Shown here: positions 1 to 64,000 of the stretch, one piece after another
Layout: each line of letters starts with the position of its first letter
How positions within the stretch are numbered: position 1 is the first letter of the stretch
Source: an uncultured Pseudomonadota bacterium
GTDB taxonomy: Bacteria; Myxococcota_A; Polyangia; Fen-1088
Reading direction: 5' to 3'
Assembly: GCA_963778795.1 (NCBI GenBank)
Contig: CAVZVU010000006.1
Coordinates: 712,249 to 776,248, forward strand
Length of the DNA stretch: 64,000 bases
Made by a program: the position numbers and the translations under genes
Notes under the pieces: model-generated
Told to the model about the DNA's origin: nothing
What the model saw: only the letters and a program-made list of their open reading frames with translations
Databases searched by the model: none

Positions 1-2
1 GG

Positions 3-578
3 TTGAACGGAAAGCAGGCCGACGATTGCACGCGAGACGAGATCAAGAATGAAGTCTGGGAGCAGCTGAAACGCAGCCTCAACGTGGGTGGCAAGGTGGT
101 GCTGCGCGACGACATGCTGCACTACTGGTTTCTCGACCCGAGCATCGAAGACACCGACCCCGCCGTGCCCGGCTACGAGACCAACGCCGAGCCGCTGCTG
201 GTCAACTACGTCGACACCTGGCGCCTGCGGCCCGAGGCGGTCACCGCGATCCCGAACTTCTTCCTGGCCTCCGATTACGTCCGGACCTACACGGACATCG
301 CCACCATGGAGGGCGCGAACGAAGCGGCGCGCCGAGCGGTCAACGGGGTCCTCCGCGCGTCGGGATCGGCCGCCGAGCCGTGCGGCGTCTGGAAGCTGCA
401 CGAGCCAGAGGTGTTCGCCCCCCTGCGCGCCTACGACCGCGACCGGTTCGTTCGCGGTCTACCCTGGGACGCGAGCGCGTTCGCGCCGGCCACGCAAAGT
501 CAGGCGCTCGCCGATCCGGCAGGGATCGTCCCCGCCGTGGCGGCGCAGAGCGGTCGCGTTCGCATCTTGGAGGGCTGA
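3..578 (+). CDS. FAD-dependent oxidoreductase, C-terminal part (amine oxidase / isoprenoid desaturase-like); 5' end outside window
   Basis: Open from the window edge. C-terminal motif 'NFFLASDYVRTYTDIATMEGANEAARRAVNGVL' is typical of FAD oxidoreductases found beside polyprenyl synthetases. Confidence 0.7.
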   Translation: MNGKQADDCTRDEIKNEVWEQLKRSLNVGGKVVLRDDMLHYWFLDPSIEDTDPAVPGYETNAEPLLVNYVDTWRLRPEAVTAIPNFFLASDYVRTYTDIATMEGANEAARRAVNGVLRASGSAAEPCGVWKLHEPEVFAPLRAYDRDRFVRGLPWDASAFAPATQSQALADPAGIVPAVAAQSGRVRILEG

Positions 579-583
579 GCGGC

Positions 584-1612
584 GTGCCTGCCGTCGACAT
601 CGAGCGCGGGCTCGAGCGCTATCGGTCGATGGTCATGCCGGGGCTGCTGGCCGCGCTCGCCGACCGCGAGCCCCGACGCTACCTGTACGATCTGATCGCC
701 AACCACCTCCGCCGCATGGGAAAGGGGCTGCGGCCGGCGCTGTGCATCGCCACGACCGAGGCCTTCGGCGGCCAGGCGGCTCACGCGGTTCCCTCGGCGG
801 GCGCGCTCGAGATGCTTCACAACGCCTTTCTCATCCACGACGACATCGAGGACGGCAGCGAGAGCCGGCGCGATCGCCCGACCATGTTCGTCGAGCACGG
901 GCTGCCGCTGGCGGTGAACGCGGGCGACGCGATGCAGGCGCTCGCGATCCGGATGCTCAAGGACAACGTTCAGGTCGTCGGGCCCGAGGTCGCCTGGCAA
1001 ATCGTCGGCGAGTTCGACCACCTGCTGATGCGTTCGCTCGAAGGCCAGGCGCTGGAGCTGGGCTGGGTGCGCGAGAACAACTGCGCGGTGACCGAGGAGG
1101 ACTACTTGACGCTGGTCTTGAAGAAGACCTGCTGGTACAGCTTCATCCATCCCTGCCGCCTCGGCGCCCTCATCGCGCGCGGCCCCGACTTTGATCTGTC
1201 GACCTTCGATCGCTTCGGTTTCCTGCTGGGCGCCGCCTTTCAGATCCAGGACGACGTGCTGAACCTGGTCGGCGACCGCCAGAAGTACGGCAAGGAGATC
1301 GGCGGGGATCTGTGGGAGGGGAAGCGGACCCTGATCCTCGCGCATCTCTTCGATCGCCTTGGCGATCGCGATGCCTCCAGGCTGCGCGGCATCCTCGGCA
1401 AGTCGCGCGTCGACAAGTTGCCGGGCGAGATCGACTGGATCTACCAGCAGCTGGGCCGCCACGGCAGCATCGACTTTGCGCGGGCTGCTGCCCGTGAGCT
1501 GGCGGAGGCCACCGTGCGCGAGCTCGAGGTCGCCTATCGCGACGCCCCGAACCAGGGCCCCAAAGCGCTGATCGAGCAGCTGGTCCGCTACACGATTGAA
1601 CGCGAAGTCTAG
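584..1612 (+). CDS. Polyprenyl (trans-isoprenyl) diphosphate synthase
   Basis: GKGLRP motif, first Asp-rich motif 'HNAFLIHDDIED..RRDRPT', 'KKT', second motif 'AFQIQDDVLNL', 'DLWEGKRT'. GTG at 584 is 5 nt after the upstream stop. Confidence 0.9.
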   Translation: MPAVDIERGLERYRSMVMPGLLAALADREPRRYLYDLIANHLRRMGKGLRPALCIATTEAFGGQAAHAVPSAGALEMLHNAFLIHDDIEDGSESRRDRPTMFVEHGLPLAVNAGDAMQALAIRMLKDNVQVVGPEVAWQIVGEFDHLLMRSLEGQALELGWVRENNCAVTEEDYLTLVLKKTCWYSFIHPCRLGALIARGPDFDLSTFDRFGFLLGAAFQIQDDVLNLVGDRQKYGKEIGGDLWEGKRTLILAHLFDRLGDRDASRLRGILGKSRVDKLPGEIDWIYQQLGRHGSIDFARAAARELAEATVRELEVAYRDAPNQGPKALIEQLVRYTIEREV

Positions 1613-4600
1613 CTAGTGTCCTGGCTCTAGCTCGGCGATGCCGGGGCACATCGTGGCGACGAATCGATCGACGCGGACGACCCCCTGGTCGTGGAGCCAT
1701 CGCTCCGCCTGCGCGCGCCGCTCGTCGCGTTCGCGGCCCGGCGGCATCAGACTGGCGAGCGCGTGCCGCGCCACCTCGCGGTAGGCCGCCATCTCGGCGC
1801 GCTCGAAGCCGCCGATCGCCTCCTCGAGCGCCGACCTCGCGGCGGCGTTGTCGCCGCGGGTGCTGGCAATGCCGGCCCGCAACAGCGCGCACCACGGCGG
1901 CGCGGCGGGAACGGGATCCTTGGCCAGCTGGCGCGCCATGCGCTCCGCGTCGGCCAGCAAGCGGCGCGCCGCTTTGTCTTCGGGCGACCCCGGGGCGACT
2001 CGGGTCACGCCCTCCTGCCCCTTCAGGTTCTCGTGGGCCAGCGCGATGGCCGCGCGACCACGCAGGTAGGGCAGGTGCGTCCGGAAGAGCCGCAGCGACA
2101 GCAGGAACGACTTCCGTAGATCGGGCCACTGTTCGAGGATCGCCTTCCAGGCGCGCTCGGGCCGATTCTTGTAGATCTCGCCGTTCACCAGCGCCGTGAG
2201 CAGATACATGTTCTGAGCGCGATAAGCCCCCTCGGGCCAGCCGGCGGCGCCGGCAGTTTGCTGGGCCATGATCTGCGACGCCGCTTCATAGGCTTCGTCC
2301 AGCCGTTCGGCCGCCATCCAGCTCAAGATCCCTTCTCGCAGGGTGTAAGTCTCGAGCGCGCCGTACAGCACATGGCGGCTGCCCATCTCGGCCAGGTAGT
2401 CGCGCTGCAGCCGCCTGACCTCCGCGAGATCGCCGCGCATCGCGAGCGCCTCGACCAAGAAGGCAATGACCGTCGACCGCTCCCAGTACGTGCCCGGGCA
2501 TTCATCGCGAAACAGCCGGAGGGACGCGTGGCACGAAGCGATGGCCTCGGTCAGCCGTCCGTGTGTGAGAGCCACGTTCGCGAGCGCGAGGTGGTGCCAC
2601 GCCTGATCGTACGGGTCCTTGGTGTCCGCGGCGAGCTCCGCGGCGCGCGCCAGCAAGCGCTGGCAGTTGCGATCGAAGAACCGCATCCCCAGGTACGTCT
2701 CCATGGTGGCCTCGAAGGCGAGCGCGCGGCAGACCGTCGAATGATCCCCGTCGTCGAGCGCGTCGAGGAGGTGCATGCCGCGGAAAGCATCCGACAGCGT
2801 CACGTTCACCATCGAGAAGCTCGTCGATACCGCCCACAACACCTCGAGTCGCTCGCGCGCAATGTCCGAGATCAGCGCCTGGCGCCGCGGGCGGGACAGC
2901 TTGCGCTTGCGCAGCAGGAAGAGGATTCGCCGCCAGGTTCCGTAGAAGAGCGCGCGGCCTTGAGAGCGGGGAACGGGAATGCGCAGCTCGTCGAGCACTC
3001 CGCGCATGACCCGCCAGCCCGAGCTGAGGTCGCCGTTCTTGAGGTACTGCTCGGCCGCGAGGCGCCGCAACGTGCGCGGGCGGACGCCCGCCGAGGCCTC
3101 GTTCTCGAGGGCGGCGGCGGCCTCGAGATATTTCTCGGCAGCCACGGCGCCGTGACCGGCGTTGGCGAGCGCTCGGGCGGCCTTTGCGAGCAGATCGCCG
3201 CGCGCGGTCTCGGGCTTCTGCAGCTCGACCGCCTTGGTGTAGAGCTCGGCGGCGCGCTCGAACGCCAGCGCGCGCTCCGCCTGCTCCCCGGCTTGGGCGG
3301 CGAACTCCGCCGCGCGATCGCGGATGCCCGCGCGCAGGAAGTGCTCGAACAGCGCCTCGAGGTCGGTGTCGCCCGCGCTCTCGAGCTGGCGCGCCAGGGC
3401 CTCGTGCAGCGCCCGCGTGTCCTCGGGCGACATGCGGTCGGCGACGACCTGGCGGATGCGGTCGTGGGCGATACCGAGCCGCCGCTCCGCGGGTGAGCCC
3501 CAGTCGACGACGAAGCTGGTCGCCCGCAGGAGTGCGACGATCTCACGGTCGTGGGATTCAATCCCCGCCGCGCGCACCGCCACGGGCGCGCTCACCGGGC
3601 GCCCCGCGATCACGATGGTGTTCAGCAAACGTCGCGCCTCGGGCGGCAGCCGGTCCATCCGCGCGCCGACCAGCTGATCGAGCGTGATTCGCTCGGGAGC
3701 GGGCAGCGTCTCGACCTCGGGGAATAACGACTCGCGCGCCAGCTCGTGAATGAACAGTGGGAATCCCGCCGAATCGCGCGCGATGCTCTCCGCCGCCTGC
3801 GTCGGCGACTCGCTGCCCTGCCGAGACAACAAGCTCTCAGCGAGGCGCCGCGCATCGTCGGGCCCCAGGGGTTCGATGGCGAGTCGTTCGATCTCCAGGG
3901 GCACCGTGTTCTTGCCGGGGCCGCCGCCGAGAAACCCGCCGATCTCACCGGCCTGGCCGCTGTCCGAGCGCAGGCAGCCGATGAGCAGCGCCGACGGCGC
4001 GCCGGGGCGGCCCAGCAGCTCGGCCAGCAGGGCGCCGCTGTCGAGGTCGGACCACTGGACATCGTCGATGAACAGCACCAGCGGCTTCTCACGCGCCAGC
4101 GCGGCCAGGATGTCGCGGAGCGCGGCGAAGGCCCGCCGGCGCTTGTCGGGAAGATCCTCGGGCGGGCTGAACGCTGGATCGACCGGGGCGGCGGCCGCGA
4201 TCTTGTCGAGCACCGGGAACAGATCGGCGAGGAGGAGTACGTCCGGCGTCAGGAGGTTCTTGATGGCCCCCGGCGCCAGGCCCTCGAGGTGCTCGGCGAG
4301 GTGATCGATCAGCGAATCAACCGCTTTGTAGGGAACTGACTCGCGATCGTAGCAACGCCCCTCGAGCACGACGGCGCCCAGGGTGCGGGCCTCGCGCAGG
4401 AAGACGCGCACCAGCGTGCTCTTTCCGACCCCTGACGGCCCCGAGGCCAGCACGATGGTGGGCGAGCCGGACCGGCTGCGGGCGAGCGCGGCGCGCATGC
4501 GGCCGAGCTCGTCGACCCGATTCACGAACACGTAGTCGCTGCGCAGCGACCGCAGGGCGTGCGGTTGACGACGCGGCGGCTCCTGCCCCAGCCGCGCGAG

Positions 4601-5488
4601 GATCTCCGCTGCCGAAGGACGCCGCGCCGGCTCGACGTTCAGGAGATCAACGCAGAGATTGTCGAGGAACGCCGGGGTGCTCTCCGCCAGCAACGACGGC
4701 CGGATTCCGAATAGCTCCTGCTGGGGGGCATTCATCCCCCGCCGGACCTGGGGGAACGTCCCGGTCAGGGCCTGGTACAGCATGACACCCAGGCTGTACC
4801 AGTCGGTGGCCGGGGTCGGCGCTGGCCTCCCGGGCGCGAACAGCTCGGGCGCCATGTAGTAGAGGGTGCCGCGCAGCGGGCTGGCCGATAGGGCGGGTGC
4901 CTGATCGGTCACGATTTCGGTCACGAGCCCGAAGTCGACCAGCACCACGCGGCCTTCCAGATCCACCAATACATTCGACGGCTTGATGTCGCGATGGAGC
5001 TTGCCGGCCGCGTGCAAGGCGTCGACCCCCCGCACCAGCTGAGCGGTTGCGTCCTGCAGCCGCCCGATGTCGACGAAGCTTCCCGCAAGCAGCGCGCCCG
5101 GCTCGGTCGGTGCGGCCCACGGCGTCCCCAGGGGCGACGCGGTCGTGAAGGTCTGGACCGATGTGGAGGTGCCGAGGCCGCTGACGTAGTCGAGGAAGTT
5201 CAACCCACGAATCAGCTCCATGGTCATGAACCAGACCCCGTCGACCGCGTTCATTTCATACAGGGACACGAGGTTGCGGTGGACCACGCCGGTAAGGGCG
5301 CGAAACTCCTGCTTGAACAGCAGCAAGGAGTGCGAGCTCAGAGAGTGGAGCGTCTTGAGCGCGATCTCCTCCTGCAGCGTGCGGTCGTACGCGTGATAGA
5401 CGATGCCCATGCCCCCCTGGCCCAGGGGACGAAGGAGGCTGTACCTCTCCGTACCCATGAACGAGCCCAGTTTCAGGGTTGGCTTCAC
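1613..5488 (-). CDS. Ser/Thr protein kinase fused to an AAA_16/STAND-like P-loop ATPase and a helical (TPR-like) C-terminus
   Basis: 'LGQGGMGIVY', 'IALKTL', 'HRDIKPSN', 'DFGL', 'YMAPE'; Walker A 'GPSGVGKS', Walker B 'LFIDDVQWSD'. Start could be 5458 instead. Confidence 0.9.
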   Translation of the reverse strand: MKPTLKLGSFMGTERYSLLRPLGQGGMGIVYHAYDRTLQEEIALKTLHSLSSHSLLLFKQEFRALTGVVHRNLVSLYEMNAVDGVWFMTMELIRGLNFLDYVSGLGTSTSVQTFTTASPLGTPWAAPTEPGALLAGSFVDIGRLQDATAQLVRGVDALHAAGKLHRDIKPSNVLVDLEGRVVLVDFGLVTEIVTDQAPALSASPLRGTLYYMAPELFAPGRPAPTPATDWYSLGVMLYQALTGTFPQVRRGMNAPQQELFGIRPSLLAESTPAFLDNLCVDLLNVEPARRPSAAEILARLGQEPPRRQPHALRSLRSDYVFVNRVDELGRMRAALARSRSGSPTIVLASGPSGVGKSTLVRVFLREARTLGAVVLEGRCYDRESVPYKAVDSLIDHLAEHLEGLAPGAIKNLLTPDVLLLADLFPVLDKIAAAAPVDPAFSPPEDLPDKRRRAFAALRDILAALAREKPLVLFIDDVQWSDLDSGALLAELLGRPGAPSALLIGCLRSDSGQAGEIGGFLGGGPGKNTVPLEIERLAIEPLGPDDARRLAESLLSRQGSESPTQAAESIARDSAGFPLFIHELARESLFPEVETLPAPERITLDQLVGARMDRLPPEARRLLNTIVIAGRPVSAPVAVRAAGIESHDREIVALLRATSFVVDWGSPAERRLGIAHDRIRQVVADRMSPEDTRALHEALARQLESAGDTDLEALFEHFLRAGIRDRAAEFAAQAGEQAERALAFERAAELYTKAVELQKPETARGDLLAKAARALANAGHGAVAAEKYLEAAAALENEASAGVRPRTLRRLAAEQYLKNGDLSSGWRVMRGVLDELRIPVPRSQGRALFYGTWRRILFLLRKRKLSRPRRQALISDIARERLEVLWAVSTSFSMVNVTLSDAFRGMHLLDALDDGDHSTVCRALAFEATMETYLGMRFFDRNCQRLLARAAELAADTKDPYDQAWHHLALANVALTHGRLTEAIASCHASLRLFRDECPGTYWERSTVIAFLVEALAMRGDLAEVRRLQRDYLAEMGSRHVLYGALETYTLREGILSWMAAERLDEAYEAASQIMAQQTAGAAGWPEGAYRAQNMYLLTALVNGEIYKNRPERAWKAILEQWPDLRKSFLLSLRLFRTHLPYLRGRAAIALAHENLKGQEGVTRVAPGSPEDKAARRLLADAERMARQLAKDPVPAAPPWCALLRAGIASTRGDNAAARSALEEAIGGFERAEMAAYREVARHALASLMPPGRERDERRAQAERWLHDQGVVRVDRFVATMCPGIAELEPGH

Positions 5489-5676
5489 GCGCTCGGTCTC
5501 TGCTGGAACTTATACCGCGCAACCCCTACCGGAGATCAACGGCGCGCGTCCGTGGCTGGGATCACGGGCCGGCGCGAGCGATTCTCGCGGGGGGACGACT
5601 TTGTGGATATCTGAGTTGAGCCCGCCCGGCAGAGCGTCTGATAGTCTCCGGCTCGTTAGGAAGGTCGGGAGTTGCG

Positions 5677-5919
5677 ATGAGCCCTCTCAGCTCGGTGAAC
5701 GCGTGGCTCTCGGGTTTCTTCGCGTGCGCCGCGATCCACTACGCGGTCCACTGGTGGCTCTCGCGCCACGAGCGGATCTTCCTTCGTGCCTTCAGCGCGC
5801 TCGTCTCGGGCGTGCTGGGCTTCCTCGCCCAGCCCTTCGACGATCGCGAGCTCCTCGACGGCCTCGCGCGCGCCCTGGCCGCGCGCGGCGCTGCGGAGCG
5901 GGCGGTGGCCCAGTCGTAG
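5677..5919 (+). pseudogene. Probable deletion chimera: membrane-sensor N-terminus joined to a receiver-domain C-terminus
   Basis: One hydrophobic helix 'LSGFFACAAIHYAVHWW', then abruptly 'GFLAQPFDDRELLDGLARAL', resembling the REC beta5-alpha5 segment with the conserved K of KPF replaced by Q. Confidence 0.45.
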
Positions 5920-5980
5920 TGCCGTCTCGAAGGCGATCCCGGGGCGAGGTTGAGTGTTAAAGTGCGCGGCGGTGGCGTCG

Positions 5981-7411
5981 ATGAGCGACTCTCCGAGGGT
6001 AGCCGTGGACTCGAGGCACGCCGTTCAGTTCTATGAGGACGACGGATTCTTGTGCGAGATCCTGACGGACTTCTCGCGCGAGGGAATCGAGAACGGCGAA
6101 TCGGTCATTCTGGTCGCGACCGCTCCCCACCGGAGGGAGGTCGAGCGCCGGCTGACCGAGCGCGGGATCGATGTCGGGGGTCCCCAGGAATCGGGACAGC
6201 TCGTCCTGCTCGATGCGCGTCAGGCGCTTTCTTCGTTCATGGTCGAGGGGAAGCCGGACACGGACCGGTTTCTGTCGAGCATCCGCGGACTGCTGGCGAC
6301 GGCGACTCTCGACGGGCGGCGTGCCGCTCGACTCTACGGCGAGATGGTCGATCTGCTGTGGCGCGACGGCAATCACGGCGCCGCGATTCAGCTGGAGGAG
6401 ACCTGGAATGCCTCCGCGAAGACACATTCGGCCCGGGTCCTCTGTGGGTACGCGATGGACAACTTCGTCAAAGAGACTCTGACGGCCGAGTTCGCGCGGG
6501 TTTGCGAGGCGCACACGGAGGTACGACCAGCCGAGGGCTTCCGGACGGCGCACGAGCATGGCGCGCAGATGCGCGAGGTAGCGCGGCTGCAGCAACGCGC
6601 GCGGGCGCTGGAAAGCGAGGTGACACGGCGCCATGGTCTGGAGGTGGCGCTCCGTCAGGCGCTGGAGCGCGAGCAGGTGGCCCATCAGGCGAAGGACCAG
6701 TTCCTCGCGATGCTCGGACACGAGCTGCGGAATCCGTTGGCCGTGATTTCACTCACGCTGGAATTGATGGGACTGCGCCAGGACGATCGGGTCGTCGAGG
6801 AGCGCCGGACGATCGATCGGCAATTGAAGCTCCTCGTCCGAATGGTCGACGATCTGTTGGACGGCGCTCGGCTCAACTACGACAAAGTCGAGCTGAACAA
6901 GGAACCGTTGCAGCTGTCGGAAATCGTCGCCGGCGCGCTGGAAATCGCGAGCCCGATCATCGCGAGGAAGCGGCAAGCGATCAGCGTCTCCGTGGCGACC
7001 GACGGATTGGTCATCGAGGGAGATCGGCACCGCCTCGCGCAGGCGATTGGCAACCTGGTGACGAACGCGGTCAAGTACACGCCCGAAGGAGGGACCGTCC
7101 GAATCACTGGCGCGACCGCGGACGGCAAAGTCATTCTGAGCATCGAAGACAACGGTGTGGGCATCGCCCCGGATTTCCTCCCGCGCGTGTTCGAGGCCTT
7201 GGTTCAAGGCGATCGAAGCCTCGACCGCAGCGAAGGCGGCCTGGGGATGGGGCTGGCCGTCACGCGGAAGCTCATCGAGCTTCACGGTGGAACGATCGTG
7301 GCGCGCAGCGACGGCCCCGGAATGGGCAGCACGTTCACGTTGTGCCTGCCGCACATCGCGAGCCTGGCCCGCGACGACGTCCAGGCGAGCCTCGGATGCC
7401 CGCCGGCCTGA
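5981..7411 (+). CDS. MEDS-domain sensor histidine kinase
   Basis: 'HAVQFYEDD', 'RLYGEMVDLLW', 'LEETWN', 'VLCGY' (MEDS); H-box 'GHELRNPL', N-box 'NLVTNAVKYT', 'DNGVGI', 'GLGMGL'. Confidence 0.9.
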   Translation: MSDSPRVAVDSRHAVQFYEDDGFLCEILTDFSREGIENGESVILVATAPHRREVERRLTERGIDVGGPQESGQLVLLDARQALSSFMVEGKPDTDRFLSSIRGLLATATLDGRRAARLYGEMVDLLWRDGNHGAAIQLEETWNASAKTHSARVLCGYAMDNFVKETLTAEFARVCEAHTEVRPAEGFRTAHEHGAQMREVARLQQRARALESEVTRRHGLEVALRQALEREQVAHQAKDQFLAMLGHELRNPLAVISLTLELMGLRQDDRVVEERRTIDRQLKLLVRMVDDLLDGARLNYDKVELNKEPLQLSEIVAGALEIASPIIARKRQAISVSVATDGLVIEGDRHRLAQAIGNLVTNAVKYTPEGGTVRITGATADGKVILSIEDNGVGIAPDFLPRVFEALVQGDRSLDRSEGGLGMGLAVTRKLIELHGGTIVARSDGPGMGSTFTLCLPHIASLARDDVQASLGCPPA

Positions 7412-7415
7412 TGCG

Positions 7416-7880
7416 ATGAGGAGACCGAGCGCCCCACAGGTCGAAAGGGCCAAGAGCCTGCTTTCGACCGAGGGGGAGTGGGAGGCAAGCGCGGAGGCGT
7501 GCGCGGCGGCGGCCGGACGGGTCTACGACAAGCTCGCGGCTCAGCTGGTCCCGCTCTTGGGTGGCGCTGGCGTTCAAGCGATGTTCGTGCGCAGCGCGAA
7601 GCTGGCGCGGGCCGAGCTCCCTCTCTACGCCGAGCTCGTCCCCGCGATTGAAGGGTCGGGCGAGGGCGCGACGGGACTCAGTGGGTACTTGCAGACGCTC
7701 GAGCCGACCGCCGCCACCCAGGCCGCCACCGCCCTGTTCGGTACCTTCCTCGATCTCATCATTACTTTCATCGGAGACCGGTTGACCGTCCAGGCACTGC
7801 GGGGTGCTTGGCCCAAAATTGACGAGACGCCAGACGAGACGCCAGACGAGACGGCATCTACGGGGAGCCCAAAGAAATGA
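7416..7880 (+). CDS. Uncharacterised helical protein coupled to the KaiC-like gene
   Basis: Starts 4 nt after the HK stop; its stop overlaps the next start (ATGA at 7877-7880); high-GC codon usage. Confidence 0.7.
   Translation: MRRPSAPQVERAKSLLSTEGEWEASAEACAAAAGRVYDKLAAQLVPLLGGAGVQAMFVRSAKLARAELPLYAELVPAIEGSGEGATGLSGYLQTLEPTAATQAATALFGTFLDLIITFIGDRLTVQALRGAWPKIDETPDETPDETASTGSPKK
7821..7856 (+). repeat. 12-bp tandem repeat GACGAGACGCCA (about 3 copies, DETP-DETP-DETA)
   Basis: gacgagacgcca gacgagacgcca gacgagacggca read directly. Confidence 0.85.
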
Positions 7881-9355
7881 GTGACCGCGTTCCGATTCGC
7901 AAACTGTCCTCCGGCGTGCCCGGCCTCGACGAGGTGCTCGGCGGCGGCATCCCGGAGTTCTCGTTCAATCTGGTTGCCGGCGGCCCGGGGTGCGGCAAGA
8001 CGACGCTCGGTCACCAGATCATGTTCGCGAACGCGAGCCCCGAGCGAAAGGCCGTGTACTTCAGCATCATCGGGGAACCGCCCATCAAGATGCTGCGTTA
8101 CCAGCAACAGTACGACTTCTTCGACGCCGCCAAGATCGGCGACGGCTCGGTGCGCTTCATCCACCTCGGACAGCAGGCGCTCGAGGGGGGGATGGGGAAG
8201 GTGCTGGAGGCGGTGGTGCAAGAGCTCGAGCGATCGAACCCGGAGATCGTCGTCGTGGACTCCTTCCGGGCGATGGTGCGCACCACGCTGGCCGGACCGG
8301 CCGGCGAGGTACAGGTGACCGACTTCATGCAGCGCCTCGCGCTCGCGCTGACCAGCCACCAGGCGACGACGTTTCTCCTCGGGGAGTACGCCGAGGGCGA
8401 GCGCGACAGCGCGGTGTTCACGGTGGCCGACGGGCTGTTCTGGCTGTACCAGGCGATCGATCGCAACTCCGTCGTGCGCAAGGTGCAGGTGATGAAGGTG
8501 CGCGGCCAGGGGCAGATCCCCGGGCTCCACACCGCCCGCATCACGGACGCAGGCTTGAGCGTGTTCCCCCGCCTTCCGAGGCCGGAGGAGGTCGTCACCG
8601 ACCAGCCGCTCAAGCACCGGCTGAAGACCGGGGTGTTGGGGCTCGACAAGCTGATGGAGGGCGGCATCCCGCAAGGATATTCGGTGCTGGTCGCCGGTCC
8701 CTCCGGATCCGGCAAGACCGTCCTGTCGAATCAGTTCATCGTCGAGGGCATCAAGCGGGGCGAAAGCGCGATCGTGGCCGTGTACGAGAAGCGACCGAAC
8801 GAGTACCTACAGACGACCCCGCACGGCGAGGCGTTGCGGAGGCTGGTCCGGCAGGGGAAGCTGGAGGTCCTCTACATGCGCCCGCTGGATCTCTCGATCG
8901 ACGAGACCGTGATGCAGCTTCGCGAAGCGGTGAAGCGGACCGGCGCCAAGCGGGCAGTGATCGATTCGCTCTCGGGGCTGGAGCTCGCTCTCGCGCCAGC
9001 CTTCCGGGAGGACTCGAGGGAGTCGCTTTACCGCATGGTAGGAGCGTTGACGGGCCTGGGCGTCACGGTGATGGCCACCATCGAGCTGTCTGACTCCTAC
9101 GTCGATCTCCGATTCAGCCCCCAGGGGATCGCCTTTCTCGCGGACGCGATCATCATCCAGCGCTACGTCGAGATCGACGGGGAACTGCGGCGCGCGATGG
9201 CGGTCGTCAAGGTGCGGGCCAGCCAGCACAGCAAGGATATTCGAGAGTACGAGATCACCTCCGACGGCGGGATCGCCGTCGGCAAGGCGCTGAAGGGCTA
9301 CCGGGGCTTGCTGACCGGGACTCCGTCGAGGGACGGAAAGCGGCACAAGAGATGA
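7877..9355 (+). CDS. KaiC-like duplicated RecA-superfamily ATPase
   Basis: Two homologous halves: 'SSGVPGLDEVLGGG..GGPGCGKT..VVVDS..KVRG' and 'KTGVLGLDKLMEGG..GPSGSGKT..AVIDS..KVRA'. Confidence 0.9.
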   Translation: MSDRVPIRKLSSGVPGLDEVLGGGIPEFSFNLVAGGPGCGKTTLGHQIMFANASPERKAVYFSIIGEPPIKMLRYQQQYDFFDAAKIGDGSVRFIHLGQQALEGGMGKVLEAVVQELERSNPEIVVVDSFRAMVRTTLAGPAGEVQVTDFMQRLALALTSHQATTFLLGEYAEGERDSAVFTVADGLFWLYQAIDRNSVVRKVQVMKVRGQGQIPGLHTARITDAGLSVFPRLPRPEEVVTDQPLKHRLKTGVLGLDKLMEGGIPQGYSVLVAGPSGSGKTVLSNQFIVEGIKRGESAIVAVYEKRPNEYLQTTPHGEALRRLVRQGKLEVLYMRPLDLSIDETVMQLREAVKRTGAKRAVIDSLSGLELALAPAFREDSRESLYRMVGALTGLGVTVMATIELSDSYVDLRFSPQGIAFLADAIIIQRYVEIDGELRRAMAVVKVRASQHSKDIREYEITSDGGIAVGKALKGYRGLLTGTPSRDGKRHKR

Positions 9356-9359
9356 GGCG

Positions 9360-10670
9360 ATGATGACGGAGCCGGACTTCACCTGCTTCGAGGTGGTCGG
9401 GGCGCTCGTCGTCGTGCTCGAGCCCGACGGCCAGATTGTCCACTGGAACCGCCGCTGTTCCGAGTTGACCGGCTACTCGCTCGAGGAGGTTCGTGGCCGG
9501 AGGTTCTGGGACTTCCTCCTGGTGCCGGAAGAGATCGAGCCGGTCAGGGCCGCCTTCGCCGCGCTGACGTTCGAGCATCCAAGCCCCTATACGAACTACT
9601 GGGTCGCCAAGAGCGGTGAGCGACGTTGGATCGCCTGGTCGCACACTTTGATGACCCACCCTGACGGAGGCGTCCGGTACGTCATCAAGACGGGAATCGA
9701 TCGAACCGAAAGCAAGCGGGCCTCCGATGACCTGGTCGCCTCCCGAGCCATGCTTGCCGCGCGCGCTGTCGAGTCCACGCGGTTGTACGAAGACGCCAGT
9801 CGGCTCACGAACGACCTTCGCGAGGCGAACCAGCACCTGGTCCGCGCGACGATCCAGGCGCAAGAGCTGACCGAGAAGGTGGAGGCGGCGCTGGCGCGCT
9901 CGGAGGAGAGCGAGCGGCAGCTGCGTGCGACAGCCGAGTTCCGGGAGATGTTCATTGGTGTACTGGGTCACGACCTGCGCAACCCGCTCGGGACGATCGC
10001 CATGCTCGCCGAGGTGGTCCGTCACTGCCGCGTCGACGACGAGGCTCGGCGTTGCATCTCGAGGATCGTCGCCAGCACCCAGCGCATGAGTCGGATGATC
10101 CATCAGCTGCTCGACTTCACGCGCGCGCGGCTCGGGGGAGGCTTCCCGCTCGAACCGAAGCCCACGAGCTTGCGTGACGTGTGCCAGAGCGTCGTCGAGG
10201 AATTCGGGGCGAGCATGCACCTGGATCTTGAAGGTGACCTGACCGGCACCTGGGACCCGGATCGCCTGGCTGAAGCTCTCTCCAACATCGCGGGCAACGC
10301 CGTCGAGCACGCGCGACCCGGAACCGAAGTCGTCGTCAGGGCACACCCCCAAGGAACCGATGTCGTCGTCGAGATCAGCAATCGGGGAGATCCCATTCCC
10401 CCGGATCTGCTCCCGTTCATCTTCGAGCCCTTCCGTCGAGGACAGCACGAGAGCTCGACGACCGGGAACCTCGGACTCGGCCTCTACATCGCCAATCAGA
10501 TCGTGCTCACCAGTGGTGGCACGCTTGACGCGCGGTCTGCCGACGGCACGACGACCTTCACGATGCGGCTGCCCCGCTCCCGAGACGCCGGCTCAGGCGG
10601 ACCCGAGCGATCGGATCCCGCTACCAAGAGTTCGCCTTCCCACGCCGACCCGACGCCGAGCGGACCGTAG
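9360..10670 (+). CDS. PAS-domain sensor histidine kinase
   Basis: PAS 'DGQIVHWNRRCSELTGYSLEEVRGR'; H-box 'GHDLRNPL'; 'NIAGNAVEH'; 'GLGLYI'. Confidence 0.9.
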   Translation: MMTEPDFTCFEVVGALVVVLEPDGQIVHWNRRCSELTGYSLEEVRGRRFWDFLLVPEEIEPVRAAFAALTFEHPSPYTNYWVAKSGERRWIAWSHTLMTHPDGGVRYVIKTGIDRTESKRASDDLVASRAMLAARAVESTRLYEDASRLTNDLREANQHLVRATIQAQELTEKVEAALARSEESERQLRATAEFREMFIGVLGHDLRNPLGTIAMLAEVVRHCRVDDEARRCISRIVASTQRMSRMIHQLLDFTRARLGGGFPLEPKPTSLRDVCQSVVEEFGASMHLDLEGDLTGTWDPDRLAEALSNIAGNAVEHARPGTEVVVRAHPQGTDVVVEISNRGDPIPPDLLPFIFEPFRRGQHESSTTGNLGLGLYIANQIVLTSGGTLDARSADGTTTFTMRLPRSRDAGSGGPERSDPATKSSPSHADPTPSGP

Positions 10671-10700
10671 CGCACCCCCGGTCGCGCGGTTCTCCAACGT

Positions 10701-10757
10701 TCAACCAGATGGTTGACTTAGGCGCGGGCGGTGGCGCATATTCAACCTGATGGTTGA
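10701..10757 (+). promoter_or_regulatory. Two ArsR-type operator palindromes with a likely sigma70 promoter
   Basis: TCAACCAGATGGTTGA (10701-10716) and TCAACCTGATGGTTGA (10742-10757, overlapping the ATG). TTGACT (10713-10718) and CATATT (10737-10742) are 18 bp apart. Confidence 0.75.
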
Positions 10758-11094
10758 CATAGCGGAGATGAACGAGGTGTTCCACGCGCTCAGTCACGAT
10801 GCGCGGCGCGCGATGCTGACCCGCCTCGCGTCCGTTGACCTCACCGTAGGGCAGCTTGCCGAGCCGTTCTCCATGTCGCTCGAGGCCGCCTCCAAGCATA
10901 TCCGGGTCCTGGAACGGGCCGGCCTGGTTCGCCGCACCGTGGAGGGTCGCCGTCACGTCTGCCGGCTGGAAGCTCGGCCGCTCGCTTCGGCCGCGGCCTG
11001 GCTGCGTTTCTACGAGCGCTTCTGGAACGCGCGTCTCGACGCACTCGCGGACCTGTTCCAACCGAGCCGGCCAACGAAAAGGAGAAGCCGATGA
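10750..11094 (+). CDS. ArsR/SmtB-family transcriptional regulator
   Basis: 'VFHALSHDARRAML..LTVGQLAEPFSMSLEAASKHIRVLERAGLV' winged helix. Confidence 0.9.
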   Translation: MVDIAEMNEVFHALSHDARRAMLTRLASVDLTVGQLAEPFSMSLEAASKHIRVLERAGLVRRTVEGRRHVCRLEARPLASAAAWLRFYERFWNARLDALADLFQPSRPTKRRSR

Positions 11095-11600
11095 CGCCGA
11101 AGACGACGTTTCCCGCCGTGAGATTGCAGCGCACCATTCCGGCACCACCATCCGAGGTGTACCGGGCCTGGCTCGACCCCGCGCTGCTACGGCAATGGAT
11201 GGCCCCCGGCGGATTCGACGTGAAACGCGCCGAGGTCGACGGCCGCGTGGGCGGTCATCTTCGCATCTGGCATGGGGACGCCGGCTCGGACGTGGGCGGC
11301 TTCGAGTGCGAGATCGTCGAGCTCGTCCCCCACGAGCGTCTTGTCTTCCGGTGGGGGTTCGTCGGCCCTGAAAGAGCCGCTGGGCCCGTGTATGACTCGC
11401 TGCTGACGATCACGCTGCAGGCTGCGAAGGGAAATGCGACGACCCTGACCTTGCTGCACCAGCGCCTGGACGATCTCGCCGCCGCGATGCCGCACGTCGC
11501 TGACAAGGTGGAGGTTGGCTGGGCGCTGGTCCTCGAGAAGCTCGCCCTTTCGTTCGGAGTCCATCGACGTCAGGCGAATGTGTCAGGCCAGAACACTTGA
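11091..11600 (+). CDS. SRPBCC (AHSA1/START-like) protein
   Basis: 'RTIPAPPSEVYRAWLDP..LRQW', 'PHERLVFRW', C-terminal 'GW'; overlaps the ArsR stop. Confidence 0.85.
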   Translation: MTPKTTFPAVRLQRTIPAPPSEVYRAWLDPALLRQWMAPGGFDVKRAEVDGRVGGHLRIWHGDAGSDVGGFECEIVELVPHERLVFRWGFVGPERAAGPVYDSLLTITLQAAKGNATTLTLLHQRLDDLAAAMPHVADKVEVGWALVLEKLALSFGVHRRQANVSGQNT

Positions 11601-11619
11601 ACTGCCGGAGGTCGAAATC

Positions 11620-12267
11620 ATGCGCAAGGTGATCGTTTTCGAGTTCATGAGCCTCGACGGTGTTGTGCAGGCGCCCGCCTATGTTGACGAGGACCCGAGC
11701 GGCGGGTTCAAACACGGAGGGTGGCATCCGCGGTACCTGGAGGAGCGTTCGATGAAGTGGGTCGTCGAGAACGTGAGTGGGGCGGGCGGCTTCCTGTTCG
11801 GCCGCCGCACTTACGAAGTGTTCGCGGCGCACTGGCCGACCGCGTCCCAGGAGGAGCAGGCGCTCGCCCAGCCGTTGAACACCCTCCCGAAGTACGTCGC
11901 GTCGACAACGCTGAAGGCGCCGCTGGTCTGGCGGAATTCGCGGTTGCTCGACAGCCCAGTTGCAGAGTCGGTGGCCAACTTGCGGCGCGAAGACGGCGGG
12001 AATCTCCTGGTGATCGGCAGCACCCAGCTCGCGGCCGCGCTCCTGGCTCACGATCTGGTCGACGAGCTCCGGCTGATGATCGATCCCGTGCTCCTGGGCG
12101 GCGGCAAGCGCTTCTTTCGCGATGACGGAGCGTGCCTGCGGCTCGCCCTCTCGACGAGCGAGGCGACCCCGACCGGCGCGATCCTGGCGACGTACGTCCG
12201 TTCCAGCGCCGATGCGCCGGCGGGAGCGAGCGCGTTGCCCCTTCCCCGACCGCCGCCCGATCGTTGA
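11620..12267 (+). CDS. Dihydrofolate reductase / RibD C-terminal family protein
   Basis: 'MSLDGVVQAP', 'LFGRRTYE', 'PKYVASTTL', 'IGSTQL', 'DLVDELRLMIDPVLLGGGKRFF'. Confidence 0.9.
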   Translation: MRKVIVFEFMSLDGVVQAPAYVDEDPSGGFKHGGWHPRYLEERSMKWVVENVSGAGGFLFGRRTYEVFAAHWPTASQEEQALAQPLNTLPKYVASTTLKAPLVWRNSRLLDSPVAESVANLRREDGGNLLVIGSTQLAAALLAHDLVDELRLMIDPVLLGGGKRFFRDDGACLRLALSTSEATPTGAILATYVRSSADAPAGASALPLPRPPPDR

Positions 12268-12302
12268 GATCTCTGATCGCTCGGGCTGGGCGATCAGAGA
12301 TC
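12268..12302. terminator. Hairpin between convergent genes
   Basis: GATCTCTGATCGC-N9-GCGATCAGAGATC, a perfect 13-bp stem. No U-tract, so terminator function is tentative. Confidence 0.55.
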
Positions 12303-14664
12303 GAGGCGCGTGACCCGGACCGCGATTGCCGTCGTGGTGGTCCACGGCGGCAGGGTCTGCAGCAGCGCTTTCACGGCCTCGTCGCGGGCGGGGGCGCGCG
12401 CGATCGCGCGCAGCTCGACGGGCACCGGCGCGCGGCCGTGCACGGTGATGGACAGCTCGGCGCCGTCGGCGGCCAGCCCCTCGAGGTGAACCACGCGCTG
12501 GCCCCACGCCTGCATGGTCGCCTCGGGCGGCGCGCCCAGCGACCAGCCGACAAGGCGCGCGGCGGGGAGGGCGAGGCGCATCTGAGCGCCCGGCGCCGTC
12601 ACGCGCAGGCGCAGCTCGCGGCGGTCGGAGACGACGTCATACGCGTCGGCGATCACCTCGATGCGCGGAGGGTCCAGGTCCTCCGGCGGCGGCGCCGGCC
12701 GCTCGTGCGAGAACGGCGGCAGCCAGGTCTCGAAATGCGGCCATCCCGCGCGGGCGGGCGTGAATCCGGGGACCGAGGAGAGGACCGACTCCAGCCCGAG
12801 CGCGTCGCCCGACCGCAGCAGCAGCGCGCTCCTCGGAACGCCCGACGACTCTTCGGCTGACGATTCTTCGGCGACCTGGGCCACCCGCAGCCGCTTCGGT
12901 CGCTCGGCCGTATACGGGAACCGCACGGCCGTCGCCACGAGCCCGATGACGCCCACGACCACGCACGCGAGGGATGCGCGCCCGAATCCGCCCACGCCGT
13001 GGACGACCGCGGCCGCCAGCACCGCAACGGCGACGGCCACGCCACCGGCCAGCAGAGCGACGGGCGCGTCGAACGGCTGCGGCGCCGGGATCGTGCCGGT
13101 GATGGGCAGGAAATAGCTGAGGAACAGCACGCCGAGCTCGACGGTCACGACGGCGCCAGGGACCACGCTGAGCAGCGCCAGAATGGACCGCGCCCGTGGA
13201 AACAGCAGCGACGCGATCATGCCGGCCGCGGTCGCCCAGACCCAGTGAAGCGGGATGTACCCGACGCCCACCCCGCTGATCGTCGCGGCCGCCAGCCACG
13301 CCGACCAGAAGATCAGGCCGCCGGCCCAAGCTGCGAAGGCGTGCCGTTCGACGTCCGTCCTCCGCAGCGCGCGGCGGCGCCAGGCCGCGTGCACGCCGAA
13401 CACAGCCGCCAGCGCGGGCGCTGCGAACGCCGGCACGACCAGCGCCGGGGCGCTGAACCAGCCGTGCGGGCGGCCGAGCCCGCGGCCCAGCAGCAGGCCC
13501 GCCGCGACGGCGGCGCCGATGCCGGCGACGACCGCGAGCAGGGTCCACGCGAGCGCACCCAGCGCGGACCGCGCCGAGATCTCGCGATCGCCGCGCGCCT
13601 GCGGCCAGCGCGATCGCCGCCAGGACCAGCGCCGCGATGCCCAGCGCCCGACCGGTCTGCGCTTTGTAGGCCACCATCGTCGCGCCGACGAGGTCGTAGT
13701 AGACGACCGGTGCCCGGTCGGCGGCGGTGCGGGCGACCGGGAGCGGTCCGCTCGCCAGCGCGCGGACCACCGCAACCGCGGTGTCGCCCATGTGCTGCAG
13801 GCTCCCGCGCTCGAGCCGCGCCGGGCGGTCGAGCGCGTCGTGGTACGCCCACCCATCGCCGGTCATCGCCACGTCCAGGCCGACGAGGCCCGCTTCATGA
13901 AACGGCGTGAAGTCCCCGTTGTGAGGCAAAAGACCGCTGGCCACGAGATCCTGGCCCACGACGTTGCCGACGGGAATCGGCGCCACCCGCGCGTAGGTCT
14001 CGGCGAGCCATGGGTTGCCTGCGCCGAACAGCCCCGCGCGCCCGCCGGGCAACGCTTCCAGATAAAGATACGCGCGGACATCGCGGGCCCACCGGTGCTT
14101 CAGGAATCCGGCCGCGCCGAACAGGCCCGCCTCCTCGCCGCCGTTCAGGTTCACCACGATCGTGTGCGCGAGCGGCGCCTCGCGCGCCAACACGCGGAGC
14201 GTCTCGACGATGGCCGCCACGCCGGCGGCGTCGTCGGCCGCTCCGACCGAATCCAGCAGGGTGTCGAAGTGCGCGTCCAGGAGGATCGCCTCGGGCGAGC
14301 GGCCCGGCAGGCGCGCCACCACGTTGAGTGTCCGGTAGACGAACGCCGGCAGCACGCTCGACCGATACACCTCGGTGCCCGAGACGTCCTGGATCTCGAC
14401 CTCGAGCCCGGGGATCCGCCGCAGCTCGCTGGCCAGCAACTCGGCCGCCCGCGCGTGCGCCGCCGTTCCGTTGACGCGCTCGCCGAGATCGACGAGCCGC
14501 TGCACGACCTCGCGGGCCCGTCCCTCCGAGAAGCGAGCCGCGGGCGCGTCGAGAGGCAGCGGCGCCGGCGGCCGCAGGGCCCACCACGCCGCGCCGAGGA
14601 CGGCGGCCGCCAGGGCCGCTATCGTGCTCCAGACGGCTGCTGTCTGCGATGGACGGATTCGCAC
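12294..14664 (-). CDS. M28 metallopeptidase with multi-TM C-terminus (ERMP1-like); one frameshift near 13590
   Basis: 'DAHFDT..GAADDAAGV', 'GGEEAGLFG', 'YHDALD' in ORF 12637..14907; the TM region continues in ORF 12294..13856 ('REISARSALGALAW'). Confidence 0.8.
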
Positions 14665-14759
14665 GCAGCTTGGACAGCCGGCGCGCGTCGAGGTTCCCGC
14701 AAAGAGATGCCGGGCAAATCGAGGCCGCGATTCGCCACCTCGTGCGCGGCACCGAACGG

Positions 14760-14819
14760 CGCGGTTCCGCGCTTTGTCCTCGCCGAACGCCCGCCGCCTT
14801 GTGCTTGACGGAGCTTGTA
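14760..14819 (+). repeat. 60-bp dispersed element, copy 1 (copy 2 at 61086-61145)
   Basis: 55/60 identity by manual alignment; ends 31 nt before an HK start. Confidence 0.9.
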
Positions 14820-14850
14820 TTGGCGCCCACCTTCGACTGGTGGGGTCGCA

Positions 14851-17190
14851 ATGTTCGCGGACGTCCTCGAGGGGATGCGGGGAAAGCTGGTCGATGAGCT
14901 CGGCCACCGCTTGGCACGCATCGAGCCTCCGTCACGGCTGACCCCCGACCGCCGCGTGCGCTTGAACCGCGACGTCGCGGAGGTGATCGAGGCGTTACGG
15001 CGCGGCTGCCCCGATGACTTGGCCGAGTCACCGGCGGTCGACGATCCGGAGCGCGAGCTCGACGAGCACGAGCTGGTCGAGCGTCTCCTGCTGGAGCAAG
15101 CCGCGAAGACCGGCGACCGCACGTGCGCGACCGAGGTCGCCATCGCGTGGTGGCGGTGCAGGGCGGATCGCAGTTCCTTGCGCGAGCAGACGCGGCGCCT
15201 GGCGATGCTCCTCGATGAAGTGAAAGACGGCGCCGCGGTCCTCGCTCCGGACGCAAGACTTCTCTACTGCAACCGACGTGTGGCGCAGGGGATTCGCGAG
15301 CTCGCGTGCGTTGGCCACGGCGACATCATCGGCAAGACACCGGACGAGATCGGCCTACCGCTCGAGCACCTCGTCGGTCGTCCGATCGTCGATCTCGAGG
15401 CCCTGGCGCGCGCACGCGCTTCGTTCGAGCTCTGCACCGCCGAGCGCGCCAACGAGACGCAGTTCGACGCCATCTACCGGCCCGATGGCCGGGTGGGCGC
15501 GGTCGCTTTCGTGGTGCGCGACACCCATGGTCTCAGGCAGGAGCGTTTGCGCCTCGACATCCTGTCGAAGCTCTCGGCGCTGGCCGGCGTTCTCGACTAC
15601 GGCGAGGTCGCCGCCAGCATCGCCAACGTGCCGATCCCAGAGCTGGCCGATTGGTGCACGTTCAACGTCGTCGAGAACAAGCGCATCCAGCAGCTCTTCG
15701 TGGCCAATCGTGACCCGTCGAAGAAACCTCTTCGCGACGCGATCCTCAAGGCCTCTCCGCCCTGGGACCGGCACCCTCTCTGGCAGGAGATGCTCACCAG
15801 CGGCTATCAGCTTCTCACCGAGGTGAGCGACAATCTCCTGCGCAGGGTCGCCGGGACCAAGGAGCGATACCGGCTGCTCTCGCTGCTCGGCATCCGTTCC
15901 GTCCTGGTGGTTCCGCTGGTCTCGCAAGCCCGGGTCACGGGTATCCTGTCGCTGATATATACGCACGACTCGGGCCGAAGGTACGGCAGCGGGGACCCGA
16001 TGCTCGCGAAGGAGCTCGCGCTGCACGCCGCGAATGCGCTCGAGAACGCGCGGCTCATGACAGATCTAAAGACGAGCGAGACACGCTTCCGCGTGGCGCT
16101 CGGAGGCGCGCGCACGGTCGTTTTCGAGCAGGACACGTCGCTGCACTACACCTGGTTCTACAACCCGTTCGCGCGAGAGGGGCACGCCGGCGAGACCCCC
16201 GACCATTGGCTCGCGTCCCACGAGGCCGCTGTCACCGCGGCGACGAAGAACCGCGTGCTCGAGCAGGGAGAGAGCATCACCGAAGAGGTCGATGTCACGT
16301 CCGACAAGAACGAGCGGCGCCACTACCGCGAGGCGATCGAGCCGATGCGCGATCGCGCCGGCAAGATCGTCGGCATCATCGGCGCCGCGACCGACATCAC
16401 CGAGCAGCAAGCCATGCAGCAGCGGCTGACCGACGACGTCAGCTTCCGGGAGCGGATGATGGGGGTCCTCGGGCACGATCTGCGCAACCCGCTCAACGCG
16501 ATCACGCTCTCGAGCGACCTCCTGCTGCGGCGCGCCGAGCGTTCCGCGGAGGACCGCAAGCAGCTCGAGCACATCCGCCGCGCGACCGATCGCATGAAGG
16601 AGATGATCGATACGTTGCTCGACTTCACCCGCCTACGCTTCGGCGCGTTTCCCCTGTCGTTCCGCCCGGCCGACCTCGGCGAGATCGCGCGTGGCGTCGT
16701 CGACGAGATCCGCGCCGGCAAGCCCGATCGGCCGATCGAGCTGCGTACACGCGGCCCGCTCCGCGGCGAGTGGGACCCCGCTCGGGTGTCGCAGGCCATC
16801 ACGAACCTCGTGAGCAACGCGCTTGCCTACGGCGAGCCGGAGACGACGGTGAGAGTGGACGTCGACGGGAACGACCGCGATGCGACGATCCGTGTGAACA
16901 ACCTCGGCGCACCGATCCCGCCGGCCTTCATGGCGGTGATCTTCGAGCCGTTCCGCCGCGACGTGCCCCATGACCGCTCGCCCAATGGCCTCGGGCTTGG
17001 CTTGTACATCGTCCAGCAGATCGTGCTCGCCCACGGAGGCGAGATCAACGTCGAGTCAAACTCCCAGGACGGCACGACGTTCACGATTCGCCTGCCGGTG
17101 GCTGCCGCCGGCGCGGCACGGGAGTCCTGCGGGAACGGGCATTGGGCCAGAATGAAGCCAACCGGCGTGGCGTCGGCGGGCCCCGGTTGA
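14851..17190 (+). CDS. PAS/GAF/PAS sensor histidine kinase
   Basis: GAF 'PELADWC', 'SVLVVPL'; PAC 'EPMRDRAGKIVGIIGAATDIT'; H-box 'GHDLRNPL'; 'GLGLGLYI'. Confidence 0.9.
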   Translation: MFADVLEGMRGKLVDELGHRLARIEPPSRLTPDRRVRLNRDVAEVIEALRRGCPDDLAESPAVDDPERELDEHELVERLLLEQAAKTGDRTCATEVAIAWWRCRADRSSLREQTRRLAMLLDEVKDGAAVLAPDARLLYCNRRVAQGIRELACVGHGDIIGKTPDEIGLPLEHLVGRPIVDLEALARARASFELCTAERANETQFDAIYRPDGRVGAVAFVVRDTHGLRQERLRLDILSKLSALAGVLDYGEVAASIANVPIPELADWCTFNVVENKRIQQLFVANRDPSKKPLRDAILKASPPWDRHPLWQEMLTSGYQLLTEVSDNLLRRVAGTKERYRLLSLLGIRSVLVVPLVSQARVTGILSLIYTHDSGRRYGSGDPMLAKELALHAANALENARLMTDLKTSETRFRVALGGARTVVFEQDTSLHYTWFYNPFAREGHAGETPDHWLASHEAAVTAATKNRVLEQGESITEEVDVTSDKNERRHYREAIEPMRDRAGKIVGIIGAATDITEQQAMQQRLTDDVSFRERMMGVLGHDLRNPLNAITLSSDLLLRRAERSAEDRKQLEHIRRATDRMKEMIDTLLDFTRLRFGAFPLSFRPADLGEIARGVVDEIRAGKPDRPIELRTRGPLRGEWDPARVSQAITNLVSNALAYGEPETTVRVDVDGNDRDATIRVNNLGAPIPPAFMAVIFEPFRRDVPHDRSPNGLGLGLYIVQQIVLAHGGEINVESNSQDGTTFTIRLPVAAAGAARESCGNGHWARMKPTGVASAGPG

Positions 17191-17213
17191 TCGTGTGACT
17201 GAGCGCCGTCGTG

Positions 17214-17762
17214 CTACGCCCGCGCGCGGGCTGGCACCCACGCGACCGCGGCGCCGACGGCCATCGCTCCCAGAACGGCCAGCGCGCTTCCGAGTCCCAG
17301 GCCGACGCAACCGAGCGCGGTGGTGAGGCTCGCGACGAGCCCGATCTGACTCCAGACCCGAAGGCGGCTTGGAGACTGGGTGCGGACGGCGTACCAGGCG
17401 CTGGCGCCACCGGCGAACACACCGGCCAAGAGGCAGCCGATTCCGCAAACGGTGACGGCCCGGTCCGGGTCGCACCAGCCTTCGACTGCGATCGTGAAAA
17501 GCCCGACGGTCATTGGAATCGCGCCCAGCTTCAAGCCCGAGCGCGCGGCGCGTTCTCCCTCGGCGTTCAGCCAGCCGAGTCCCACGGTCACGGCGAGCAG
17601 CGCCAGCGCGCTCCCCGCGATGGCGGCGTGGTTGGGCGACACCGCCAAGGCAAGCAGGGTGAAGGGCACCACCGCTACGACGACGACTCGGCTCGCGCTT
17701 CGCAACCGCCCCCACTCGGCGGCGCGCCGGGCTCGCTTGGCCAGTGCTTCGAGATCAACCAT
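17214..17762 (-). CDS. Multi-TM Cys-containing putative anti-sigma factor (NrsF/DUF1109-like)
   Basis: Overlaps the ECF stop; about 5-6 TM helices; 'WCDPDRAVTVCGIGC', 'LGCVG'. Confidence 0.6.
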   Translation of the reverse strand: MVDLEALAKRARRAAEWGRLRSASRVVVVAVVPFTLLALAVSPNHAAIAGSALALLAVTVGLGWLNAEGERAARSGLKLGAIPMTVGLFTIAVEGWCDPDRAVTVCGIGCLLAGVFAGGASAWYAVRTQSPSRLRVWSQIGLVASLTTALGCVGLGLGSALAVLGAMAVGAAVAWVPARARA

Positions 17763-18285
17763 GGGCGCGCCTCCATGCGGCTCGCAGCCGCTCGATGGCA
17801 CGGAACCGCCGCTTGCGCGACGTCTCGTCCGTGGGCGGCTCCTCGCCGGCGAATGCGTAGGCCAGCGCCACACGATCTCGTTCGGGCAGCTCGCCGACCA
17901 GCTCCAGGATCGCTTGTCGGAGTTGATCGGCCATCGCCTGCTCTTCGACGTTCATGCCCTGCTGCTCCGCGCGCTCGAGCGTTGCTGCCGGGGACTCGCG
18001 CCGGCGGGTGCGCTGCTTGCGGATGGTCATGACCTCGTAGCCGGCGATCCCGAGAGCCCAGCTGACGCCGTCGCGCGCACGATCGAAGTCGGCGATCCGT
18101 GAGAAGACCTTCAACATGGCTTGCTGCGCGGCGTCCTCCGCGTCGGCGAGGGGCTCCAGCGTGCGCGACGCGAACGAGAGCAGGACAGGCCAGAGCGCGT
18201 CGAAGAGCGGCTGGAATGCCGCCCGCTCGCCGTCGGCGAACTGGACGATCCACGCCTGGATCTGGCGTCGGCGCTCCGCATCCAT
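17755..18285 (-). CDS. ECF sigma-70 factor
   Basis: 'AAFQPLF', 'DAEDAAQQAMLKV', region 4 'ELPERDRVAL'. Confidence 0.85.
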   Translation of the reverse strand: MDAERRRQIQAWIVQFADGERAAFQPLFDALWPVLLSFASRTLEPLADAEDAAQQAMLKVFSRIADFDRARDGVSWALGIAGYEVMTIRKQRTRRRESPAATLERAEQQGMNVEEQAMADQLRQAILELVGELPERDRVALAYAFAGEEPPTDETSRKRRFRAIERLRAAWRRAHG

Positions 18286-18299
18286 CCTCCGAGGCTACA

Positions 18300-18680
18300 T
18301 CACCTCTCCGCGGCCCCGGAGAGGTTGCCGGCGTCCGGGCCGCACCCGCAAGAGCCGTCAATCGCGCACGTGGCGCCTTCACCGACAGGCGGGGCGCATC
18401 TGCTGCGGCGTCGCCGGGCGAACACCACCACCGCCGCCACCGCGCCGAGGACGAACAATCCCGCCGACATTGGCTCGAGGATCTTGAAGAACGCCGCGAC
18501 CCCGCCGCCGATTCCAATGACGCCGAGGATCGGGAGAGTGCAGCAGGCGACGCAGCCGAGTAGCCCAAGACCGCCGACTCCGCCGAGAAGCGCGGAACGA
18601 TTGAGGCGCCCGCGCGGTGCAGCGCCACCGGCAGCTCTCGGCCCAGGTTGGATTCGGGTCGGTGATTGTTGGGTGTGCAT
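18300..18680 (-). CDS. MerT/MerC-like small membrane protein (putative metal binding or transport)
   Basis: 'CVACCTLP' in TM1, a second TM, and C-terminal 'C..ATCAIDGSCGCG'; RBS AAGGAG before the ATG. Confidence 0.65.
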   Translation of the reverse strand: MHTQQSPTRIQPGPRAAGGAAPRGRLNRSALLGGVGGLGLLGCVACCTLPILGVIGIGGGVAAFFKILEPMSAGLFVLGAVAAVVVFARRRRSRCAPPVGEGATCAIDGSCGCGPDAGNLSGAAER

Positions 18681-18813
18681 GCGGCTCCTTCGCTGCCAAT
18701 AGGCGGCCGCACGACGATCCGGGACAGGGGAGGGGAGGTTTTGTCGAATGCGACGCGAGGGATCGACGCCGTGGAGGGGGTGTCCCGTCCGAGGCTGGTG
18801 CCGCCTACTGCTT

Positions 18814-18835
18814 CAGCGATCAAGCTTGATCGCTG
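18814..18835. promoter_or_regulatory. Perfect 22-bp palindrome, putative operator
   Basis: CAGCGATCAAGCTTGATCGCTG, 5 nt upstream of the AGGAG RBS of the next gene. Confidence 0.6.
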
Positions 18836-18849
18836 CGAACAGGAGCCCC

Positions 18850-19350
18850 ATGACGACGAACATCGAACCACTGATCATTCGGGAGAACCCCAAGGCGCCG
18901 ATCGCTTGCGACCTGACCGACGCATCCGACACCCCCGACGAACGGATCGCCGAGTACGGCCAGCTGTTCGCACGCGCCCTGGTCGATCGCGAGCGAACGG
19001 CGGACGCGGTCGAATTGAGGTTTGCCGCGAAGCCCGGTGTCGTCGAATGGGTCACCGATCTCGCGCGGCGCGAAAGCGCCTGCTGTCCGTTCCTGACCTA
19101 TGAGGTCACAGTGGACGGCGGTCGCGTCGTCTGGCGGATCAGCACGCAGGCCGGTCCCGCGGCGCAGGCGATCCTCGACCAGCTCCATGTCTTGCCGGAG
19201 CGGTTCGGCGACGGCTTCAAGGGGCTCCTCGAACGGCTCGACGCCCGCGGCGTCATGGTCGTCTCGCCCGCACCCGGTCGCTACGCGCTCGATGACGGCC
19301 AGCGCAAGCCCGGTCTTCTCGACCGGGTCAAGACGGCTTGCGGTTGCTGA
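18850..19350 (+). CDS. Cys-motif protein resembling the accessory domain of some MerR-family proteins
   Basis: 'PIACDL', 'ESACCPFLTY', C-terminal 'ACGC'; RBS AGGAG. Confidence 0.7.
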   Translation: MTTNIEPLIIRENPKAPIACDLTDASDTPDERIAEYGQLFARALVDRERTADAVELRFAAKPGVVEWVTDLARRESACCPFLTYEVTVDGGRVVWRISTQAGPAAQAILDQLHVLPERFGDGFKGLLERLDARGVMVVSPAPGRYALDDGQRKPGLLDRVKTACGC

Positions 19351-19365
19351 GCCAACCACCGGGCT

Positions 19366-19530
19366 TCAGCGCACGCGCCGGTGGGGCAGGTCGCGGCCTT
19401 CCGCGTGCAGGATCAGCCGCTGCGCGGGTCGGTCGCCGTCAGCATCGAAGGTGAGCTGATCGTCGGTGACCTTGAGGAAGAACTCGGTCGGGTTGCTGGG
19501 GAAGAGGCTCATTTGCCCATCCAGTTGCCG
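19366..19530 (-). pseudogene. DUF3471-like C-terminal fragment
   Basis: 'LFPSNPTEFFLKVTDDQLTF..LILH' resembles DUF3471 of serine hydrolases; no matching N-terminal part found. Confidence 0.4.
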
Positions 19531-19779
19531 CCCGGGGGCGGAGTGTTGGCGACCCAGGCCGGATGGTCCTCCACCTTCAAGCGATTCTCCAGCCGTGGTG
19601 CGGCAAGGGCGGGGCAACCGCTGCACGACCCTTTTTGTTGGGGGGCCTCAGGAATGTGAGACCCGGGCGGGGAGCGCGTCGCCGGGGCGAGTGAAAGCCC
19701 TGGTCTTCCCGCGCCGATCGCGCCGGCACGTCGCTTGCTGACCAATGGGAGCGTGCAACCGCTGGACGAGGAGCCCCCC

Positions 19780-22670
19780 ATGGTGAAGCGAGCGAGACGA
19801 ACGACCACGACCCTTCGCGCCTCGGGCGCGATGCTCTGGCTGACGGTGGGCACCAGCCTCGCCGGCTGCGGTGGATCATCGAAGCCCAGCGACAAGACGG
19901 CGCTCGATCCGAGCGACTACACGGTGAGCTACCGCAGCGCGGTTAGAGTGCCGAGCGACGGCACCGTGATGAAGGAGCAGGCGTTCGTCGATCAGGTCAG
20001 TCGCCTCGATCCGATCGACGCCAAGCGCTGCCCCGTCAGCAACGACACCTCCTTCCAGGCGGCGGCCGACGCGCTCGGCGGTATCACCTGGACTCACCCG
20101 ATCGCGATCCTCAAGGACCAGTCGCTGCCGCCGCTCTACAAGGGGCGCATCCCGCCGCCCAGCCCCCCGGTCCCGTACGCGGGCGCAACCGCCGGCGCGA
20201 ACGCCGCTGCTCCGACCATCGTGCGTCCCGATCTGGTGGGCTATCAGGACAGCACGGCGATCTTCCTGTCGCAGCGGCACGGCCTCCTCGCCGTGAAGAC
20301 CGACGGCCCCGCGCCCGTGCTGAGCTGCGCGCTCAAGCTGCCCGGCCAGCCCAAGTACTTCTTCTACCGGGGCAGCGAGCTCGTGCTGCTGGTGAACGGC
20401 CTGTCGGTCAACGAGGCCGCGCTGCTGCGCTTCCGCGTGAGCCAGACCGGGTTCGACTTCGTCGACGCGGTCATGCTCGACCAGCAGAGCATCCAGGACG
20501 CGCGCCTGTTCGACAGCACGCTGGTGGTTTACACAAATCTGCTGACGCCGATCCCGCCGGCCACGTCATCGACCGGCACGTCGGGCACCGGCACGACGGG
20601 CACCGGAACCGCGCCCCCCGCGGGGAGCAGCGGCGGCGCGAGCGCCGGTGGCGCGGGCGCCGCCGCCCCGGCGCCGGGCCAGTGGTACAGCCCGAGCACG
20701 GGCGTGGCGGTCACGGCCATCAAGTGGGACGCCGCCCTGACCGTCGCCTGGCATGAGGAGTTCCTCAACGACCCGGCGAGCTCCGATCCGTTCGCTGGCC
20801 GGGATCCGGTCATGGCCGCGACCCAGCTGGCCGTGGGCGACGTGATCTCGACGACGAGGACCTTCAAGCCGTTCATCAGCGCGAGCGACCGCTACGTCGT
20901 CGTGAGCCGCGACGTGAGCCGCACGGTGTTCACGGGCACGCGCACGGAGAGCTACTCGTACTGCGCGACGTCGCACGAGGGCCCGGCGCGATCGGTACGC
21001 TCGTGCGCGCCCAAGTACGAGCAGCGTCCCAACCCCGACTACCGCCCGCCGCAGTCGACCAAGGGCGACTACTCGTGCAACGGCAAGACGCTGCTCGACT
21101 GCATCCAGGAGGCCGCCCCGACGGTCAGCCGGTACATCTACGTCCGCGTCGGCGAGACCTGCTCGACGTACACGTACCACGACTACATCTGCGACCAGTA
21201 CGCGACCAACATCGTCTCGTACCCGACCTACGACTATCGGCAGTCGACCCAGTTCGTGGTCTACCGCTACGACGCCGGCGACTTCGTCAAGCTCGACGAG
21301 CAGATCTACGAGCTGGCCGACCCGGGCGCGGGCGCCGTCAACGTCGATTCACTGACCTTCAGCGGCAAGCCGCTCGAGGTCGCCGGCTCGATCGAGCAGC
21401 AAGGGCGATCTCCAGTTCCAGCAGCGGTCACTTCTACGTCCTCACCAACCAGGGCGAGCAGCTGCACACGCTGCTGCTCGTCGGCAACTCGATCGCCAAG
21501 CTCGGCACGCAGGCCACGCCCAGGCAGCGCAGCGGCTACGGCTCGTACTCGGGCGCGCACTCGACGTTGTTCTCCGCCGACCGGATGATGATCTCGCGCG
21601 CGTACTACGACTACCAGCAGCCGAATCAACATCCCGAACTGGTCCGACGTGATCATGCTCGATCTCACGACGCCGTCCTTCCCAAGGGCGCTGAACCAGT
21701 TCGTGATGCCGGGCTCGAGCGACCAGCTGATCCTGGCCACCGACGGCGTGCTCGGACCGGGGACCGTCGCCTTCACCAGCGGGGGCGTCTCGCGCAACCT
21801 CCAGAAGCTGACCCTGTTCGACCGCGCGACGCCAGCGAGATCGGCAATTTGCTGCTCGGCACCGAGTTCAACGCCGACTTCGTCTCCTCCTGGCTCGGCG
21901 TCGCCGACGATCAGCGCATCCGTCTCGACGGCGACAACCAGCGGCTGTTCCTGCCCTACTCGGGCTATCACCACGCGCCCCAGGACGTGTTCAACCCGGC
22001 CGCGCACCGGCTCAACATCACCGCCGTCGCCAATCGGTTGCTCACCTCGGAGGTGACCTTCGACCTCGTCGAGGACATCGTGCGCACCGTCTCGACCAGC
22101 TCGGCACCCGGCGCGGGGAGCGCGCTCGCGTTCGGCGACTCGTCGGTCTATGCGATCAACCAGACCGTCGATTCTTGGTCGCTGGACGTCATCGAGGAGT
22201 TCGCGACGCCGATCGCCGTCTACCGCATCAGCGACCAGGGCGATCTGCACGCGCGCATCGACCGCGTCGGCGCGCGCTGCCAGATCTCGACCTTCCAGGG
22301 CAGCCTCAACGCCTTCAAGCCCGACCACGTCGCTGTCGGCCCGCAGATCGCGTGCACCGAGTCATCGCAGCCGATCGCCATCGGCCTGTCGGTCGTGTTC
22401 GCCGACGCCCGCACCGGCTGGCAGATCAGCGCGGACGGCCAGGTCATCACCGCGCTCGATGCCGCGGCGGTCGCGGAACGGCAGACCCACATCCGCAACG
22501 ACGAGTACTGCGCCCTCGACGGCACCGTCATGGACGGCACCCCGGTGCCGTACCTCGACGCCGTTCCTGCGTCGATCGTCTGCTTCCCGCCCCCGACCGC
22601 GACCGGCGGCGGGATCGGCGTGGGCGGCGTGGGCGTCGGCATGCCGAGCGGCGGGGCGCTCCGGAACTGA
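19780..22670 (+). CDS. Large lipoprotein with beta-propeller domain; four frameshifts between about 21395 and 21835
   Basis: Lipobox 'SLAGC', RBS GAGGAG. The coding frame passes through ORFs 19735, 21003, 21649 and back to 21003 ('SGHFYVLT', 'VIMLDL', 'RLFLPY'). Confidence 0.7.
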
Positions 22671-22729
22671 GACGGCGGACGGGCTCAGCAATGGGGGCCG
22701 CGACCGTGAGGGCAACCGAGGTCGCCGAT

Positions 22730-23410
22730 TCAGGCACGCTCACTCTGAGGCTCTCCGGGCCTTGACGCGCCCGAGCCGAGCCGAAACAGCGTGTCCGCCG
22801 GCGTCTCGACCAGCACCGCGAGCGCCTGCTCGGGCGTCGCCGGTCTCGCCAGAAGGCGCGTCCGCACTCCGGCCTCGCACGTCTTCAAGACCATCTCCAA
22901 CGCCTCCATTGGCCGCGGACGCCGCCCGTCGTGCTCGCCGCCCGCGATGCAGACGTTCACCAGGTAGCCGAGCTCCCTGACGCGCGTCGAAAACCGCGTC
23001 GGATCACGGTCACGCAACTCACTCATGGCTTGCTCGAACAGCGGCGCCACCAGGCGTGTCTGACCCTGCTTTGCGGCATCTCGCCTTGCCGGCTGTGTCC
23101 CGGCCGACCCAAGCGCCCGTGCCCCGAGGGATCGTACCGTCGTTGGCGCGATCACCTCGGCCTCCTGCAGAAGCGCCATCAGCCCACCGACGTCGGCCGC
23201 CGTCGCGAGCTCGGCGCCGCGAGTCGGTGCAGCGCCACCATCGCCGCCTTGGCGAGGCGTCTCGATGTTCGTATGCCCGAGCCCGCGAAAGTACGCGCGT
23301 GTGATCGCGTCGCGCTCATCGGCCCTTTCGCCGCGCCGTGCGAGCTCGAGAAACGCGCGCGCGTCGGCCGGGCTGATGAAACCTTCCGCGACCCGCCGAT
23401 CGATCCCATC
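22730..23410 (-). pseudogene. 3' fragment of a DUF6178-like gene
   Basis: 'RRVAEGFISPADARAFLELAR', 'ELGYLVNVCIAGG..GRRPRPMEA' recalled as DUF6178-like; no own start. Confidence 0.5.
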
Positions 23411-23414
23411 AGCA

Positions 23415-23907
23415 CCAGGGTGAAGGTCGGATCGACGGCCGGTGGGGCGGGCCGCCCGAAGTCCACGATGGATGTGAGCTCGATGATCGTCGGCAGCCGC
23501 CAATCGCGATGGCCGCCCAGCGCCGAGGCCTGGGTGTTCAAGGTGATGGCGCAATAAGCGATGGCATCGTCGCGCGTGTAGTTGTCGCTGGTCGGCGTCT
23601 TTTGCCACATCAGCTTGGTCACGTTGTCGGTGATCGTGCCGTCGCCGTTGTCCGTGAAGTTGTCCCGATTCGGCGCGCCCGCCGTGACGTCCACAGGATC
23701 GTTGGGCATCGGCCACGCGGCCCACTCGGGATCCGCGCAGCTCGCGGGCGGGTAACGTTCTGGGACCTGCCCCGTCGCACATGAACCTGCGTCGCCGTTG
23801 TCTCCGGCGCCTGCGCCGCTCCCCGAACCGCAACCCGCAGCACCGGCGATCGGGAACGCGACTGCGATTAGCAAGGCCCACCGGCGCGCTTCCCGTCGAG
23901 CACCCAT
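23415..23907 (-). pseudogene. DUF1566 (Lcl C-terminal) lipoprotein, truncated at its 3' end
   Basis: Lipobox 'AAGC'; 'DNGDGTITDNVTKLMWQK', 'DWRLPTIIELTSIVD'. The similarity stops after 'VDPTFT' and lacks the usual YWSS half. Confidence 0.65.
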
Positions 23908-24094
23908 CCCGTTCTCCTCGTCGCGACTCTAGCAGAATGCAGGTGAGGGGCCGGGGATCCTCGGAAAGCTAGCCGCCGAACAGCGCGCCGCCTTAGCCGG
24001 AAAATTGAATCCAACTGACAGCGCGACGCTTCGCTACCGCTTGCAAAGTGATCTCCAATGTGCGACACGCGCAAGTCACAAAGGGGGAATCGCA

Positions 24095-25114
24095 ATGGTA
24101 AAAGTCTCTCGTTCGACGAATCGTTTCCTGTCGATCGCGTTCATCGTCTGTGGGCTCGGGATGGTTTCGAATCGCGCGTCGGCCGCTCCGGTCGGTACGA
24201 TCTCGACCTTCGGACCGTCGTTGGCGGGGACGGTCTGCGCGAATCCGGAAGGCCTGGCGATGGACACTCAGGGCAACTTCTACACGGCGTCGGACGTTGA
24301 TGGCGTGACCACAGGCACGATCTGCGTGTTCAGCTCCAACGGCACGTTCACGCGGACGATCTCGATCCCGCCGGGCCCGGCCGGCGTCGCTCCGCTGGTC
24401 GGCATGCTCTTCGAGGAGCCCCGCACCCTGTTCGTCGCCGACACCGCCGACGGCAACGCCCCCAACGGTCGCCTGCTGCGCGTCGACATCCCGACCGGAA
24501 GCGTGACCGTGCTCGCGTCAGGCTTCGCGTTCCCGAACGCGATCGCCGAGGACGGCGCAGGGAACCTTTACGTCTCGGATTCGGCGCTGGGGACCATCAA
24601 CCGCATCCGCCAGGACGGGACCCACAACGTCGTGTGGGCGACGAGCCCGCTGTTCCAGACCAGCGGCTTTCCCCCGGTCGGCGTCAACGACCTGGCGTTC
24701 GACCACACCAACAGCAACCTGTATGCCACCAACACCGGTGACAGTCGGATCTTGCGCATCCCCGTCTTGCCGAACGGCAACGCGGGCACGGTGCAGATTT
24801 TCGCCGACGGCGCGACGATCAACGCTCGCCAGAACACGACGGACGCGCTGCACGGCGCCGACGGGTTGGCGATCGACGTCGCCGGAAACTTTTACGTGGC
24901 CGCCAATCAGGTCGGCGAAATCCAGGTCATCTCACCGTCGGGGCGCCTCATCGCGCGCTACGCCGGCTCGGGGGCGGCGACGCTGGACTTCCCCGCGACG
25001 CTGCTCTTCAAGGGCACGCAGCTCTACCTGACCAACGCGTCGTTGTTCGACGACGGCGTGAATTCGCGCATCCTGGTGCTGCAGGCGGCGCTGCCGGGTC
25101 AACCGCTCAACTGA
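24095..25114 (+). CDS. Secreted SMP-30/gluconolactonase/LRE-family beta-propeller protein
   Basis: Signal peptide; 'NPEGLAMD', 'FPNAIAED..GNLYVSDS', 'ADGLAIDVAGNFYVA'. Confidence 0.85.
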   Translation: MVKVSRSTNRFLSIAFIVCGLGMVSNRASAAPVGTISTFGPSLAGTVCANPEGLAMDTQGNFYTASDVDGVTTGTICVFSSNGTFTRTISIPPGPAGVAPLVGMLFEEPRTLFVADTADGNAPNGRLLRVDIPTGSVTVLASGFAFPNAIAEDGAGNLYVSDSALGTINRIRQDGTHNVVWATSPLFQTSGFPPVGVNDLAFDHTNSNLYATNTGDSRILRIPVLPNGNAGTVQIFADGATINARQNTTDALHGADGLAIDVAGNFYVAANQVGEIQVISPSGRLIARYAGSGAATLDFPATLLFKGTQLYLTNASLFDDGVNSRILVLQAALPGQPLN

Positions 25115-25133
25115 GCGCGGCCGGAGATGGGCG

Positions 25134-25155
25134 GGCCGCCCCGCGCGGGGCGGCC
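25134..25155. terminator. GC-rich palindrome between convergent genes
   Basis: GGCCGCCCCGCGCGGGGCGGCC, a perfect 22-bp inverted repeat. Confidence 0.5.
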
Positions 25156-25172
25156 TGATCAGATCCCGTGGA

Positions 25173-25676
25173 TCAGATGCCGTAGATCAGCGTCAACAGC
25201 TCGGGCACGTTGAGCGGGTCGCCGGCGAACGGGTAGGTCTGCGTCGCCTCCGCGGTGTAGTCGAGGTTGTCGACCGCGATGATGTCGCCGCCGCCCGGCA
25301 TGTAGACAAGCACGACCGGGTAGTACGCCCCGGTGATGCCACCGTCCCCGACCTTCAAGCGAAACTGCTGGCCGGCGACCAGCGGAGGGCTCTGCAGAAC
25401 GCCGCGCGCCACGGCCGGCGTCTTGACCGGCACCATCTTGTAGTACCCGACCGCCAGGTGGGTCGGTGGGCCCGGGATACTGTCGGGCATCTTCACCGTC
25501 AAGCAGACAGTGTGCGGATCGGCGCACGCCGGCGCGTCCATCGCCAGCAGCACCGGCGGATCCATGACGATCGTCGAGCCAAAATCGGGACCGCCGTCGC
25601 TCGGCGTCGCGTCCGGCGTGCCGCAGCCCGCGGCGCCCGCGACGATAACCAGGAACAACCACGCTGACTTTGTCAT
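25173..25676 (-). CDS. Lipoprotein of unknown function
   Basis: 'LVIVAGAAGC' lipobox; downstream of the TonB-dependent receptor. Confidence 0.7.
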   Translation of the reverse strand: MTKSAWLFLVIVAGAAGCGTPDATPSDGGPDFGSTIVMDPPVLLAMDAPACADPHTVCLTVKMPDSIPGPPTHLAVGYYKMVPVKTPAVARGVLQSPPLVAGQQFRLKVGDGGITGAYYPVVLVYMPGGGDIIAVDNLDYTAEATQTYPFAGDPLNVPELLTLIYGI

Positions 25677-25718
25677 TACACTCATCCTGTCGTCTCCTCG
25701 CGCCGAATCATCGGCGGA

Positions 25719-27953
25719 TCAAAAGCTGTACTGGAGCCCGAAAAGAACCGTCGCGCGGACCGCTGGCACGAGCTCGGTCTTGTTCTCGTTATCGCCGCCG
25801 GTGTTCACCGCGTAGGGATTGGTGGTCGTGACGGAGTAATCGGCCGACAGGCGATACTGGAGCGCGCTCACCCGAGGGACCTTGCCGGTCACGGTCAGCC
25901 GCAGATCGACCGTTGGCGGCGCGTAGTGCAGGCCGACCACGCCCGGATCCTGGGAGTAGTCGGCGAGACGCTGCCCGGTGATCTGAGACGCGAAGGCGAG
26001 CACCGGCCGCCCGCCGCCGAGATCGTACGAGACGCGGGCGTTGCCGAAGATCGACGGCGTCACCGTCATCAAATTCGTGACGCCGTTGGTGGTCAGGCGC
26101 GCGTACGACGCGGTCAGGTTGGCGCCGTAGCTGAAGCGTCCGTCGCGCAGGCTGCCTTCGTAGCTGGCGTTGATGCCGTAGTTGTCGACCCGCGCGACGT
26201 TGCGGAACTGGAAGATGCTGACCGCGCTCGAGTCGATGTCCCCCGCGCGCTCGGCCGCCGAGAGCTCCGCCTGCGACAGGCGCTGGCTCTGGACGACGTC
26301 GCCCCACCAGCTGCGAAACGCGCCGACCAGCATGCGCTGGCGGCCGATGCGCTGCTGGAACGAGACCTCGACCGATCGTACGATCTCCGGCGCCAGATTC
26401 GGCGCCGCCAGCACCAGCAGCCGATTGGTCAGGTGCTGCTCCTCGAACGTTGGCGCGCGGAAGGCCTCGGAATAGACCGCCTTGGCGGTGGCGCCGTGCC
26501 CCAGGTCCAGGGTGGCCGCCAGGCGCGGCGACACGCGCTGCCCGGCCTGGTGGTCGAGGTCCCAGCGCGCGCCGGCGTTCAGCGTCAGCGCCGTGGTCGG
26601 GCTGTATACCTGCTGCGCGTAGACCGCGCCGCCGGCGCTGATCGCCTGGTACTGTCCGAAGGTCGAGACCGTCGCTCCGGTTCCAAGGTCGCCGATGCTG
26701 CTGTCGAAGGCGACCCGACGCACCCGGCCCTCGAATCCCAGCATCGAGGACATCGAGAAGTCGGACAGCCACTTGATCGTTGTTTGCAGCTCGGTCCCGG
26801 CCCACTGCCCTTTGCCGTCGCTCCGGCGGATGCAGCCATTGTCCTGTCCGCTGAGACACCCGATGAAGCTCGAGCCCCGGATCTGCGAATCGTCTTGGGA
26901 GGCGTCGCCGTAGACCCGCGCCTTGAACGAGGCGCGGCTCGACAGCGCCCCGGCCCAGCTGAGGTCGACGGCCCCGTAACCCCGGTCGCTGTAGGACTTC
27001 GGGTCGTCGAAGTCGCGCAGGAAGCTCTGAACGCGCGAAAAGGGTGCCGAGGTCCGGGCGAAGAGCCCGTGCAGCGTTAGCTGGAAATCGCCCACCTGCA
27101 GGCGCAGGTACCCCGATGGGATGCGCTGGGAGTAGCTGCGCGACGTGTTGCCGCCCCAGATTCCGACCGGGGCGTACGGGCCGTAGTTGAAGTTGTCGGT
27201 GACCACGGGCGTCCATCCGATCTGCGGGCCGGTGAAGTCGTAGTATTCGATCTGGCCCGTGATCTCGGCGGTGTGCCCGGCAAGCGTCAGGTTGCGGCCG
27301 ATGCCCAGGCCGACGCGATAGCCCCGCCCGATCTGCTTCGGGTACTGCGCGTTCCACTGCGGCGCCAGCGGCTGGCGCGCCTGGTTCTGGGGCGGCGAGA
27401 ACGCCGATTCGGCGATCAGCTGCAGTCCGCCGTAGTCGCGCGCGCGCTTGGTGACCACGTTGACCACGCCCAGCGTCGCGTTCGCGCCGTAGAGCACCGA
27501 CCCCGGTCCGAGCATCACCTCGATGTGGTCGATGAGCTCGATGGGGATCCCGGCTGTCGCTGAGTGATAGGACGCTCCGTTGCGCTGGTCGTTGGTGACG
27601 TGGCCGTCGAGCAGCAGCAGCACGTGCTTGCCGTTGTCGTTGGTGAACAGGACGCCGCGCGCTCCGACCTCGACGTTGCCCAGCGGATCTTCGGCGATCA
27701 ACCCAAGAGCCAGAAAATTGTAGGCCTCGCCGAGCGTGCGGATACCGTGTCGGCGCAGATCCTCGGCCGTGATGTTGATTGTCATCGCGGGGACGGCGGT
27801 GCTGGCCTGTGCCTCCTTCGACGCGGTGGTGCTGACGCTCTCGCCAAGCAGGGCGTCGAGCTCGGACGTGTCGGCCGGCTCATCCGCCTTCGCCGCGCGC
27901 GGGACGGCGGTCGCCGCGCAGATTGCCACCAGCCATAATGCGCGCGTTCTCAT
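25719..27953 (-). CDS. TonB-dependent receptor
   Basis: Signal peptide; plug 'VLLLLDGH', 'IDHIEVMLGPGSVLYG..GVVNVVT'; 'LAPEIVRSVE'; terminal 'LQYSF'. Confidence 0.9.
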   Translation of the reverse strand: MRTRALWLVAICAATAVPRAAKADEPADTSELDALLGESVSTTASKEAQASTAVPAMTINITAEDLRRHGIRTLGEAYNFLALGLIAEDPLGNVEVGARGVLFTNDNGKHVLLLLDGHVTNDQRNGASYHSATAGIPIELIDHIEVMLGPGSVLYGANATLGVVNVVTKRARDYGGLQLIAESAFSPPQNQARQPLAPQWNAQYPKQIGRGYRVGLGIGRNLTLAGHTAEITGQIEYYDFTGPQIGWTPVVTDNFNYGPYAPVGIWGGNTSRSYSQRIPSGYLRLQVGDFQLTLHGLFARTSAPFSRVQSFLRDFDDPKSYSDRGYGAVDLSWAGALSSRASFKARVYGDASQDDSQIRGSSFIGCLSGQDNGCIRRSDGKGQWAGTELQTTIKWLSDFSMSSMLGFEGRVRRVAFDSSIGDLGTGATVSTFGQYQAISAGGAVYAQQVYSPTTALTLNAGARWDLDHQAGQRVSPRLAATLDLGHGATAKAVYSEAFRAPTFEEQHLTNRLLVLAAPNLAPEIVRSVEVSFQQRIGRQRMLVGAFRSWWGDVVQSQRLSQAELSAAERAGDIDSSAVSIFQFRNVARVDNYGINASYEGSLRDGRFSYGANLTASYARLTTNGVTNLMTVTPSIFGNARVSYDLGGGRPVLAFASQITGQRLADYSQDPGVVGLHYAPPTVDLRLTVTGKVPRVSALQYRLSADYSVTTTNPYAVNTGGDNENKTELVPAVRATVLFGLQYSF

Positions 27954-28531
27954 TCGATGATCCTCACCAGCTTCATCAGCGCCGCGCGGAGGACGACCTC
28001 CTGGTTCTTGGCTTGGCGCAGGTTAAGAATCATCCGGGGGTGGCCCGACGACAGCTCGAAGCCGAGGATCGCTCCCCCGGCGACGTACGCATCGACCGCC
28101 GCGATCGTCAGGACCCGCCGGTGCGCCAGAGCGCTCACGACGGCGCTCAGGTTCGACGACAGGCCCGGCGTCAGATAGACGATCGCCAGCTTGCGCCGGG
28201 CGATCTCGTCGGCCAGCGCGCTGGCGCTGGCCCACTGAATGATTTGCACGTCGAACGCCCGCCGGCCCGAGCCGCTGACGCGTGCGAAGGCGGCCCGCAG
28301 CTCGACACCGGCGCGCATCGACTCTGCGTCTCGGGCGTTGACGAGGATGCCGAGCGGCAGTCGGTCCCCGCCGCCGAGCGGCGGGCTCTCGACGTACTCG
28401 ATGATCTTGGCGCTCAGCTGCGCCTGGAGGTCCAGCGGGATGGACGGCTCCTCGGCCGAGGCGAGCCGCGGGTCGAGCGACAGGGCTATCCCCGCGACCA
28501 GGGCGACCGCTACCGCACGTGAGCGACTCAT
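27950..28531 (-). CDS. YfiR/DUF4154-family periplasmic protein
   Basis: Signal peptide; 'VLTIA..GAILGF..MILNLRQAK..ALMKLVRII'; overlaps the TBDR start. Confidence 0.75.
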   Translation of the reverse strand: MSRSRAVAVALVAGIALSLDPRLASAEEPSIPLDLQAQLSAKIIEYVESPPLGGGDRLPLGILVNARDAESMRAGVELRAAFARVSGSGRRAFDVQIIQWASASALADEIARRKLAIVYLTPGLSSNLSAVVSALAHRRVLTIAAVDAYVAGGAILGFELSSGHPRMILNLRQAKNQEVVLRAALMKLVRIIE

Positions 28532-28639
28532 ACCGGTGACGCCACCAACGGCATCTCCGCGTCAAACTTGATAGGGGAGATGAGGCCGGGGGTTAGTGCT
28601 CAAGATCAACCCGACATATGCCGATGTCGGGCACGAGTC

Positions 28640-30787
28640 GTGAACAGGCATCGACTGAGTTCGCTCGGCGCCAAGCTCGCGGGCGCGACGGTCGTGCTGA
28701 TCGCGATTGTCACCGCGGCGATCTATTTCAGCCTCAGCCGGCAGGAGCGCGAGACGCTGCTGGGTGCGAAAGAGGCCAGCGCCAGCGCGGTCACGCGTCT
28801 GTTCGCCGACTCGTGCGCGCCGGCCGTGGTGTTCGAGGATCAGCTGGATCTGCGGCAGAATCTGACCACGCTGGCGCGCAACCAGGACGTCGAGTACGCG
28901 GCGATCTGGAAGGTCGACCGCGCCGGGCGGGTGACGGATCGTCTGGCCGAGCTGGCGCGCGGCCGATCCGAGACCACGCCGGGGGTGCCGGCCAACATCC
29001 AGATCCGGCGTGATCGCGACCGCGTGGTGCCGGTGGCGCCGGTGCGCGACGTCAAGGGCGAGCTCGTGGGGGTGGTCGCGGTCGCCTTCTCGCTCTCCCC
29101 CGAGAACGCCGCGATCTCGCGCCTCGAGCGCAGCACGCTCTTGATCTCGGTGGCGCTGGCAGCCGGTCTCTCGATTCTGCTGGTGGTGCTGGCGCGCCTG
29201 CTGGTCGTCGGTCCGCTGGCCACGCTGGTGCGCGCCGCCAAGCGGCTGGAGGAGGGGAGCCCGGTCCAGATTGACGTGCAGACGCGCGACGAGATGGGAC
29301 AGCTGGCGGGCGCGTTTCGTTCGATGGCAGAGGCGATCCGTGTGCGCGAAGATCGCATCAACGCGCGCAACGGGCAGATGCGCCTGGTGCTCGACAACGT
29401 CGGGCAGGGGTTCATCTCGCTGGATCTCTCCGGCGCCGTGTCGGAAGAGCGCTCGCGCGTCGTCGATGAATGGTTTGGCTCTCTCGACGGCTCTCCCAAG
29501 CTCTGGGACTGCCTCGCCCGCCTCGACCCCGACGTCGGCCAGTACTTCGAGGTCGCCTGGTCGGCCGTCGTCGAGCAGATCCTGCCGATGGAGCTGCTGT
29601 TCGAGCAGCTGCCGAAGATTGTGCGCAAGGGCGAGCTGACCCTGCAGCTGACCTACCGCCCGATCTTCAACCACGGCGCGCTGGGCAACACCGTCGTCGT
29701 CATCACCGACATCACGCACCGCCTGGAACGCGAGCGGTCGGAGCAGCGCCAGCGCGAGATGCTGAGCGTCCATCGCCGTCTCACCGCCGATCGCCCCGCG
29801 TTCGACGAGTTTTTCCGCGAGGCCACGCGATTGGTGCAATCGATCTGCGGTGCCGGGGCAGTCGAGGCGTCGCTGCTGCGCCGTCAGGTTCACACTCTCA
29901 AGGGCAACAGCGCGCTGTTCGGGCTCGAGAGCGTGGCCGCGCTCTGCCACACCGTCGAGGACCACCTCGGCGAGGTCGGCGAGCTCGACGATACCGATCG
30001 GAAGCGGCTGGCCGAGGCCTGGGACAGCGTGACCGCGATGCGCCAGCAGCTGGCCGACACCGGCGCCGATGACGAGGTCCGGGTCGCGCGCGCCGACTAT
30101 CTGACCGTGATCGGCGAGCTTCGCCAGCAGGGCGGCCAGGAGCGCCTGGTGCGTGCGCTGGAGTCGTGGGAGTTCGAGCCGGCGGCAAAGCGCCTCGAGC
30201 TGATCGCCGAGCAGATCGAGAGCACGGCGCGCCGCCTCGGCCGAGCGGCGGTCGACGTCGTCCGCGCGCCGACCGCGCTGCGTTTGCCCCCGCACCGCTG
30301 GGGGCCGTTCTGGTCAGCGTTCGCGCACCTGATTCGCAACACCGTCGACCACGGCGTCGAGACGGCCGCCCAGCGCGAAGCCCGTGGGGTTTCCCCGCGA
30401 GCTACCGTTCGCCTGGAGATCCGCGAGAGCGGGACGGACGTGCTGGTCGCCATCGAGGACGACGGCCCCGGGATCGATTGGGCCGTCATCGCCGCGCGGG
30501 CGCGCGCGCTAGGTTTGCCACACGCCACGCCGGAAGAGGTTGAGCGGTCACTGTTCGCCGACGGCGTCTCGTCGCGCGCGGAGGCGACCGCGACCTCGGG
30601 ACGGGGGGTCGGTTTGGGCGTCGTGGTCGCCACCGTTCGCGATCTCGGCGGGCGTGTCGAGGTATGCAGCGAGGCCGGCCGGGGAACGTCTTTCTTCTGC
30701 TGGCTGCCGAACATGTTGAGCGCTGATCGCGCGCAGGCTCAACCAGGTGAGCCGGTTGTGCCCCTTGCAGAACAGTGGCAGCAGTGA
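28640..30787 (+). CDS. Membrane CheA-like kinase (TM-HAMP-PAS-Hpt-HATPase), no CheW domain
   Basis: Two TMs; HAMP 'RDEMGQLAGAF'; Hpt 'RRQVHTLKGNS'; 'HLIRNTVDHG', 'EDDGPGID', 'SGRGVGL'. Confidence 0.85.
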   Translation: MNRHRLSSLGAKLAGATVVLIAIVTAAIYFSLSRQERETLLGAKEASASAVTRLFADSCAPAVVFEDQLDLRQNLTTLARNQDVEYAAIWKVDRAGRVTDRLAELARGRSETTPGVPANIQIRRDRDRVVPVAPVRDVKGELVGVVAVAFSLSPENAAISRLERSTLLISVALAAGLSILLVVLARLLVVGPLATLVRAAKRLEEGSPVQIDVQTRDEMGQLAGAFRSMAEAIRVREDRINARNGQMRLVLDNVGQGFISLDLSGAVSEERSRVVDEWFGSLDGSPKLWDCLARLDPDVGQYFEVAWSAVVEQILPMELLFEQLPKIVRKGELTLQLTYRPIFNHGALGNTVVVITDITHRLERERSEQRQREMLSVHRRLTADRPAFDEFFREATRLVQSICGAGAVEASLLRRQVHTLKGNSALFGLESVAALCHTVEDHLGEVGELDDTDRKRLAEAWDSVTAMRQQLADTGADDEVRVARADYLTVIGELRQQGGQERLVRALESWEFEPAAKRLELIAEQIESTARRLGRAAVDVVRAPTALRLPPHRWGPFWSAFAHLIRNTVDHGVETAAQREARGVSPRATVRLEIRESGTDVLVAIEDDGPGIDWAVIAARARALGLPHATPEEVERSLFADGVSSRAEATATSGRGVGLGVVVATVRDLGGRVEVCSEAGRGTSFFCWLPNMLSADRAQAQPGEPVVPLAEQWQQ

Positions 30788-30834
30788 CAGCGCCCCGCGT
30801 GATACCTCCCCGGGGAACATAGGGCCCGGCGACG

Positions 30835-31176
30835 CTACGAGATGTTCGCCAGCGTGACCTGCCAGCCGCTGTCGGACTTCTTGAAATGAACCGTGCCGCG
30901 ACGGTGGAACGTTCCGAGCCCGGCGATGTCCTCGTCGAATCGGATCGTGGTCTCCGCCGAACCCGCGGCGGCGTTCGGGGTGAACGCCTCACACCTCACG
31001 TTGCTGATGGCCGGGTGGCCTTCGGTGATGTGCTCCTTGCTCCAGGTCGGGAGGTAGTTCTCCGCGGCGCGGCAGGCGGCAGGATCGCCGACGTCGGTCT
31101 TGCACCCGACCCCCGTCATCACACCAACCCAACCAACGGCACCCAGGACGATCATTCGAGACACTGTAGTTTTCAT
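30835..31176 (-). CDS. Small lipoprotein
   Basis: 'MKTTV..VMTGVGCK' lipobox-like signal. Confidence 0.6.
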   Translation of the reverse strand: MKTTVSRMIVLGAVGWVGVMTGVGCKTDVGDPAACRAAENYLPTWSKEHITEGHPAISNVRCEAFTPNAAAGSAETTIRFDEDIAGLGTFHRRGTVHFKKSDSGWQVTLANIS

Positions 31177-31272
31177 GCAATCCCCCTTCACACGACCCAC
31201 CACTTGCTGCGGACCGACAATCCGGCCCAACGCGCACTCTGAACCTTGACGGGCCAGCGGGCAAGGTGCCTA

Positions 31273-32793
31273 TCAGGCGCCGCGCGGTAGCGCGAGGGTG
31301 AACGTGGTCCCCGCCTCGGCGCTGCTCGTGCACGTGACGCTGCCGCCGTGCGCCTTGGCCGCCGCGGCCACGATGGGGAGACCGAGACCGGTGCCGCCGC
31401 GATCTGCGCGCGTCGTGAAGAAGCGGTCCCACATTCTCTCGAGGGTCGGTGCCGGAATGGCGGCACCCTGATTGGTCACAATGACACCGACCCCATCTCG
31501 GGACGATGTTTCGACGCGAACCTCGACCCCCGTGCCGGGCGCCGCATGTGCGGATGCGTTGTCGATCAGGTTGCGGACGGCGGCGACGAGGGCACCCCGG
31601 CGCCCGCGCACGACGACACCGTCCATGGGAGCGTGCCAGGACACGACCGCGCGGTCGGCCGCGCCCCCGATCGCCTCGGCCACCACATCGCCCACGTTCA
31701 GCTCGACTGGCGGCGCGTTGTCGGCCTCCAGTCTCGAGAGCTCCAGAAGGCGAGTCACCAGGCGATCGAGACGCTGCGTGTCGGAGAGCATGTTGCTGAG
31801 GAACCGCCGGCGCGTCGCCGGATCGTCACCGGCGCCTTCGAGCAGCAGCTCGGCGGCGCCGCGGAGACCCGTGAGCGGCGACTTGAACTCGTGGCTGATG
31901 TCGGCGGCGAGGGCGGCGCTCTCGGCCGCTCGCGCGTCGAGCCGCCGCGCCATCTCATCGAGTGCGCGAGAGAGGTCGCCGATCTCGTCACGCCGATCGA
32001 GGCGCAGGCTTTCGCCGCGGGCGCCAGCGGCGACGCTCTTCGCGGTTGCCAGCAACTTGCCGAGTGGGCGCGCGATCGTCGCGGCAAGGAAGAGCGAGAT
32101 CACGGTGGTGATGGCGATGATGACGAGGAGGATCTTGATGAGCCCTTGTCGGAGTCGGTGCATGCTCGCCAGCACGGGCACCGTCGAGCGCGTCAGGTAG
32201 ACGGCGCCCGCGACCGTCCCGTCGCGGCGGGTCAGAGGCAATGCCGAGAAGAGAAACACGCGCTCGCCTTCGACGGCGCCCGACAGGTAGCGCGGCCAAT
32301 GCCAGATGCGCGTCGACGCGCCGTAGTGGCCCGCGAGCGCGCTCTTGATCTCCGGGCGATTGGCGACGTCTGGCTCGGGCTCGCGGCGGGCCTCGGGCGG
32401 CGGCGCGCCGCTGAGGCGCAGCCCTGCGAGCGACGGCGCACTCTCGATTCCCTCGGGCGGTCCGTCGGCGTGCGAGTCGGCGACGACCCGGCCTGGCGCC
32501 ACGACCAGGCGGATGCGGGCGCGTGTCTCGCCGGCGATCGTCCTCAGCAGGGACGCGCGAGCTGCCAGCGCGTCGGGACCGGCGTCGATGTCGTCGCGTA
32601 GCGCGGCCCGCAAGACCTCGCCTTGGTGGATCATGTCCTTCTCGACGGCATCCAGCATCTCGCGCTCGTAAAAGCGGGCGAAGGCGAGACCGATGATTGG
32701 AACCGTCACGATGATGACGTTCACCAGCAGCAAGCGCGTGCGGATCCGAAACTGCCATCGCCACAGGCGCGAGAAGAGCTCTTTGAAGGTCAT
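31273..32793 (-). CDS. HAMP sensor histidine kinase (CreC-like)
   Basis: HAMP 'RRDEIGDL'; H-box 'SHEFKSPL'; 'NLIDNA'; 'GGTGLGL'. Confidence 0.9.
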
Positions 32794-33485
32794 GGCGTGG
32801 CGGCCGCGGCGGCCTTGTATCCGAGTCCGTGCACGGTCTCGATCGGATCGACACCGTGGGGCCGAAGCTTGGCGCGAATGCGGCGAACATGCGTGTCGAC
32901 CGTACGCTCCGTGATGTGGTAGTCGGCCTCGCGCACGTGGTCGATGAGCTGCCCGCGCGTCAGGACGCGCCCGCCCGCTTCGAGCAGCGCGCGCAGGATC
33001 CGGAACTCGGTGACGGTCAGGTCGACGCGCGCGCCGTTGACGCTCGCCTCGTGCCGGCCTGTGTCGATGGTCAGCGCGCCATGCGCGAGGTGGGGCGTCG
33101 GCTCCGACTGGTTTTGGGGGCGCGCGCGGCGCAGAACGGCGTTGACGCGCGTGACGAGCTCTCGAGGTCCGAAGGGCTTGGCGAGGTAATCGTCGCCGCC
33201 GAGCTCGAGGCCCAGGACGCGATCGAGCTCCTCGCCCCGAGATGACAGGAACACGATGGGCGGCCCGCCGCTCGCCGTCGCGCGCAGGCGGCGGCAGAGC
33301 GACAGACCGTCGAGACCGGGCATCACGACGTCGAGGACCAGGAGGTCGACGCCGCTCGTTTGAAGGCGCGCCCAGGCGGCGTCGCCGTTCTCTGCGATCT
33401 CGACGGTGTGCCCGTCCTTGACGAGGGCGTACTGGATCACCTCGCGGATGTTCGCTTCATCGTCAACGACGAGGATCCTGGCCAT
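32790..33485 (-). CDS. OmpR-family response regulator (CreB-like)
   Basis: 'ILVVDDE', '[10 protein letters not shown]', 'DDYLAKPF', '[14 protein letters not shown]', 'TVHGLGY'. Confidence 0.95.
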
Positions 33486-33487
33486 GG

Positions 33488-34195
33488 TCAGGCGCCGGTG
33501 AGCCGCAGCGCCGGGCGATCATCTAGCATTTGGCCAAGACCTTCAACCCGCGCGAGCAATTCGCGCAGAAGGTCGCGCGAGCCGTCCTCTGCCGCCCCGA
33601 CGAACCTCACGACCTCGACTTGAATGACGAGCTGTGACAGCAGCTCCTCGATCTCGTCGACCTCGGCCACGAAGCGCGCCCGCAGGTCGCGGAGGCGCTC
33701 GATGTTCTGCACGCGGATCGCGGCGCTCGCCCGAGCCTCGGCCGAGGCGCCCGCGCCTGCGGCCTCTTCCGCCAGCTCGTCATGTCGCGCGATCGCAGCC
33801 GGAAGGTCGAAGGTCGGGCGCGCCAGCACCTCGTCGAGCTCCTCGATCCGCGTCGAGGCCTCGGTGAGCTTGGCGGCGAGGCGGCGCACGCTCTCCGGAT
33901 CTGGCAAGAGCGGAGCGAGCGGCGAGCCCTGTACGCGCGCCAGCGCGGTGAGCAACGAGGACGTCGCGGGGTGCGCGTTCTGGAGCCGCTCCGGGCCGCC
34001 GGCTTCGGCCACCGCCGGGGGGCGCGCTCCAAGCCAGAGCGGCAGCCACAGGGGCCACACGGCGAAGGCGAGCACGAGCTCGCCCCAGTCGCGCCGCCCG
34101 CTGGCAACAGCATGGTGCCGAGCGGCGACGACGCAGACGACGCCGACGCCCGCGTAGAGCGCGAGCAAAGCCGCGGAGAACGCCCCGGCGCTCAT
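33488..34195 (-). CDS. Two-TM protein with coiled-coil C-terminus
   Basis: N-terminal hydrophobic helices then an acidic heptad-rich region; ATGA overlap with the upstream gene. Confidence 0.7.
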
Positions 34196-35007
34196 TGCGA
34201 CCTCGATTGGTAGACGACATCGTCGCGATAGTGACGCTGCGCGGACGAGAGGCTGTCCCCGAGCGCCTCCGAGAACGAGCCCTCGAGAGGGTGCATGAAG
34301 GCGACGCTGCTCGCACGCGGTCGCACCAGGAACGGGCGGAACAGCCAGCTCGCCTGCGCTCCCACGACGCCCATGGTCGCGAGGACGATGAACGCGACGA
34401 GGGTGCGGCCGATCCTCGTCACCGATATCGCTTTCCAAAGAAACCAGAAGCTGACGATGCCCGCGATGCCGCACGAGAGGACGGTGAGCAGAATGAGTCG
34501 GTGGTAGTCGGCTCCCACCGCGTGGGCGGCCCAGATGAGAGGTAGCTCCGCGGCGAGGACGAGCGCGCCGCGGGCCAACGAACCGACGAGCTGCGCCACC
34601 TCGCGGGCCATGTCCGCCGGACGCTCGAGGGCGCGATTGAGTGCGTACAGAAGCGGCGCCCCCACGGCCAGTGTCAAGAGCGTCACGATGGGCAGCTTGA
34701 TCGCCGCGAAAAGGATCTGGATGCCACCTCGGTAGAAGCCGAGCGACGCGCCAAAGACTGCGGTGCACGCGACGAGCACCTGGACGTAGGTGCGCGTACG
34801 CGCCGCGAGCCCCGTCCGGTTCTCGATGGCCGCGCGCACCTCGGCCGGACTCTTGAGGAGCTGGTCAATGTGGATCGCGACGGTGTCCGCGCCGGTCGCA
34901 GAACCGGCAAGACCGGTCGGATCGGTCGGATCGGTCGGATCGGTCGGATCGGTGGGCCCGATGCCGTCAGCGTGGAAGGGAGCCGATTGCAATGAGAAGG
35001 TCGACAT
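34192..35007 (-). CDS. Multi-TM membrane protein (Yip1-like topology)
   Basis: About 5 TM helices; 'AAIKLP', 'WLFRPFL'. Confidence 0.7.
   Translation of the reverse strand: MSTFSLQSAPFHADGIGPTDPTDPTDPTDPTGLAGSATGADTVAIHIDQLLKSPAEVRAAIENRTGLAARTRTYVQVLVACTAVFGASLGFYRGGIQILFAAIKLPIVTLLTLAVGAPLLYALNRALERPADMAREVAQLVGSLARGALVLAAELPLIWAAHAVGADYHRLILLTVLSCGIAGIVSFWFLWKAISVTRIGRTLVAFIVLATMGVVGAQASWLFRPFLVRPRASSVAFMHPLEGSFSEALGDSLSSAQRHYRDDVVYQSRSQ
34917..34952. repeat. 9-bp tandem repeat TCGGATCGG x4 (PTD repeats)
   Basis: Read directly; in-frame unit. Confidence 0.9.
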
Positions 35008-35010
35008 GGG

Positions 35011-35532
35011 TCACACAGCCTTTCCAGAGAGAACGGGCAACACGAATTGGCCGACCAGGCGGCAGCCGACGATGGCGGAAGCGACGAGCCATGGCAGGAG
35101 AACCGCTGCTGCGTGCGTTCGCGACGCACCCGGTTGCAGCGCGCGCCAGAGTCGCACGGCGCCTACCAGCAGCCCGCCCAAGAACGCGGACAGTCCGAAG
35201 GCAAGGGCATGATCGCGATAGGAGACGGTCGCCGCCAGCAGCAGGACGGCTGGCGCGAACCCAACATGCACTCGTCCCGCCGCGGTGAGCGCGTCGGCAA
35301 AGGCGCGGCGCACCTGGTCGAGCGAACCCTTGGCGCCCGTGAGGCCCCAGAGCAGGTAGAGCGCCGGACCCATGATCACGGCAGTCGCCAATAGCGCCGC
35401 GAGCAGGCTGGGACCGAGCCGCAAGGTCGGGCCGAAGCCGAAGCGCAGACCCGGCAATGCGCCGAGCAGCAGCGGGCCACCGAGAGCCCAGTAGGTTCGA
35501 GGTCTGGACAGAGAGAGCGTCGTTTGTGACAT
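35011..35532 (-). CDS. Multi-TM membrane protein, first gene of the CreBC-like operon
   Basis: Hydrophobic ORF with RBS-like GGAG; 3-nt gap to the next gene. Confidence 0.65.
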   Translation of the reverse strand: MSQTTLSLSRPRTYWALGGPLLLGALPGLRFGFGPTLRLGPSLLAALLATAVIMGPALYLLWGLTGAKGSLDQVRRAFADALTAAGRVHVGFAPAVLLLAATVSYRDHALAFGLSAFLGGLLVGAVRLWRALQPGASRTHAAAVLLPWLVASAIVGCRLVGQFVLPVLSGKAV

Positions 35533-35713
35533 CGGGAGCTCCTTTCGAGGTGAGCCCAGGATGGCGTGCCGAAGCGACGGCACGGCGGCGCGGATAGGGA
35601 GACAAGTCGGAGAACTTGTGACGAAATTGTGGCAGCGAAGCTGGATCGAAAAGTCCTGGAAGAAGTCCACCTCAATCCGTCTTTGGATCAACGATCGAAA
35701 GGGGGATTGGGAC

Positions 35714-37069
35714 ATGAAACCGTCGCAACGGGTGTGGGCGCTGTTGGTTTGTTGCTTGTGGATGTTTGGCCGCACGAGCGAGGCAGAAGGGGTGAAACGC
35801 GACCTCGGACACGAGGTGCTGGCCGCCAATGACGGTTGGGCGTCGCTGGGGGCGGGCACGACCGGAGGCTCCCTGGCCCCGCCCGAGCAGACCTACGTCG
35901 CCACCAGCCGTGCCGAGCTTCTGGCTGCGCTCAACGACGGCAACCCGGTGACTGTCGCTCCGCCGATCCCGTCCAGCGCGCCCAAGATCATCTACGTCAC
36001 GGGTAGCATCGACTTCAACGTCGACGATGCGGGGCAACCGCTGACCTGCACCGACTACTATCGCAACGGGTATTCCCTCGAGGCCTTTCTCGCGGCGTAT
36101 GACCCGACGGTGTGGGGTCGGGCCACGCCAAGCGGACCGCTGGAGACCGCTCGCCTGGCTTCAATGCAGGCACAGCAGGCCCGGGTGCGGATGCGCGTTG
36201 GTTCCAACACAACAATCGTCGGGCTCGGGGGCAGGGCGCGACTTCGCGGCGTGTGGCTCGATATTCGGGGCACGACCGCGGCTAACGCCACCAACATCAT
36301 CGTCCGCAACCTGACCTTCGAGGATAGCTACGACTGCTTTCCGGCATGGGCGCCGACCGACGGCGTCCTGGGGTCGTGGAACGCCCTCTACGACGCCGTG
36401 TCCCTGAGAAACGCCGACCATGTCTGGATCGATCACAACGCCTTCGCCGACCGCGACACCGCTGATGAGAAGGAGCCAAACTATTTTGGCGTGCTGTATC
36501 AGGTGCACGACGGCGAGGTCGATATCACCAACGCCTCCGATCTGGTCACGGTGTCCTGGAACCGCTTCGAGCACCACGACAAGGTCATGCTCATCGGGTC
36601 ATCGGACAGCGCCGTCGCGGATCGGGGCAAGCTCCGCGTCTCGCTGCACCACAACCTGTTCGCCGACGTCGTTCAGCGTGGTCCGCGGGTTCGGTTCGGC
36701 CAGGTGCACATCTACAACAACTACTACGAGATCACCGATGCCAGCGCCTACCAGTACAGCTGGGGCGTCGGAGTCGAGTCGGCCATCTACGCCGAGAACA
36801 ACGCCTTCCGGATGCCGGCGGACGTCAGCCTCGATCGCGTGATCTCGCGCCTCAACGGCAGCACCATCTTCGCGACCGGCACACTGGTGAAGAGGGATGG
36901 CTGCGGCTGGCAAGCGGCCGACCCGATCCAGGATTGGAACAACCTGAACGACCCCGACCTCTCGACCGCCGTGGGTTGGACCCCCACCCTTTCGCTGGCC
37001 GTCGAGCCCACCGACCGAGTTCCGTGGGAGGTCAGGCGCGGCGCCGGGCCCTTTGAATGCAACCACTGA
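35714..37069 (+). CDS. pel: Secreted pectate lyase (PL1)
   Basis: 'ANDGWAS', 'NIIVRNLTF', 'HVWIDH', 'HDGEVD', 'VTVSWN', 'MLIGSSD', 'RGPRVRFG.VHIYNN'. Confidence 0.9.
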   Translation: MKPSQRVWALLVCCLWMFGRTSEAEGVKRDLGHEVLAANDGWASLGAGTTGGSLAPPEQTYVATSRAELLAALNDGNPVTVAPPIPSSAPKIIYVTGSIDFNVDDAGQPLTCTDYYRNGYSLEAFLAAYDPTVWGRATPSGPLETARLASMQAQQARVRMRVGSNTTIVGLGGRARLRGVWLDIRGTTAANATNIIVRNLTFEDSYDCFPAWAPTDGVLGSWNALYDAVSLRNADHVWIDHNAFADRDTADEKEPNYFGVLYQVHDGEVDITNASDLVTVSWNRFEHHDKVMLIGSSDSAVADRGKLRVSLHHNLFADVVQRGPRVRFGQVHIYNNYYEITDASAYQYSWGVGVESAIYAENNAFRMPADVSLDRVISRLNGSTIFATGTLVKRDGCGWQAADPIQDWNNLNDPDLSTAVGWTPTLSLAVEPTDRVPWEVRRGAGPFECNH

Positions 37070-37089
37070 GGCCCGAGCTTGTCGTCTGG

Positions 37090-37269
37090 GTCGCGGCCGG
37101 CATCGACATCGATTACGAGGGCGCATCGGGGCCCGTCGACTTCGACGACGGCGAGGTCAAGGCGAACATCGCGCTCTACGAGATCCAGAAGGTCGGTGGA
37201 GAGCTCCAGTTTGTCGAGACGCAGGTCTACGACTGCATCAGCGATCCCGACTGTCCTCTCAAGAACTAG
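37090..37269 (+). pseudogene. C-terminal fragment of an ABC substrate-binding (LivK-like) protein
   Basis: 'AAGIDIDYEGASGPVDFD' is typical of the C-terminus of these proteins; the rest is absent. Confidence 0.5.
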
Positions 37270-37296
37270 CGTGACTTTCGGCAAGGCCGCACGCCC

Positions 37297-38099
37297 CTAC
37301 AAGAGCGAGAACGGATACGTGATCACCTGGCTCATGTTCGACGCCGGGAACCGCAGGCCGCCCACGACGCCCTTGATGCAGCCGGTGAGCCCGCCCTTGT
37401 GCAAGATGACGGGCGCCTCGACCTGCACGCCCTTCACGGCGCCCGTGCGCTGGATGCGGAACCTCACGGTGACGCGGCCCGGGACGAAGGTGTACGCGTC
37501 GGGATGCGCGCGCGTGACGCAACCGATCACGGCGGCCTCCTTCGTGCGGAAGCGCGCGTCGATCTCGTCCTGCGACAGCTCGCGCCCGCCGGCGTCCTTC
37601 GAGAAGTCGAGGCGTCACGGCCTCGGGCCGCGACAGATCCTCGCCCTGCCATACGATCTTGAGGTCGGCGGCGCGCAGCTTGACGGGTTCGGGCTCGTCG
37701 ATGGGCTGACGCCGCACCGCCGCTCGGGGCCGGCGCCGGTGATGAGGGTGCGCCGAACACCTCCGAGGGCGGCGCCTCGGTCGTCGAGGAGCCGCCCGGC
37801 GCAAGCGGGGCGCGGTCTTCGGGGGGCGGCAGCTGCGGCTGCGGCGGCGGCTGGGCGACGGCCGGGGACGTGTCCTCGCCCATCGGCGCTTCGCCCGACG
37901 GCGCCGCCGCGACGACGACCTCGTTGCGCGCGAGGCGCCGCACGCCGCGCCGCCGGCGTCGCCGCTCCTTGCCGTGCTTGGCGGGCTCACCGGCGGAAGC
38001 GACGACCGGCGCGCTAGGCGCCTGGAGGGACTGCCGCCAGTAGAGGACGCCGGCGAGGCCCGCGGCGGCGAGGACGAGCAGCAGCAAGAATCCCTTCAA
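37297..38099 (-). CDS. Membrane-anchored Pro-rich protein with AgmX/PglI (TonB-C-like) C-terminal domain; two frameshifts (about 37715 and 37612)
   Basis: N-terminal TM; 'VTVRFRIQRTGAV..CIKGVVGGLRFP..ITYPF' reconstructed across ORFs 37527, 37259 and 37297. Confidence 0.65.
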
Positions 38100-38295
38100 T
38101 GTCCTGGGCCCAGCCTACCGGAGGCGATTGAGCAAAGCGAGGAGGTGGCGACACTGCCCGCTCGCCTTCAGGCGACGTCTTGAGAGGGCCTCCGCAGGTG
38201 GCGACAAGGCGAAGATGAGCTTGGCTGCGTCGGCGGCGTCGTGGACTCGAAGGCGGGCGCCGTTTCATTCCACCAGCGGTACGGCGCGAGCTTGA

Positions 38296-39732
38296 TCAGA
38301 ACCAGACGCCAACGTCCACCGTGTATATCCAACCACGGGCGCCGACCGAGTACGGCAGCGCGGTAGCACCGGTTGGCGCTCTGTGCTCGCTCAAAGCCTG
38401 AAAGTTGACGCGCATCCCCTTGTGCTGGAAAGGAAACGCGGTCACGCCAAGGCCCAGCTCCCAGGGGTCGCCATATTTGCCGTTGACCTTCGATGGCGCG
38501 ACGTAGACCTGCAACAGCTTCGGCACGACCATCGCCGACGCCTGCACCTGGAAGCCATGGTCGAACAGGCTGGTCACGGGGATGGGCCCGGTCGTGTCGA
38601 AGTTGGTCAGCCATCGAAAATAGTACTCCGCCTCGAGCGACCAACCCCACAGCTTGAAGCCTGCCTCCAGGTCCACCATCTGGTACGTGCACGCGTTGAC
38701 GTTCCCACCGGTTTTGAAGGGGTCCACGCTGAAGATCAGCGTGCCGTCGGAGAGGTGTAGCTGGGAGTTCTCGAAGTCAGAACTCTTGGGTTGGCTCTGC
38801 GCGGTCTCGCGACTGACGCTGTAGTGAGCCCCGAAGAGGGTGGCCAGCTTCTCGTGAACCTCGTAGTCGCCAAATCCCAAGGCCGGCCCGAATTCCCCCG
38901 TGGTCGGCATCCACCACAGGGCTGATGCGAAGGTGCTCAGCTTGTTGTCCAATTGGGCCGCGTCCACGCCGAGTTGGCTGAGATTGTTCGCCAGCGCCGC
39001 CTTGTACTGGAGGCGCGCGGGGGCAATTTTCCCCGCGAGCATGATCCCCGTCGAGTAGGAACCGCGGAAGTACTCGTCCGCCATCGTGCGGTGATCGATC
39101 TTGAGCCAATTCGGGAACGACAGGCTCGTGCTACGCGTCGTCGGGATCGGGAAGATCCCGGCCGCGAGGATCAACCAATCGAAGAAGGTGTATGAGAAGT
39201 TTGCCCCGACGTTGACCTGGGTTTGGTCGCCCATGGCCGTGTTCTGGCTCCAGACCCAAGCCACGTAATTGAACCGCTCGCTGAACAACCATCCGCGGAG
39301 GCTGAGCTGCACTCTGTTCACCTGGAAGTCCTGCCGGTGCGCGACCGGCAACGTGCGACCGAAGGCGTCCGTATAGGTGGAATCCAGTCCCAGTTGGTTC
39401 AGGTAGCGAACGTACGTTGAGATGCCGAGAGAGATGGAACCGAGGGGGCCCTTGTAGAAGTTGAGGCCGCCCTTGATGACCTTCTCCTCGTTTTTTTCCA
39501 CCTCTGGATGGGCCTTGGCATCGGGGCCCGCCGTCGCGGGAGCCGCCGCCGGAGCCGGGCCTGGTGGTGGAGCTGGGGCGGGCGCCTGCTGGGTCTTGAC
39601 GTCGGCAGGCTCGAGCTGCTGCGCCTCTGGAGATGGCTGCGGAGCGGTCTGCGCGCGCGCCACACCCGACAAGAGCCACAGTACCGGGAGCGCGGCCGAG
39701 AGCCTCGCGATACGTGACCCGAGGTGCCTCAT
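38296..39732 (-). CDS. Outer-membrane porin-like beta-barrel
   Basis: Signal peptide, Pro/Ala linker, alternating beta-strand pattern, terminal 'VGVWF'. Confidence 0.7.
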   Translation of the reverse strand: MRHLGSRIARLSAALPVLWLLSGVARAQTAPQPSPEAQQLEPADVKTQQAPAPAPPPGPAPAAAPATAGPDAKAHPEVEKNEEKVIKGGLNFYKGPLGSISLGISTYVRYLNQLGLDSTYTDAFGRTLPVAHRQDFQVNRVQLSLRGWLFSERFNYVAWVWSQNTAMGDQTQVNVGANFSYTFFDWLILAAGIFPIPTTRSTSLSFPNWLKIDHRTMADEYFRGSYSTGIMLAGKIAPARLQYKAALANNLSQLGVDAAQLDNKLSTFASALWWMPTTGEFGPALGFGDYEVHEKLATLFGAHYSVSRETAQSQPKSSDFENSQLHLSDGTLIFSVDPFKTGGNVNACTYQMVDLEAGFKLWGWSLEAEYYFRWLTNFDTTGPIPVTSLFDHGFQVQASAMVVPKLLQVYVAPSKVNGKYGDPWELGLGVTAFPFQHKGMRVNFQALSEHRAPTGATALPYSVGARGWIYTVDVGVWF

Positions 39733-40928
39733 CGACCGGGCTGCGTCGCCGCAGCCCCGGCGTCGCCGCGCGCCGGGAGATCATCCCCACTGGGCTCGTT
39801 CCCCCAGCGCGCTCTCTCGGCCGTAGCCGGCGGGAGGTCGAAGACACGAACGCCCTCCATCAGGGTTGAAGGAAACGTCGACTCGCCCTTGGCCAACGAA
39901 CGGCGAATGTCCTCCAACCCTGCCTCCCAACGGTCGTTCACCGTCGCCCGTGAGAACTCTGTGTCCTTCCACTGTCCGACATCGGACCGAAGTGACTCGG
40001 TGAGGAACGCGATGGTCCACTCACGGTCCTCGCAATGCTTGGCGATCCGTTGGACGTCGGGATCGGCCTGCATCTCGGCCGGAACCTTGGCCAGCAGGCG
40101 CTTCGCCGCCGCGTGAAGCTCGCCGAGCTCCCGGATCCTATCCGTGCTGAACCGCTGCTTGCTGCAGTACTCGATGTCCTTCGCTCGCTCCATCACCTCT
40201 TCGATGGTGCGTGGCAACTGCCCACGGCTCGGGAAGAGATTGACCTGCAAGATGAGCGCCGTGGTGAGCGGCTTCTGGTCCCAGACGTAGGTGATCGGCG
40301 TGTTGGAGACCAGGCCGCCATCCCAATACTCCTCCCCGTCGATCTCTATGCAGGGAAATCCCGGCGGCAGCGCGCCACTGGCCATGACGTGCGCTGAGGT
40401 GATCCGGGTGCGGAGCGTATCGAAGTACACCGACTCGCCCGTGCGCACGTTCGTGGCACCGAGAGACAGTCGCGTCTGGCCGCGATTGATGAGGTCGAAA
40501 TCGACGAGCTCCTCGAGGGTCTTCTTGAGCGGCGAGGTGTCGTAGAAGCTGACGGCGCCGGGAGATTGCGCCGGAGCCAGCAATTGGGACGGGGCACGCG
40601 GCACGTAGAACGGCTGAACGCCGAACATCATTGCGTTCAACACGCTGAGGCGATCCAGGAACGGCCGCATCCAGGCGAGCGGAGAGGGAACCGCCATCGG
40701 CGCGTACGCCGACACGCGGTCCCAGAACTCCCGCAAACGTTGGACGCGGCGCTCGGGCGGATTGCCCGCGATGAGCGCCGAGTTGATGGCTCCGATCGAG
40801 ATCCCCACCACCCACGTCGGCATGAAGCCAACCCGGACCAGTCCTTCGTAGACACCCGCCTGGTACGACCCCAGCGCGCCGCCCCCCTGCAACAGCAGGA
40901 TCCGGTGATCGTACGTCTCTTGTCTCAT
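39729..40928 (-). CDS. Patatin-like phospholipase (DUF3734-type C-terminus)
   Basis: 'LQGGGALG', nucleophile 'GISIG', 'DGG'. Confidence 0.9.
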   Translation of the reverse strand: MRQETYDHRILLLQGGGALGSYQAGVYEGLVRVGFMPTWVVGISIGAINSALIAGNPPERRVQRLREFWDRVSAYAPMAVPSPLAWMRPFLDRLSVLNAMMFGVQPFYVPRAPSQLLAPAQSPGAVSFYDTSPLKKTLEELVDFDLINRGQTRLSLGATNVRTGESVYFDTLRTRITSAHVMASGALPPGFPCIEIDGEEYWDGGLVSNTPITYVWDQKPLTTALILQVNLFPSRGQLPRTIEEVMERAKDIEYCSKQRFSTDRIRELGELHAAAKRLLAKVPAEMQADPDVQRIAKHCEDREWTIAFLTESLRSDVGQWKDTEFSRATVNDRWEAGLEDIRRSLAKGESTFPSTLMEGVRVFDLPPATAERARWGNEPSGDDLPARGDAGAAATQPGR

Positions 40929-41144
40929 GCTTGTCTGATGGTGCGTCGCACGGGGCCCGTCAAGTGACGCCTCGGAATTTCACGCGAGCTTCAGCCTCCA
41001 GCCGCTGGCGGGCTACATGCCCCACTTGATCAGTGGAGAGCCCAGTGAAGACAGACGCGGCACGAGCCTTTCGTCCGGTTGCGCCCGACGGAGGGATGGT
41101 CGTCGCGATCGAGTGAGCGCGCCTGACGTCGCGTCACGCGTGCG

Positions 41145-42419
41145 TCAGATGACGGTGCCGTCGGGGATCACGCCGTTCTTGGGGATGATGACGAGGCCTT
41201 CGCGGATGAAGTACGATTTCCCGTCGTGGTCGGGCCGGCCGCTGGCGTTGTTGATGCGCACGCCGCGCCCGATGCGCGCGTTCTTGTCGACGATCGCGTT
41301 CTCGATCACCGATCCCTCGCCGATGCCGAGCGCTGGCGAGGGCGCCGGGTCGGCGTCGTAGAAGTCGGCCCCCAGGATCAGGCTGCGGCGGATCTTCGAA
41401 CCGCGCCCGATGCGGGTGCGCGGGCCGATCACCGAGGATTCGATGTCGACGTTTTCCAGGAACCCACCGTCGGCGACCAGCGCGTCGGCGACGCGCGAAT
41501 CGTGGATCTTGGTGGGCGCGAGGAAGGCGCGCTCCATGAAGATCGGAAAGCGCGGATGATAGAAGCTGAACGAGGAGTGAAGCTTGGTAAGCGCGATGTT
41601 CGCGTCGAAGTAAGAGCGAATGGTCCCGACGTCCTCCCAGTAGTCGTCGTAGAGGTAGGACTGCACGCGCGTCCGTTCCAGCATGCTGGGGATCACGTGC
41701 TTGCCGAAGTCGATGTGGTCCTCCGGCGCCTTCAGCGCCTGCTCCAGCGCGCCGCGCTCGAAGATGTAAATGCCCATGGAGGCGAGATAGGCAGGCGAAG
41801 GTTGGCGGGCGGACCCGGCCGCCCCGGCGCCGGACTTCGGGGGGATGGGCGAGTCGAGGCCAGCGAGCCGTTCCCGCGGCGGCTTCTCGACGAAACGCAA
41901 GACCCGTCCACTGGCGTCGGTCTTCATGATGCCGAACGCCGACGCCTGCTCGGCGGGGACAGCCTTCATGGCGACGGTCACGGCGGCGTTCGCGTCGCGG
42001 TGCGCGCGCAGCATCTCTTCCAGCTTCATCCGATAGAGCTGGTCCCCCGACAGGATCGCGATGCGATTCCAGTGCTCGCGCTCGAGGTGCTTCATGCACT
42101 TGCGAACCGCGTCGGCCGTGCCGCGAAACCAGTCGTTGCTCCCGTCCTCGGTCTGCTCCGCCGCGAGGATGTCGACGCCGCCCTGGGTGAACGCGTCGAA
42201 CTTGTAGGTGTTGGCGACGTGGCGGTTCAGGCTCTCCGATTGATACTGGGTGACGACGAAGATCCGGCGCAGGCCGGCATGAATGCAGTTGCTGATCGCA
42301 ACATCGACCAGCCGATAGCTGCCGCCGATCGGCACCGCCGGCTTGGACCGGTGAAGCGTCAGCGGAGAAAGACGGGTGCCGCGGCCCCCCCCGAGAACGA
42401 TAGCCACAACGTCATCCAT
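41145..42419 (-). CDS. glgC: Glucose-1-phosphate adenylyltransferase
   Basis: 'GGGRGTRLSPLT..RSKPAVPIGG', 'WFRGTADAV', 'LSGDQLY', 'FVEKP', 'SMGIYIF', 'DFGK', 'WEDVGT'. Confidence 0.95.
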   Translation of the reverse strand: MDDVVAIVLGGGRGTRLSPLTLHRSKPAVPIGGSYRLVDVAISNCIHAGLRRIFVVTQYQSESLNRHVANTYKFDAFTQGGVDILAAEQTEDGSNDWFRGTADAVRKCMKHLEREHWNRIAILSGDQLYRMKLEEMLRAHRDANAAVTVAMKAVPAEQASAFGIMKTDASGRVLRFVEKPPRERLAGLDSPIPPKSGAGAAGSARQPSPAYLASMGIYIFERGALEQALKAPEDHIDFGKHVIPSMLERTRVQSYLYDDYWEDVGTIRSYFDANIALTKLHSSFSFYHPRFPIFMERAFLAPTKIHDSRVADALVADGGFLENVDIESSVIGPRTRIGRGSKIRRSLILGADFYDADPAPSPALGIGEGSVIENAIVDKNARIGRGVRINNASGRPDHDGKSYFIREGLVIIPKNGVIPDGTVI

Positions 42420-42571
42420 GGGCGCTTCCCTTCCGGCGATGGTTCGGAATCTTGAACGAACCTAAGGCGGGAACTCGCGCGGGAAAGGGACGCGATCGAA
42501 CTCTGCCGGCGACCACTGGCCAGCAAGCGACAGCGGGCCCGATTTCAGGGCACGTTGATCTGCAGCGTGAT

Positions 42572-43024
42572 CTACGGGTGGGCGTCGCCGCCGCACGGGC
42601 AGCAAGCGACCGAGCCGCCGCCCGGTCCGGGCGCGAGGCTCCGGCATTCCGCGGGCGGTGACGGCCAGGGGCCAGGTCCGGGCCCGCCACAGGCGACCGC
42701 GTATTCGTCGGGCCTGCACAGGTCGTGACAGCTGCCGAAGGTCTCGCCCACCACGGCATTCGGTCCGGGGCACTGGGTGGCATCATCGCTGAGGCAGAGC
42801 TCCCCGCTGCCGTCAGAGCCCGAACAGGCGAGATAGGTACGGGCCGCCACGCATTGTCCCACCGCGCCGTCGGTCCGATCGAGGCTCGATGGCCAGGCGC
42901 AAGTGGCGAGCACCGTGCTGGCGTCCCCGTCGGTCTGGCTGCGGGTCGATGAGCACCCCCACCCGGCGGACGTCGCCGCGAGCGCCAACGCACCCAACCA
43001 AAGACCACTACGGCCCGCCGTCAT
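42572..43024 (-). CDS. Cys-rich small lipoprotein
   Basis: 'AGWGC' lipobox; about 12 Cys in about 125 mature residues. Confidence 0.65.
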   Translation of the reverse strand: MTAGRSGLWLGALALAATSAGWGCSSTRSQTDGDASTVLATCAWPSSLDRTDGAVGQCVAARTYLACSGSDGSGELCLSDDATQCPGPNAVVGETFGSCHDLCRPDEYAVACGGPGPGPWPSPPAECRSLAPGPGGGSVACCPCGGDAHP

Positions 43025-43372
43025 CGCATCTCCTTTGCACACTTCCGCGGCACATCGTAGCAAGCAGTACGCCACCCATCGGCCCCTGCGATTCTGCTCG
43101 GAATGCCTCAGAGGTGCCCGGTTTCTCGGGACATCGGCGCCCGGCTCTCTCGAATTTCCGAGGCGGCGCCGTCGCTGCCCGCAACAATTCGGCGGAATTA
43201 CCGGTCGCGACGGCGACGGATTCTTCAGATTCAGCCCATAACGGCCGAAATGGCTGAGTGTGCCACCGCAGCGGCTGGCGGCGGCGCCCAGGCTGAACGT
43301 CGAGGAGATCCATTTCGCGCCGCGCGCGTCTCACCCGACATGGACATTGGCGATTCTTCACGAGGACAAAAG

Positions 43373-45595
43373 ATGAGACCAACAACGCTGACGGCCGCCA
43401 CGGTGATCGCGCTGGCGGGCATTGGATGTGGGGGTGGCCCGGCCAGCTATGTCCGTTCCGAGACGGTGCTGGGACGAGTGGTCATCTACCGAAATGGGGT
43501 CGCATACTTCGAACGATCGGCGACGGTCGATGGCGACACCCTGCGGCTCTCCGTCCCCGCCGAACGAGTCGACGACTTTCTCCGCTCACTGACGGTGTTC
43601 GATGCCGACACCGGTCAACCAGCGCCGGTCGCGTACCCGACCGCGGGGGCGCGCCAGGGGGGCAGCAACCTGATCGACATGAAGATCGGCCTTTCAGGCG
43701 CGGCGCCGCACCGACTCAAGCTGTCCTACGTCACCGAGTCGCCGTCCTGGAAGCCGAGCTATCGGCTGGTGATGGACAAGCCCGGCAGGGTGGAGGTGCA
43801 GGCGTGGGCGGTGGTCGACAACACCTCGGGCGAGGACTGGAACCGGGTCAAGCTGGGCGTCGGGTCGAGCTCGGCGATGTCCTTCCGCTATGACCTGCAC
43901 ACGGTCCGCACCGTCGAGCGCGAGACGCTTCGCTCGAATGATCTGTTCGCCCAGGCCCCGCCGGTGGGTGGTGCGACGTACGGCCAGGTTGGCGGAACGA
44001 CCCCGGTGCTGGCCGAGTTGAGTGATTCCAGCCTCGCCAGTGAGACGGCCGGCGACGACGGCAACCGGAACATCCCGCTCCCGGCTCCGCCCCCGGCGCC
44101 GGCCAGCCTGCCGGCCGCGCGCACCGCTGCCAGACCGGGTCGAGCGCAGAAGGCGCCGGCCGATGCGTTCAGGGGCGGTGGCTTCGGCGGCCAGAAGCGG
44201 GCGATGGCGGCGGACATGCCCCAGAGCGAGATGCCCGCCCCGCCGCCCCCGCCCCCCACGCTCAACCCGTCGAGCCCGGGTGGCTCCCAGATGTCCGCGA
44301 TGGCGCGCCGGCTTCTCGGGACGCGCGACCAGATCATCATCGAAGGCTTTGCCGACCGCGACGACAGCGACAAGAACGCCGCATCACTGGCGCGGGCCAA
44401 TCGGGTGCGCGAGCGGCTGATCCACGATGGTCTGCCTCCCGATCGCGTGGTGGCGGTCGGACGGGGCGATCAGCCTGGGCATGCGGGCGGCGTGAGGGTG
44501 GTGCAGGCACCGCCACCGCCGGCGTCGGGTGGAACCAAGCAAACGCTGCGCAACGGCAGCCCGGCGGCGGCCATGCCTCAGGATCCGATCGGCACCGCCC
44601 ATTTCGAGTCCGACAGCGCCATGAACGTCCCCGGCGGCTCGTCGGCGATGGTGTCGATCCTCAAGACCGAGGCTGACGGCGAGGTGGTGTACCTCTTCGA
44701 TCCCGACAGCGCGCACGGCGACGAATCCTTTCCGTTCAAGGCGATCCGGCTGCGCAACCCGACCGATTCCGTGCTGGAGAGCGGCCCGGTGACGGTCTTC
44801 TCCGCGGGGCGGTTCATCGGGGAGGGGCTGGTCGAGCCGATTCCAGCGCGCTCGATCGCTTTTGTCCCCTTCGCCCTCGACCGCCAGGTGGTGGTGGAGC
44901 GCAAGAACAACGAACGCGACGAGATCGCGCGCATCATCACGGTTCAGCGCGGGGTCTTTTCGACTGAGTCCAAGCACACCCGCCGCACGACCTTCACGCT
45001 GCACAATCGCCAGGACGAGAAGACCGTGGTCTACGTCCGTCACCTGGTTCAACCGGGATACACCCTGGCCAAGTCACCAGCGGTCAGCGAGCGGATGGGG
45101 CTGGCCCACCTTTTCCGGATCGAGCTGGCCCCCAAGGGGAAGACCGAGGTCGAGATCGAGGAGGTGACGCCGGTCTTCAGGACCACCGATGTGCGCGCCA
45201 CCGACGGGATGGATCTGGTGCGGATCTATTTGACGTCGGCCACCGGGAACGAAGCGCTCCGGAATCAGGTGAACGAGCTGCTGAAGCTGCAGAAGGAGAC
45301 CGCCAACATCGAGCAGCAGATCGAGACCACGCGCGAGCAGATGCAGGAGTACCGTGGCCGGATGGACGAGCTGCACGGGCAGATCCTGAGCCTGCGAGAG
45401 GTCGCGACCGGGGCCGCGCTGCTAAAGGCGCTGGAGAAGAAGATGCAGGACATCTCGGACAAGGTCTCGAACGCGACCATCACGCTGGTGAACCTGCAAG
45501 AGAAGCTGATGATCTCCCGGGTCCACTTCCAGGACGCGGTGGCCGAGCTGAGCCTGGACGCGTCTCCGGTCAGCGGGGCGGCGGCTCTGAACTGA
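43373..45595 (+). CDS. DUF4139-domain lipoprotein with an inserted OmpA-like domain and coiled-coil tail
   Basis: 'LAGIGC'; 'VVIYRNGVAYFER', 'WKPSYRL', 'VDNTSGEDW'; OmpA-like 'IIIEGFAD..SLARANRVRERL..VAVGRG'. Confidence 0.8.
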   Translation: MRPTTLTAATVIALAGIGCGGGPASYVRSETVLGRVVIYRNGVAYFERSATVDGDTLRLSVPAERVDDFLRSLTVFDADTGQPAPVAYPTAGARQGGSNLIDMKIGLSGAAPHRLKLSYVTESPSWKPSYRLVMDKPGRVEVQAWAVVDNTSGEDWNRVKLGVGSSSAMSFRYDLHTVRTVERETLRSNDLFAQAPPVGGATYGQVGGTTPVLAELSDSSLASETAGDDGNRNIPLPAPPPAPASLPAARTAARPGRAQKAPADAFRGGGFGGQKRAMAADMPQSEMPAPPPPPPTLNPSSPGGSQMSAMARRLLGTRDQIIIEGFADRDDSDKNAASLARANRVRERLIHDGLPPDRVVAVGRGDQPGHAGGVRVVQAPPPPASGGTKQTLRNGSPAAAMPQDPIGTAHFESDSAMNVPGGSSAMVSILKTEADGEVVYLFDPDSAHGDESFPFKAIRLRNPTDSVLESGPVTVFSAGRFIGEGLVEPIPARSIAFVPFALDRQVVVERKNNERDEIARIITVQRGVFSTESKHTRRTTFTLHNRQDEKTVVYVRHLVQPGYTLAKSPAVSERMGLAHLFRIELAPKGKTEVEIEEVTPVFRTTDVRATDGMDLVRIYLTSATGNEALRNQVNELLKLQKETANIEQQIETTREQMQEYRGRMDELHGQILSLREVATGAALLKALEKKMQDISDKVSNATITLVNLQEKLMISRVHFQDAVAELSLDASPVSGAAALN

Positions 45596-45663
45596 CGGCG
45601 CGCGGATCGGCGAACGATAGACGCACCCGGGAGGATTGGAAGCAGGCCTCGGCCGACGTCGTC

Positions 45664-47523
45664 TCAGTGCGAAAGCGACTCGCGCAGCCGGGTGAGGCGT
45701 GCGGTGGCGTCGCGATCACCTGCCCGGCGCTCCAGATCCTTCTCCAGCGCGGGAATCGCCTCGCTGCCGTAGATGGTGCGGATGGCTCGCGCCGCGCCCC
45801 GACCAGCGACTGGATGCGCGGCGGCCTTCAGCAGATCCGCGAGCATCTGCGGGTCGCCACGACAGGTTGAATCGACGCGGTAGGCCCGCAGGTATCGTTC
45901 CACCGAGTCGCTGAACCAATCGAGCTGCGCGTAGGCACGTCCGAGCAGAAGCCACGGACGCGGGTCACCAGGATTCTGGTGCGCGAATTCGTACGCAGGG
46001 ACAAGCGCCCGCTGGGACATTCGCACGCCGCGGCTGACCCGGTCATGGATCGGCCGCAGCGCGCGGGGGACCGGCTCTAGCCACGGATCACGCGCACTTT
46101 GCGCGGTGTTCGCTTCGGTTTCCGGTGGCTGCGTCCGCGGCTCCGGTGGCTCCACGGGCGCTTGCGTCTCGGCTGGTGCTTGCGGCTTCACCGGCACCGG
46201 TTTCTCCGCGGGCGCTTGGGCCTCCGTCGGCGGAGCGGTCGACGGTTCCGGATTCGGCGACGGCTCCGGAGGCAGCGACGACGGTGCAGGCGGCGGCGTT
46301 GTCGGCGCCGTCGTCGTTGCTGATCTGGTCGGCGACGTGGGCGCCTGCTCCGCGGGCAACGCCGGCGTGGGCGCCGGTTTGGTCGCCGGCGTGGGCGCCG
46401 GCGAAGGTAGCGCTTGCTTGGGTGGCGGCTGCGCCGGCAGCGCGGCGGTCTCGACCGGTCTCGCCCGATCGCGCCGCAGATAGAGCGCCCCAGCCGCGAT
46501 TCCCCCCACCAGCGTGACCAGGATGGTGGCGTAGCGCCAGAGGCGCGGGCCCGAAGGCGACGCCCGGTGCGCGCGCGGCGCCGGCTTCTTCGGTGCTGCA
46601 GCGCGCCCGCCGCTCAATGCCTCGACGGGCAGGTTGGCAGAGACCTGCTCCAGCGCCGCCAGCATCGCAGCCGCGTCCCTGAATCGCCCCGCCGGATTCT
46701 TGGCCATCGCCCGCGCGATCACCGCCTGAAACAACGGCGCACCCGCAACCTCGGGCCGCACTTTCAACAGCGACGGAACCGGCTGCGTCAGGTGCGCCCC
46801 GATGTAGCCCTCGGGAGAATCGGAAACGAACGGACGCTGCCCGGCGAGAAGCTCGAACAGCAGGACGCCGGCCGCATAGACATCGGTCCTGGCGTCTATC
46901 GGCCCGCCCTTCACCTGCTCGGGGGACATATAAGCCGGCGTTCCGATCACGGCTCCGACGCTGGTCAGCTCGGTCATGGTTCGCGAGCTCGACCCCTCGA
47001 GAAACTTCACCATTCCGAAGTCCAGAAGCCTCACGTGATCGTCGTGGTCCGGCAGCGCCTGCAGGAACACGTTGACCGGCTTCAGATCGCGGTGGACGAT
47101 TCCTTTGCCGTGAGCGAACGCGAGCCCGCGCAACATCTGGCGGGCAATATCCAGCACCCGCCGGAGCGGCAGCGGTCCTTCCTTGATCAGGGCCCCCAGC
47201 GTCTTACCTTCCAACAACTCCATCACCAGAAATGGCACGCCGCGGTCGATGCCGAAATCGGTCACGGGAACGATGTTGGGATGGGCAAGCGCCGACAACG
47301 CGCGCGCCTCCCGTTCGAATCGGCCGCGCCACTCCGGGCTGGCGGCCGTCTCCTCGTGGAGCACCTTGATGGCCACGAACCGGTCGAGATGGGCCTGCCG
47401 TCCCCGGTAGACGACCCCTGCACCGCCGTCGCCGAGGCGCCCCAGTATCTCATAGCGTCCGTCCAGCTTCCGTCCGACGAGCGGATCGGCTGCGGCGTTG
47501 AACAGATCTTGGACCACGAGCAA
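45664..47523 (-). CDS. Membrane Ser/Thr protein kinase
   Basis: 'LGDGGAGVVY', 'VAIKVL', 'HRDLKP', 'DFG', 'GTPAYMSPE'; TM, Pro-rich linker, helical C-terminus. Confidence 0.9.
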   Translation of the reverse strand: MLVVQDLFNAAADPLVGRKLDGRYEILGRLGDGGAGVVYRGRQAHLDRFVAIKVLHEETAASPEWRGRFEREARALSALAHPNIVPVTDFGIDRGVPFLVMELLEGKTLGALIKEGPLPLRRVLDIARQMLRGLAFAHGKGIVHRDLKPVNVFLQALPDHDDHVRLLDFGMVKFLEGSSSRTMTELTSVGAVIGTPAYMSPEQVKGGPIDARTDVYAAGVLLFELLAGQRPFVSDSPEGYIGAHLTQPVPSLLKVRPEVAGAPLFQAVIARAMAKNPAGRFRDAAAMLAALEQVSANLPVEALSGGRAAAPKKPAPRAHRASPSGPRLWRYATILVTLVGGIAAGALYLRRDRARPVETAALPAQPPPKQALPSPAPTPATKPAPTPALPAEQAPTSPTRSATTTAPTTPPPAPSSLPPEPSPNPEPSTAPPTEAQAPAEKPVPVKPQAPAETQAPVEPPEPRTQPPETEANTAQSARDPWLEPVPRALRPIHDRVSRGVRMSQRALVPAYEFAHQNPGDPRPWLLLGRAYAQLDWFSDSVERYLRAYRVDSTCRGDPQMLADLLKAAAHPVAGRGAARAIRTIYGSEAIPALEKDLERRAGDRDATARLTRLRESLSH

Positions 47524-47561
47524 CGACTATATCGTGGAACCATGCCCGGACGAGCCGTCGG

Positions 47562-48951
47562 TCAGGGGATCGGCAGCACGCGGACCCAGCCGTTCCCCTT
47601 GTCGGTCACGTAGGCGAACGATCCGTCGGGCGACACGGCTACGCTGGTGCCGCCGTTGGCCGGATACGCGGCGAGGACGGTGTCGTCGAGCAACGAGACG
47701 AATTGGATTGATGCCGTTCCCACGACGACCGCCACCTCACCGTCCGGAGTGATCGCGACGTTGTGGAAGTCACCGCCGGGCGTGTCGGAGCCCGATAGCG
47801 TGATGCGGCGTGATCGCGCCGGTTGCGATGTCCACGACGTCCAGGGTCGCCTCGGCGACGACCGCCTTCGTTCCGTCCGGCGTGATCGCCACGCCGGCCG
47901 AGGTCGACGACAGCATGAGGTGGCTGACGGTGCGCGCCCGGATAGTCGATGCGGTAGAGCCGGTGATCGAGCTCCATCGTGACCAGGGCGAACGCGCCGT
48001 CCGTGCTGACGGCGACGCCGTAGGGGTCGTTGGTGTCGCCGAAGTTGCTGAACGCGAACTGGGGAGCGTTGAGGATCGGGTCGAACGTCGTCAGCCCCAT
48101 GGCCGAGCAACCAGGGCTCAAATCGGGCATCGCGACGGCGCCGTCCGGAAAGTAGGCGAGGTCGCCCAGGGTCGTCCCGACGCAGGGGTCATCGATCTCG
48201 CCCTCGACGACGCCGGTGACGAGATCGATCACGGCGAGGCCGTTGACGCCGTTGGTGCCGCTCGTCAGCAGCGTCGCCACGGCCTCCTGTCCGTCGGGCG
48301 CGATCGCGATCCCGATCGGCTGGCTGTGGACGCCGGTGTCGAGCCCGGCCAGCGTGTGGTTGATGAGATCGACGAGGCACGATCGGGTCCACTGTTGATC
48401 TCGCTGGCGACGACCAACGTGCGGCCGTCGGGGTGACACCGATCCCGTGCGCGTGCCGGCACGACATACGGCGAGGAGAACCAGCGCGGCGCGCCCGTCG
48501 CGATCGTGTAGTCGGCCCCGTTCTGTGCGCTCACCCGCCAGTAGTAGACGACGCCCGGGGCGAGCGTCGCCGCGGGCACCGTCAGGGTGGTCGCGGGCGC
48601 GGCGACGATCTGCTGGAAGACGTCGCTGGTCCCGAAGGTCGTACTGGTCGCGATCTCGACGGCATAAGTTGTCGCCCCCTCCGCCGCATCCCAGGAGAGC
48701 TGGGGGGTGAGCGACTGCGCCGACGAGCCCTGCACGGGACTCATCAAGCCAAAGGGGCCGGGGGCTCCCGTCTGACCGGTTCCGCCAGTGGCGTCGTACG
48801 CCATCGCGACGGCACCGGCGCCGCCGGTGCCGGTCTGACCGCCGGCCCCGGTGACGTTCCCGCCGCCGGTGCCCGTGATATCCGCTCCGCCGCCGCACCC
48901 GCCCGCAAGAAGCACAACCGCACCCAGGACTCCCATGCGAAACGTGCTCAT
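47562..48951 (-). CDS. Lipoprotein with Ig/FN3-like domain and YVTN/lactonase-type beta-propeller; several frameshifts
   Basis: 'LLAGGC'; 'LSW..ATTY.VEIA..YYWRVSA'; repeated 'IAIAPDG', 'VAVSTDG', 'VAITPDG', 'VAVSPDG' spread over ORFs 48265, 47639 and 47562. Confidence 0.7.
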
Positions 48952-49269
48952 GTCCGCCACGGTTCGGCAGGTATTGGCTTCAGCTGAAGCACGCCGGCGC
49001 GGTCGTGGGCTGCGTGGGGGCGGCGTTCGATTTCGCGCCAGGATTTGTTCGCCCATCGTCGATGACGAGAGCCTGTTCGCTCAACTCTTCGAAGCTAGCC
49101 CTAACGGCGAGATCGTCGTCGCTGAGGACGGGGGGGGCGATGGGCCAACCCAGCTGCCCACCGCATTCTTGGCTGGCCACAGGGGACGCTGGTCGACGAG
49201 ATCCTCCCCGAGCGGTTCCGCGCCACACAGGGACGCCCTGTCACGGCCACTCATGCAGATTGCGCACGA

Positions 49270-49740
49270 TCAGAAGGTCCAGCCGACGGCCGGTCGCAGG
49301 TGCGGGAGGAGATCGCCCCGGTGGAGCTCCTCGGCGCAACCCAGAAAGCAGCCGCCGGAGGGCGCGACGTAGCTCGAATCGGTCAGGGCCATGTTCGCGC
49401 CACCGGCGACCAGCAGGGTCAGGCCGACAGCAGCGCGGTAGACGTAGGCCAGTTCGGCGTGCGCGAGCGGTGTCGTTCCATGAACGCCGTTACCCACCAG
49501 CACCATCGGTCCACCCGCCAGGGTCAGGGCATGGTGACCGTTCGCGGTGCGCAGCGGCTCCCAGCGCGCGTTCGCCATCGCGGACCAGAGGAGGCATCGG
49601 GGCCGTCCATCAGCGTCCCTTCGACCGACAGTCGAGAAAGCACGAAGCGGCCGGCGGTGACCCCCGCCTCGACGTGCGGGCCGATCGACCCGGTGTGGGT
49701 ATCCTGGCCCCGGGCAGGTCCGGTGTGGCCGGAAGCCCTG
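49270..49740 (-). pseudogene. 3' fragment of an outer-membrane beta-barrel gene
   Basis: Ends 'LRPAVGWTF'; an upstream frame reads 'SIGPHVEAGVTAGRFVLSRLSVEG'; no signal peptide before the adjacent gene's stop. Confidence 0.4.
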
Positions 49741-49743
49741 GCG

Positions 49744-50466
49744 TCACCGATTCAACGCCATCATTTCGGGGTAGTGGTAGACGTCCGATTTCGCCGGCGT
49801 GTTCAGTGACGTCGCGATCATCGCCTTCGCGATCTGCTCGACGGTGATCGATTTGTATTTCGCGGGCGTCACGAACGAGAACGCAGGAAGCACTTTCTCG
49901 AGCAGCCACGGTGTGTGTTGCGATCCGATGATCATCGCCGGGCGGAAGATGCTCACGACAGCCGGACCACTCTCTTTCACTGCCTCCTCGGCCTCGCCTT
50001 TCACACGAGCGTAGCGCGCCATCCCCGCGGCGCCTGATCCGGTCGCCGCCGCGGTGGGATCAGCGCCGGCGGCGGACATGAACGCCAGGTGCTTCACTCG
50101 CCCCGATGCCTTCAGCCCTCGCGCAAAGGCCGCATTCAATTGCACGTCGACCGCGCGATGCTCGTCGATCGTGAGCTTCGCGGTGCCGGCCCCGACGCCC
50201 AACACACTCAACCCGACGACGTCGCCTTCGAGCGAACGAATGGCCTCCGTAGTCGCAGTTTCCAGACCGGCTGGATCCATTGCGGGAACGAGCGTCTCGC
50301 GCAGCTCGACACCCGCATCACGTGCCATCGCGACCTGATCGGGCTGCGAACGACGCACCAGGGTCACGATGGGTTTGAACGATCCATTGCGAATCAGTTC
50401 CTTGATCAGCGCGTTGCCGACCGATCCCGATGCACCGAGAACCACAGCCGCTTGCGTGCTCGACAT
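49744..50466 (-). CDS. NAD(P)-binding Rossmann-fold protein (TIP30/YraR-like)
   Basis: 'VLGASGSVG', 'FMSAAGAD', 'YARVKGEAEE', 'IFRPAMIIG'. Confidence 0.85.
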   Translation of the reverse strand: MSSTQAAVVLGASGSVGNALIKELIRNGSFKPIVTLVRRSQPDQVAMARDAGVELRETLVPAMDPAGLETATTEAIRSLEGDVVGLSVLGVGAGTAKLTIDEHRAVDVQLNAAFARGLKASGRVKHLAFMSAAGADPTAAATGSGAAGMARYARVKGEAEEAVKESGPAVVSIFRPAMIIGSQHTPWLLEKVLPAFSFVTPAKYKSITVEQIAKAMIATSLNTPAKSDVYHYPEMMALNR

Positions 50467-51209
50467 CAGGGGACGACGTCGACGGCGATCGGTCCCGCCG
50501 CCAGCGAGCTGGGCCAGGACGTGCAGCTTTCGAATCCGGTGCACGACGACGCCATTCCGAAGCCGCCCTGGAAGACGCTCTTCACGATCAAGGTCGCCCG
50601 ACCGGTGATGGCCGGCGCGGTGATCACGACCGATTTCAGGTCCGGCCCGTCCATGCCGGGCGCGAACGTATAGAACGGTACCTCCGACGGAGGCGTATCC
50701 AGCCAGTAGAAATGACCGGCGCCCAGGTTCACGCTCACCGGAACCGCGGTCGGGGGCAGAGCGACCGTGAATTGGGTGCCCGCCTGCACCGTGCCGTCGC
50801 CGGGAGGAACCAGCTGCGCGCCGAAACCGGGGAACAGATCGTCGAAGGTCGCCTCACCGTACACGTGGCTGCCGCTGGCCACGCGCACGTGAACCGGAGC
50901 GTCCGGCGGGACCGCGTCGAAGTTCACCAAGATGTCCCACACGCACTCGCCGAGCTGAGTGGGCGTCGCCTGGCGCTCGTTCATGGTGACGGTCAGATCC
51001 GGCGGCAGCGAGAAACAGCTCTGGACGCGGCTGGGCCAGCCGAAGTCGACGAACACCCGGTATCCGATCCGGTCCAGGGCGGCCGGGTCGTCGTTCCACT
51101 CGGCGCCGGTCATGAGCGAGATCGAGGGCGGCGCGTCCGAGCCGCACCCGCCGGCGCCTGCCATCGCCGTCAGGCAGGCGGCCATGCGAATCAGCGAGCT
51201 CGCCGTCAT
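50466..51209 (-). CDS. Lipoprotein, paralogue A
   Basis: 'GAGGC' lipobox; shares motifs with 51230..51991. Confidence 0.7.
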   Translation of the reverse strand: MTASSLIRMAACLTAMAGAGGCGSDAPPSISLMTGAEWNDDPAALDRIGYRVFVDFGWPSRVQSCFSLPPDLTVTMNERQATPTQLGECVWDILVNFDAVPPDAPVHVRVASGSHVYGEATFDDLFPGFGAQLVPPGDGTVQAGTQFTVALPPTAVPVSVNLGAGHFYWLDTPPSEVPFYTFAPGMDGPDLKSVVITAPAITGRATLIVKSVFQGGFGMASSCTGFESCTSWPSSLAAGPIAVDVVP

Positions 51210-51229
51210 CAACCGAAGCCGCCCGGGCA

Positions 51230-51991
51230 TCAGATTGCCTCCGTGACGAATACCGGCCCCAGCGCGTTGGTGGCGTTGCCCACGCACGCCGCGAACCCCT
51301 CGCAATTCACCGCTGCCTGCGGCCCGTACGGTGTCCCTTTCAACACGATGGCGGCGCGTCCGCTGAACACCGGCATCTTGACGTGAACACCGTCGGCAAA
51401 TCGCGCAGGAAAGTCGGCGACGTACTCGGCGCCCGGCCACGGTGTCCCCTCGAGGGGAAAAACCCATCCGGGCCCTGGCGAACTGGTTGGCAATCCAGGC
51501 GTGGGAGCAATCACGATCTCGTCGCCGGCGTGAACCATCCCATCGGCGGGCGCTACCAGCGCCGCGCCCAGCCCCGGAATCAGGTTGTCGAAGGTCCCGG
51601 TGGCGATCGTTTGGCCGTCCCGTACCGCGGTGACGGTGACCAACGACGAAACCATTGTCGGAGTGGCCGCGACCTCGGCGCCCAGGCAATTGTCGGCGTC
51701 GCGCACCAGCGGCACGGATTGGCCGAAGGCGAAGACCTGCAACGACGGCGGCAGATCGTCGCAGGTGCCGCCGCTGTTCTTCCTCTGGAAGACGAGCAGG
51801 TCGTAGACGAAGCCGACCTGATCGGCCGATGTCGCGCCCCAGTTCCAGTCGACGCGGAGGCCCACGCTCAACACCGGATGGGACACGCTGTCGTCGCCGC
51901 ACCCGGCCAGCACCATCCCCGCGATCGCTCCGACCAGCATTGCCGATCTCGCCGCTGACCCGCGCTGTCTCGCCCCGGCCCCACCAACCAT
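51230..51991 (-). CDS. Lipoprotein, paralogue B (start uncertain, 51940-51991)
   Basis: 'VLAGC' lipobox; shares motifs with 50466..51209. Confidence 0.7.
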   Translation of the reverse strand: MVGGAGARQRGSAARSAMLVGAIAGMVLAGCGDDSVSHPVLSVGLRVDWNWGATSADQVGFVYDLLVFQRKNSGGTCDDLPPSLQVFAFGQSVPLVRDADNCLGAEVAATPTMVSSLVTVTAVRDGQTIATGTFDNLIPGLGAALVAPADGMVHAGDEIVIAPTPGLPTSSPGPGWVFPLEGTPWPGAEYVADFPARFADGVHVKMPVFSGRAAIVLKGTPYGPQAAVNCEGFAACVGNATNALGPVFVTEAI

Positions 51992-52247
51992 CGGCCTCGG
52001 ACACTAGCACATCCGTATCGGGATGGAGCTCATCACCCGGGAACGGCAGAGGTGCTCGAAGCACCGCCGCCCCGCCGACCCAGCGGTCGCGTGTTGAAGC
52101 TGAGCTGGCTGGGAAAATCGAACAGCGTTCAGCGTGCAATTCCAGCGGGCGGTGGGAAGCTACACTGCGATCGTCACGCGACGCGCTTGGCCGGCGCCCA
52201 ATGCCTCAATGTTCGTCGCGGAAGACGATCGAGAGGGGAGGCCGGAC

Positions 52248-52484
52248 ATGGTTCACGAAAGCCTGCTCGTCGTCACCACGAGGGGAGAGTCCATCGGAAA
52301 GGTCATTCACAACGACGGAGACGACACATTCCTGGTCGAGCGCGAAAAGGTGTTTCCCAAGGACTTCGAGTTCCACTACGAAGGCGTCACCGGGGTTTGC
52401 GAAGAGGGGGCGCTCGTCTATACGTTGACGGAAGCCTCTGAGGAGGAGCCCGTCGCGGCCGACGCAATCCCGCACCGCCCGTAG
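52248..52484 (+). CDS. Small PRC-barrel/DUF2171-like protein
   Basis: 'VVTTRGESIGKV..FLVEREKVFPKDF'; RBS GGGGAGG. Confidence 0.6.
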   Translation: MVHESLLVVTTRGESIGKVIHNDGDDTFLVEREKVFPKDFEFHYEGVTGVCEEGALVYTLTEASEEEPVAADAIPHRP

Positions 52485-52912
52485 CTTGTGGACCGGCGCC
52501 CCACAGACGCGCTACGCGCGCCCGTCGCGGTGACGTCTACTTGGTTGACTGTGTTTCGCTGACTGCAGGACCAGCGGGTGCTTTCCCAGCGGCAAGAGTT
52601 GCACCCCGCTGGTGTGCTCCGGCGGCTGCACCCTCAGCCAAAGCTGCAAGCCCGAGGCGTGGATGAGCATCGGGAACTCGCATTCTAGCGAGCCGGTCCG
52701 TGGTGCTCGTGTGAACCTGCGGTCGCGCTGACCACCGGCAATCGCTCGCCCCCGGGTGAGATCGATGCCGCACCGGTCGATTGTCGTGGTATCTCGATAC
52801 GCGGGTGCATGAGTGGGTGCCTTGGGGTGGTCGAGGGCGTCTGCGTCATTGCCGTCGCCGTCGCCATCAAGAGGCTGCCATGAAGCGCCGATGAAGTTGG
52901 ATCGACTGGAGC

Positions 52913-53161
52913 ATGTCTCGGCCTCGACACTACCTGCACGGTGACTATCTGGAGCCGGCTGACCGGCGGCCCGACAGCGTCGTCTACTGCGCGTTCTGCG
53001 ACGGATTCTGCCTGCCGGCACATCTGTACGAGGAGCATGAGCTCGACGCCAACTTCGTCCGGTTCAACGCCAGCAAGAAGGTATTTTACCGAACTCAGCA
53101 GCGCGTCTCGCGCCCGATCGACGCCGCGAACTACTTCGACGGCACGCCAGATCCAGGCTGA
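52913..53161 (+). CDS. Small putative zinc-binding protein
   Basis: 'YCAFCDGFC..AH..EEH'; high GC at third codon positions; GGAG upstream. Confidence 0.5.
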   Translation: MSRPRHYLHGDYLEPADRRPDSVVYCAFCDGFCLPAHLYEEHELDANFVRFNASKKVFYRTQQRVSRPIDAANYFDGTPDPG

Positions 53162-53429
53162 AAGGCCATTCGGCCTGGGCCCTGGCGATATTCGTGGTGG
53201 CTTGCTCGCATGCGAGTACCCTTCGAGCATGTCGCTCGCTCATCTCCGGGAAACGAAGGCGCAGAGCAATCGCACCTCAGCGGCTGCGCCTCGGAAGGTC
53301 GCCACGGCGCCGGCCGGGCTCTGCGGCGCGAGCCGCGAGCCCGCCTACCGCACGATGGACGAGGCCGCCGCGTCCGGCCTGGAGATTTGCGACACCTGCG
53401 TCGCCCTCTTTCGGCGACAAGGGAAGGCC

Positions 53430-53640
53430 GACTGAACAGAGCCAAGGCGTCTGCCTGCCGGTCTCGGCCGCGCAGATGGCGCTGATCCGGTCGTCGTTGC
53501 CGAGATCGATCTTCGTGACGGTGAGGGTGGTGCCGAAAACCTGCGTCTCGAAGGGAAGGGCGAGGTGCTGGTCGATCATCGAACCAGCCGGTTGCCTGCT
53601 CCGATTCACCATAGGCGTCGACCGTCGCCTCCTCGATCAT
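53430..53640 (-). pseudogene. CcbP-like calcium-binding protein, frameshifted and 3' truncated
   Basis: 'MIEEATVDAYGESEQATGWF', shift near 53580, then 'MIDQHLALPFETQVFGTTLTVTKIDL..DDRISAIC'. Confidence 0.6.
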
Positions 53641-53839
53641 CTCTGCCAGCCTTGCCTCGCTGAGCCCTGTCTTGCGGGGCTGGCGCGCATTGTCCGATCC
53701 GTCCGGTTACCGTGGGCCGTCTTCGCGCCATGGCGGCAGCCTAGGTTGCCACTGACCTGGCATTCAACAGAGCCCCGCCCAGGCAGCCGCGGACAGGCGA
53801 GCGCCGATTTTCGGGACACGCTATAGAATCTGTACGACC

Positions 53840-54760
53840 ATGCCTGCCATGCCGACCGAGGTCGACCTCCTGAGCAGCCTGCTCCAGGCACTGGGCCAGC
53901 GCCGGTGGGAGGACGCGGTGCGCCTTGGGGAGGAGATCGCCGATCGGGAGGCTCGGAGGGGTCATGCCCGGGTGGCGAGGAAGCTCCGCGGAGCGCTGGC
54001 GTCCCGCGACGGCGCGGAAGTGGCCGAGGCGTTCAGCCCCACGCCCGTGGGCACACCCTTGGCTGGCGCCCTGTTGCCCGTCGATCCCGTCGACGGTCTC
54101 GATGAGGTGGTGCTGCCCTCGGCTCTGAAGGCACAACTGGCTGAAGTGCTTCAGGAATGGAGACACCGGGGGAAGCTCGACACTGCCGGTGTCACTCGCA
54201 GGACGAAGCTTCTGTTTCACGGGCCGCCCGGATGCGGCAAGACGATCACCGCTCGCGCGCTCGGCGGAGAGATGTCCCTCCCCGTTATGGTCGTGAGGTT
54301 CGACGGGGTCGTCGGCTCCTACCTCGGCCAGACCGCGGCTCGCCTGCGGGAGCTGTTTCGATACGCCGAAGCGGTGCCCTCGGTGCTGGTGCTGGACGAG
54401 ATCGATGCACTCGCTCAGCGCCGCGGGAATCCACGTGACGTCGGCGAGCTGGACCGCGTTGTCGTCTCGCTGCTGCAAGAGCTGGAGCACTCCATGCCCC
54501 AGGGGATCGTCGTGGCGAGCTCGAACCTGCCACGCGCGCTCGACGACGCGCTCTGGCGGCGCTTCGATCTGGTTCTGGATTTCCCCGTTCCTTCGGCGGC
54601 CCAAATTCTCGGGTTCGCTCGGAAACGGCAGGTTGCCCTTGGCGTTCGCCCTAGCCGGGACCTCGTGGGCAGGCTTCGCCGCTCGCGGTCGTACGCCGAT
54701 GCCGAACGGGTCGTGACCGACATGCACCGGCGCGAGATCCTCGGCCGGGAGATGGAGTGA
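53840..54760 (+). CDS. ietA: AAA+ ATPase, IetA-like
   Basis: Walker A 'GPPGCGKT', Walker B 'LVLDEID', 'SSNLPRALDDALWRRFD'; 1 nt before an S8 protease gene. Confidence 0.8.
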   Translation: MPAMPTEVDLLSSLLQALGQRRWEDAVRLGEEIADREARRGHARVARKLRGALASRDGAEVAEAFSPTPVGTPLAGALLPVDPVDGLDEVVLPSALKAQLAEVLQEWRHRGKLDTAGVTRRTKLLFHGPPGCGKTITARALGGEMSLPVMVVRFDGVVGSYLGQTAARLRELFRYAEAVPSVLVLDEIDALAQRRGNPRDVGELDRVVVSLLQELEHSMPQGIVVASSNLPRALDDALWRRFDLVLDFPVPSAAQILGFARKRQVALGVRPSRDLVGRLRRSRSYADAERVVTDMHRREILGREME

Positions 54761-54761
54761 G

Positions 54762-57149
54762 ATGGCTCAGCGCCGCCCCGTGGCGCCTCGCACGTTCTTC
54801 CTGAACGAGACTCACGAGCACGCGCGAGGGGAGCCGGAGGGCGGGGGACGCGTCCCGACGTTCTCCCAGATCAAGTGGCCAGAGAAGGGGCGACGGTTGT
54901 CCGCGTCTCTACGTGCCGCACGCGCCGCGGCCCTGCGAACGGCCGATCCACTCCGCCAATCTAGGTTCTTTCTGCTCTCCAGCCCTGAGGAGAGGATCGA
55001 TCGGGACTCCAAGGCGAAGACCGCGAAGGGCGGTCTGCAGCACGTCGCCATCGACTTCGCCGGGAAGCACGCTCGGGTATTCGAGCGACTCGACCTTCAG
55101 CTCTTGCGAGTCACCCCGGAAGGCGATGCGCTCGTTCACGCAAAGCCGGAGACGCTGGATCAGCTCGAGGCCACAGCGGCGCGGCTCGCTGACGCAGGCA
55201 AGGGCGACCAAGCCCGATGGGCCTTCTTGAAGGAGTTCCGGCTCGCGCCCATCGAGACGCGCGTCGACGTGGCATGGCTCGACTCCCTCGACGCGAAGCT
55301 GGCGCACGAGGTCATTGTCGAGTTTCAGCCGGTACTGACGAGAGCCGACGTCGACGTCCTGATGGAGGCGATTCAGCGGGATCTCCGAGAGAACAAGGGT
55401 GGCCAGGCTTTGGGCGGTGGCCATGATCTGTCGGGGCGCCGTTGGCTCCGTGCGCAGATGCAGCCCGAGAGGATCCGGCGCTTCGCGACGGAGTTCCAAT
55501 CTATCCAGACGATCCACGCACCGCTGATGGCGACGCTGTTTGCGACACATGGAGCGCGCTCGCTGCCGAAAGGGACTGTCACCCCTCCGCCGCGCGACGT
55601 GGGCGACCTTCCCGTGGTCGCGGTCGTCGATGCGGGCATTCCCCGCGAGCACCCCCTCCTGGCGCCCTATCGCCGAGGACAGTACCGTCACGCCGACGCG
55701 GCGCACACCGATCCTGGGGACCACGGCTCGCGCGTCGCATCTCGCGTCGTGTTCGGCGACGTGGTCGCTGGGCCCGGCTTCTCGCCACCGGCGGGGCGCT
55801 GTCGATTTCTCGACGTTCTGGTCCCTGCCGACCAAAACGGCGAGTCACTGGAACTCGATGACAAGGCGATCTTCGATTCTCTGCGAGATGTCGCTCGCGC
55901 CTATCCCGACGTTCGGGTCTTCAATCTGAGCCTCGGCTCCTGGCTTCCCCTTGCCCGATTCTCCGCGACGGATAGGCAGGAGAGGTTGGTCGAACTCCAG
56001 GATCTCGACAACTTCGCATTCGAACACGACGTTGTGGTTGTCGTCGCTGCCGGGAACACCCCGCGCGGCGTCGTGCCCAACACCGACTACCCCGGCCACG
56101 TCGACGAAACCGATTGGCGCCTCGGTGCGTGGGCGGCCGGGTTCAACACCGTCGTGGTTGGCGGCTACGTCCCGCGGCCCAACACCGACGGCGTCGCGCG
56201 CCGGGAAGGTTGGCCGAGCCCGTTCACGCGCGTTGGTCCTGGTGTCGCCGACGCACCCGTTCCAAGCTTCTCGGCCGGTGCCGGGGATTGCAGCGACACG
56301 TATCATTGGAAGCCCGGCTTCGGTGTCTGGACCACGAACAAGGCCGGTGACTGGGAGGATGCGATAGGCACGTCCCACGCGGCTCCGATCGTCGCGCGCG
56401 AAGCGGCCTTGCTCCTTCGCGATCTCCAGAAGTTCTGCCCGCCGGGAGTCCAGCCGTTCGCGTCGACAGCCAAGGCGTTCCTCCATTTGGTGGCGCGCCA
56501 CGAGGCGCCGCTCGCGGATCTCACGGCCGCAGCCCGGACTCTGGCCAAGCGAACTCTTGGTTCTGGTCGCCCCAGCGCAGCGCGGTTGGGCGCCCCGTTG
56601 GCGAACACGGCCGTGTTTCTCTGGCAGGGAACCCTCGAGCGTCCCGGCCACGCCGCGCGCGTGCGGGTTCCCGTTCCTCGCGAGTGGTTGAAGGATGCGA
56701 GCGCCCCGCAGGTGCGGGTCATCTGCGCGTGGAATACACCTACCGGCGCCGGTGCGCCTGAGGTGTGGGCTTGCAGGAAGGTCAACGTGCAACTTCGGCC
56801 CACGCTGGACGGCGATGCTCTCCGTGGAAAAGGGAACGCCAGCGGTGCCTACCCGCTCATCAACAAGATCTACGACATGGGGGCGGACCACCTGAAGGAT
56901 CTCGGGATCAAGGTGGACTTCGATGAATGGGTCCTGGAGATCGCCTATGAAGACGTGGCTCCATACCCACCGTCAATGCGCGTCGACGAACTGCAACGGG
57001 TCTCCGTCGCGTTGGAACTGTCGGACGAGGGTGAGTCGGCGGAGAGCCCGCAGTCGGCGATCCAGGCACTGCCGGCCAGCGAAACAATGATCCGGCTCGG
57101 CGGAATGAAGCAACCGATTTGGTCGCCCATCAAGATACCGACGGGTTAG
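54762..57149 (+). CDS. ietS: S8 subtilisin-like serine protease, IetS-like
   Basis: Triad: 'VVDAGI' (D), 'DHGSRVAS' (H), 'GTSHAAP' (S); 'FNLSLG', 'AAGN'; no signal peptide. Confidence 0.8.
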   Translation: MAQRRPVAPRTFFLNETHEHARGEPEGGGRVPTFSQIKWPEKGRRLSASLRAARAAALRTADPLRQSRFFLLSSPEERIDRDSKAKTAKGGLQHVAIDFAGKHARVFERLDLQLLRVTPEGDALVHAKPETLDQLEATAARLADAGKGDQARWAFLKEFRLAPIETRVDVAWLDSLDAKLAHEVIVEFQPVLTRADVDVLMEAIQRDLRENKGGQALGGGHDLSGRRWLRAQMQPERIRRFATEFQSIQTIHAPLMATLFATHGARSLPKGTVTPPPRDVGDLPVVAVVDAGIPREHPLLAPYRRGQYRHADAAHTDPGDHGSRVASRVVFGDVVAGPGFSPPAGRCRFLDVLVPADQNGESLELDDKAIFDSLRDVARAYPDVRVFNLSLGSWLPLARFSATDRQERLVELQDLDNFAFEHDVVVVVAAGNTPRGVVPNTDYPGHVDETDWRLGAWAAGFNTVVVGGYVPRPNTDGVARREGWPSPFTRVGPGVADAPVPSFSAGAGDCSDTYHWKPGFGVWTTNKAGDWEDAIGTSHAAPIVAREAALLLRDLQKFCPPGVQPFASTAKAFLHLVARHEAPLADLTAAARTLAKRTLGSGRPSAARLGAPLANTAVFLWQGTLERPGHAARVRVPVPREWLKDASAPQVRVICAWNTPTGAGAPEVWACRKVNVQLRPTLDGDALRGKGNASGAYPLINKIYDMGADHLKDLGIKVDFDEWVLEIAYEDVAPYPPSMRVDELQRVSVALELSDEGESAESPQSAIQALPASETMIRLGGMKQPIWSPIKIPTG

Positions 57150-57190
57150 TCCTTCTTTCCTTCCTCTTCGCCCTCTGCTTTGCTGTGCGT

Positions 57191-57445
57191 ATGACCCGCC
57201 AGAAGGCCGCTCCTTCGACGTGGACCGCACCCGTCTTCGGCCTTGAACTGTTGGGCATGGATCGGCTCAACACCAAGCTGAGTGAGTCGATTCTGAACGT
57301 CCCTTTGGATGACGGCGAGTTCGGGCCCATTGAATTCCATTTGATCACCCTCGACTTCGAGGAGCAAAGCCACCTCCAGGGCCGGCTGGCGCCGCGCTTT
57401 GGCGATGGAGGAGTGAGGAATCTCGCGACCTCGCTAAGCGGATAG
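57191..57445 (+). CDS. 84-aa hypothetical protein downstream of the protease
   Basis: ATG 41 nt after the ietS-like stop; strong third-position GC bias in this frame. Confidence 0.45.
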   Translation: MTRQKAAPSTWTAPVFGLELLGMDRLNTKLSESILNVPLDDGEFGPIEFHLITLDFEEQSHLQGRLAPRFGDGGVRNLATSLSG

Positions 57446-57877
57446 AATCGCAAGATGTGGTCGAAGGCATTGCACGAGCCGAAGATCGCCGCGGAGGCGC
57501 ATGCGGTAAACAGTGGTGATCCCGACACCAGTTGGCGGGCCACCCGCGAGCGAGTTGTGCCGCGCGAGCGGCGCGCGGGATTCGGGGGGGCTTCGACCAA
57601 CAAGGCGCTCCGCCACCGCCGCCAACCCCGCGCCCGGATCGGTGCCCCTATCCTTCGGCCTCGCTGGAGCGAGCGCATCAGGCGATCGAGATCCTGCGCC
57701 TGTCGATCGGCTTCCCGCTCGAACTGTTGCGAGCGGCGCTGTTCGGCCGCTTCCTCGGCGGCGCGGCGGCGTTCTTGCTCGCCATCCTCGAAGTCGGTCT
57801 TCCGTCCGATGTCACGGCGGACGAACGTGGCGTCTGAACCTGCGTCCTCAAGGGGATCCCGTCGCCGTGCGGCGCTC

Positions 57878-60085
57878 TCAGCGTGCGAGGGGCAGCACGA
57901 AGGTGAACCTGGCGCCGGCGGCGGAGGACTCAGCCCAGATCTTTCCGCCGTGGGCCTCGACGATTCCGTGGGCGATGTAGAGGCCCAGGCCTGATCCGGG
58001 TTGGCTCGTCGACGGGGCCTGCCAGTAGCGCTCGAAGAGGTGGGGGAGTTGGTCGGCGGCAATGCCGGGGCCGGTGTCGGCGACCGCGATCGACAAGTCG
58101 GCGCCGCGGCGTTCCGTGCGGATGGTGATGGTGCCCCCGGCGGGGGTGAACTTGATCGCATTACCGAGCAGGTTCGACAGCACCCGGAAGATCCGCTCGG
58201 GATCGGCTTCCAGCCTCGGCGCATCGATCAACTCCACCGCGAGGGTGAGCTGCTTGGTCTCAGCCAGAGGGGAAACGGACAGCCGAGCCTCCTCGACCAG
58301 CTCACGGCTCTCCACGGATCGGAGGTGCAATGTGAAGCGGTGCGCTTCGATGCTCGCCAGATCCAGGAGGTCGTCGGTCAGGGCCTTCATATGAGCCCCC
58401 AATCTCTGGATGCGCTCGGCGCTGACGCGCAACAGGTTCTTGCTCACCTCATCACCGGCCGCCGTCACGTGCAGGATCACCTCAGCTTGAAGCAGGACAC
58501 CCGACAGGGGACCCCTGAGATCGTGGGACACGACGGCGAGCAGGTCGTCCCGCGCTCGCACTGCCCGCTGCTCGCCCAAGAAGCGCCGCCCGATGTCGAC
58601 TTCGATGGCGCGGCGCCGCAGCTCGTCCGCAGCTTCGAGGGTGCTGGCCGTCCACGGATGTGAACGGAGCTTCACCTCCTCTTGCCAGATCGCGAACGAA
58701 TGACGCGGACGCAGGTGATCGCCGGAATCCGCCGCGAAGGGCTTGTTGGGATCGCCGCCCCAGCTCACCGTCTGGATGAACTCCTGGCGGAACCACAATA
58801 GTCGCCTCTGAGGAGCACCGGGCAGCGCGAACGTGAGCAGCCCACTGGCGACGTCGCTGGCCTCCTGCGCCCGAGGGAATAGGGCGGCCAGCGACGCCGT
58901 GGCGAACGGCCGGGTCCCTTCCTTCTCCTCGACCCACGCCGCGATGTCCTGAACGAGCGCAGGCAGCGGCGTGCGGCCGGCCGCCATGCTCTCCCCGCCG
59001 CTCACAAGCGCCACCCCATCGGCGCCCACCATCCCCATCAGCTCCTTCGGGCGCGAGAGCAGGACCTCGAGCACGTTGTCTTCCGGCGCGCTCTCGCGCA
59101 TCGCGCGGGCCAGCTCATCCTCCGTCGCTCGACGCGAGGCGCGATCGGCGAGCTGGTCGCGGTCCTCGAGCGCTGCGATCTGGAGCGAGGTCAGGCGACC
59201 GAGAAACTCACACGCCATCCGCGTCTCCTGCGAAACCCGCCGCGCGCTGGTGTGGTTCAAGCAGCTGATGAGTCCCCACAGGCGGTCGCGAACGATGAGC
59301 GAGATGCTCATGGAAGCGCGGACCCCCATGTTGGCCATGTACTGGAGGTGAATGGGCGAGACACTGCGCAGAACCGAGAAGCTGAGGTCCAGCGGCCCGC
59401 CCGTGTCGACGCGAAGGGTGGGAACGACTCGCGCTGGCTTCGCGCTGGCATCGAAGATCAGCCGAAGCCAGTTCCTGCGATACAGCTCGCGCGCCTGGGC
59501 AGGGATGTCGGAGGCCGGATAGTGCAGCCCGAGATACGGCTCGAGCGCTGGTTCCTTCGCCTCTCCGTCGACGGAGCCGTGCCCGTCGTCGTGGAATCGA
59601 TAGAACAAGACCCGCTCGAACCCGGTGACTCGCCGCATTTGCTGAACGACAACGTCGGCGAGCTCGGCGGACGTGACCACGCGTTGAATCCGCAGGAGCG
59701 CGGGCCGAAACGGGTGGCGCATCGCGACGGGTGAGCCCGGATTCGGCTCGAGCTCGAGAATGGCCGCTCCCTGGTGGCGGTGGACCATTCCATCGAATTG
59801 TCTTCCGTGCGCGCCGATCTGCAGCGGGTTCACGTCGTACCAGCGCTCCTCGCCCAGGGCCTCCTTCACCTCGGCGACCGACGCCGGATCCAGCACCGTG
59901 GAGAGCTGCCGACCCAGGACCTCATCGACACGAAAGGGGAGAAGGTCGCCGACGTTTTCGCTGACCTGTGTGATGGTCAGCGACGGCTCGGCCAGCACGA
60001 ACAGCACGCCAAAGGGCTGGATCGTCCCCGGGATGTGGATGGGCTCGCGGTCACAATCAGTCAGGTCCGCCCTGGCATCCCTCAT
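57878..60085 (-). CDS. bphP: Bacteriophytochrome histidine kinase (PAS-GAF-PHY-HisKA-HATPase)
   Basis: Chromophore Cys 'DLTDCDREPIHIPG'; 'HYPASDIPAQAR'; 'PIHLQYM'; 'PRHSF'; H-box 'SHDLRGPL'. Confidence 0.95.
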   Translation of the reverse strand: MRDARADLTDCDREPIHIPGTIQPFGVLFVLAEPSLTITQVSENVGDLLPFRVDEVLGRQLSTVLDPASVAEVKEALGEERWYDVNPLQIGAHGRQFDGMVHRHQGAAILELEPNPGSPVAMRHPFRPALLRIQRVVTSAELADVVVQQMRRVTGFERVLFYRFHDDGHGSVDGEAKEPALEPYLGLHYPASDIPAQARELYRRNWLRLIFDASAKPARVVPTLRVDTGGPLDLSFSVLRSVSPIHLQYMANMGVRASMSISLIVRDRLWGLISCLNHTSARRVSQETRMACEFLGRLTSLQIAALEDRDQLADRASRRATEDELARAMRESAPEDNVLEVLLSRPKELMGMVGADGVALVSGGESMAAGRTPLPALVQDIAAWVEEKEGTRPFATASLAALFPRAQEASDVASGLLTFALPGAPQRRLLWFRQEFIQTVSWGGDPNKPFAADSGDHLRPRHSFAIWQEEVKLRSHPWTASTLEAADELRRRAIEVDIGRRFLGEQRAVRARDDLLAVVSHDLRGPLSGVLLQAEVILHVTAAGDEVSKNLLRVSAERIQRLGAHMKALTDDLLDLASIEAHRFTLHLRSVESRELVEEARLSVSPLAETKQLTLAVELIDAPRLEADPERIFRVLSNLLGNAIKFTPAGGTITIRTERRGADLSIAVADTGPGIAADQLPHLFERYWQAPSTSQPGSGLGLYIAHGIVEAHGGKIWAESSAAGARFTFVLPLAR

Positions 60086-60708
60086 CGCTCCACCCATCGC
60101 GCGAAAGCCAGAAAGGTCGCGCGCGCCGAGGCGACGATCTCGGCGGTCGCCAATCCCGCGTGCGCCAGGCCTTCGAGCCAGGCGAGAAAGAGGCTCCACC
60201 TCGCCGACGTCCCCTCCGCTTCGCCGATGAAGAACGAGGCGCCGCTGCCCCTGGCGACCCCGAGCCGCTCGCGCAGCGCAGCGGCGATCACCTGCCCGCC
60301 GAGGCAGGCACCCTCGAGTACGTACAAGCAGCCCGCCAGCTCCTCGGGGCATGACAGCCGCGGCAGATCGGCGCATCGGGGCAGGTCGGCAATCTCCCGC
60401 CGAGACAGGCCGAGCGACAGGAGATCGCTCTCGATCAGCGTGGTGCGGTCTCGCAGCGGTAAACCGAGCGGGGGGCCCGCCGACGCCACGCGCGCCAAAC
60501 TGGCTTCAATGGGCGCATAGAAACCGAAAAAGAATTCGAGCACCCGCCGATAGCGGTCGCGGTCGAGAGAAAGCTCGGATTCGAGCAGCCCCAGATCGAT
60601 CTCGAGACGCCGATGCAGGTCGGCTGTTTCGCGCTTCAACTGCTGTCGCAGCGGCGAAGCGCCCTCCCGGCGCCCATCGGCGGTGGACAAGGGTCGTAGA
60701 TCGGCCAT
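60082..60708 (-). CDS. bphO: Biliverdin-producing heme oxygenase
   Basis: 'LKRETADLHRRLE', 'GCLYVLEGACLGG', 'FF'; ATGA overlap with bphP. Confidence 0.9.
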   Translation of the reverse strand: MADLRPLSTADGRREGASPLRQQLKRETADLHRRLEIDLGLLESELSLDRDRYRRVLEFFFGFYAPIEASLARVASAGPPLGLPLRDRTTLIESDLLSLGLSRREIADLPRCADLPRLSCPEELAGCLYVLEGACLGGQVIAAALRERLGVARGSGASFFIGEAEGTSARWSLFLAWLEGLAHAGLATAEIVASARATFLAFARWVER

Positions 60709-60850
60709 CAGCGCCGGTGAAATGTAGCTTGGGCAGGTCTCGCCGACCAGGAGCCATCCACCGGTTGGCGATGACCAGTGCTCAGCGTGAGACCTGATGC
60801 GATGTCGGAAGCAGAATGTCGGACGGGTGGATGCCATCCCGCCTCTCCGG

Positions 60851-61060
60851 TCAATGAAGCGGTGTTGCGGGCTCCACCGGGCTCCAGGCGATGGCAGGTC
60901 TTCGAGGAAGGAGGACACTGAACGTGGTCCCGTCTCGATCGGGTGACTGTACGGCGATCGTGCCTCCGTGCGCGCGCACGATCTGGTTGGCGATGAACAG
61001 GCCCAGCCCGACGCTCGAGCCTCGGTCTCCCGTGCTCGTGAGAACGGATCATCGAATCGG
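60851..61060 (-). pseudogene. Orphan HATPase C-terminal fragment of a histidine kinase
   Basis: 'GLGLFIANQIVRAHGGTIAV..GTTFSVLLPR' read from the reverse strand; a frameshift and no upstream domains. Confidence 0.7.
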
Positions 61061-61085
61061 ACGAACGGCGCTGTCGTCGAGCTGA

Positions 61086-61145
61086 CGCGGTTCCGCGCTT
61101 TGTCCTCACCGAACGCCCGCCACCTTCTGCTTGACGGAGGGTGTA
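61086..61145 (+). repeat. 60-bp dispersed element, copy 2 (copy 1 at 14760-14819)
   Basis: 55/60 identity; ends 52 nt before an HK start. Confidence 0.9.
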
Positions 61146-61197
61146 CCAAGCCCAGGTTCGAATTGAAGGGGCTCGCGCCCGGATAGGCTCATTCTGC

Positions 61198-64000
61198 ATG
61201 GCCGACCAGTCCGAACGCCTCGAGCTTCGTGGGGAGGTCGGTGCCCTGATCGGCTCGCGCGACTGGTCGAAGACCCGTCTCGGCCCGCTCGAGACCTGGC
61301 CGAGCAGCCTCAAGACGATGATCGGCGTCATGCTGGGCAGCCGCTTCCCGATGATGCTGGGCTGGGGGCCGGATCTCCTGGAGTTCTACAACGACGCCTA
61401 CATCCCCGTGCTGGGGGTCAAGCACCCCGCCTCGCTCGGCGCTCCGGTGCGCGTCGTCTGGTCGGAGATCTGGAATGTCGTCGGCCCGCTGATGCACAGC
61501 GTGCTGTCGGGTGGCCCCGCGTTGTGGCGCGAGCACGAGCTGCTCTTCATCAACAGCCGCGGCTTCGCGCAGGAGACGTTCCACACGTTCTCGCAGAGCC
61601 CCGTGCCCGGCGACGACGGCAAGGTCGGCGGCGTCCTGCTCACGGTCCAGGAGACGACCGAACAAGTTCAGGGCGAGCGACAGCTGCAGACGCTGCGCGC
61701 GCTCGCCGAGCGAACGGGCGTCGCGAGGACCGCGACGGAGGCCTGCGTCCTCGGCGCCTCGGTCCTCGAAGGCGCCGACGCGGACGTTCCCTTCTCGCTC
61801 GTGTACCTCCTCGGGGACGACGGCACGCCGACGCTCGCCGCCTCGAGCCCGGCGTCCCTCGCGGGGCGCATCGACCTGCGCGCTCCCACCGGCGGGTGGC
61901 CGTTCCACGAGGCGCTGCGCTCCGGTGAGCCCGTCCCCGTCGACGACCTCGCGCGCCGCTTCGGTTCCCTGCCCGGCGGCCGCTACGGCGTCAGGCCCGA
62001 GAGGGCCGTCGTCGTCCCGTTGCTCCGAGACGAGAGAGATCGGTACGGCTTCGTCGTCTTCGGCCTCGCCGCGTGGCGCGCCCCTTCCGAGGGATACCTC
62101 GGCTTCCTCGCGCTCGTCGCGTCGCAGCTCACCTCGGCGATCGCGCGCGCCCGGGCCTCGGAGGAGGAGCGACGCCGCGCCGAGGCCATGGCCGAGCTGG
62201 ACCGCGCCAAGACACTGTTCTTCAGCAACATCAGCCACGAGCTCCGCACGCCGCTGACGCTCATGCTCGGCCCCACGACGGACGCGCTCCGCTCGCCCGC
62301 GCGGACGCTCGAGGGCCACGACCTCGAGATCGTCCACCGCAACGCGCTCCGCCTGCAAAAGCTCGTCGGGAGCCTGCTCGACTTCGCGCGCATCGAGGCG
62401 GGACGCGTCCGCGTGTCGCTCGAGCCCATCCGCCTCGACGCCCTCACCGGGGAGCTGGCCCACGCATTCGACTCGGCGATGCGCGAGGCCGGCCTCGCGT
62501 ACGAGGTCAGCTGCGAGCCGCTGCCGCACCCCGTCCTGATCGATCCGGACATGTGGGAGAAGATCCTGCTGAACCTGATCTCGAACGCCCTGAAGTTCAC
62601 CTTCGAGGGGAAGGTGCGCGTGTCGCTGGCCGCTCGCGGCGGGCAGCTCGAGCTCGAGGTCGCCGACACGGGCATCGGGATCCCCGCGCACGAGCTGCCG
62701 CACGTCTTCGACCGATTCCACCGCGTCGCCGGCGCGCGGGCGCGCACGCAAGAAGGGTCCGGCATCGGGCTCGCGCTGGTGCACGAGCTCGCGCGACTGC
62801 TGGGCGGCGACGTCTCGGCGAAGAGCGCCGTGGACGTGGGCACGACGATGACAGTCGTCATTCCAGCGCGCACGGCCGACGCGTCCTCCGCCGCTTCGTC
62901 GGACGCTTCGCCGAGGCTCCCGTCGCCGCGCCGGTCGCCACGCACGTGGCGGACAACCGGTTCGTCGAGGAGGCGCGCCGCTGGCTGCCGAACGCGGACG
63001 CCACTTCGACGTCGACCGCTGCGGCGTCCCGCGCCCCGCTGCTGATCGACGGCGTCGAGCGGCCGGCGCGCGTCCTGGTCGTGGACGACAACGCCGACAT
63101 GCGGGAGTACCTGACGCGCATGCTCGCCCCGCACTGGACGGTGGAGACGGCCGTCGACGGCGAGGCCGCCCTCACGTCAATCCGCGCGCGGCGCCCCGAC
63201 GTGGTCCTCACGGACGTGATGATGCCGAACCTCGACGGATTCGGGCTGGTCGCGCGCTTGCGCGCGAACGAGGCGACGGCCGACCTCCCCGTGATCGTGC
63301 TGTCCGCGCGCGCCGGGGAGGAGTCGCGCATCGAGGGGCTGCAGGTCGGCGCCGACGACTATCTCGTCAAGCCGTTCTCCGCGCGCGAGCTGGTCGCGCG
63401 CGTGCAGGTGCACGTCTCGCTCGCCCAGCTCCGCCGCAGGCTGCTCGATCGCGCCGAGGAGGCGCGGCGCGCGGCCGAGGACGCCACGCGCGCCAAGGAC
63501 GAGTTCCTGGCCATGCTGGGCCACGAGCTGCGAAACCCCTTGTCGCCCATCGTGATGGCCGTCGAGCTGATGCATCGGCGCGGCGTGAACTCGAAGGAGC
63601 TGTCGGTCATCGAGCGCCAGCTCAAGCAGCTCATGCGGCTGGTCGACGACCTGCTCGACGTATCGAGGATCACGCGCGGGAAGGTCGAGCTCCACAAGGA
63701 GCGCACGTCGATCGCCGAGGTCGTCAGACGCGCCGCCGAGACCACGCAGCCGCTCTTTCAGCAGAGGCAGCAGCCGCTCGCGCTGGACGTCCCCGGCGAT
63801 CTCTTCGTCGATGGCGACCCCACACGGCTGCAGCAGGTGTTCGCGAACCTGCTGACGAACGCCTCGAAGTACAGCGATCCGGGCACGGGCGTCGGCGTCT
63901 CTGCGAAGCCCGTGGGAGATCGCGTCGAGATCCGCGTTCGCGACCACGGGATCGGCATCCGCCCGGAGATGATCGAGCGCGTGTTCGATCTGTTCGTGCA
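61198..64000 (+). CDS. Hybrid kinase (PAS-like, GAF, HK1, REC, HK2), frameshift near 62908, truncated by the window end
   Basis: 'SHELRTPL', 'NALKFT', 'GSGIGL'; after the shift 'VLVVDDNADMREY', 'TDVMMP', 'KPFS', second H-box 'GHELRNPL'. Confidence 0.85.

Follow-up and report, generated by a model that had tools for sequence, protein, structure and literature searches.

Does a KaiC-like ATPase whose gene lies between two histidine kinase genes serve both kinases as a scaffold, or have units of separate origin come to share a transcript? The question is raised by positions 5981-10670 of the window, by which we mean the whole stretch of DNA that was analysed (64,000 nucleotides). The initial annotation had seen there a single signalling module, with the ATPase placed between a MEDS kinase (HK1) and a PAS kinase (HK2) and a 154-aa protein acting as adaptor. 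The reading that we prefer, to which we give a probability of roughly 0.6, is that two units are combined and that the last three genes form a regulated KaiC-like ring/kinase cassette. The features under discussion are the following:

5489..5980, no strand: intergenic region of ~490 bp between a divergent Ser/Thr kinase gene and HK1
5981..7411, + strand: HK1, a histidine kinase (MEDS + HisKA + HATPase_c) of 476 aa, stop codon TGA at 7409-7411
7416..7880, + strand: gene for a small all-helical protein of 154 aa, starting 4 nt past HK1
7821..7853, + strand: 12-nt tandem repeat GACGAGACGCCA, x2.8 copies (Tandem Repeats Finder score 66, 100% matches)
7877..9355, + strand: gene for the KaiC-like ATPase of 492 aa, its ATG shared with the TGA of the small gene as ATGA
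9360..10670, + strand: HK2, a histidine kinase (PAS-HisKA-HATPase_c) of 436 aa, 4 nt past the KaiC-like gene

All four genes are co-oriented, and the junctions across 5981-10670 measure, in gene order, +4, -4 (the ATGA) and +4 nt, which is the tight packing with one overlap that had been described at the outset. Since the gaps between these genes never exceed 4 nt, the intergenic region at 5489-5980 provides their sole room for a promoter. A sigma-70 scan gave no site inside the four-gene run, and the sole promoter-like site, at 10713-10742, precedes the next gene, which encodes an ArsR-family regulator; the terminator scan and the search for RNA elements returned none. The locus is flanked by the kinase gene at 1613-5488 upstream and by ArsR and AHSA1 genes downstream, as far as 11600, and no receiver-domain gene was found among these flanking genes, in agreement with the earlier remark that a response regulator is missing. 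A 99-aa open reading frame at 5620-5919 (ending '...QPFDDRELLDGLARAL') was considered as a decayed receiver gene upstream of HK1 and was rejected, as it gave no Pfam match.

It is probable that this arrangement joins two evolutionarily independent units into one transcription unit. The first of them (5981-7411) encodes a cytoplasmic histidine kinase of the MEDS type, a kind that is normally solitary, and the second (7416-10670) is a widespread cassette composed of the small protein, the KaiC-like double ATPase and a histidine kinase.

The cassette can be traced by a neighbourhood survey of the 154-aa protein, whose co-occurrence with KaiC-like genes the initial annotation had left as a question. 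In all 34 loci found via the small protein, its gene lies directly upstream of the KaiC-like gene and on the same strand, and the same arrangement was seen in 78 of the 79 loci found independently via the ATPase. The pairing spans about ten phyla and also holds for two distant members of the family (36-39% local identity, tblastn). Corallococcus sp. CA053C, C. sicarius CA040B and Polyangium fumosum DSM 14668 are carriers that exist in culture. The stop codon of the small gene and the KaiC-like start overlap (-4 nt) in 81 of 110 loci, the gap being 10 nt or less in 106 of the 110; this junction exceeds chance, because it is repeated in more than 110 independent loci. A histidine kinase is found downstream in about three quarters of the loci, and HATPase_c was detected in 27 of 31 downstream genes. 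The kinase is of the HK2 family in 44 of 70 cases, and HisKA_3 or HWE kinases account for 7-8 of 20 of the others sampled. Since about a quarter of the loci are without a kinase immediately downstream, this component is not obligatory. Receiver (REC) domains occur in 5 of 48 downstream and 6 of 58 upstream neighbour genes of related loci.

The cassette itself is carried by 4 of 41 relatives and by 2 of 301 genomes of the phylum, a distribution that is patchy even within the genus. Such patchiness suggests horizontal transfer and would suit a different reading, in which the small protein and the KaiC-like ATPase have nothing to do with signalling but serve DNA transactions of the RecA/RadA type, defence or a mobile element, and are simply prone to settle beside kinases; weak P-loop matches to models of defence-system ATPases point in the same direction. 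These defence models gave generic P-loop matches only, and the defence-system reading was rejected. The broader proposal is hard to reconcile with the co-oriented, tightly spaced kinase that comes next in about 75% of loci, with fusions of the small domain to REC and HTH domains, and with the fact that integrase or defence genes are not conserved near related loci. We therefore consider it very improbable.

HK1 is a lineage-specific upstream neighbour outside the conserved cassette. No MEDS domain was found in the 34 + 80 other cassette loci, and the kinases closest to HK1 (73% and 69% identity) are encoded by solitary, monocistronic genes with no KaiC cassette nearby. A full-length HK1 query in relatives returned dozens of paralogous kinases and no full-length orthologue. 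In a same-genus genome, DNA homology to the window is confined to 7414-10576; it begins 2 nt before the small gene, ends inside HK2 and thus corresponds to the three cassette genes. The upstream gene of the closest cassette (L035) encodes an unrelated hybrid kinase. The proposal of one conserved four-gene module, in which HK1 takes part and the ATPase scaffolds two kinases, thus fails on the evidence of every other locus examined.

The sensor domain of HK1 nevertheless deserves attention in its own right. Pfam assigns to this protein MEDS (PF14417, 97 bits against a cut-off of 29.8), HisKA (53) and HATPase_c (96), and its H box (GHELRNPL) is accompanied by a canonical G1 box (EDNGVGI). When the AF2 model of residues 1-192 (pLDDT 88, pTM 0.85) was compared with known structures by Foldseek, the top 50 matches were all KaiC or FlaH, with E values of 3e-5 to 4e-4 and TMq up to 0.63. 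At the sequence level the likeness of MEDS to KaiC is weak (hhalign E 0.0035, probability 9%), and it was the structure comparison that settled it. The Walker A motif (GxxGxGKT) is missing, with 'QFYEDDG' at the place of the P-loop. Judged by this model, the sensor of HK1 is a dead KaiC fold, in agreement with PMC5847659, where MEDS is counted among the inactivated KaiC (iKaiC) domains with reference to Makarova, Galperin and Koonin 2017.

This structural likeness gives some appeal to the idea that, in this lineage at least, the four proteins form one device, in which the ring and the small adaptor couple the two kinases, HK1 docking via MEDS (by packing against or co-assembling with the ring, or by binding the small protein) and HK2 via PAS. 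The 4-nt junctions imply co-transcription of HK1 and translational coupling with the cassette, and other cassettes at times have a kinase or receiver gene upstream, as in L035 and in the 6 of 58 upstream genes mentioned above. We agree that HK1 is probably co-transcribed with the cassette and that it may be functionally wired in here, because the 4-nt junction between HK1 and the small gene excludes an intergenic promoter. One device remains unlikely in our view, given the absence of MEDS from all other cassettes, the solitary nature of the nearest homologues and the related-genome cassette, which has an upstream region of its own and DNA homology from 7414 onwards. MEDS kinases are moreover numerous in the genomes of relatives, which makes adjacency by chance or rearrangement plausible. 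With the cassette lying behind a kinase whose sensor has a dead KaiC fold, a mixed KaiC/MEDS assembly is conceivable in this genome.

Within the cassette, the KaiC-like protein matches PF06745 in two stretches (218 bits against a cut-off of 26.6), has KaiC 8zn5 as its best PDB match (E 5.9e-57) and is the product of the only two-domain KaiC gene in the genome. It scores below the cut-offs of the NCBIfam KaiC equivalogs (NF006799, 209.8 < 408; TIGR02655, 146.9 < 546). Its Walker A motifs are GGPGCGKT at 35-42 and GPSGSGKT at 274-281, its Walker B motifs VVVDSF and VIDSLS, and its Arg fingers R209 and R447; each domain has one catalytic Glu, E67 (GEP) in CI and E304 (YEK) in CII. All of these elements are invariant across the subfamily, and the protein is probably an active ATPase of the hexamer type. 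In alignment, the 'ISTITD' of KaiC coincides with 'IAFLAD', so that S431 corresponds to A419 and T432 to F420; the phosphosite positions are A/F across the subfamily, with the consensus IAFLTD. The C-terminus lies 9 residues past LLTGTP (residues 478-483, in a GLLTGTP motif), and the A-loop tail is absent. Searches for KaiB (PF07689) and KaiA (PF07688) gave no match in the whole assembly (78.6% estimated completeness), the Synechococcus control being positive. The initial annotation had already read two intact P-loops and Arg fingers, single catalytic Glu motifs, the lost S431/T432 site and the lack of kaiA and kaiB from the locus, and all of this was borne out, as was its view that a canonical clock is unlikely: KaiA/KaiB, the S/T phosphosites and the A-loop tail are all missing. 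As far as its residues tell, the protein is no clock, and the Ser/Thr phosphorylation cycle of clock KaiC would be impossible without the phosphosites.

KaiC-family ATPases function as slow timers in cyanobacteria. This established property, together with the conservation of both ATPase sites, would fit a timer or hourglass that works without phosphorylation: slow ATP hydrolysis, gated by the small protein as a stand-in for KaiA/KaiB, would measure elapsed time or culture age and be reported via the kinase. In Pseudomonas KaiC homologues, phosphorylation follows culture age and not circadian cues, and PMC11832031 reports a rhythmic fruiting pattern in a myxobacterium with kaiC homologues. However, the phosphosites that would serve for phase storage are absent, as is KaiB, the small protein is unlike KaiA or KaiB in fold and sequence, and a cassette distributed so unevenly even within a genus sits poorly with such a role, which we hold to be quite improbable.

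The preferred two-unit reading places the small protein at the centre of the cassette. This protein gave no match in Pfam, NCBIfam or PADLOC, and neither did 48 diverse members of its family when searched against Pfam. The family comprises 3,759 representative proteins at E<=1e-3 in a profile search, and its NCBI-sourced members are unnamed in their records. Its profile found nothing at E<=10 among PDB sequences, and Foldseek found nothing in the PDB below E=1, and neither KaiA nor KaiB, for the AF2 model, which has six helices (pLDDT 87, pTM 0.79). Altogether, no description of the protein was found in Pfam, NCBIfam, the PDB or the searchable literature. A comparison of its N-half with its C-half gave a weak indication of internal duplication (hhalign E 3e-4, probability 39%, 26 columns). 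Its conserved residues include E19, R35, K39, R59-S60, G120-x-R122 and W132-P133. The (DETP)n tail encoded by the repeat at 7821..7853 is present in the 154-aa protein alone in an alignment with relatives, and this lineage-specific expansion of the 12-nt repeat explains why the protein reaches 154 aa here when its relatives have about 140 aa. On three independent contigs, all of one lineage, a fusion of REC with the small domain stands directly ahead of a KaiC-like gene, which argues for a signalling role of the small protein; HTH fusions of the domain also occur. In the small protein, non-clock KaiC proteins appear to have an obligate partner that has not been described before; its most likely role is that of a regulator dedicated to a KaiC-like ring which is free of phosphosites and in turn controls the kinase encoded downstream.

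That downstream kinase, HK2, is composed of PAS, HisKA and HATPase_c domains according to Pfam. In the catalytic core it shares 59-79% identity with the kinases encoded downstream in other cassettes, and tblastn detects an HK2-type catalytic core in most myxobacterial loci. The H, N, F and G2 boxes are present; the G1 box reads N-R-G-D-P (N-x-G-x-P) and not DxGxG. In a motif alignment, Asn for the G1-box Asp (N341 in HK2) is invariant in 22 HK2-family members, and the chemistry of this kinase family may be unusual because of this replacement. Some cassette kinases have a length of just 244-264 aa and consist of DHp plus CA, the sensor domain being absent. HK2 can be regarded as the putative output kinase of the cassette.

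Gene order and coupling, conservation, the state of the motifs, the independence of HK1, the MEDS fold and the occurrence of REC fusions are shown by the data; in the mechanism that we propose for the cassette, both the contacts between the proteins and the question of which controls which are matters of inference. Translational coupling would lead to production of the small protein at a fixed ratio to the ATPase, to which it would bind and thereby set its ATPase or conformational state. The resulting complex could then bind the downstream kinase via PAS and/or a conserved helical linker before the H-box, and this binding would shift the balance between the kinase's autokinase and phosphatase activities, with the output passing to a response regulator whose gene lies elsewhere. 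The ATPase and its partner would thus together do the sensing in the cytoplasm, the probable stimulus being the energy or nucleotide state, and the kinase's own sensor domain would be dispensable. We further speculate, quite tentatively and with more doubt than confidence, that the small protein founds a third class of KaiC regulators unrelated to KaiA/KaiB. It would be the overlooked general partner of the phosphosite-free, ATPase-only lineage of ~ten bacterial phyla, and the signal-input port of a ring that serves as a nucleotide-state switch for histidine kinases; the role of input port is suggested by the receiver-fused versions.

KaiC homologues are common outside cyanobacteria, where their roles and binding partners are largely obscure, and the cassette offers a concrete candidate for such a partner as well as a defined candidate for the output, namely the conserved kinase. 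The family of the small protein consists of thousands of unannotated sequence clusters without a match to a solved fold, nearly always in translational coupling with one KaiC subfamily. If the small protein does bind and regulate the ring, this would account for KaiC-type signalling without KaiA, KaiB or phosphosites, and would also provide a new input module for two-component signalling. The locus further calls for caution in operon-based inference, as unrelated units can be joined by tight spacing.

Among known systems, cyanobacterial KaiABC/SasA shares with the cassette the double RecA-like KaiC ATPase (best PDB E 1e-46 to 6e-57) and a HisKA-type kinase. The differences lie in the absence of KaiA/KaiB and of the A-loop/C-terminal tail, in A/F for S431/T432, in the single catalytic Glu per domain, which is paired (EE) in cyanobacterial KaiC, and in an ATPase that misses the NCBIfam KaiC equivalog cut-offs. 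Moreover, HK2 has a PAS domain, whereas SasA has a KaiB-like N-domain.

Passages of PMC5847659, again citing Makarova, Galperin and Koonin 2017, present archaeal KaiC-family ATPases as signal-transduction hubs beside two-component proteins, and a KaiC-family ATPase adjoins two-component proteins here as well; the archaeal hubs described in those passages have other partner domains, with no homologue of the small helical family reported among them. The KaiC-like gene of this locus belongs to the myxobacterial kaiC population of PMC11832031. The survey passages of that work count 1-7 kaiC homologues per genome, and phosphosites are missing from about 50 of these homologues; kaiA is absent and kaiB rare. 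They state that the function of these homologues has not been studied, and they do not mention an upstream small protein or a conserved kinase.

Modules of environmental Pseudomonas likewise place a two-domain KaiC homologue and a PAS histidine kinase in what is predicted to be one operon, KaiA/KaiB being absent. [quoted passage not shown] As in those modules, the KaiC-like gene here is placed 4 nt from a co-oriented HK2, with no KaiB found; unlike in groups I and III, an adjacent response regulator is absent, and the small helical partner is not described for the Pseudomonas modules. The claim that the locus represents an undescribed system thus holds in part: the pairing of a KaiB-less KaiC with a kinase is already known from Pseudomonas (bioRxiv 10.1101/2022.01.26.477890), and it is the small partner that appears to be undescribed.

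The four genes HK1, small, ATPase and HK2 are co-oriented and tightly packed. The ORF listing and a direct reading of the junctions bear out the gaps of at most 4 nt and the single ATGA overlap described in the initial annotation, with 4 nt between HK1 and the small gene, a 4-nt ATGA overlap between the small and ATPase genes, and 4 nt between the ATPase gene and HK2. The genes and their neighbours are:

1613-5488, minus strand: Ser/Thr protein kinase of 1,291 aa that also carries an AAA_16 (STAND-type) ATPase and a long tail of helical repeats, divergent from HK1
5981-7411, plus strand: HK1, MEDS, HisKA and HATPase_c (Pfam, NCBIfam)
7416-7880, plus strand: small protein gene, 154 aa, no Pfam or NCBIfam match
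7877-9355, plus strand: KaiC-like ATPase gene, 492 aa, two PF06745 (KaiC) matches, 218 bits
9360-10670, plus strand: HK2, PAS, HisKA and HATPase_c (Pfam, NCBIfam)
10750-11094, plus strand: ArsR-family HTH gene, in 4-nt overlap with the next gene
11091-11600, plus strand: AHSA1/SRPBCC gene, downstream of HK2

The flanking genes are unrelated to this set. A sigma-70-like site (10713-10742), the only one in the region, directly precedes the ArsR/AHSA1 pair, which is thus a separate two-gene unit. Pfam and NCBIfam searches of the flanking genes found no receiver domain near the four genes, in line with the proposed lack of a response regulator. Upstream of HK1, a 99-codon open frame (5620-5919, plus strand) ends in '...GFLAQPFDDRELLDGLARALAARG', which resembles the last strand-helix of a receiver; since the frame has no Pfam match, it could be either a remnant or a chance occurrence.

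The neighbourhood survey of the 154-aa protein, which the initial annotation had called for, revealed a close association with KaiC-like genes. A two-domain KaiC-like gene lies directly downstream of the small gene, on the same strand, in all 34 genomic loci found via the small protein. The gene after the ATPase encodes HATPase_c in 27/31 cases (22 with HisKA, 5 with HisKA_3), and five carry a receiver. Beyond this triad the neighbours are unrelated and differ between loci, receivers being encoded by 5/48 downstream and 6/58 upstream genes, among which no MEDS domain was found. A reciprocal scan with ATPase motifs hit at least 550 stretches of genomic DNA. Its top 80 hits span Myxococcota, Acidobacteriota, Planctomycetota, Nitrospirota, Armatimonadota, Gemmatimonadota, Chloroflexota, Actinomycetota, Alphaproteobacteria and Eisenbacteria, and 78 of the 79 with enough upstream sequence have a small-family HMM match directly upstream of the ATPase. 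In the sole miss (locus L118) the ATPase match is spread over ~3.4 kb, so the position test may have failed. Small stop and ATPase start overlap by 4 nt in 81/110 loci, and the gap is at most 10 nt in 106/110. The same triad surrounds two distant small-family members (36-39% local identity, tblastn), in one case with a kinase that lacks a sensor domain and measures only 244-264 aa. An HK2-family kinase comes next in 44/70 loci, and 7-8 of 20 sampled others have HisKA_3 or HWE kinases. Given this near-universal adjacency in both surveys and the more variable kinase, the small protein and the ATPase are the invariant core of the cassette, and the usual third gene is a kinase.

The cassette is patchily distributed (4/41 relatives, 2/5 species of the genus and 2/301 genomes sampled from the phylum). 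In one Polyangia MAG (L003:3028-3465), the KaiC-like gene between small gene and PAS kinase is reduced to ~150-residue fragments, the cassette having either decayed or been misassembled. Some genomes hold tandem cassettes, in which a second small-KaiC pair immediately follows an HK2-type kinase and a KaiC fragment, and others have two successive HK2-type kinase genes behind one ATPase (examples of these arrangements: L010:55-135, L012:1154-2520, L008:9317-10899).

The small protein belongs to a large family, of which we found no description in the literature or in family libraries. A word-indexed search gave 115 clusters, all unnamed and devoid of Pfam domains, and a full profile search gave 3,759 representative proteins at E≤1e-3, including 1,425 at E≤1e-10; none of 48 diverse members matched Pfam. 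An AlphaFold2 model from a 36-sequence alignment is of high confidence and all-helical, with six helices (pLDDT 87, pTM 0.79). Foldseek found no PDB fold match to it below E=1, and the family profile retrieved nothing from PDB sequences at E≤10. Comparison of the two halves by hhalign (E 3e-4, probability 39%) makes a weak internal repeat possible. At 7821-7853 the small gene contains 2.8 perfect copies of a 12-nt tandem repeat, absent from relatives, which encodes DETP repeats in the C-terminal tail.

The best PDB-sequence matches of the ATPase are KaiC entries (8zn5, E 5.9e-57, phmmer), and it scores below both NCBIfam KaiC equivalog cut-offs. In the phmmer alignment KaiC 'ISTITD' (S431, T432) corresponds to 'IAFLAD' (A419, F420), and the EE pairs of KaiC are replaced by single glutamates, E67 ('GEP') and E304 ('YEK'). 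Alignment of 32 orthologues from related loci, plus six diverse ones, shows no variation in the two Walker A motifs, the two Walker B motifs, the two catalytic glutamates or the two Arg-finger motifs (KxRGQ; KxRxSxHxK), and A/F occupies the phosphosite positions throughout. The P-loops, Arg fingers, missing phosphosite and single glutamates first read from the sequence therefore all stand. The chain stops a few residues past 'GLLTGTP' and hence has no A-loop tail. This is the only two-domain KaiC in its assembly (G000; 8.5 Mb, 7 contigs, estimated 78.6% complete), in which neither KaiB nor KaiA was found, as initially proposed, while both searches recovered the Synechococcus control. Motif conservation, the A/F phosphosites, the scores under the cut-offs and the lack of KaiA and KaiB together indicate a probably active KaiC-family ATPase outside the clock KaiC equivalog. 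G000 and its same-genus sister G301 (8.6 Mb, 6 contigs) are near-contiguous yet only 78% complete by score, which suggests a marker set ill-fitting for the lineage rather than absent sequence.

The HK2 G1 box reads I-S-N-R-G-D-P-I-P (10374-10400; residues 339-347), with Asn at the canonical adenine-contacting Asp position and Pro in place of the second Gly. This Asn is invariant in 22/22 aligned cassette kinases of the HK2 family, which have normal H, N, F and G2 boxes. The G1 box of HK1 is canonical (EDNGVGI).

The ATPase had been proposed to scaffold two kinases, an idea that is not supported. HK1 is a unit separate from the conserved cassette. No MEDS domain was found in other cassette loci. 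Upstream of the closest cassette (L035; small protein 86%, ATPase ~90% identical), after a 170-nt gap, lies an unrelated hybrid kinase just 28% identical to the HK1 core. A same-genus genome matches window positions 1-14000 only at 7414-10576 (78% DNA identity), the small gene through HK2, and its cassette has its own upstream region beside a divergent gene. The homologues nearest to HK1, 73% and 69% identical to it over the MEDS domain, are encoded by monocistronic genes whose surroundings lack a KaiC cassette. MEDS is listed as 'iKaiC' in PMC5847659 (citing Makarova et al., 2017). HK1 residues 1-192, modelled with 40 homologues (pLDDT 88, pTM 0.85), gave KaiC or KaiC-like FlaH as all top 50 Foldseek matches (E 3e-5 to 4e-4, TMq up to 0.63), and the domain has no P-loop; as modelled, it is a dead KaiC fold. 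Owing to this fold, functional recruitment of HK1 to the cassette in this lineage is conceivable, if improbable.

Fusions give a further view of the small domain. A 321-aa protein joining a receiver (residues 14-126) to a small domain (178-319) is identical on three independent metagenome contigs (L053:935-1900, L054:325-1290, L055:354-1319), each time directly before a KaiC-like gene, with 1-nt overlap, and behind two more receiver genes. This fusion indicates that the small domain is capable of acting as a phospho-relay output directed at the ATPase. A single-contig protein (L056:487-1119) couples a small domain (residues 2-123) to a GerE/LuxR HTH and is followed by a 67-aa gene start that is not KaiC-like; this protein could either break the pairing rule or stem from faulty assembly.

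In the best-supported reading, the ATPase has the small protein as its obligate partner, and their complex switches the downstream kinase. The partner would be produced at a fixed ratio to the ATPase, the complex would act as a cytoplasmic sensor or switch through putative contacts with the kinase and in a presumed direction of control, and the signal would leave via an unlinked response regulator. Of the earlier interpretation, the non-clock KaiC with a small-protein partner is retained, and HK1 as a part of the conserved module is not supported.

Phosphosite-free myxobacterial KaiC homologues are catalogued, and termed unstudied, in PMC11832031. KaiB-less KaiC homologues of Pseudomonas interact with their cognate kinases, for which the PAS domain is enough, and the phosphosite-free 'group II' KaiC is tied to a kinase only (bioRxiv 10.1101/2022.01.26.477890). 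These modules, likewise KaiB-less and with kinase binding shown for the Pseudomonas proteins, offer a precedent for KaiC-kinase control in the cassette. KaiB-less KaiC-kinase modules are thus already known, and the novel component is the small partner family.

Follow-up and report, generated by a model that had tools for sequence, protein, structure and literature searches.

Why do two sensor kinase genes that lie 46 kb apart, and that resemble each other in their kinase core only, begin behind almost the same 60 bp of non-coding DNA? The question arises in a 64-kb window, the whole stretch of DNA analysed here, on contig C6 of a bacterial genome (G000; 8.53 Mb, 7 contigs, 69% GC) that has a sister species in the same genus (G001). 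The answer is probably a composite one, in which the 3′ third of the repeated element would belong to a promoter-like block shared by both genes and the 5′ two-thirds would be a young conversion patch laid over a relic junction. The gene behind the first copy of the element is here called HK1 and the gene behind the second copy HK2.

An earlier note on this DNA had described a near-duplicate element of 60 bp, and the two copies are indeed identical at 55 of 60 positions (copy 1, 14760-14819; copy 2, 61086-61145; window coordinates). The two copies differ at 3 of the first 54 positions, a degree of similarity that arose in none of 100 dinucleotide shuffles. Both copies carry the reported CGCGG-TT-CCGCG inverted repeat and a TTGACG (14805-14810 and 61131-61136), and both sit in divergent intergenic regions with a gap of 31 nt and 52 nt to the ATG of the kinase gene (14851 and 61198). 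Weaker homology between the copies runs on in the 3′ direction to about 14847 and 61173, and the unit is therefore longer than 60 nt. On the 5′ side copy 1 has about 32 nt of extra homology (14728-14759), only against the HK2 locus of G001. The count of copies and downstream genes that the note had called for gives two copies in G000 and one in G001, followed by HK1 and HK2. BLAST, a regular expression with <=5 mismatches and nhmmer find only these two in the whole 8.53-Mb assembly, and regular expression, nhmmer profile and Infernal sequence model detect no further full copy genome-wide beyond the two kinase loci; a genome-wide regulon or repeat family was rejected on the same searches. Among 60 related genomes the element occurs only in G001, once, upstream of the HK2 orthologue. 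A 19-mer scan of 185,579 species genomes returned G001 and two actinobacterial chance matches, and the same scan of JGI metagenomes three chance matches with no flanking similarity.

The genes around the two copies are these:

12637-14664, minus strand: M28 peptidase gene (Pfam), divergent from HK1, a neighbour specific to G000
14851-17190, plus strand: HK1, a PAS-GAF-PAS-HisKA-HATPase_c sensor kinase of 779 aa (Pfam; orthologues 78-88% identical)
57878-60708, minus strand: bphO (heme oxygenase)-bphP (bacteriophytochrome histidine kinase) operon, beyond the relic and beside HK2
60851-61048, minus strand: histidine kinase relic, the last 65 codons from G2 box to stop (HATPase_c positions 66-110, Pfam E = 1.4e-8)
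61198-63045, plus strand: HK2, the N-terminal 615-codon ORF of a hybrid kinase (Pfam, orthologue lengths and an indel map against G001)

The flanking genes are as unrelated as the note had stated. The HK1 and HK2 proteins share 27% identity, in the kinase core only (BLASTP). The first 80 coding nt of the two genes are not significantly similar, since 69 of 500 shuffles score as well, and a duplication reaching into the first codons is rejected for this reason. A gene cassette with a conserved 3′ site is rejected too: no homology is found past the 3′ end of HK1, where similarity stops inside the C-terminal tail, and there is no shared 3′ block. Orthologues of HK2 in G001 and in metagenomes are 1124-1133 aa long, and the HK2 frame of G000 breaks at 62895-62940. 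The break is a cluster of indels, +8 nt in sum, in the linker that follows the first kinase core, and it separates the 615-codon ORF from a second frame carrying REC-HisKA-HATPase-REC. It may be a real split, a pseudogene or a long-read consensus error. The kinase relic lies directly upstream of bphO and just upstream of copy 2. It has no close full-length parent in G000 or in the fetched segments of G001 and G004 (best match 58% over 38 aa) and is therefore the mark of an old junction, made by deletion or rearrangement, upstream of copy 2. The M28 peptidase gene has no DNA counterpart in G001-G004. In G001 the bphO-bphP pair lies about 5 kb away on the other side of HK2; linkage is kept and the order rearranged. 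Aligned with some 190 kb of G001 sequence from the surroundings of HK1 and HK2, the whole window matches only in single genes or blocks of 2-3 kb, at 84-98% identity and in a different order. Gene order is very poorly conserved between these two genomes of one genus, and HK1 and HK2 are each found in four or more neighbourhoods across relatives.

These changing neighbourhoods show which part of the upstream DNA stays with the kinases. Metagenomic orthologues of HK1 are 88% (L083), 83% (L084 and L085), 81% (L086) and 78% (L087) identical at the amino acid level. Those of HK2 are 91% (L088 and L089) and 87% (L090) identical, and the HK2 protein of G001 is 96% identical. The gene upstream of HK1 is an M28 peptidase gene, an unknown gene, a phhA-like gene or a Phenol_MetA_deg gene, depending on the genome. 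Upstream of HK2 lie the kinase relic with bphO, an integrative-element remnant, an MFS gene, a 164-aa ORF or a LysR gene. Whatever the upstream gene, conservation starts at or just before the -35 hexamer. In L088 just 9 nt separate the conserved block from the start codon of a divergently transcribed MFS gene. The HK1 orthologues of G001 and G004 lie behind the phhA-like gene and keep only the 3′ part of the element, CGCCCG(C)CACCTTCTGCTTGACGGAG, together with the sequence downstream; BLAST synteny with these two genomes starts at 14788 and ends inside the C-terminal tail of HK1. At HK2, G000 and G001 are alike from GACGCGGTTCC onwards, where the element has its 5′ end, and differ throughout the DNA that precedes it.

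The conserved DNA in front of the two genes is laid out as follows:

14796-14847, plus strand: HK1-native promoter-like block, conserved upstream of seven HK1 orthologues in four contexts; -35 TTGACG at 14805-14810, a 17-nt spacer, -10-like CACCTT at 14828-14833 and TTCG at 14832-14835
14842-14845, plus strand: Shine-Dalgarno GGGG of the HK1 block, 5-6 nt before the ATG
61122-61173, plus strand: HK2 promoter-like block, 45/51 identical to G001, 40/51 to L089 and 38/51 to L088; -35 TTGACG at 61131-61136, a 16-nt spacer, -10-like CAGGTT at 61153-61158, TTCGAA at 61157-61162 and GGGG at 61168-61171

The block is found upstream of seven HK1 orthologues and of four of the five HK2 orthologues from different genomes and metagenomes, L090 being the exception. 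Its consensus reads gCCaCCTT(C/G)TGCTTGACGGAG..GT..CCAAGCCCAG(G/C)TTCG(A/G)A.T...GGGG, in which GCTTGACGG is invariant in all ten aligned sequences and the CCA..TTCG..GGG motif nearly so. The HK1 block is identical to that of L083 HK1 at 40 of 51 positions and to the HK2 upstream region of G001 at 30 of 51. Between the two gene types, identity reaches 39/51 (L086 HK1 against G000 HK2). A sequence-only Infernal model of the block, run on 41 related genomes, gives matches at E <=1e-11 in G000, G001 and G004 only, all of them in front of HK1 or HK2; the next best match (E = 8e-5) lies inside a coding gene. HK1 and HK2 each carry their own copy of an old homologous block of about 55 nt, a putative control region. 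Of this block the 60-mer includes no more than the first ~24 nt, its other 36 nt lying further upstream, and the block extends about 35 nt past the repeat.

The arrangement of its motifs suggests a putative sigma-70-type promoter/operator region of both kinases, with a strong -35 and a weak -10. TTGACG, which agrees with TTGACA at five of six positions, is the same in all ten upstream regions of HK1 and HK2 that were aligned. It is followed after 16-17 nt by CA(G/C)(G/C)TT, again in all ten, with A2 and T6 conserved. These are the two most informative positions of a -10 hexamer. The earlier note had seen no good shared -10 after TTGACG; the shared hexamer at this distance is a weak candidate. 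A consensus promoter scan returned 0 sites at either copy because the -10 matches TATAAT at only two of six positions. Transcription is predicted to start near 14840 for HK1 and near 61165 for HK2. An imperfect dyad, GCTTG...CAAGC, spans the -35 and the spacer, the spacer GT..CCAAGCC is conserved, and TTCGAA surrounds the -10. This combination suggests that a putative regulator binds there besides RNA polymerase. The conservation of the spacer goes beyond RNA polymerase contacts, and the label promoter may therefore be incomplete. The portable promoter or operator cassette of the note survives for the 3′ third of the element and some 35 nt beyond it, a block that travels with both kinases, and falls away for the remainder. 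There is no sign that the promoter is mobile on its own; it and the genes travel as one.

The remaining 5′ part of the element behaves differently from the block, and three stretches of upstream DNA are needed to describe it:

14728-14759, plus strand: copy 1 tail, a diverged small-ORF relic, 23/31 identical to the G001 HK2 upstream region and 24/32 to L083; a 1-nt indel breaks the frame
14760-14795, plus strand: copy 1 36-nt patch, CGCGGTTCCGCGCTTTGTCCTCGCCGAACGCCCGCC, of HK2 type; 36/36 identical to the G001 HK2 upstream region, 35/36 to copy 2 and 28/36 to L083 HK1
61086-61121, plus strand: copy 2 36-nt patch at its native HK2 locus, 35/36 identical to the G001 HK2 upstream region

Compared segment by segment, the upstream regions give these identities:

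Copy 1 and G001 HK2: tail (14728-14759) 23/31, patch (14760-14795) 36/36, promoter (14796-14847) 30/51
Copy 1 and its orthologue L083 HK1: tail 24/32, patch 28/36, promoter 40/51
L083 HK1 and G001 HK2: tail 24/31, patch 28/36, promoter 35/50

Copy 1 is thus a mosaic. Against G001 HK2 it has 0 mismatches in the 36 positions of the patch and 29 in the 82 positions of the flanks, which are 59-74% identical (Fisher p = 4.7e-6). The observed features are those of interlocus gene conversion: an identical segment, homologous flanks that are more diverged, and an orthologue in L083 that is unconverted (28/36). Copy 1 differs from the HK2 type at two places 3′ of the patch, CCGCC and TTGTG. Both are common to L083, L084 and L086, and they are therefore native to HK1. 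Taken together, these identities argue for a recent short-patch gene conversion with the HK2 locus as probable donor and the HK1 locus as probable recipient. The recombination scar that the note had listed as one option accordingly fits the 5′ 36 nt, which look like a recent conversion patch, and not the rest of the element.

Selection is an alternative to conversion. Purifying selection, if strong and confined to the patch of G000 and G001, would produce the same identity pattern, and it is rated below conversion because the patch decays everywhere else. It is absent or unrecognisable upstream of the HK2 orthologues L088, L089 and L090, whose proteins are 87-91% identical, and it is not conserved upstream of the HK1 orthologues of G001, G004, L084 and L086. 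In L083 it has drifted to 28/36 and the CGCGG-TT-CCGCG inverted repeat is lost. A tract of 36-40 nt with poorly matching flanks is short for RecA-type recombination.

What lay under the patch is indicated by G001. There the element supplies the final 15 codons of an intact ORF of 57 codons, which begins with GTG, ends in AVPRFVLAERPPPSA before a TGA stop inside TTGACG and has a third-position GC of 0.90-0.97. Its first 37 residues place it in a family of small ORFs that recurs in six integrative-element modules of G000. Homology to the family stops about 20-27 nt before the element, which therefore occupies an old boundary, with a mobile-element relic on one side and the HK2 promoter on the other. 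In G000 a frameshift disrupts the ORF at copy 1, at copy 2 it is cut short by the loss of the tail, and neither copy can encode the peptide; the translated tail reads AAIRHLVRG at copy 1 and RAILDLMRG in G001. The coding remnant that the note had left open is therefore right in part: the frame ends an intact ORF in G001 and is broken at both loci of G000.

The region just upstream of copy 2 also seems to hold a trace of the copy 1 tail:

61062-61071, plus strand: 10-mer CGAACGGCGC, identical to 14753-14762 and lying 14 nt (61072-61085) before the patch

As the note had pointed out, the 10-mer precedes both copies, which amounts to a 17-nt insert in copy 2. The chance of such a 10-mer within ~40 nt is roughly 2e-4, an estimate from base-composition arithmetic. 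Upstream of copy 2 it may be the point where a conversion tract ended, or a short insertion copied from a template. The 14 nt between the 10-mer and copy 2, TGTCGTCGAGCTGA, resemble the tail of G001 (TCGA-C-GA), and copy 2 seems to hold both the HK1-type and the HK2-type version of the tail.

The six modules that carry the small-ORF family are arranged in tandem and in the same orientation at 798,965-828,800 of contig C6, which is 23-52 kb beyond the right end of the window. Each consists of a tRNA-3′-end-like fragment TGGAGGCGCCGGGAGTCGAAC, a spacer of ~130 nt, a GTAGCAA-N-GTAGCAAG direct repeat and an ORF of ~55 aa from an unknown family. The tRNA-end-like fragment is missing from the module at 811,901, and a further fragment lies at C6:840,325. 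Three of the six modules (at 799, 817 and 828 kb) end with an HTH_17 excisionase-like gene. No tyrosine integrase (PF00589) is found on the whole 1.48-Mb contig C6, and no intact tRNA at the module array. The array looks like a pile-up of integrative-element remnants. Within the window, 57805-57843 on the plus strand gives a short match (nhmmer E = 0.02) to the small-ORF tail of the modules, ATGTCACG..GCGGACGAACGTGGCGTCTGA, exactly between an AAA-ATPase/S8-protease pair and the end of bphP. It may be another remnant marking a mosaic junction. The att site of the tRNA-linked modules was considered as a source of the element and rejected, the fragment TGGAGGCGCCGGGAGTCGAAC and the small-ORF tails being unrelated to it and an nhmmer profile of the modules missing both copies.

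A history that would account for these observations starts at HK2 in the ancestor that G000 and G001 share, where the 36 nt, with the ~32 nt that precede them at copy 1, would have formed the junction between promoter and small-ORF relic. In an ancestor of G000 and L083, an HK2-type upstream segment comprising relic, patch and promoter would have been placed in front of HK1, presumably by ectopic recombination anchored in the shared promoter, and would then have diverged. Later, in the line leading to G000, a patch of 36-40 nt in the HK1 copy would have been overwritten once more from HK2 by short-patch conversion, giving the present near-identity. L083 is a metagenome contig of 4.8 kb, and the order of events therefore rests on few sequences. 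The repeat can be explained by ordinary processes, promoter sharing and ectopic conversion of a known kind, and no new class of element is needed.

Other accounts treat the element as a unit in its own right. The whole core of 54-60 nt, inverted repeat included, could be an operator or upstream activating site through which one factor co-regulates HK1 and HK2, with selection keeping the copies identical. This account is unlikely: a site under such selection sits poorly with the loss of the 5′ 36 nt at the L088, L089 and L090 HK2 loci and at the G001, G004, L084 and L086 HK1 loci, with the 28/36 and the vanished inverted repeat of L083, and with the lack of any further genomic copy and hence of a visible regulon. 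It does draw strength from the scarcity of substitutions, just 3 among three copies (two in G000, one in G001), and from the HK2 locus, where the core of G000 and G001 (53/54) is more alike than the 5′ UTR (about 49/58, by eye) and the coding sequence (94.9%). Rearrangement breakpoints in three comparisons moreover cluster at most about 30 nt upstream of the core, as they would at the edge of a functional unit. The inverted repeat itself, 5 bp of G and C only, is weak evidence in a genome of 69% GC.

A related and equally doubtful proposal shifts attention from the core to the block of ~55 nt. The block would be the promoter/operator of a putative regulator that controls exactly two orphan kinases across the genus (uncultured, probably myxobacterial soil bacteria), and recurrent short-patch conversion would keep the two copies in step, a case of concerted evolution under selection for co-expression. 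The patch of G000 would then be the latest conversion, and the match between the L086 HK1 block and the HK2 block (39/51) an older one.

That the copies are attL/attR-like ends of an island of ~46 kb, or a promoter-bearing miniature element of the REP, MITE or Correia kind, is very improbable. They are direct repeats 46 kb apart, integrative-element remnants adjoin the G001 copy, and the possible remnant at 57805-57843 lies between them. Against this, the 1.48-Mb contig has no tyrosine integrase, and the integrative modules use a different att, the tRNA-3′-end-like fragment. The 46-kb interval is not one island but a mosaic of segments that are scattered in G001; the full element is present once in G001, and L083 has a diverged copy in a different context. 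There are two copies only, with no terminal inverted repeats and no target-site duplication. Neither a known REP or MITE end nor a common coding sequence, which the note had named as findings that would speak against its reading, accounts for the element. Its 3′ half does match prfC (RF3) of another genus at 25 of 26 positions (L005, G012:C29, 1501-1526; GSVKQKAAGR on the minus strand). An origin from prfC was rejected: the gene of G000 itself reads GCCTGCTTGACCGAGCC there, nothing matches beyond the 26 nt, and the match was judged to be due to chance.

It is highly improbable that the element is still translated as the C-terminus of a small protein, ending in AVPRFVLAERPPPSA, upstream of each kinase. 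The intact ORF of G001, with its GTG start and GC-rich third positions, and the membership of its first 37 residues in the module family speak for it. Against it, the frame is shifted at copy 1 by the 1-nt indel, and at copy 2 it runs for ~30 codons without a start codon. The tails of the family members differ completely from the element. Of the three substitutions among the copies, one is synonymous and two change the amino acid, and in G001 and G004 the 3′ half is non-coding, with a 1-nt indel, downstream of phhA.

The cis-regulatory RNA suggested in the note, be it a leader, something riboswitch-like or a small terminator followed by a promoter, can hardly be upheld. In its favour, the element lies upstream of two signalling genes, a GCGCG-GTTC-CGCGC hairpin with CTTTG behind it is possible in copy 1, and around TTGA copy 2 could pair into a hairpin of 9 bp. 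Against it, the latter hairpin is broken in copy 1 and in G001 when base pairs are checked on the sequences, Rfam matches up to E 10 are only noise (the best overlapping one, to a miRNA model, reaches 15.5 bits where the gathering score is 90), neither strand folds with unusual stability (z-scores -1.3 to +0.8), RNAalifold finds 0 consensus pairs in a 10-sequence alignment, no terminator-like site is found, and most of the element would not be transcribed with the kinase if TTGACG is a -35.

The composite reading, a shared promoter-like block with a conversion patch beside it, can be set against known systems. Ectopic (interlocus) conversion and concerted evolution of dispersed repeats occur in bacteria, for example between tufA and tufB in Salmonella. 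As in that type of conversion, a short segment is identical, the flanks are much more diverged, and the orthologue of a relative shows the state before conversion. Unlike tufA/tufB, the substrate here is not a gene but a non-coding upstream region of ~120 nt, the tract measures 36-40 nt, and flanking identity is low. With so short a tract and such flanks, the mechanism may therefore be template switching and not classical RecA-mediated conversion. Correia, ERIC and REPIN elements form families of tens to hundreds of copies, bounded by terminal inverted repeats and accompanied by target duplications. The present element resembles them as a short non-coding repeat upstream of genes that is able to supply a -35 and a -10, and differs in having two copies, no terminal inverted repeats and no target duplications. 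With operator-bearing sigma-70 promoters (MerR-, LysR- or repressor-controlled) the block shares a conserved spacer, conserved surroundings of the -10 and an imperfect dyad. In contrast to regulon promoters, it has no regulator gene conserved nearby and belongs to a set of only two members, and its spacer of 16-17 nt is shorter than the 19-20 nt typical of MerR-type promoters.

A close parallel is with putative mobile promoters (PMPs), a case of promoter reuse and propagation in prokaryotes (Matus-Garcia, Nijveen and van Passel, NAR 2012; Nijveen et al., Mob Genet Elements 2012, PMC3575422). Pairs with a mean identity of 92% make up most PMP families, and the cause of this identity, selection or recent duplication, is left open there (PMC3575422). 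Like them, the present pair is 92% identical (55/60) over at least 50 nt, lies in front of non-paralogous genes and includes the -35, and it has no link to a known IS, RNA family or repeat family. In identity and non-paralogy the two copies would pass as PMPs. The PMP screen covers -150 to -50 relative to translation starts (PMC3575422). Copy 2, at -112 to -53, lies within these limits; copy 1, at -91 to -32, has 42 nt inside and falls short. Unlike the PMPs, the pair is resolved by its relatives into two layers, an old promoter block that is shared across species and a young patch of 36 nt.

A highly similar promoter pair before unrelated genes can thus arise without a mobile element, and an old shared promoter provides enough homology for two loci to exchange the adjacent sequence. 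The boundaries of a repeat need not be those of a functional unit; here the block starts inside the repeat and extends 35 nt beyond it. The two orphan PAS/GAF kinases are predicted to be co-expressed from their near-identical promoters. Elsewhere in the window, ARAGORN run on the contig reports two unusually long tRNA genes on the minus strand, a tRNA-Ala(cgc) of 91 nt at 20587-20677 and a tRNA-Val(gac) of 94 nt at 24625-24718, which may be false positives or contain introns.
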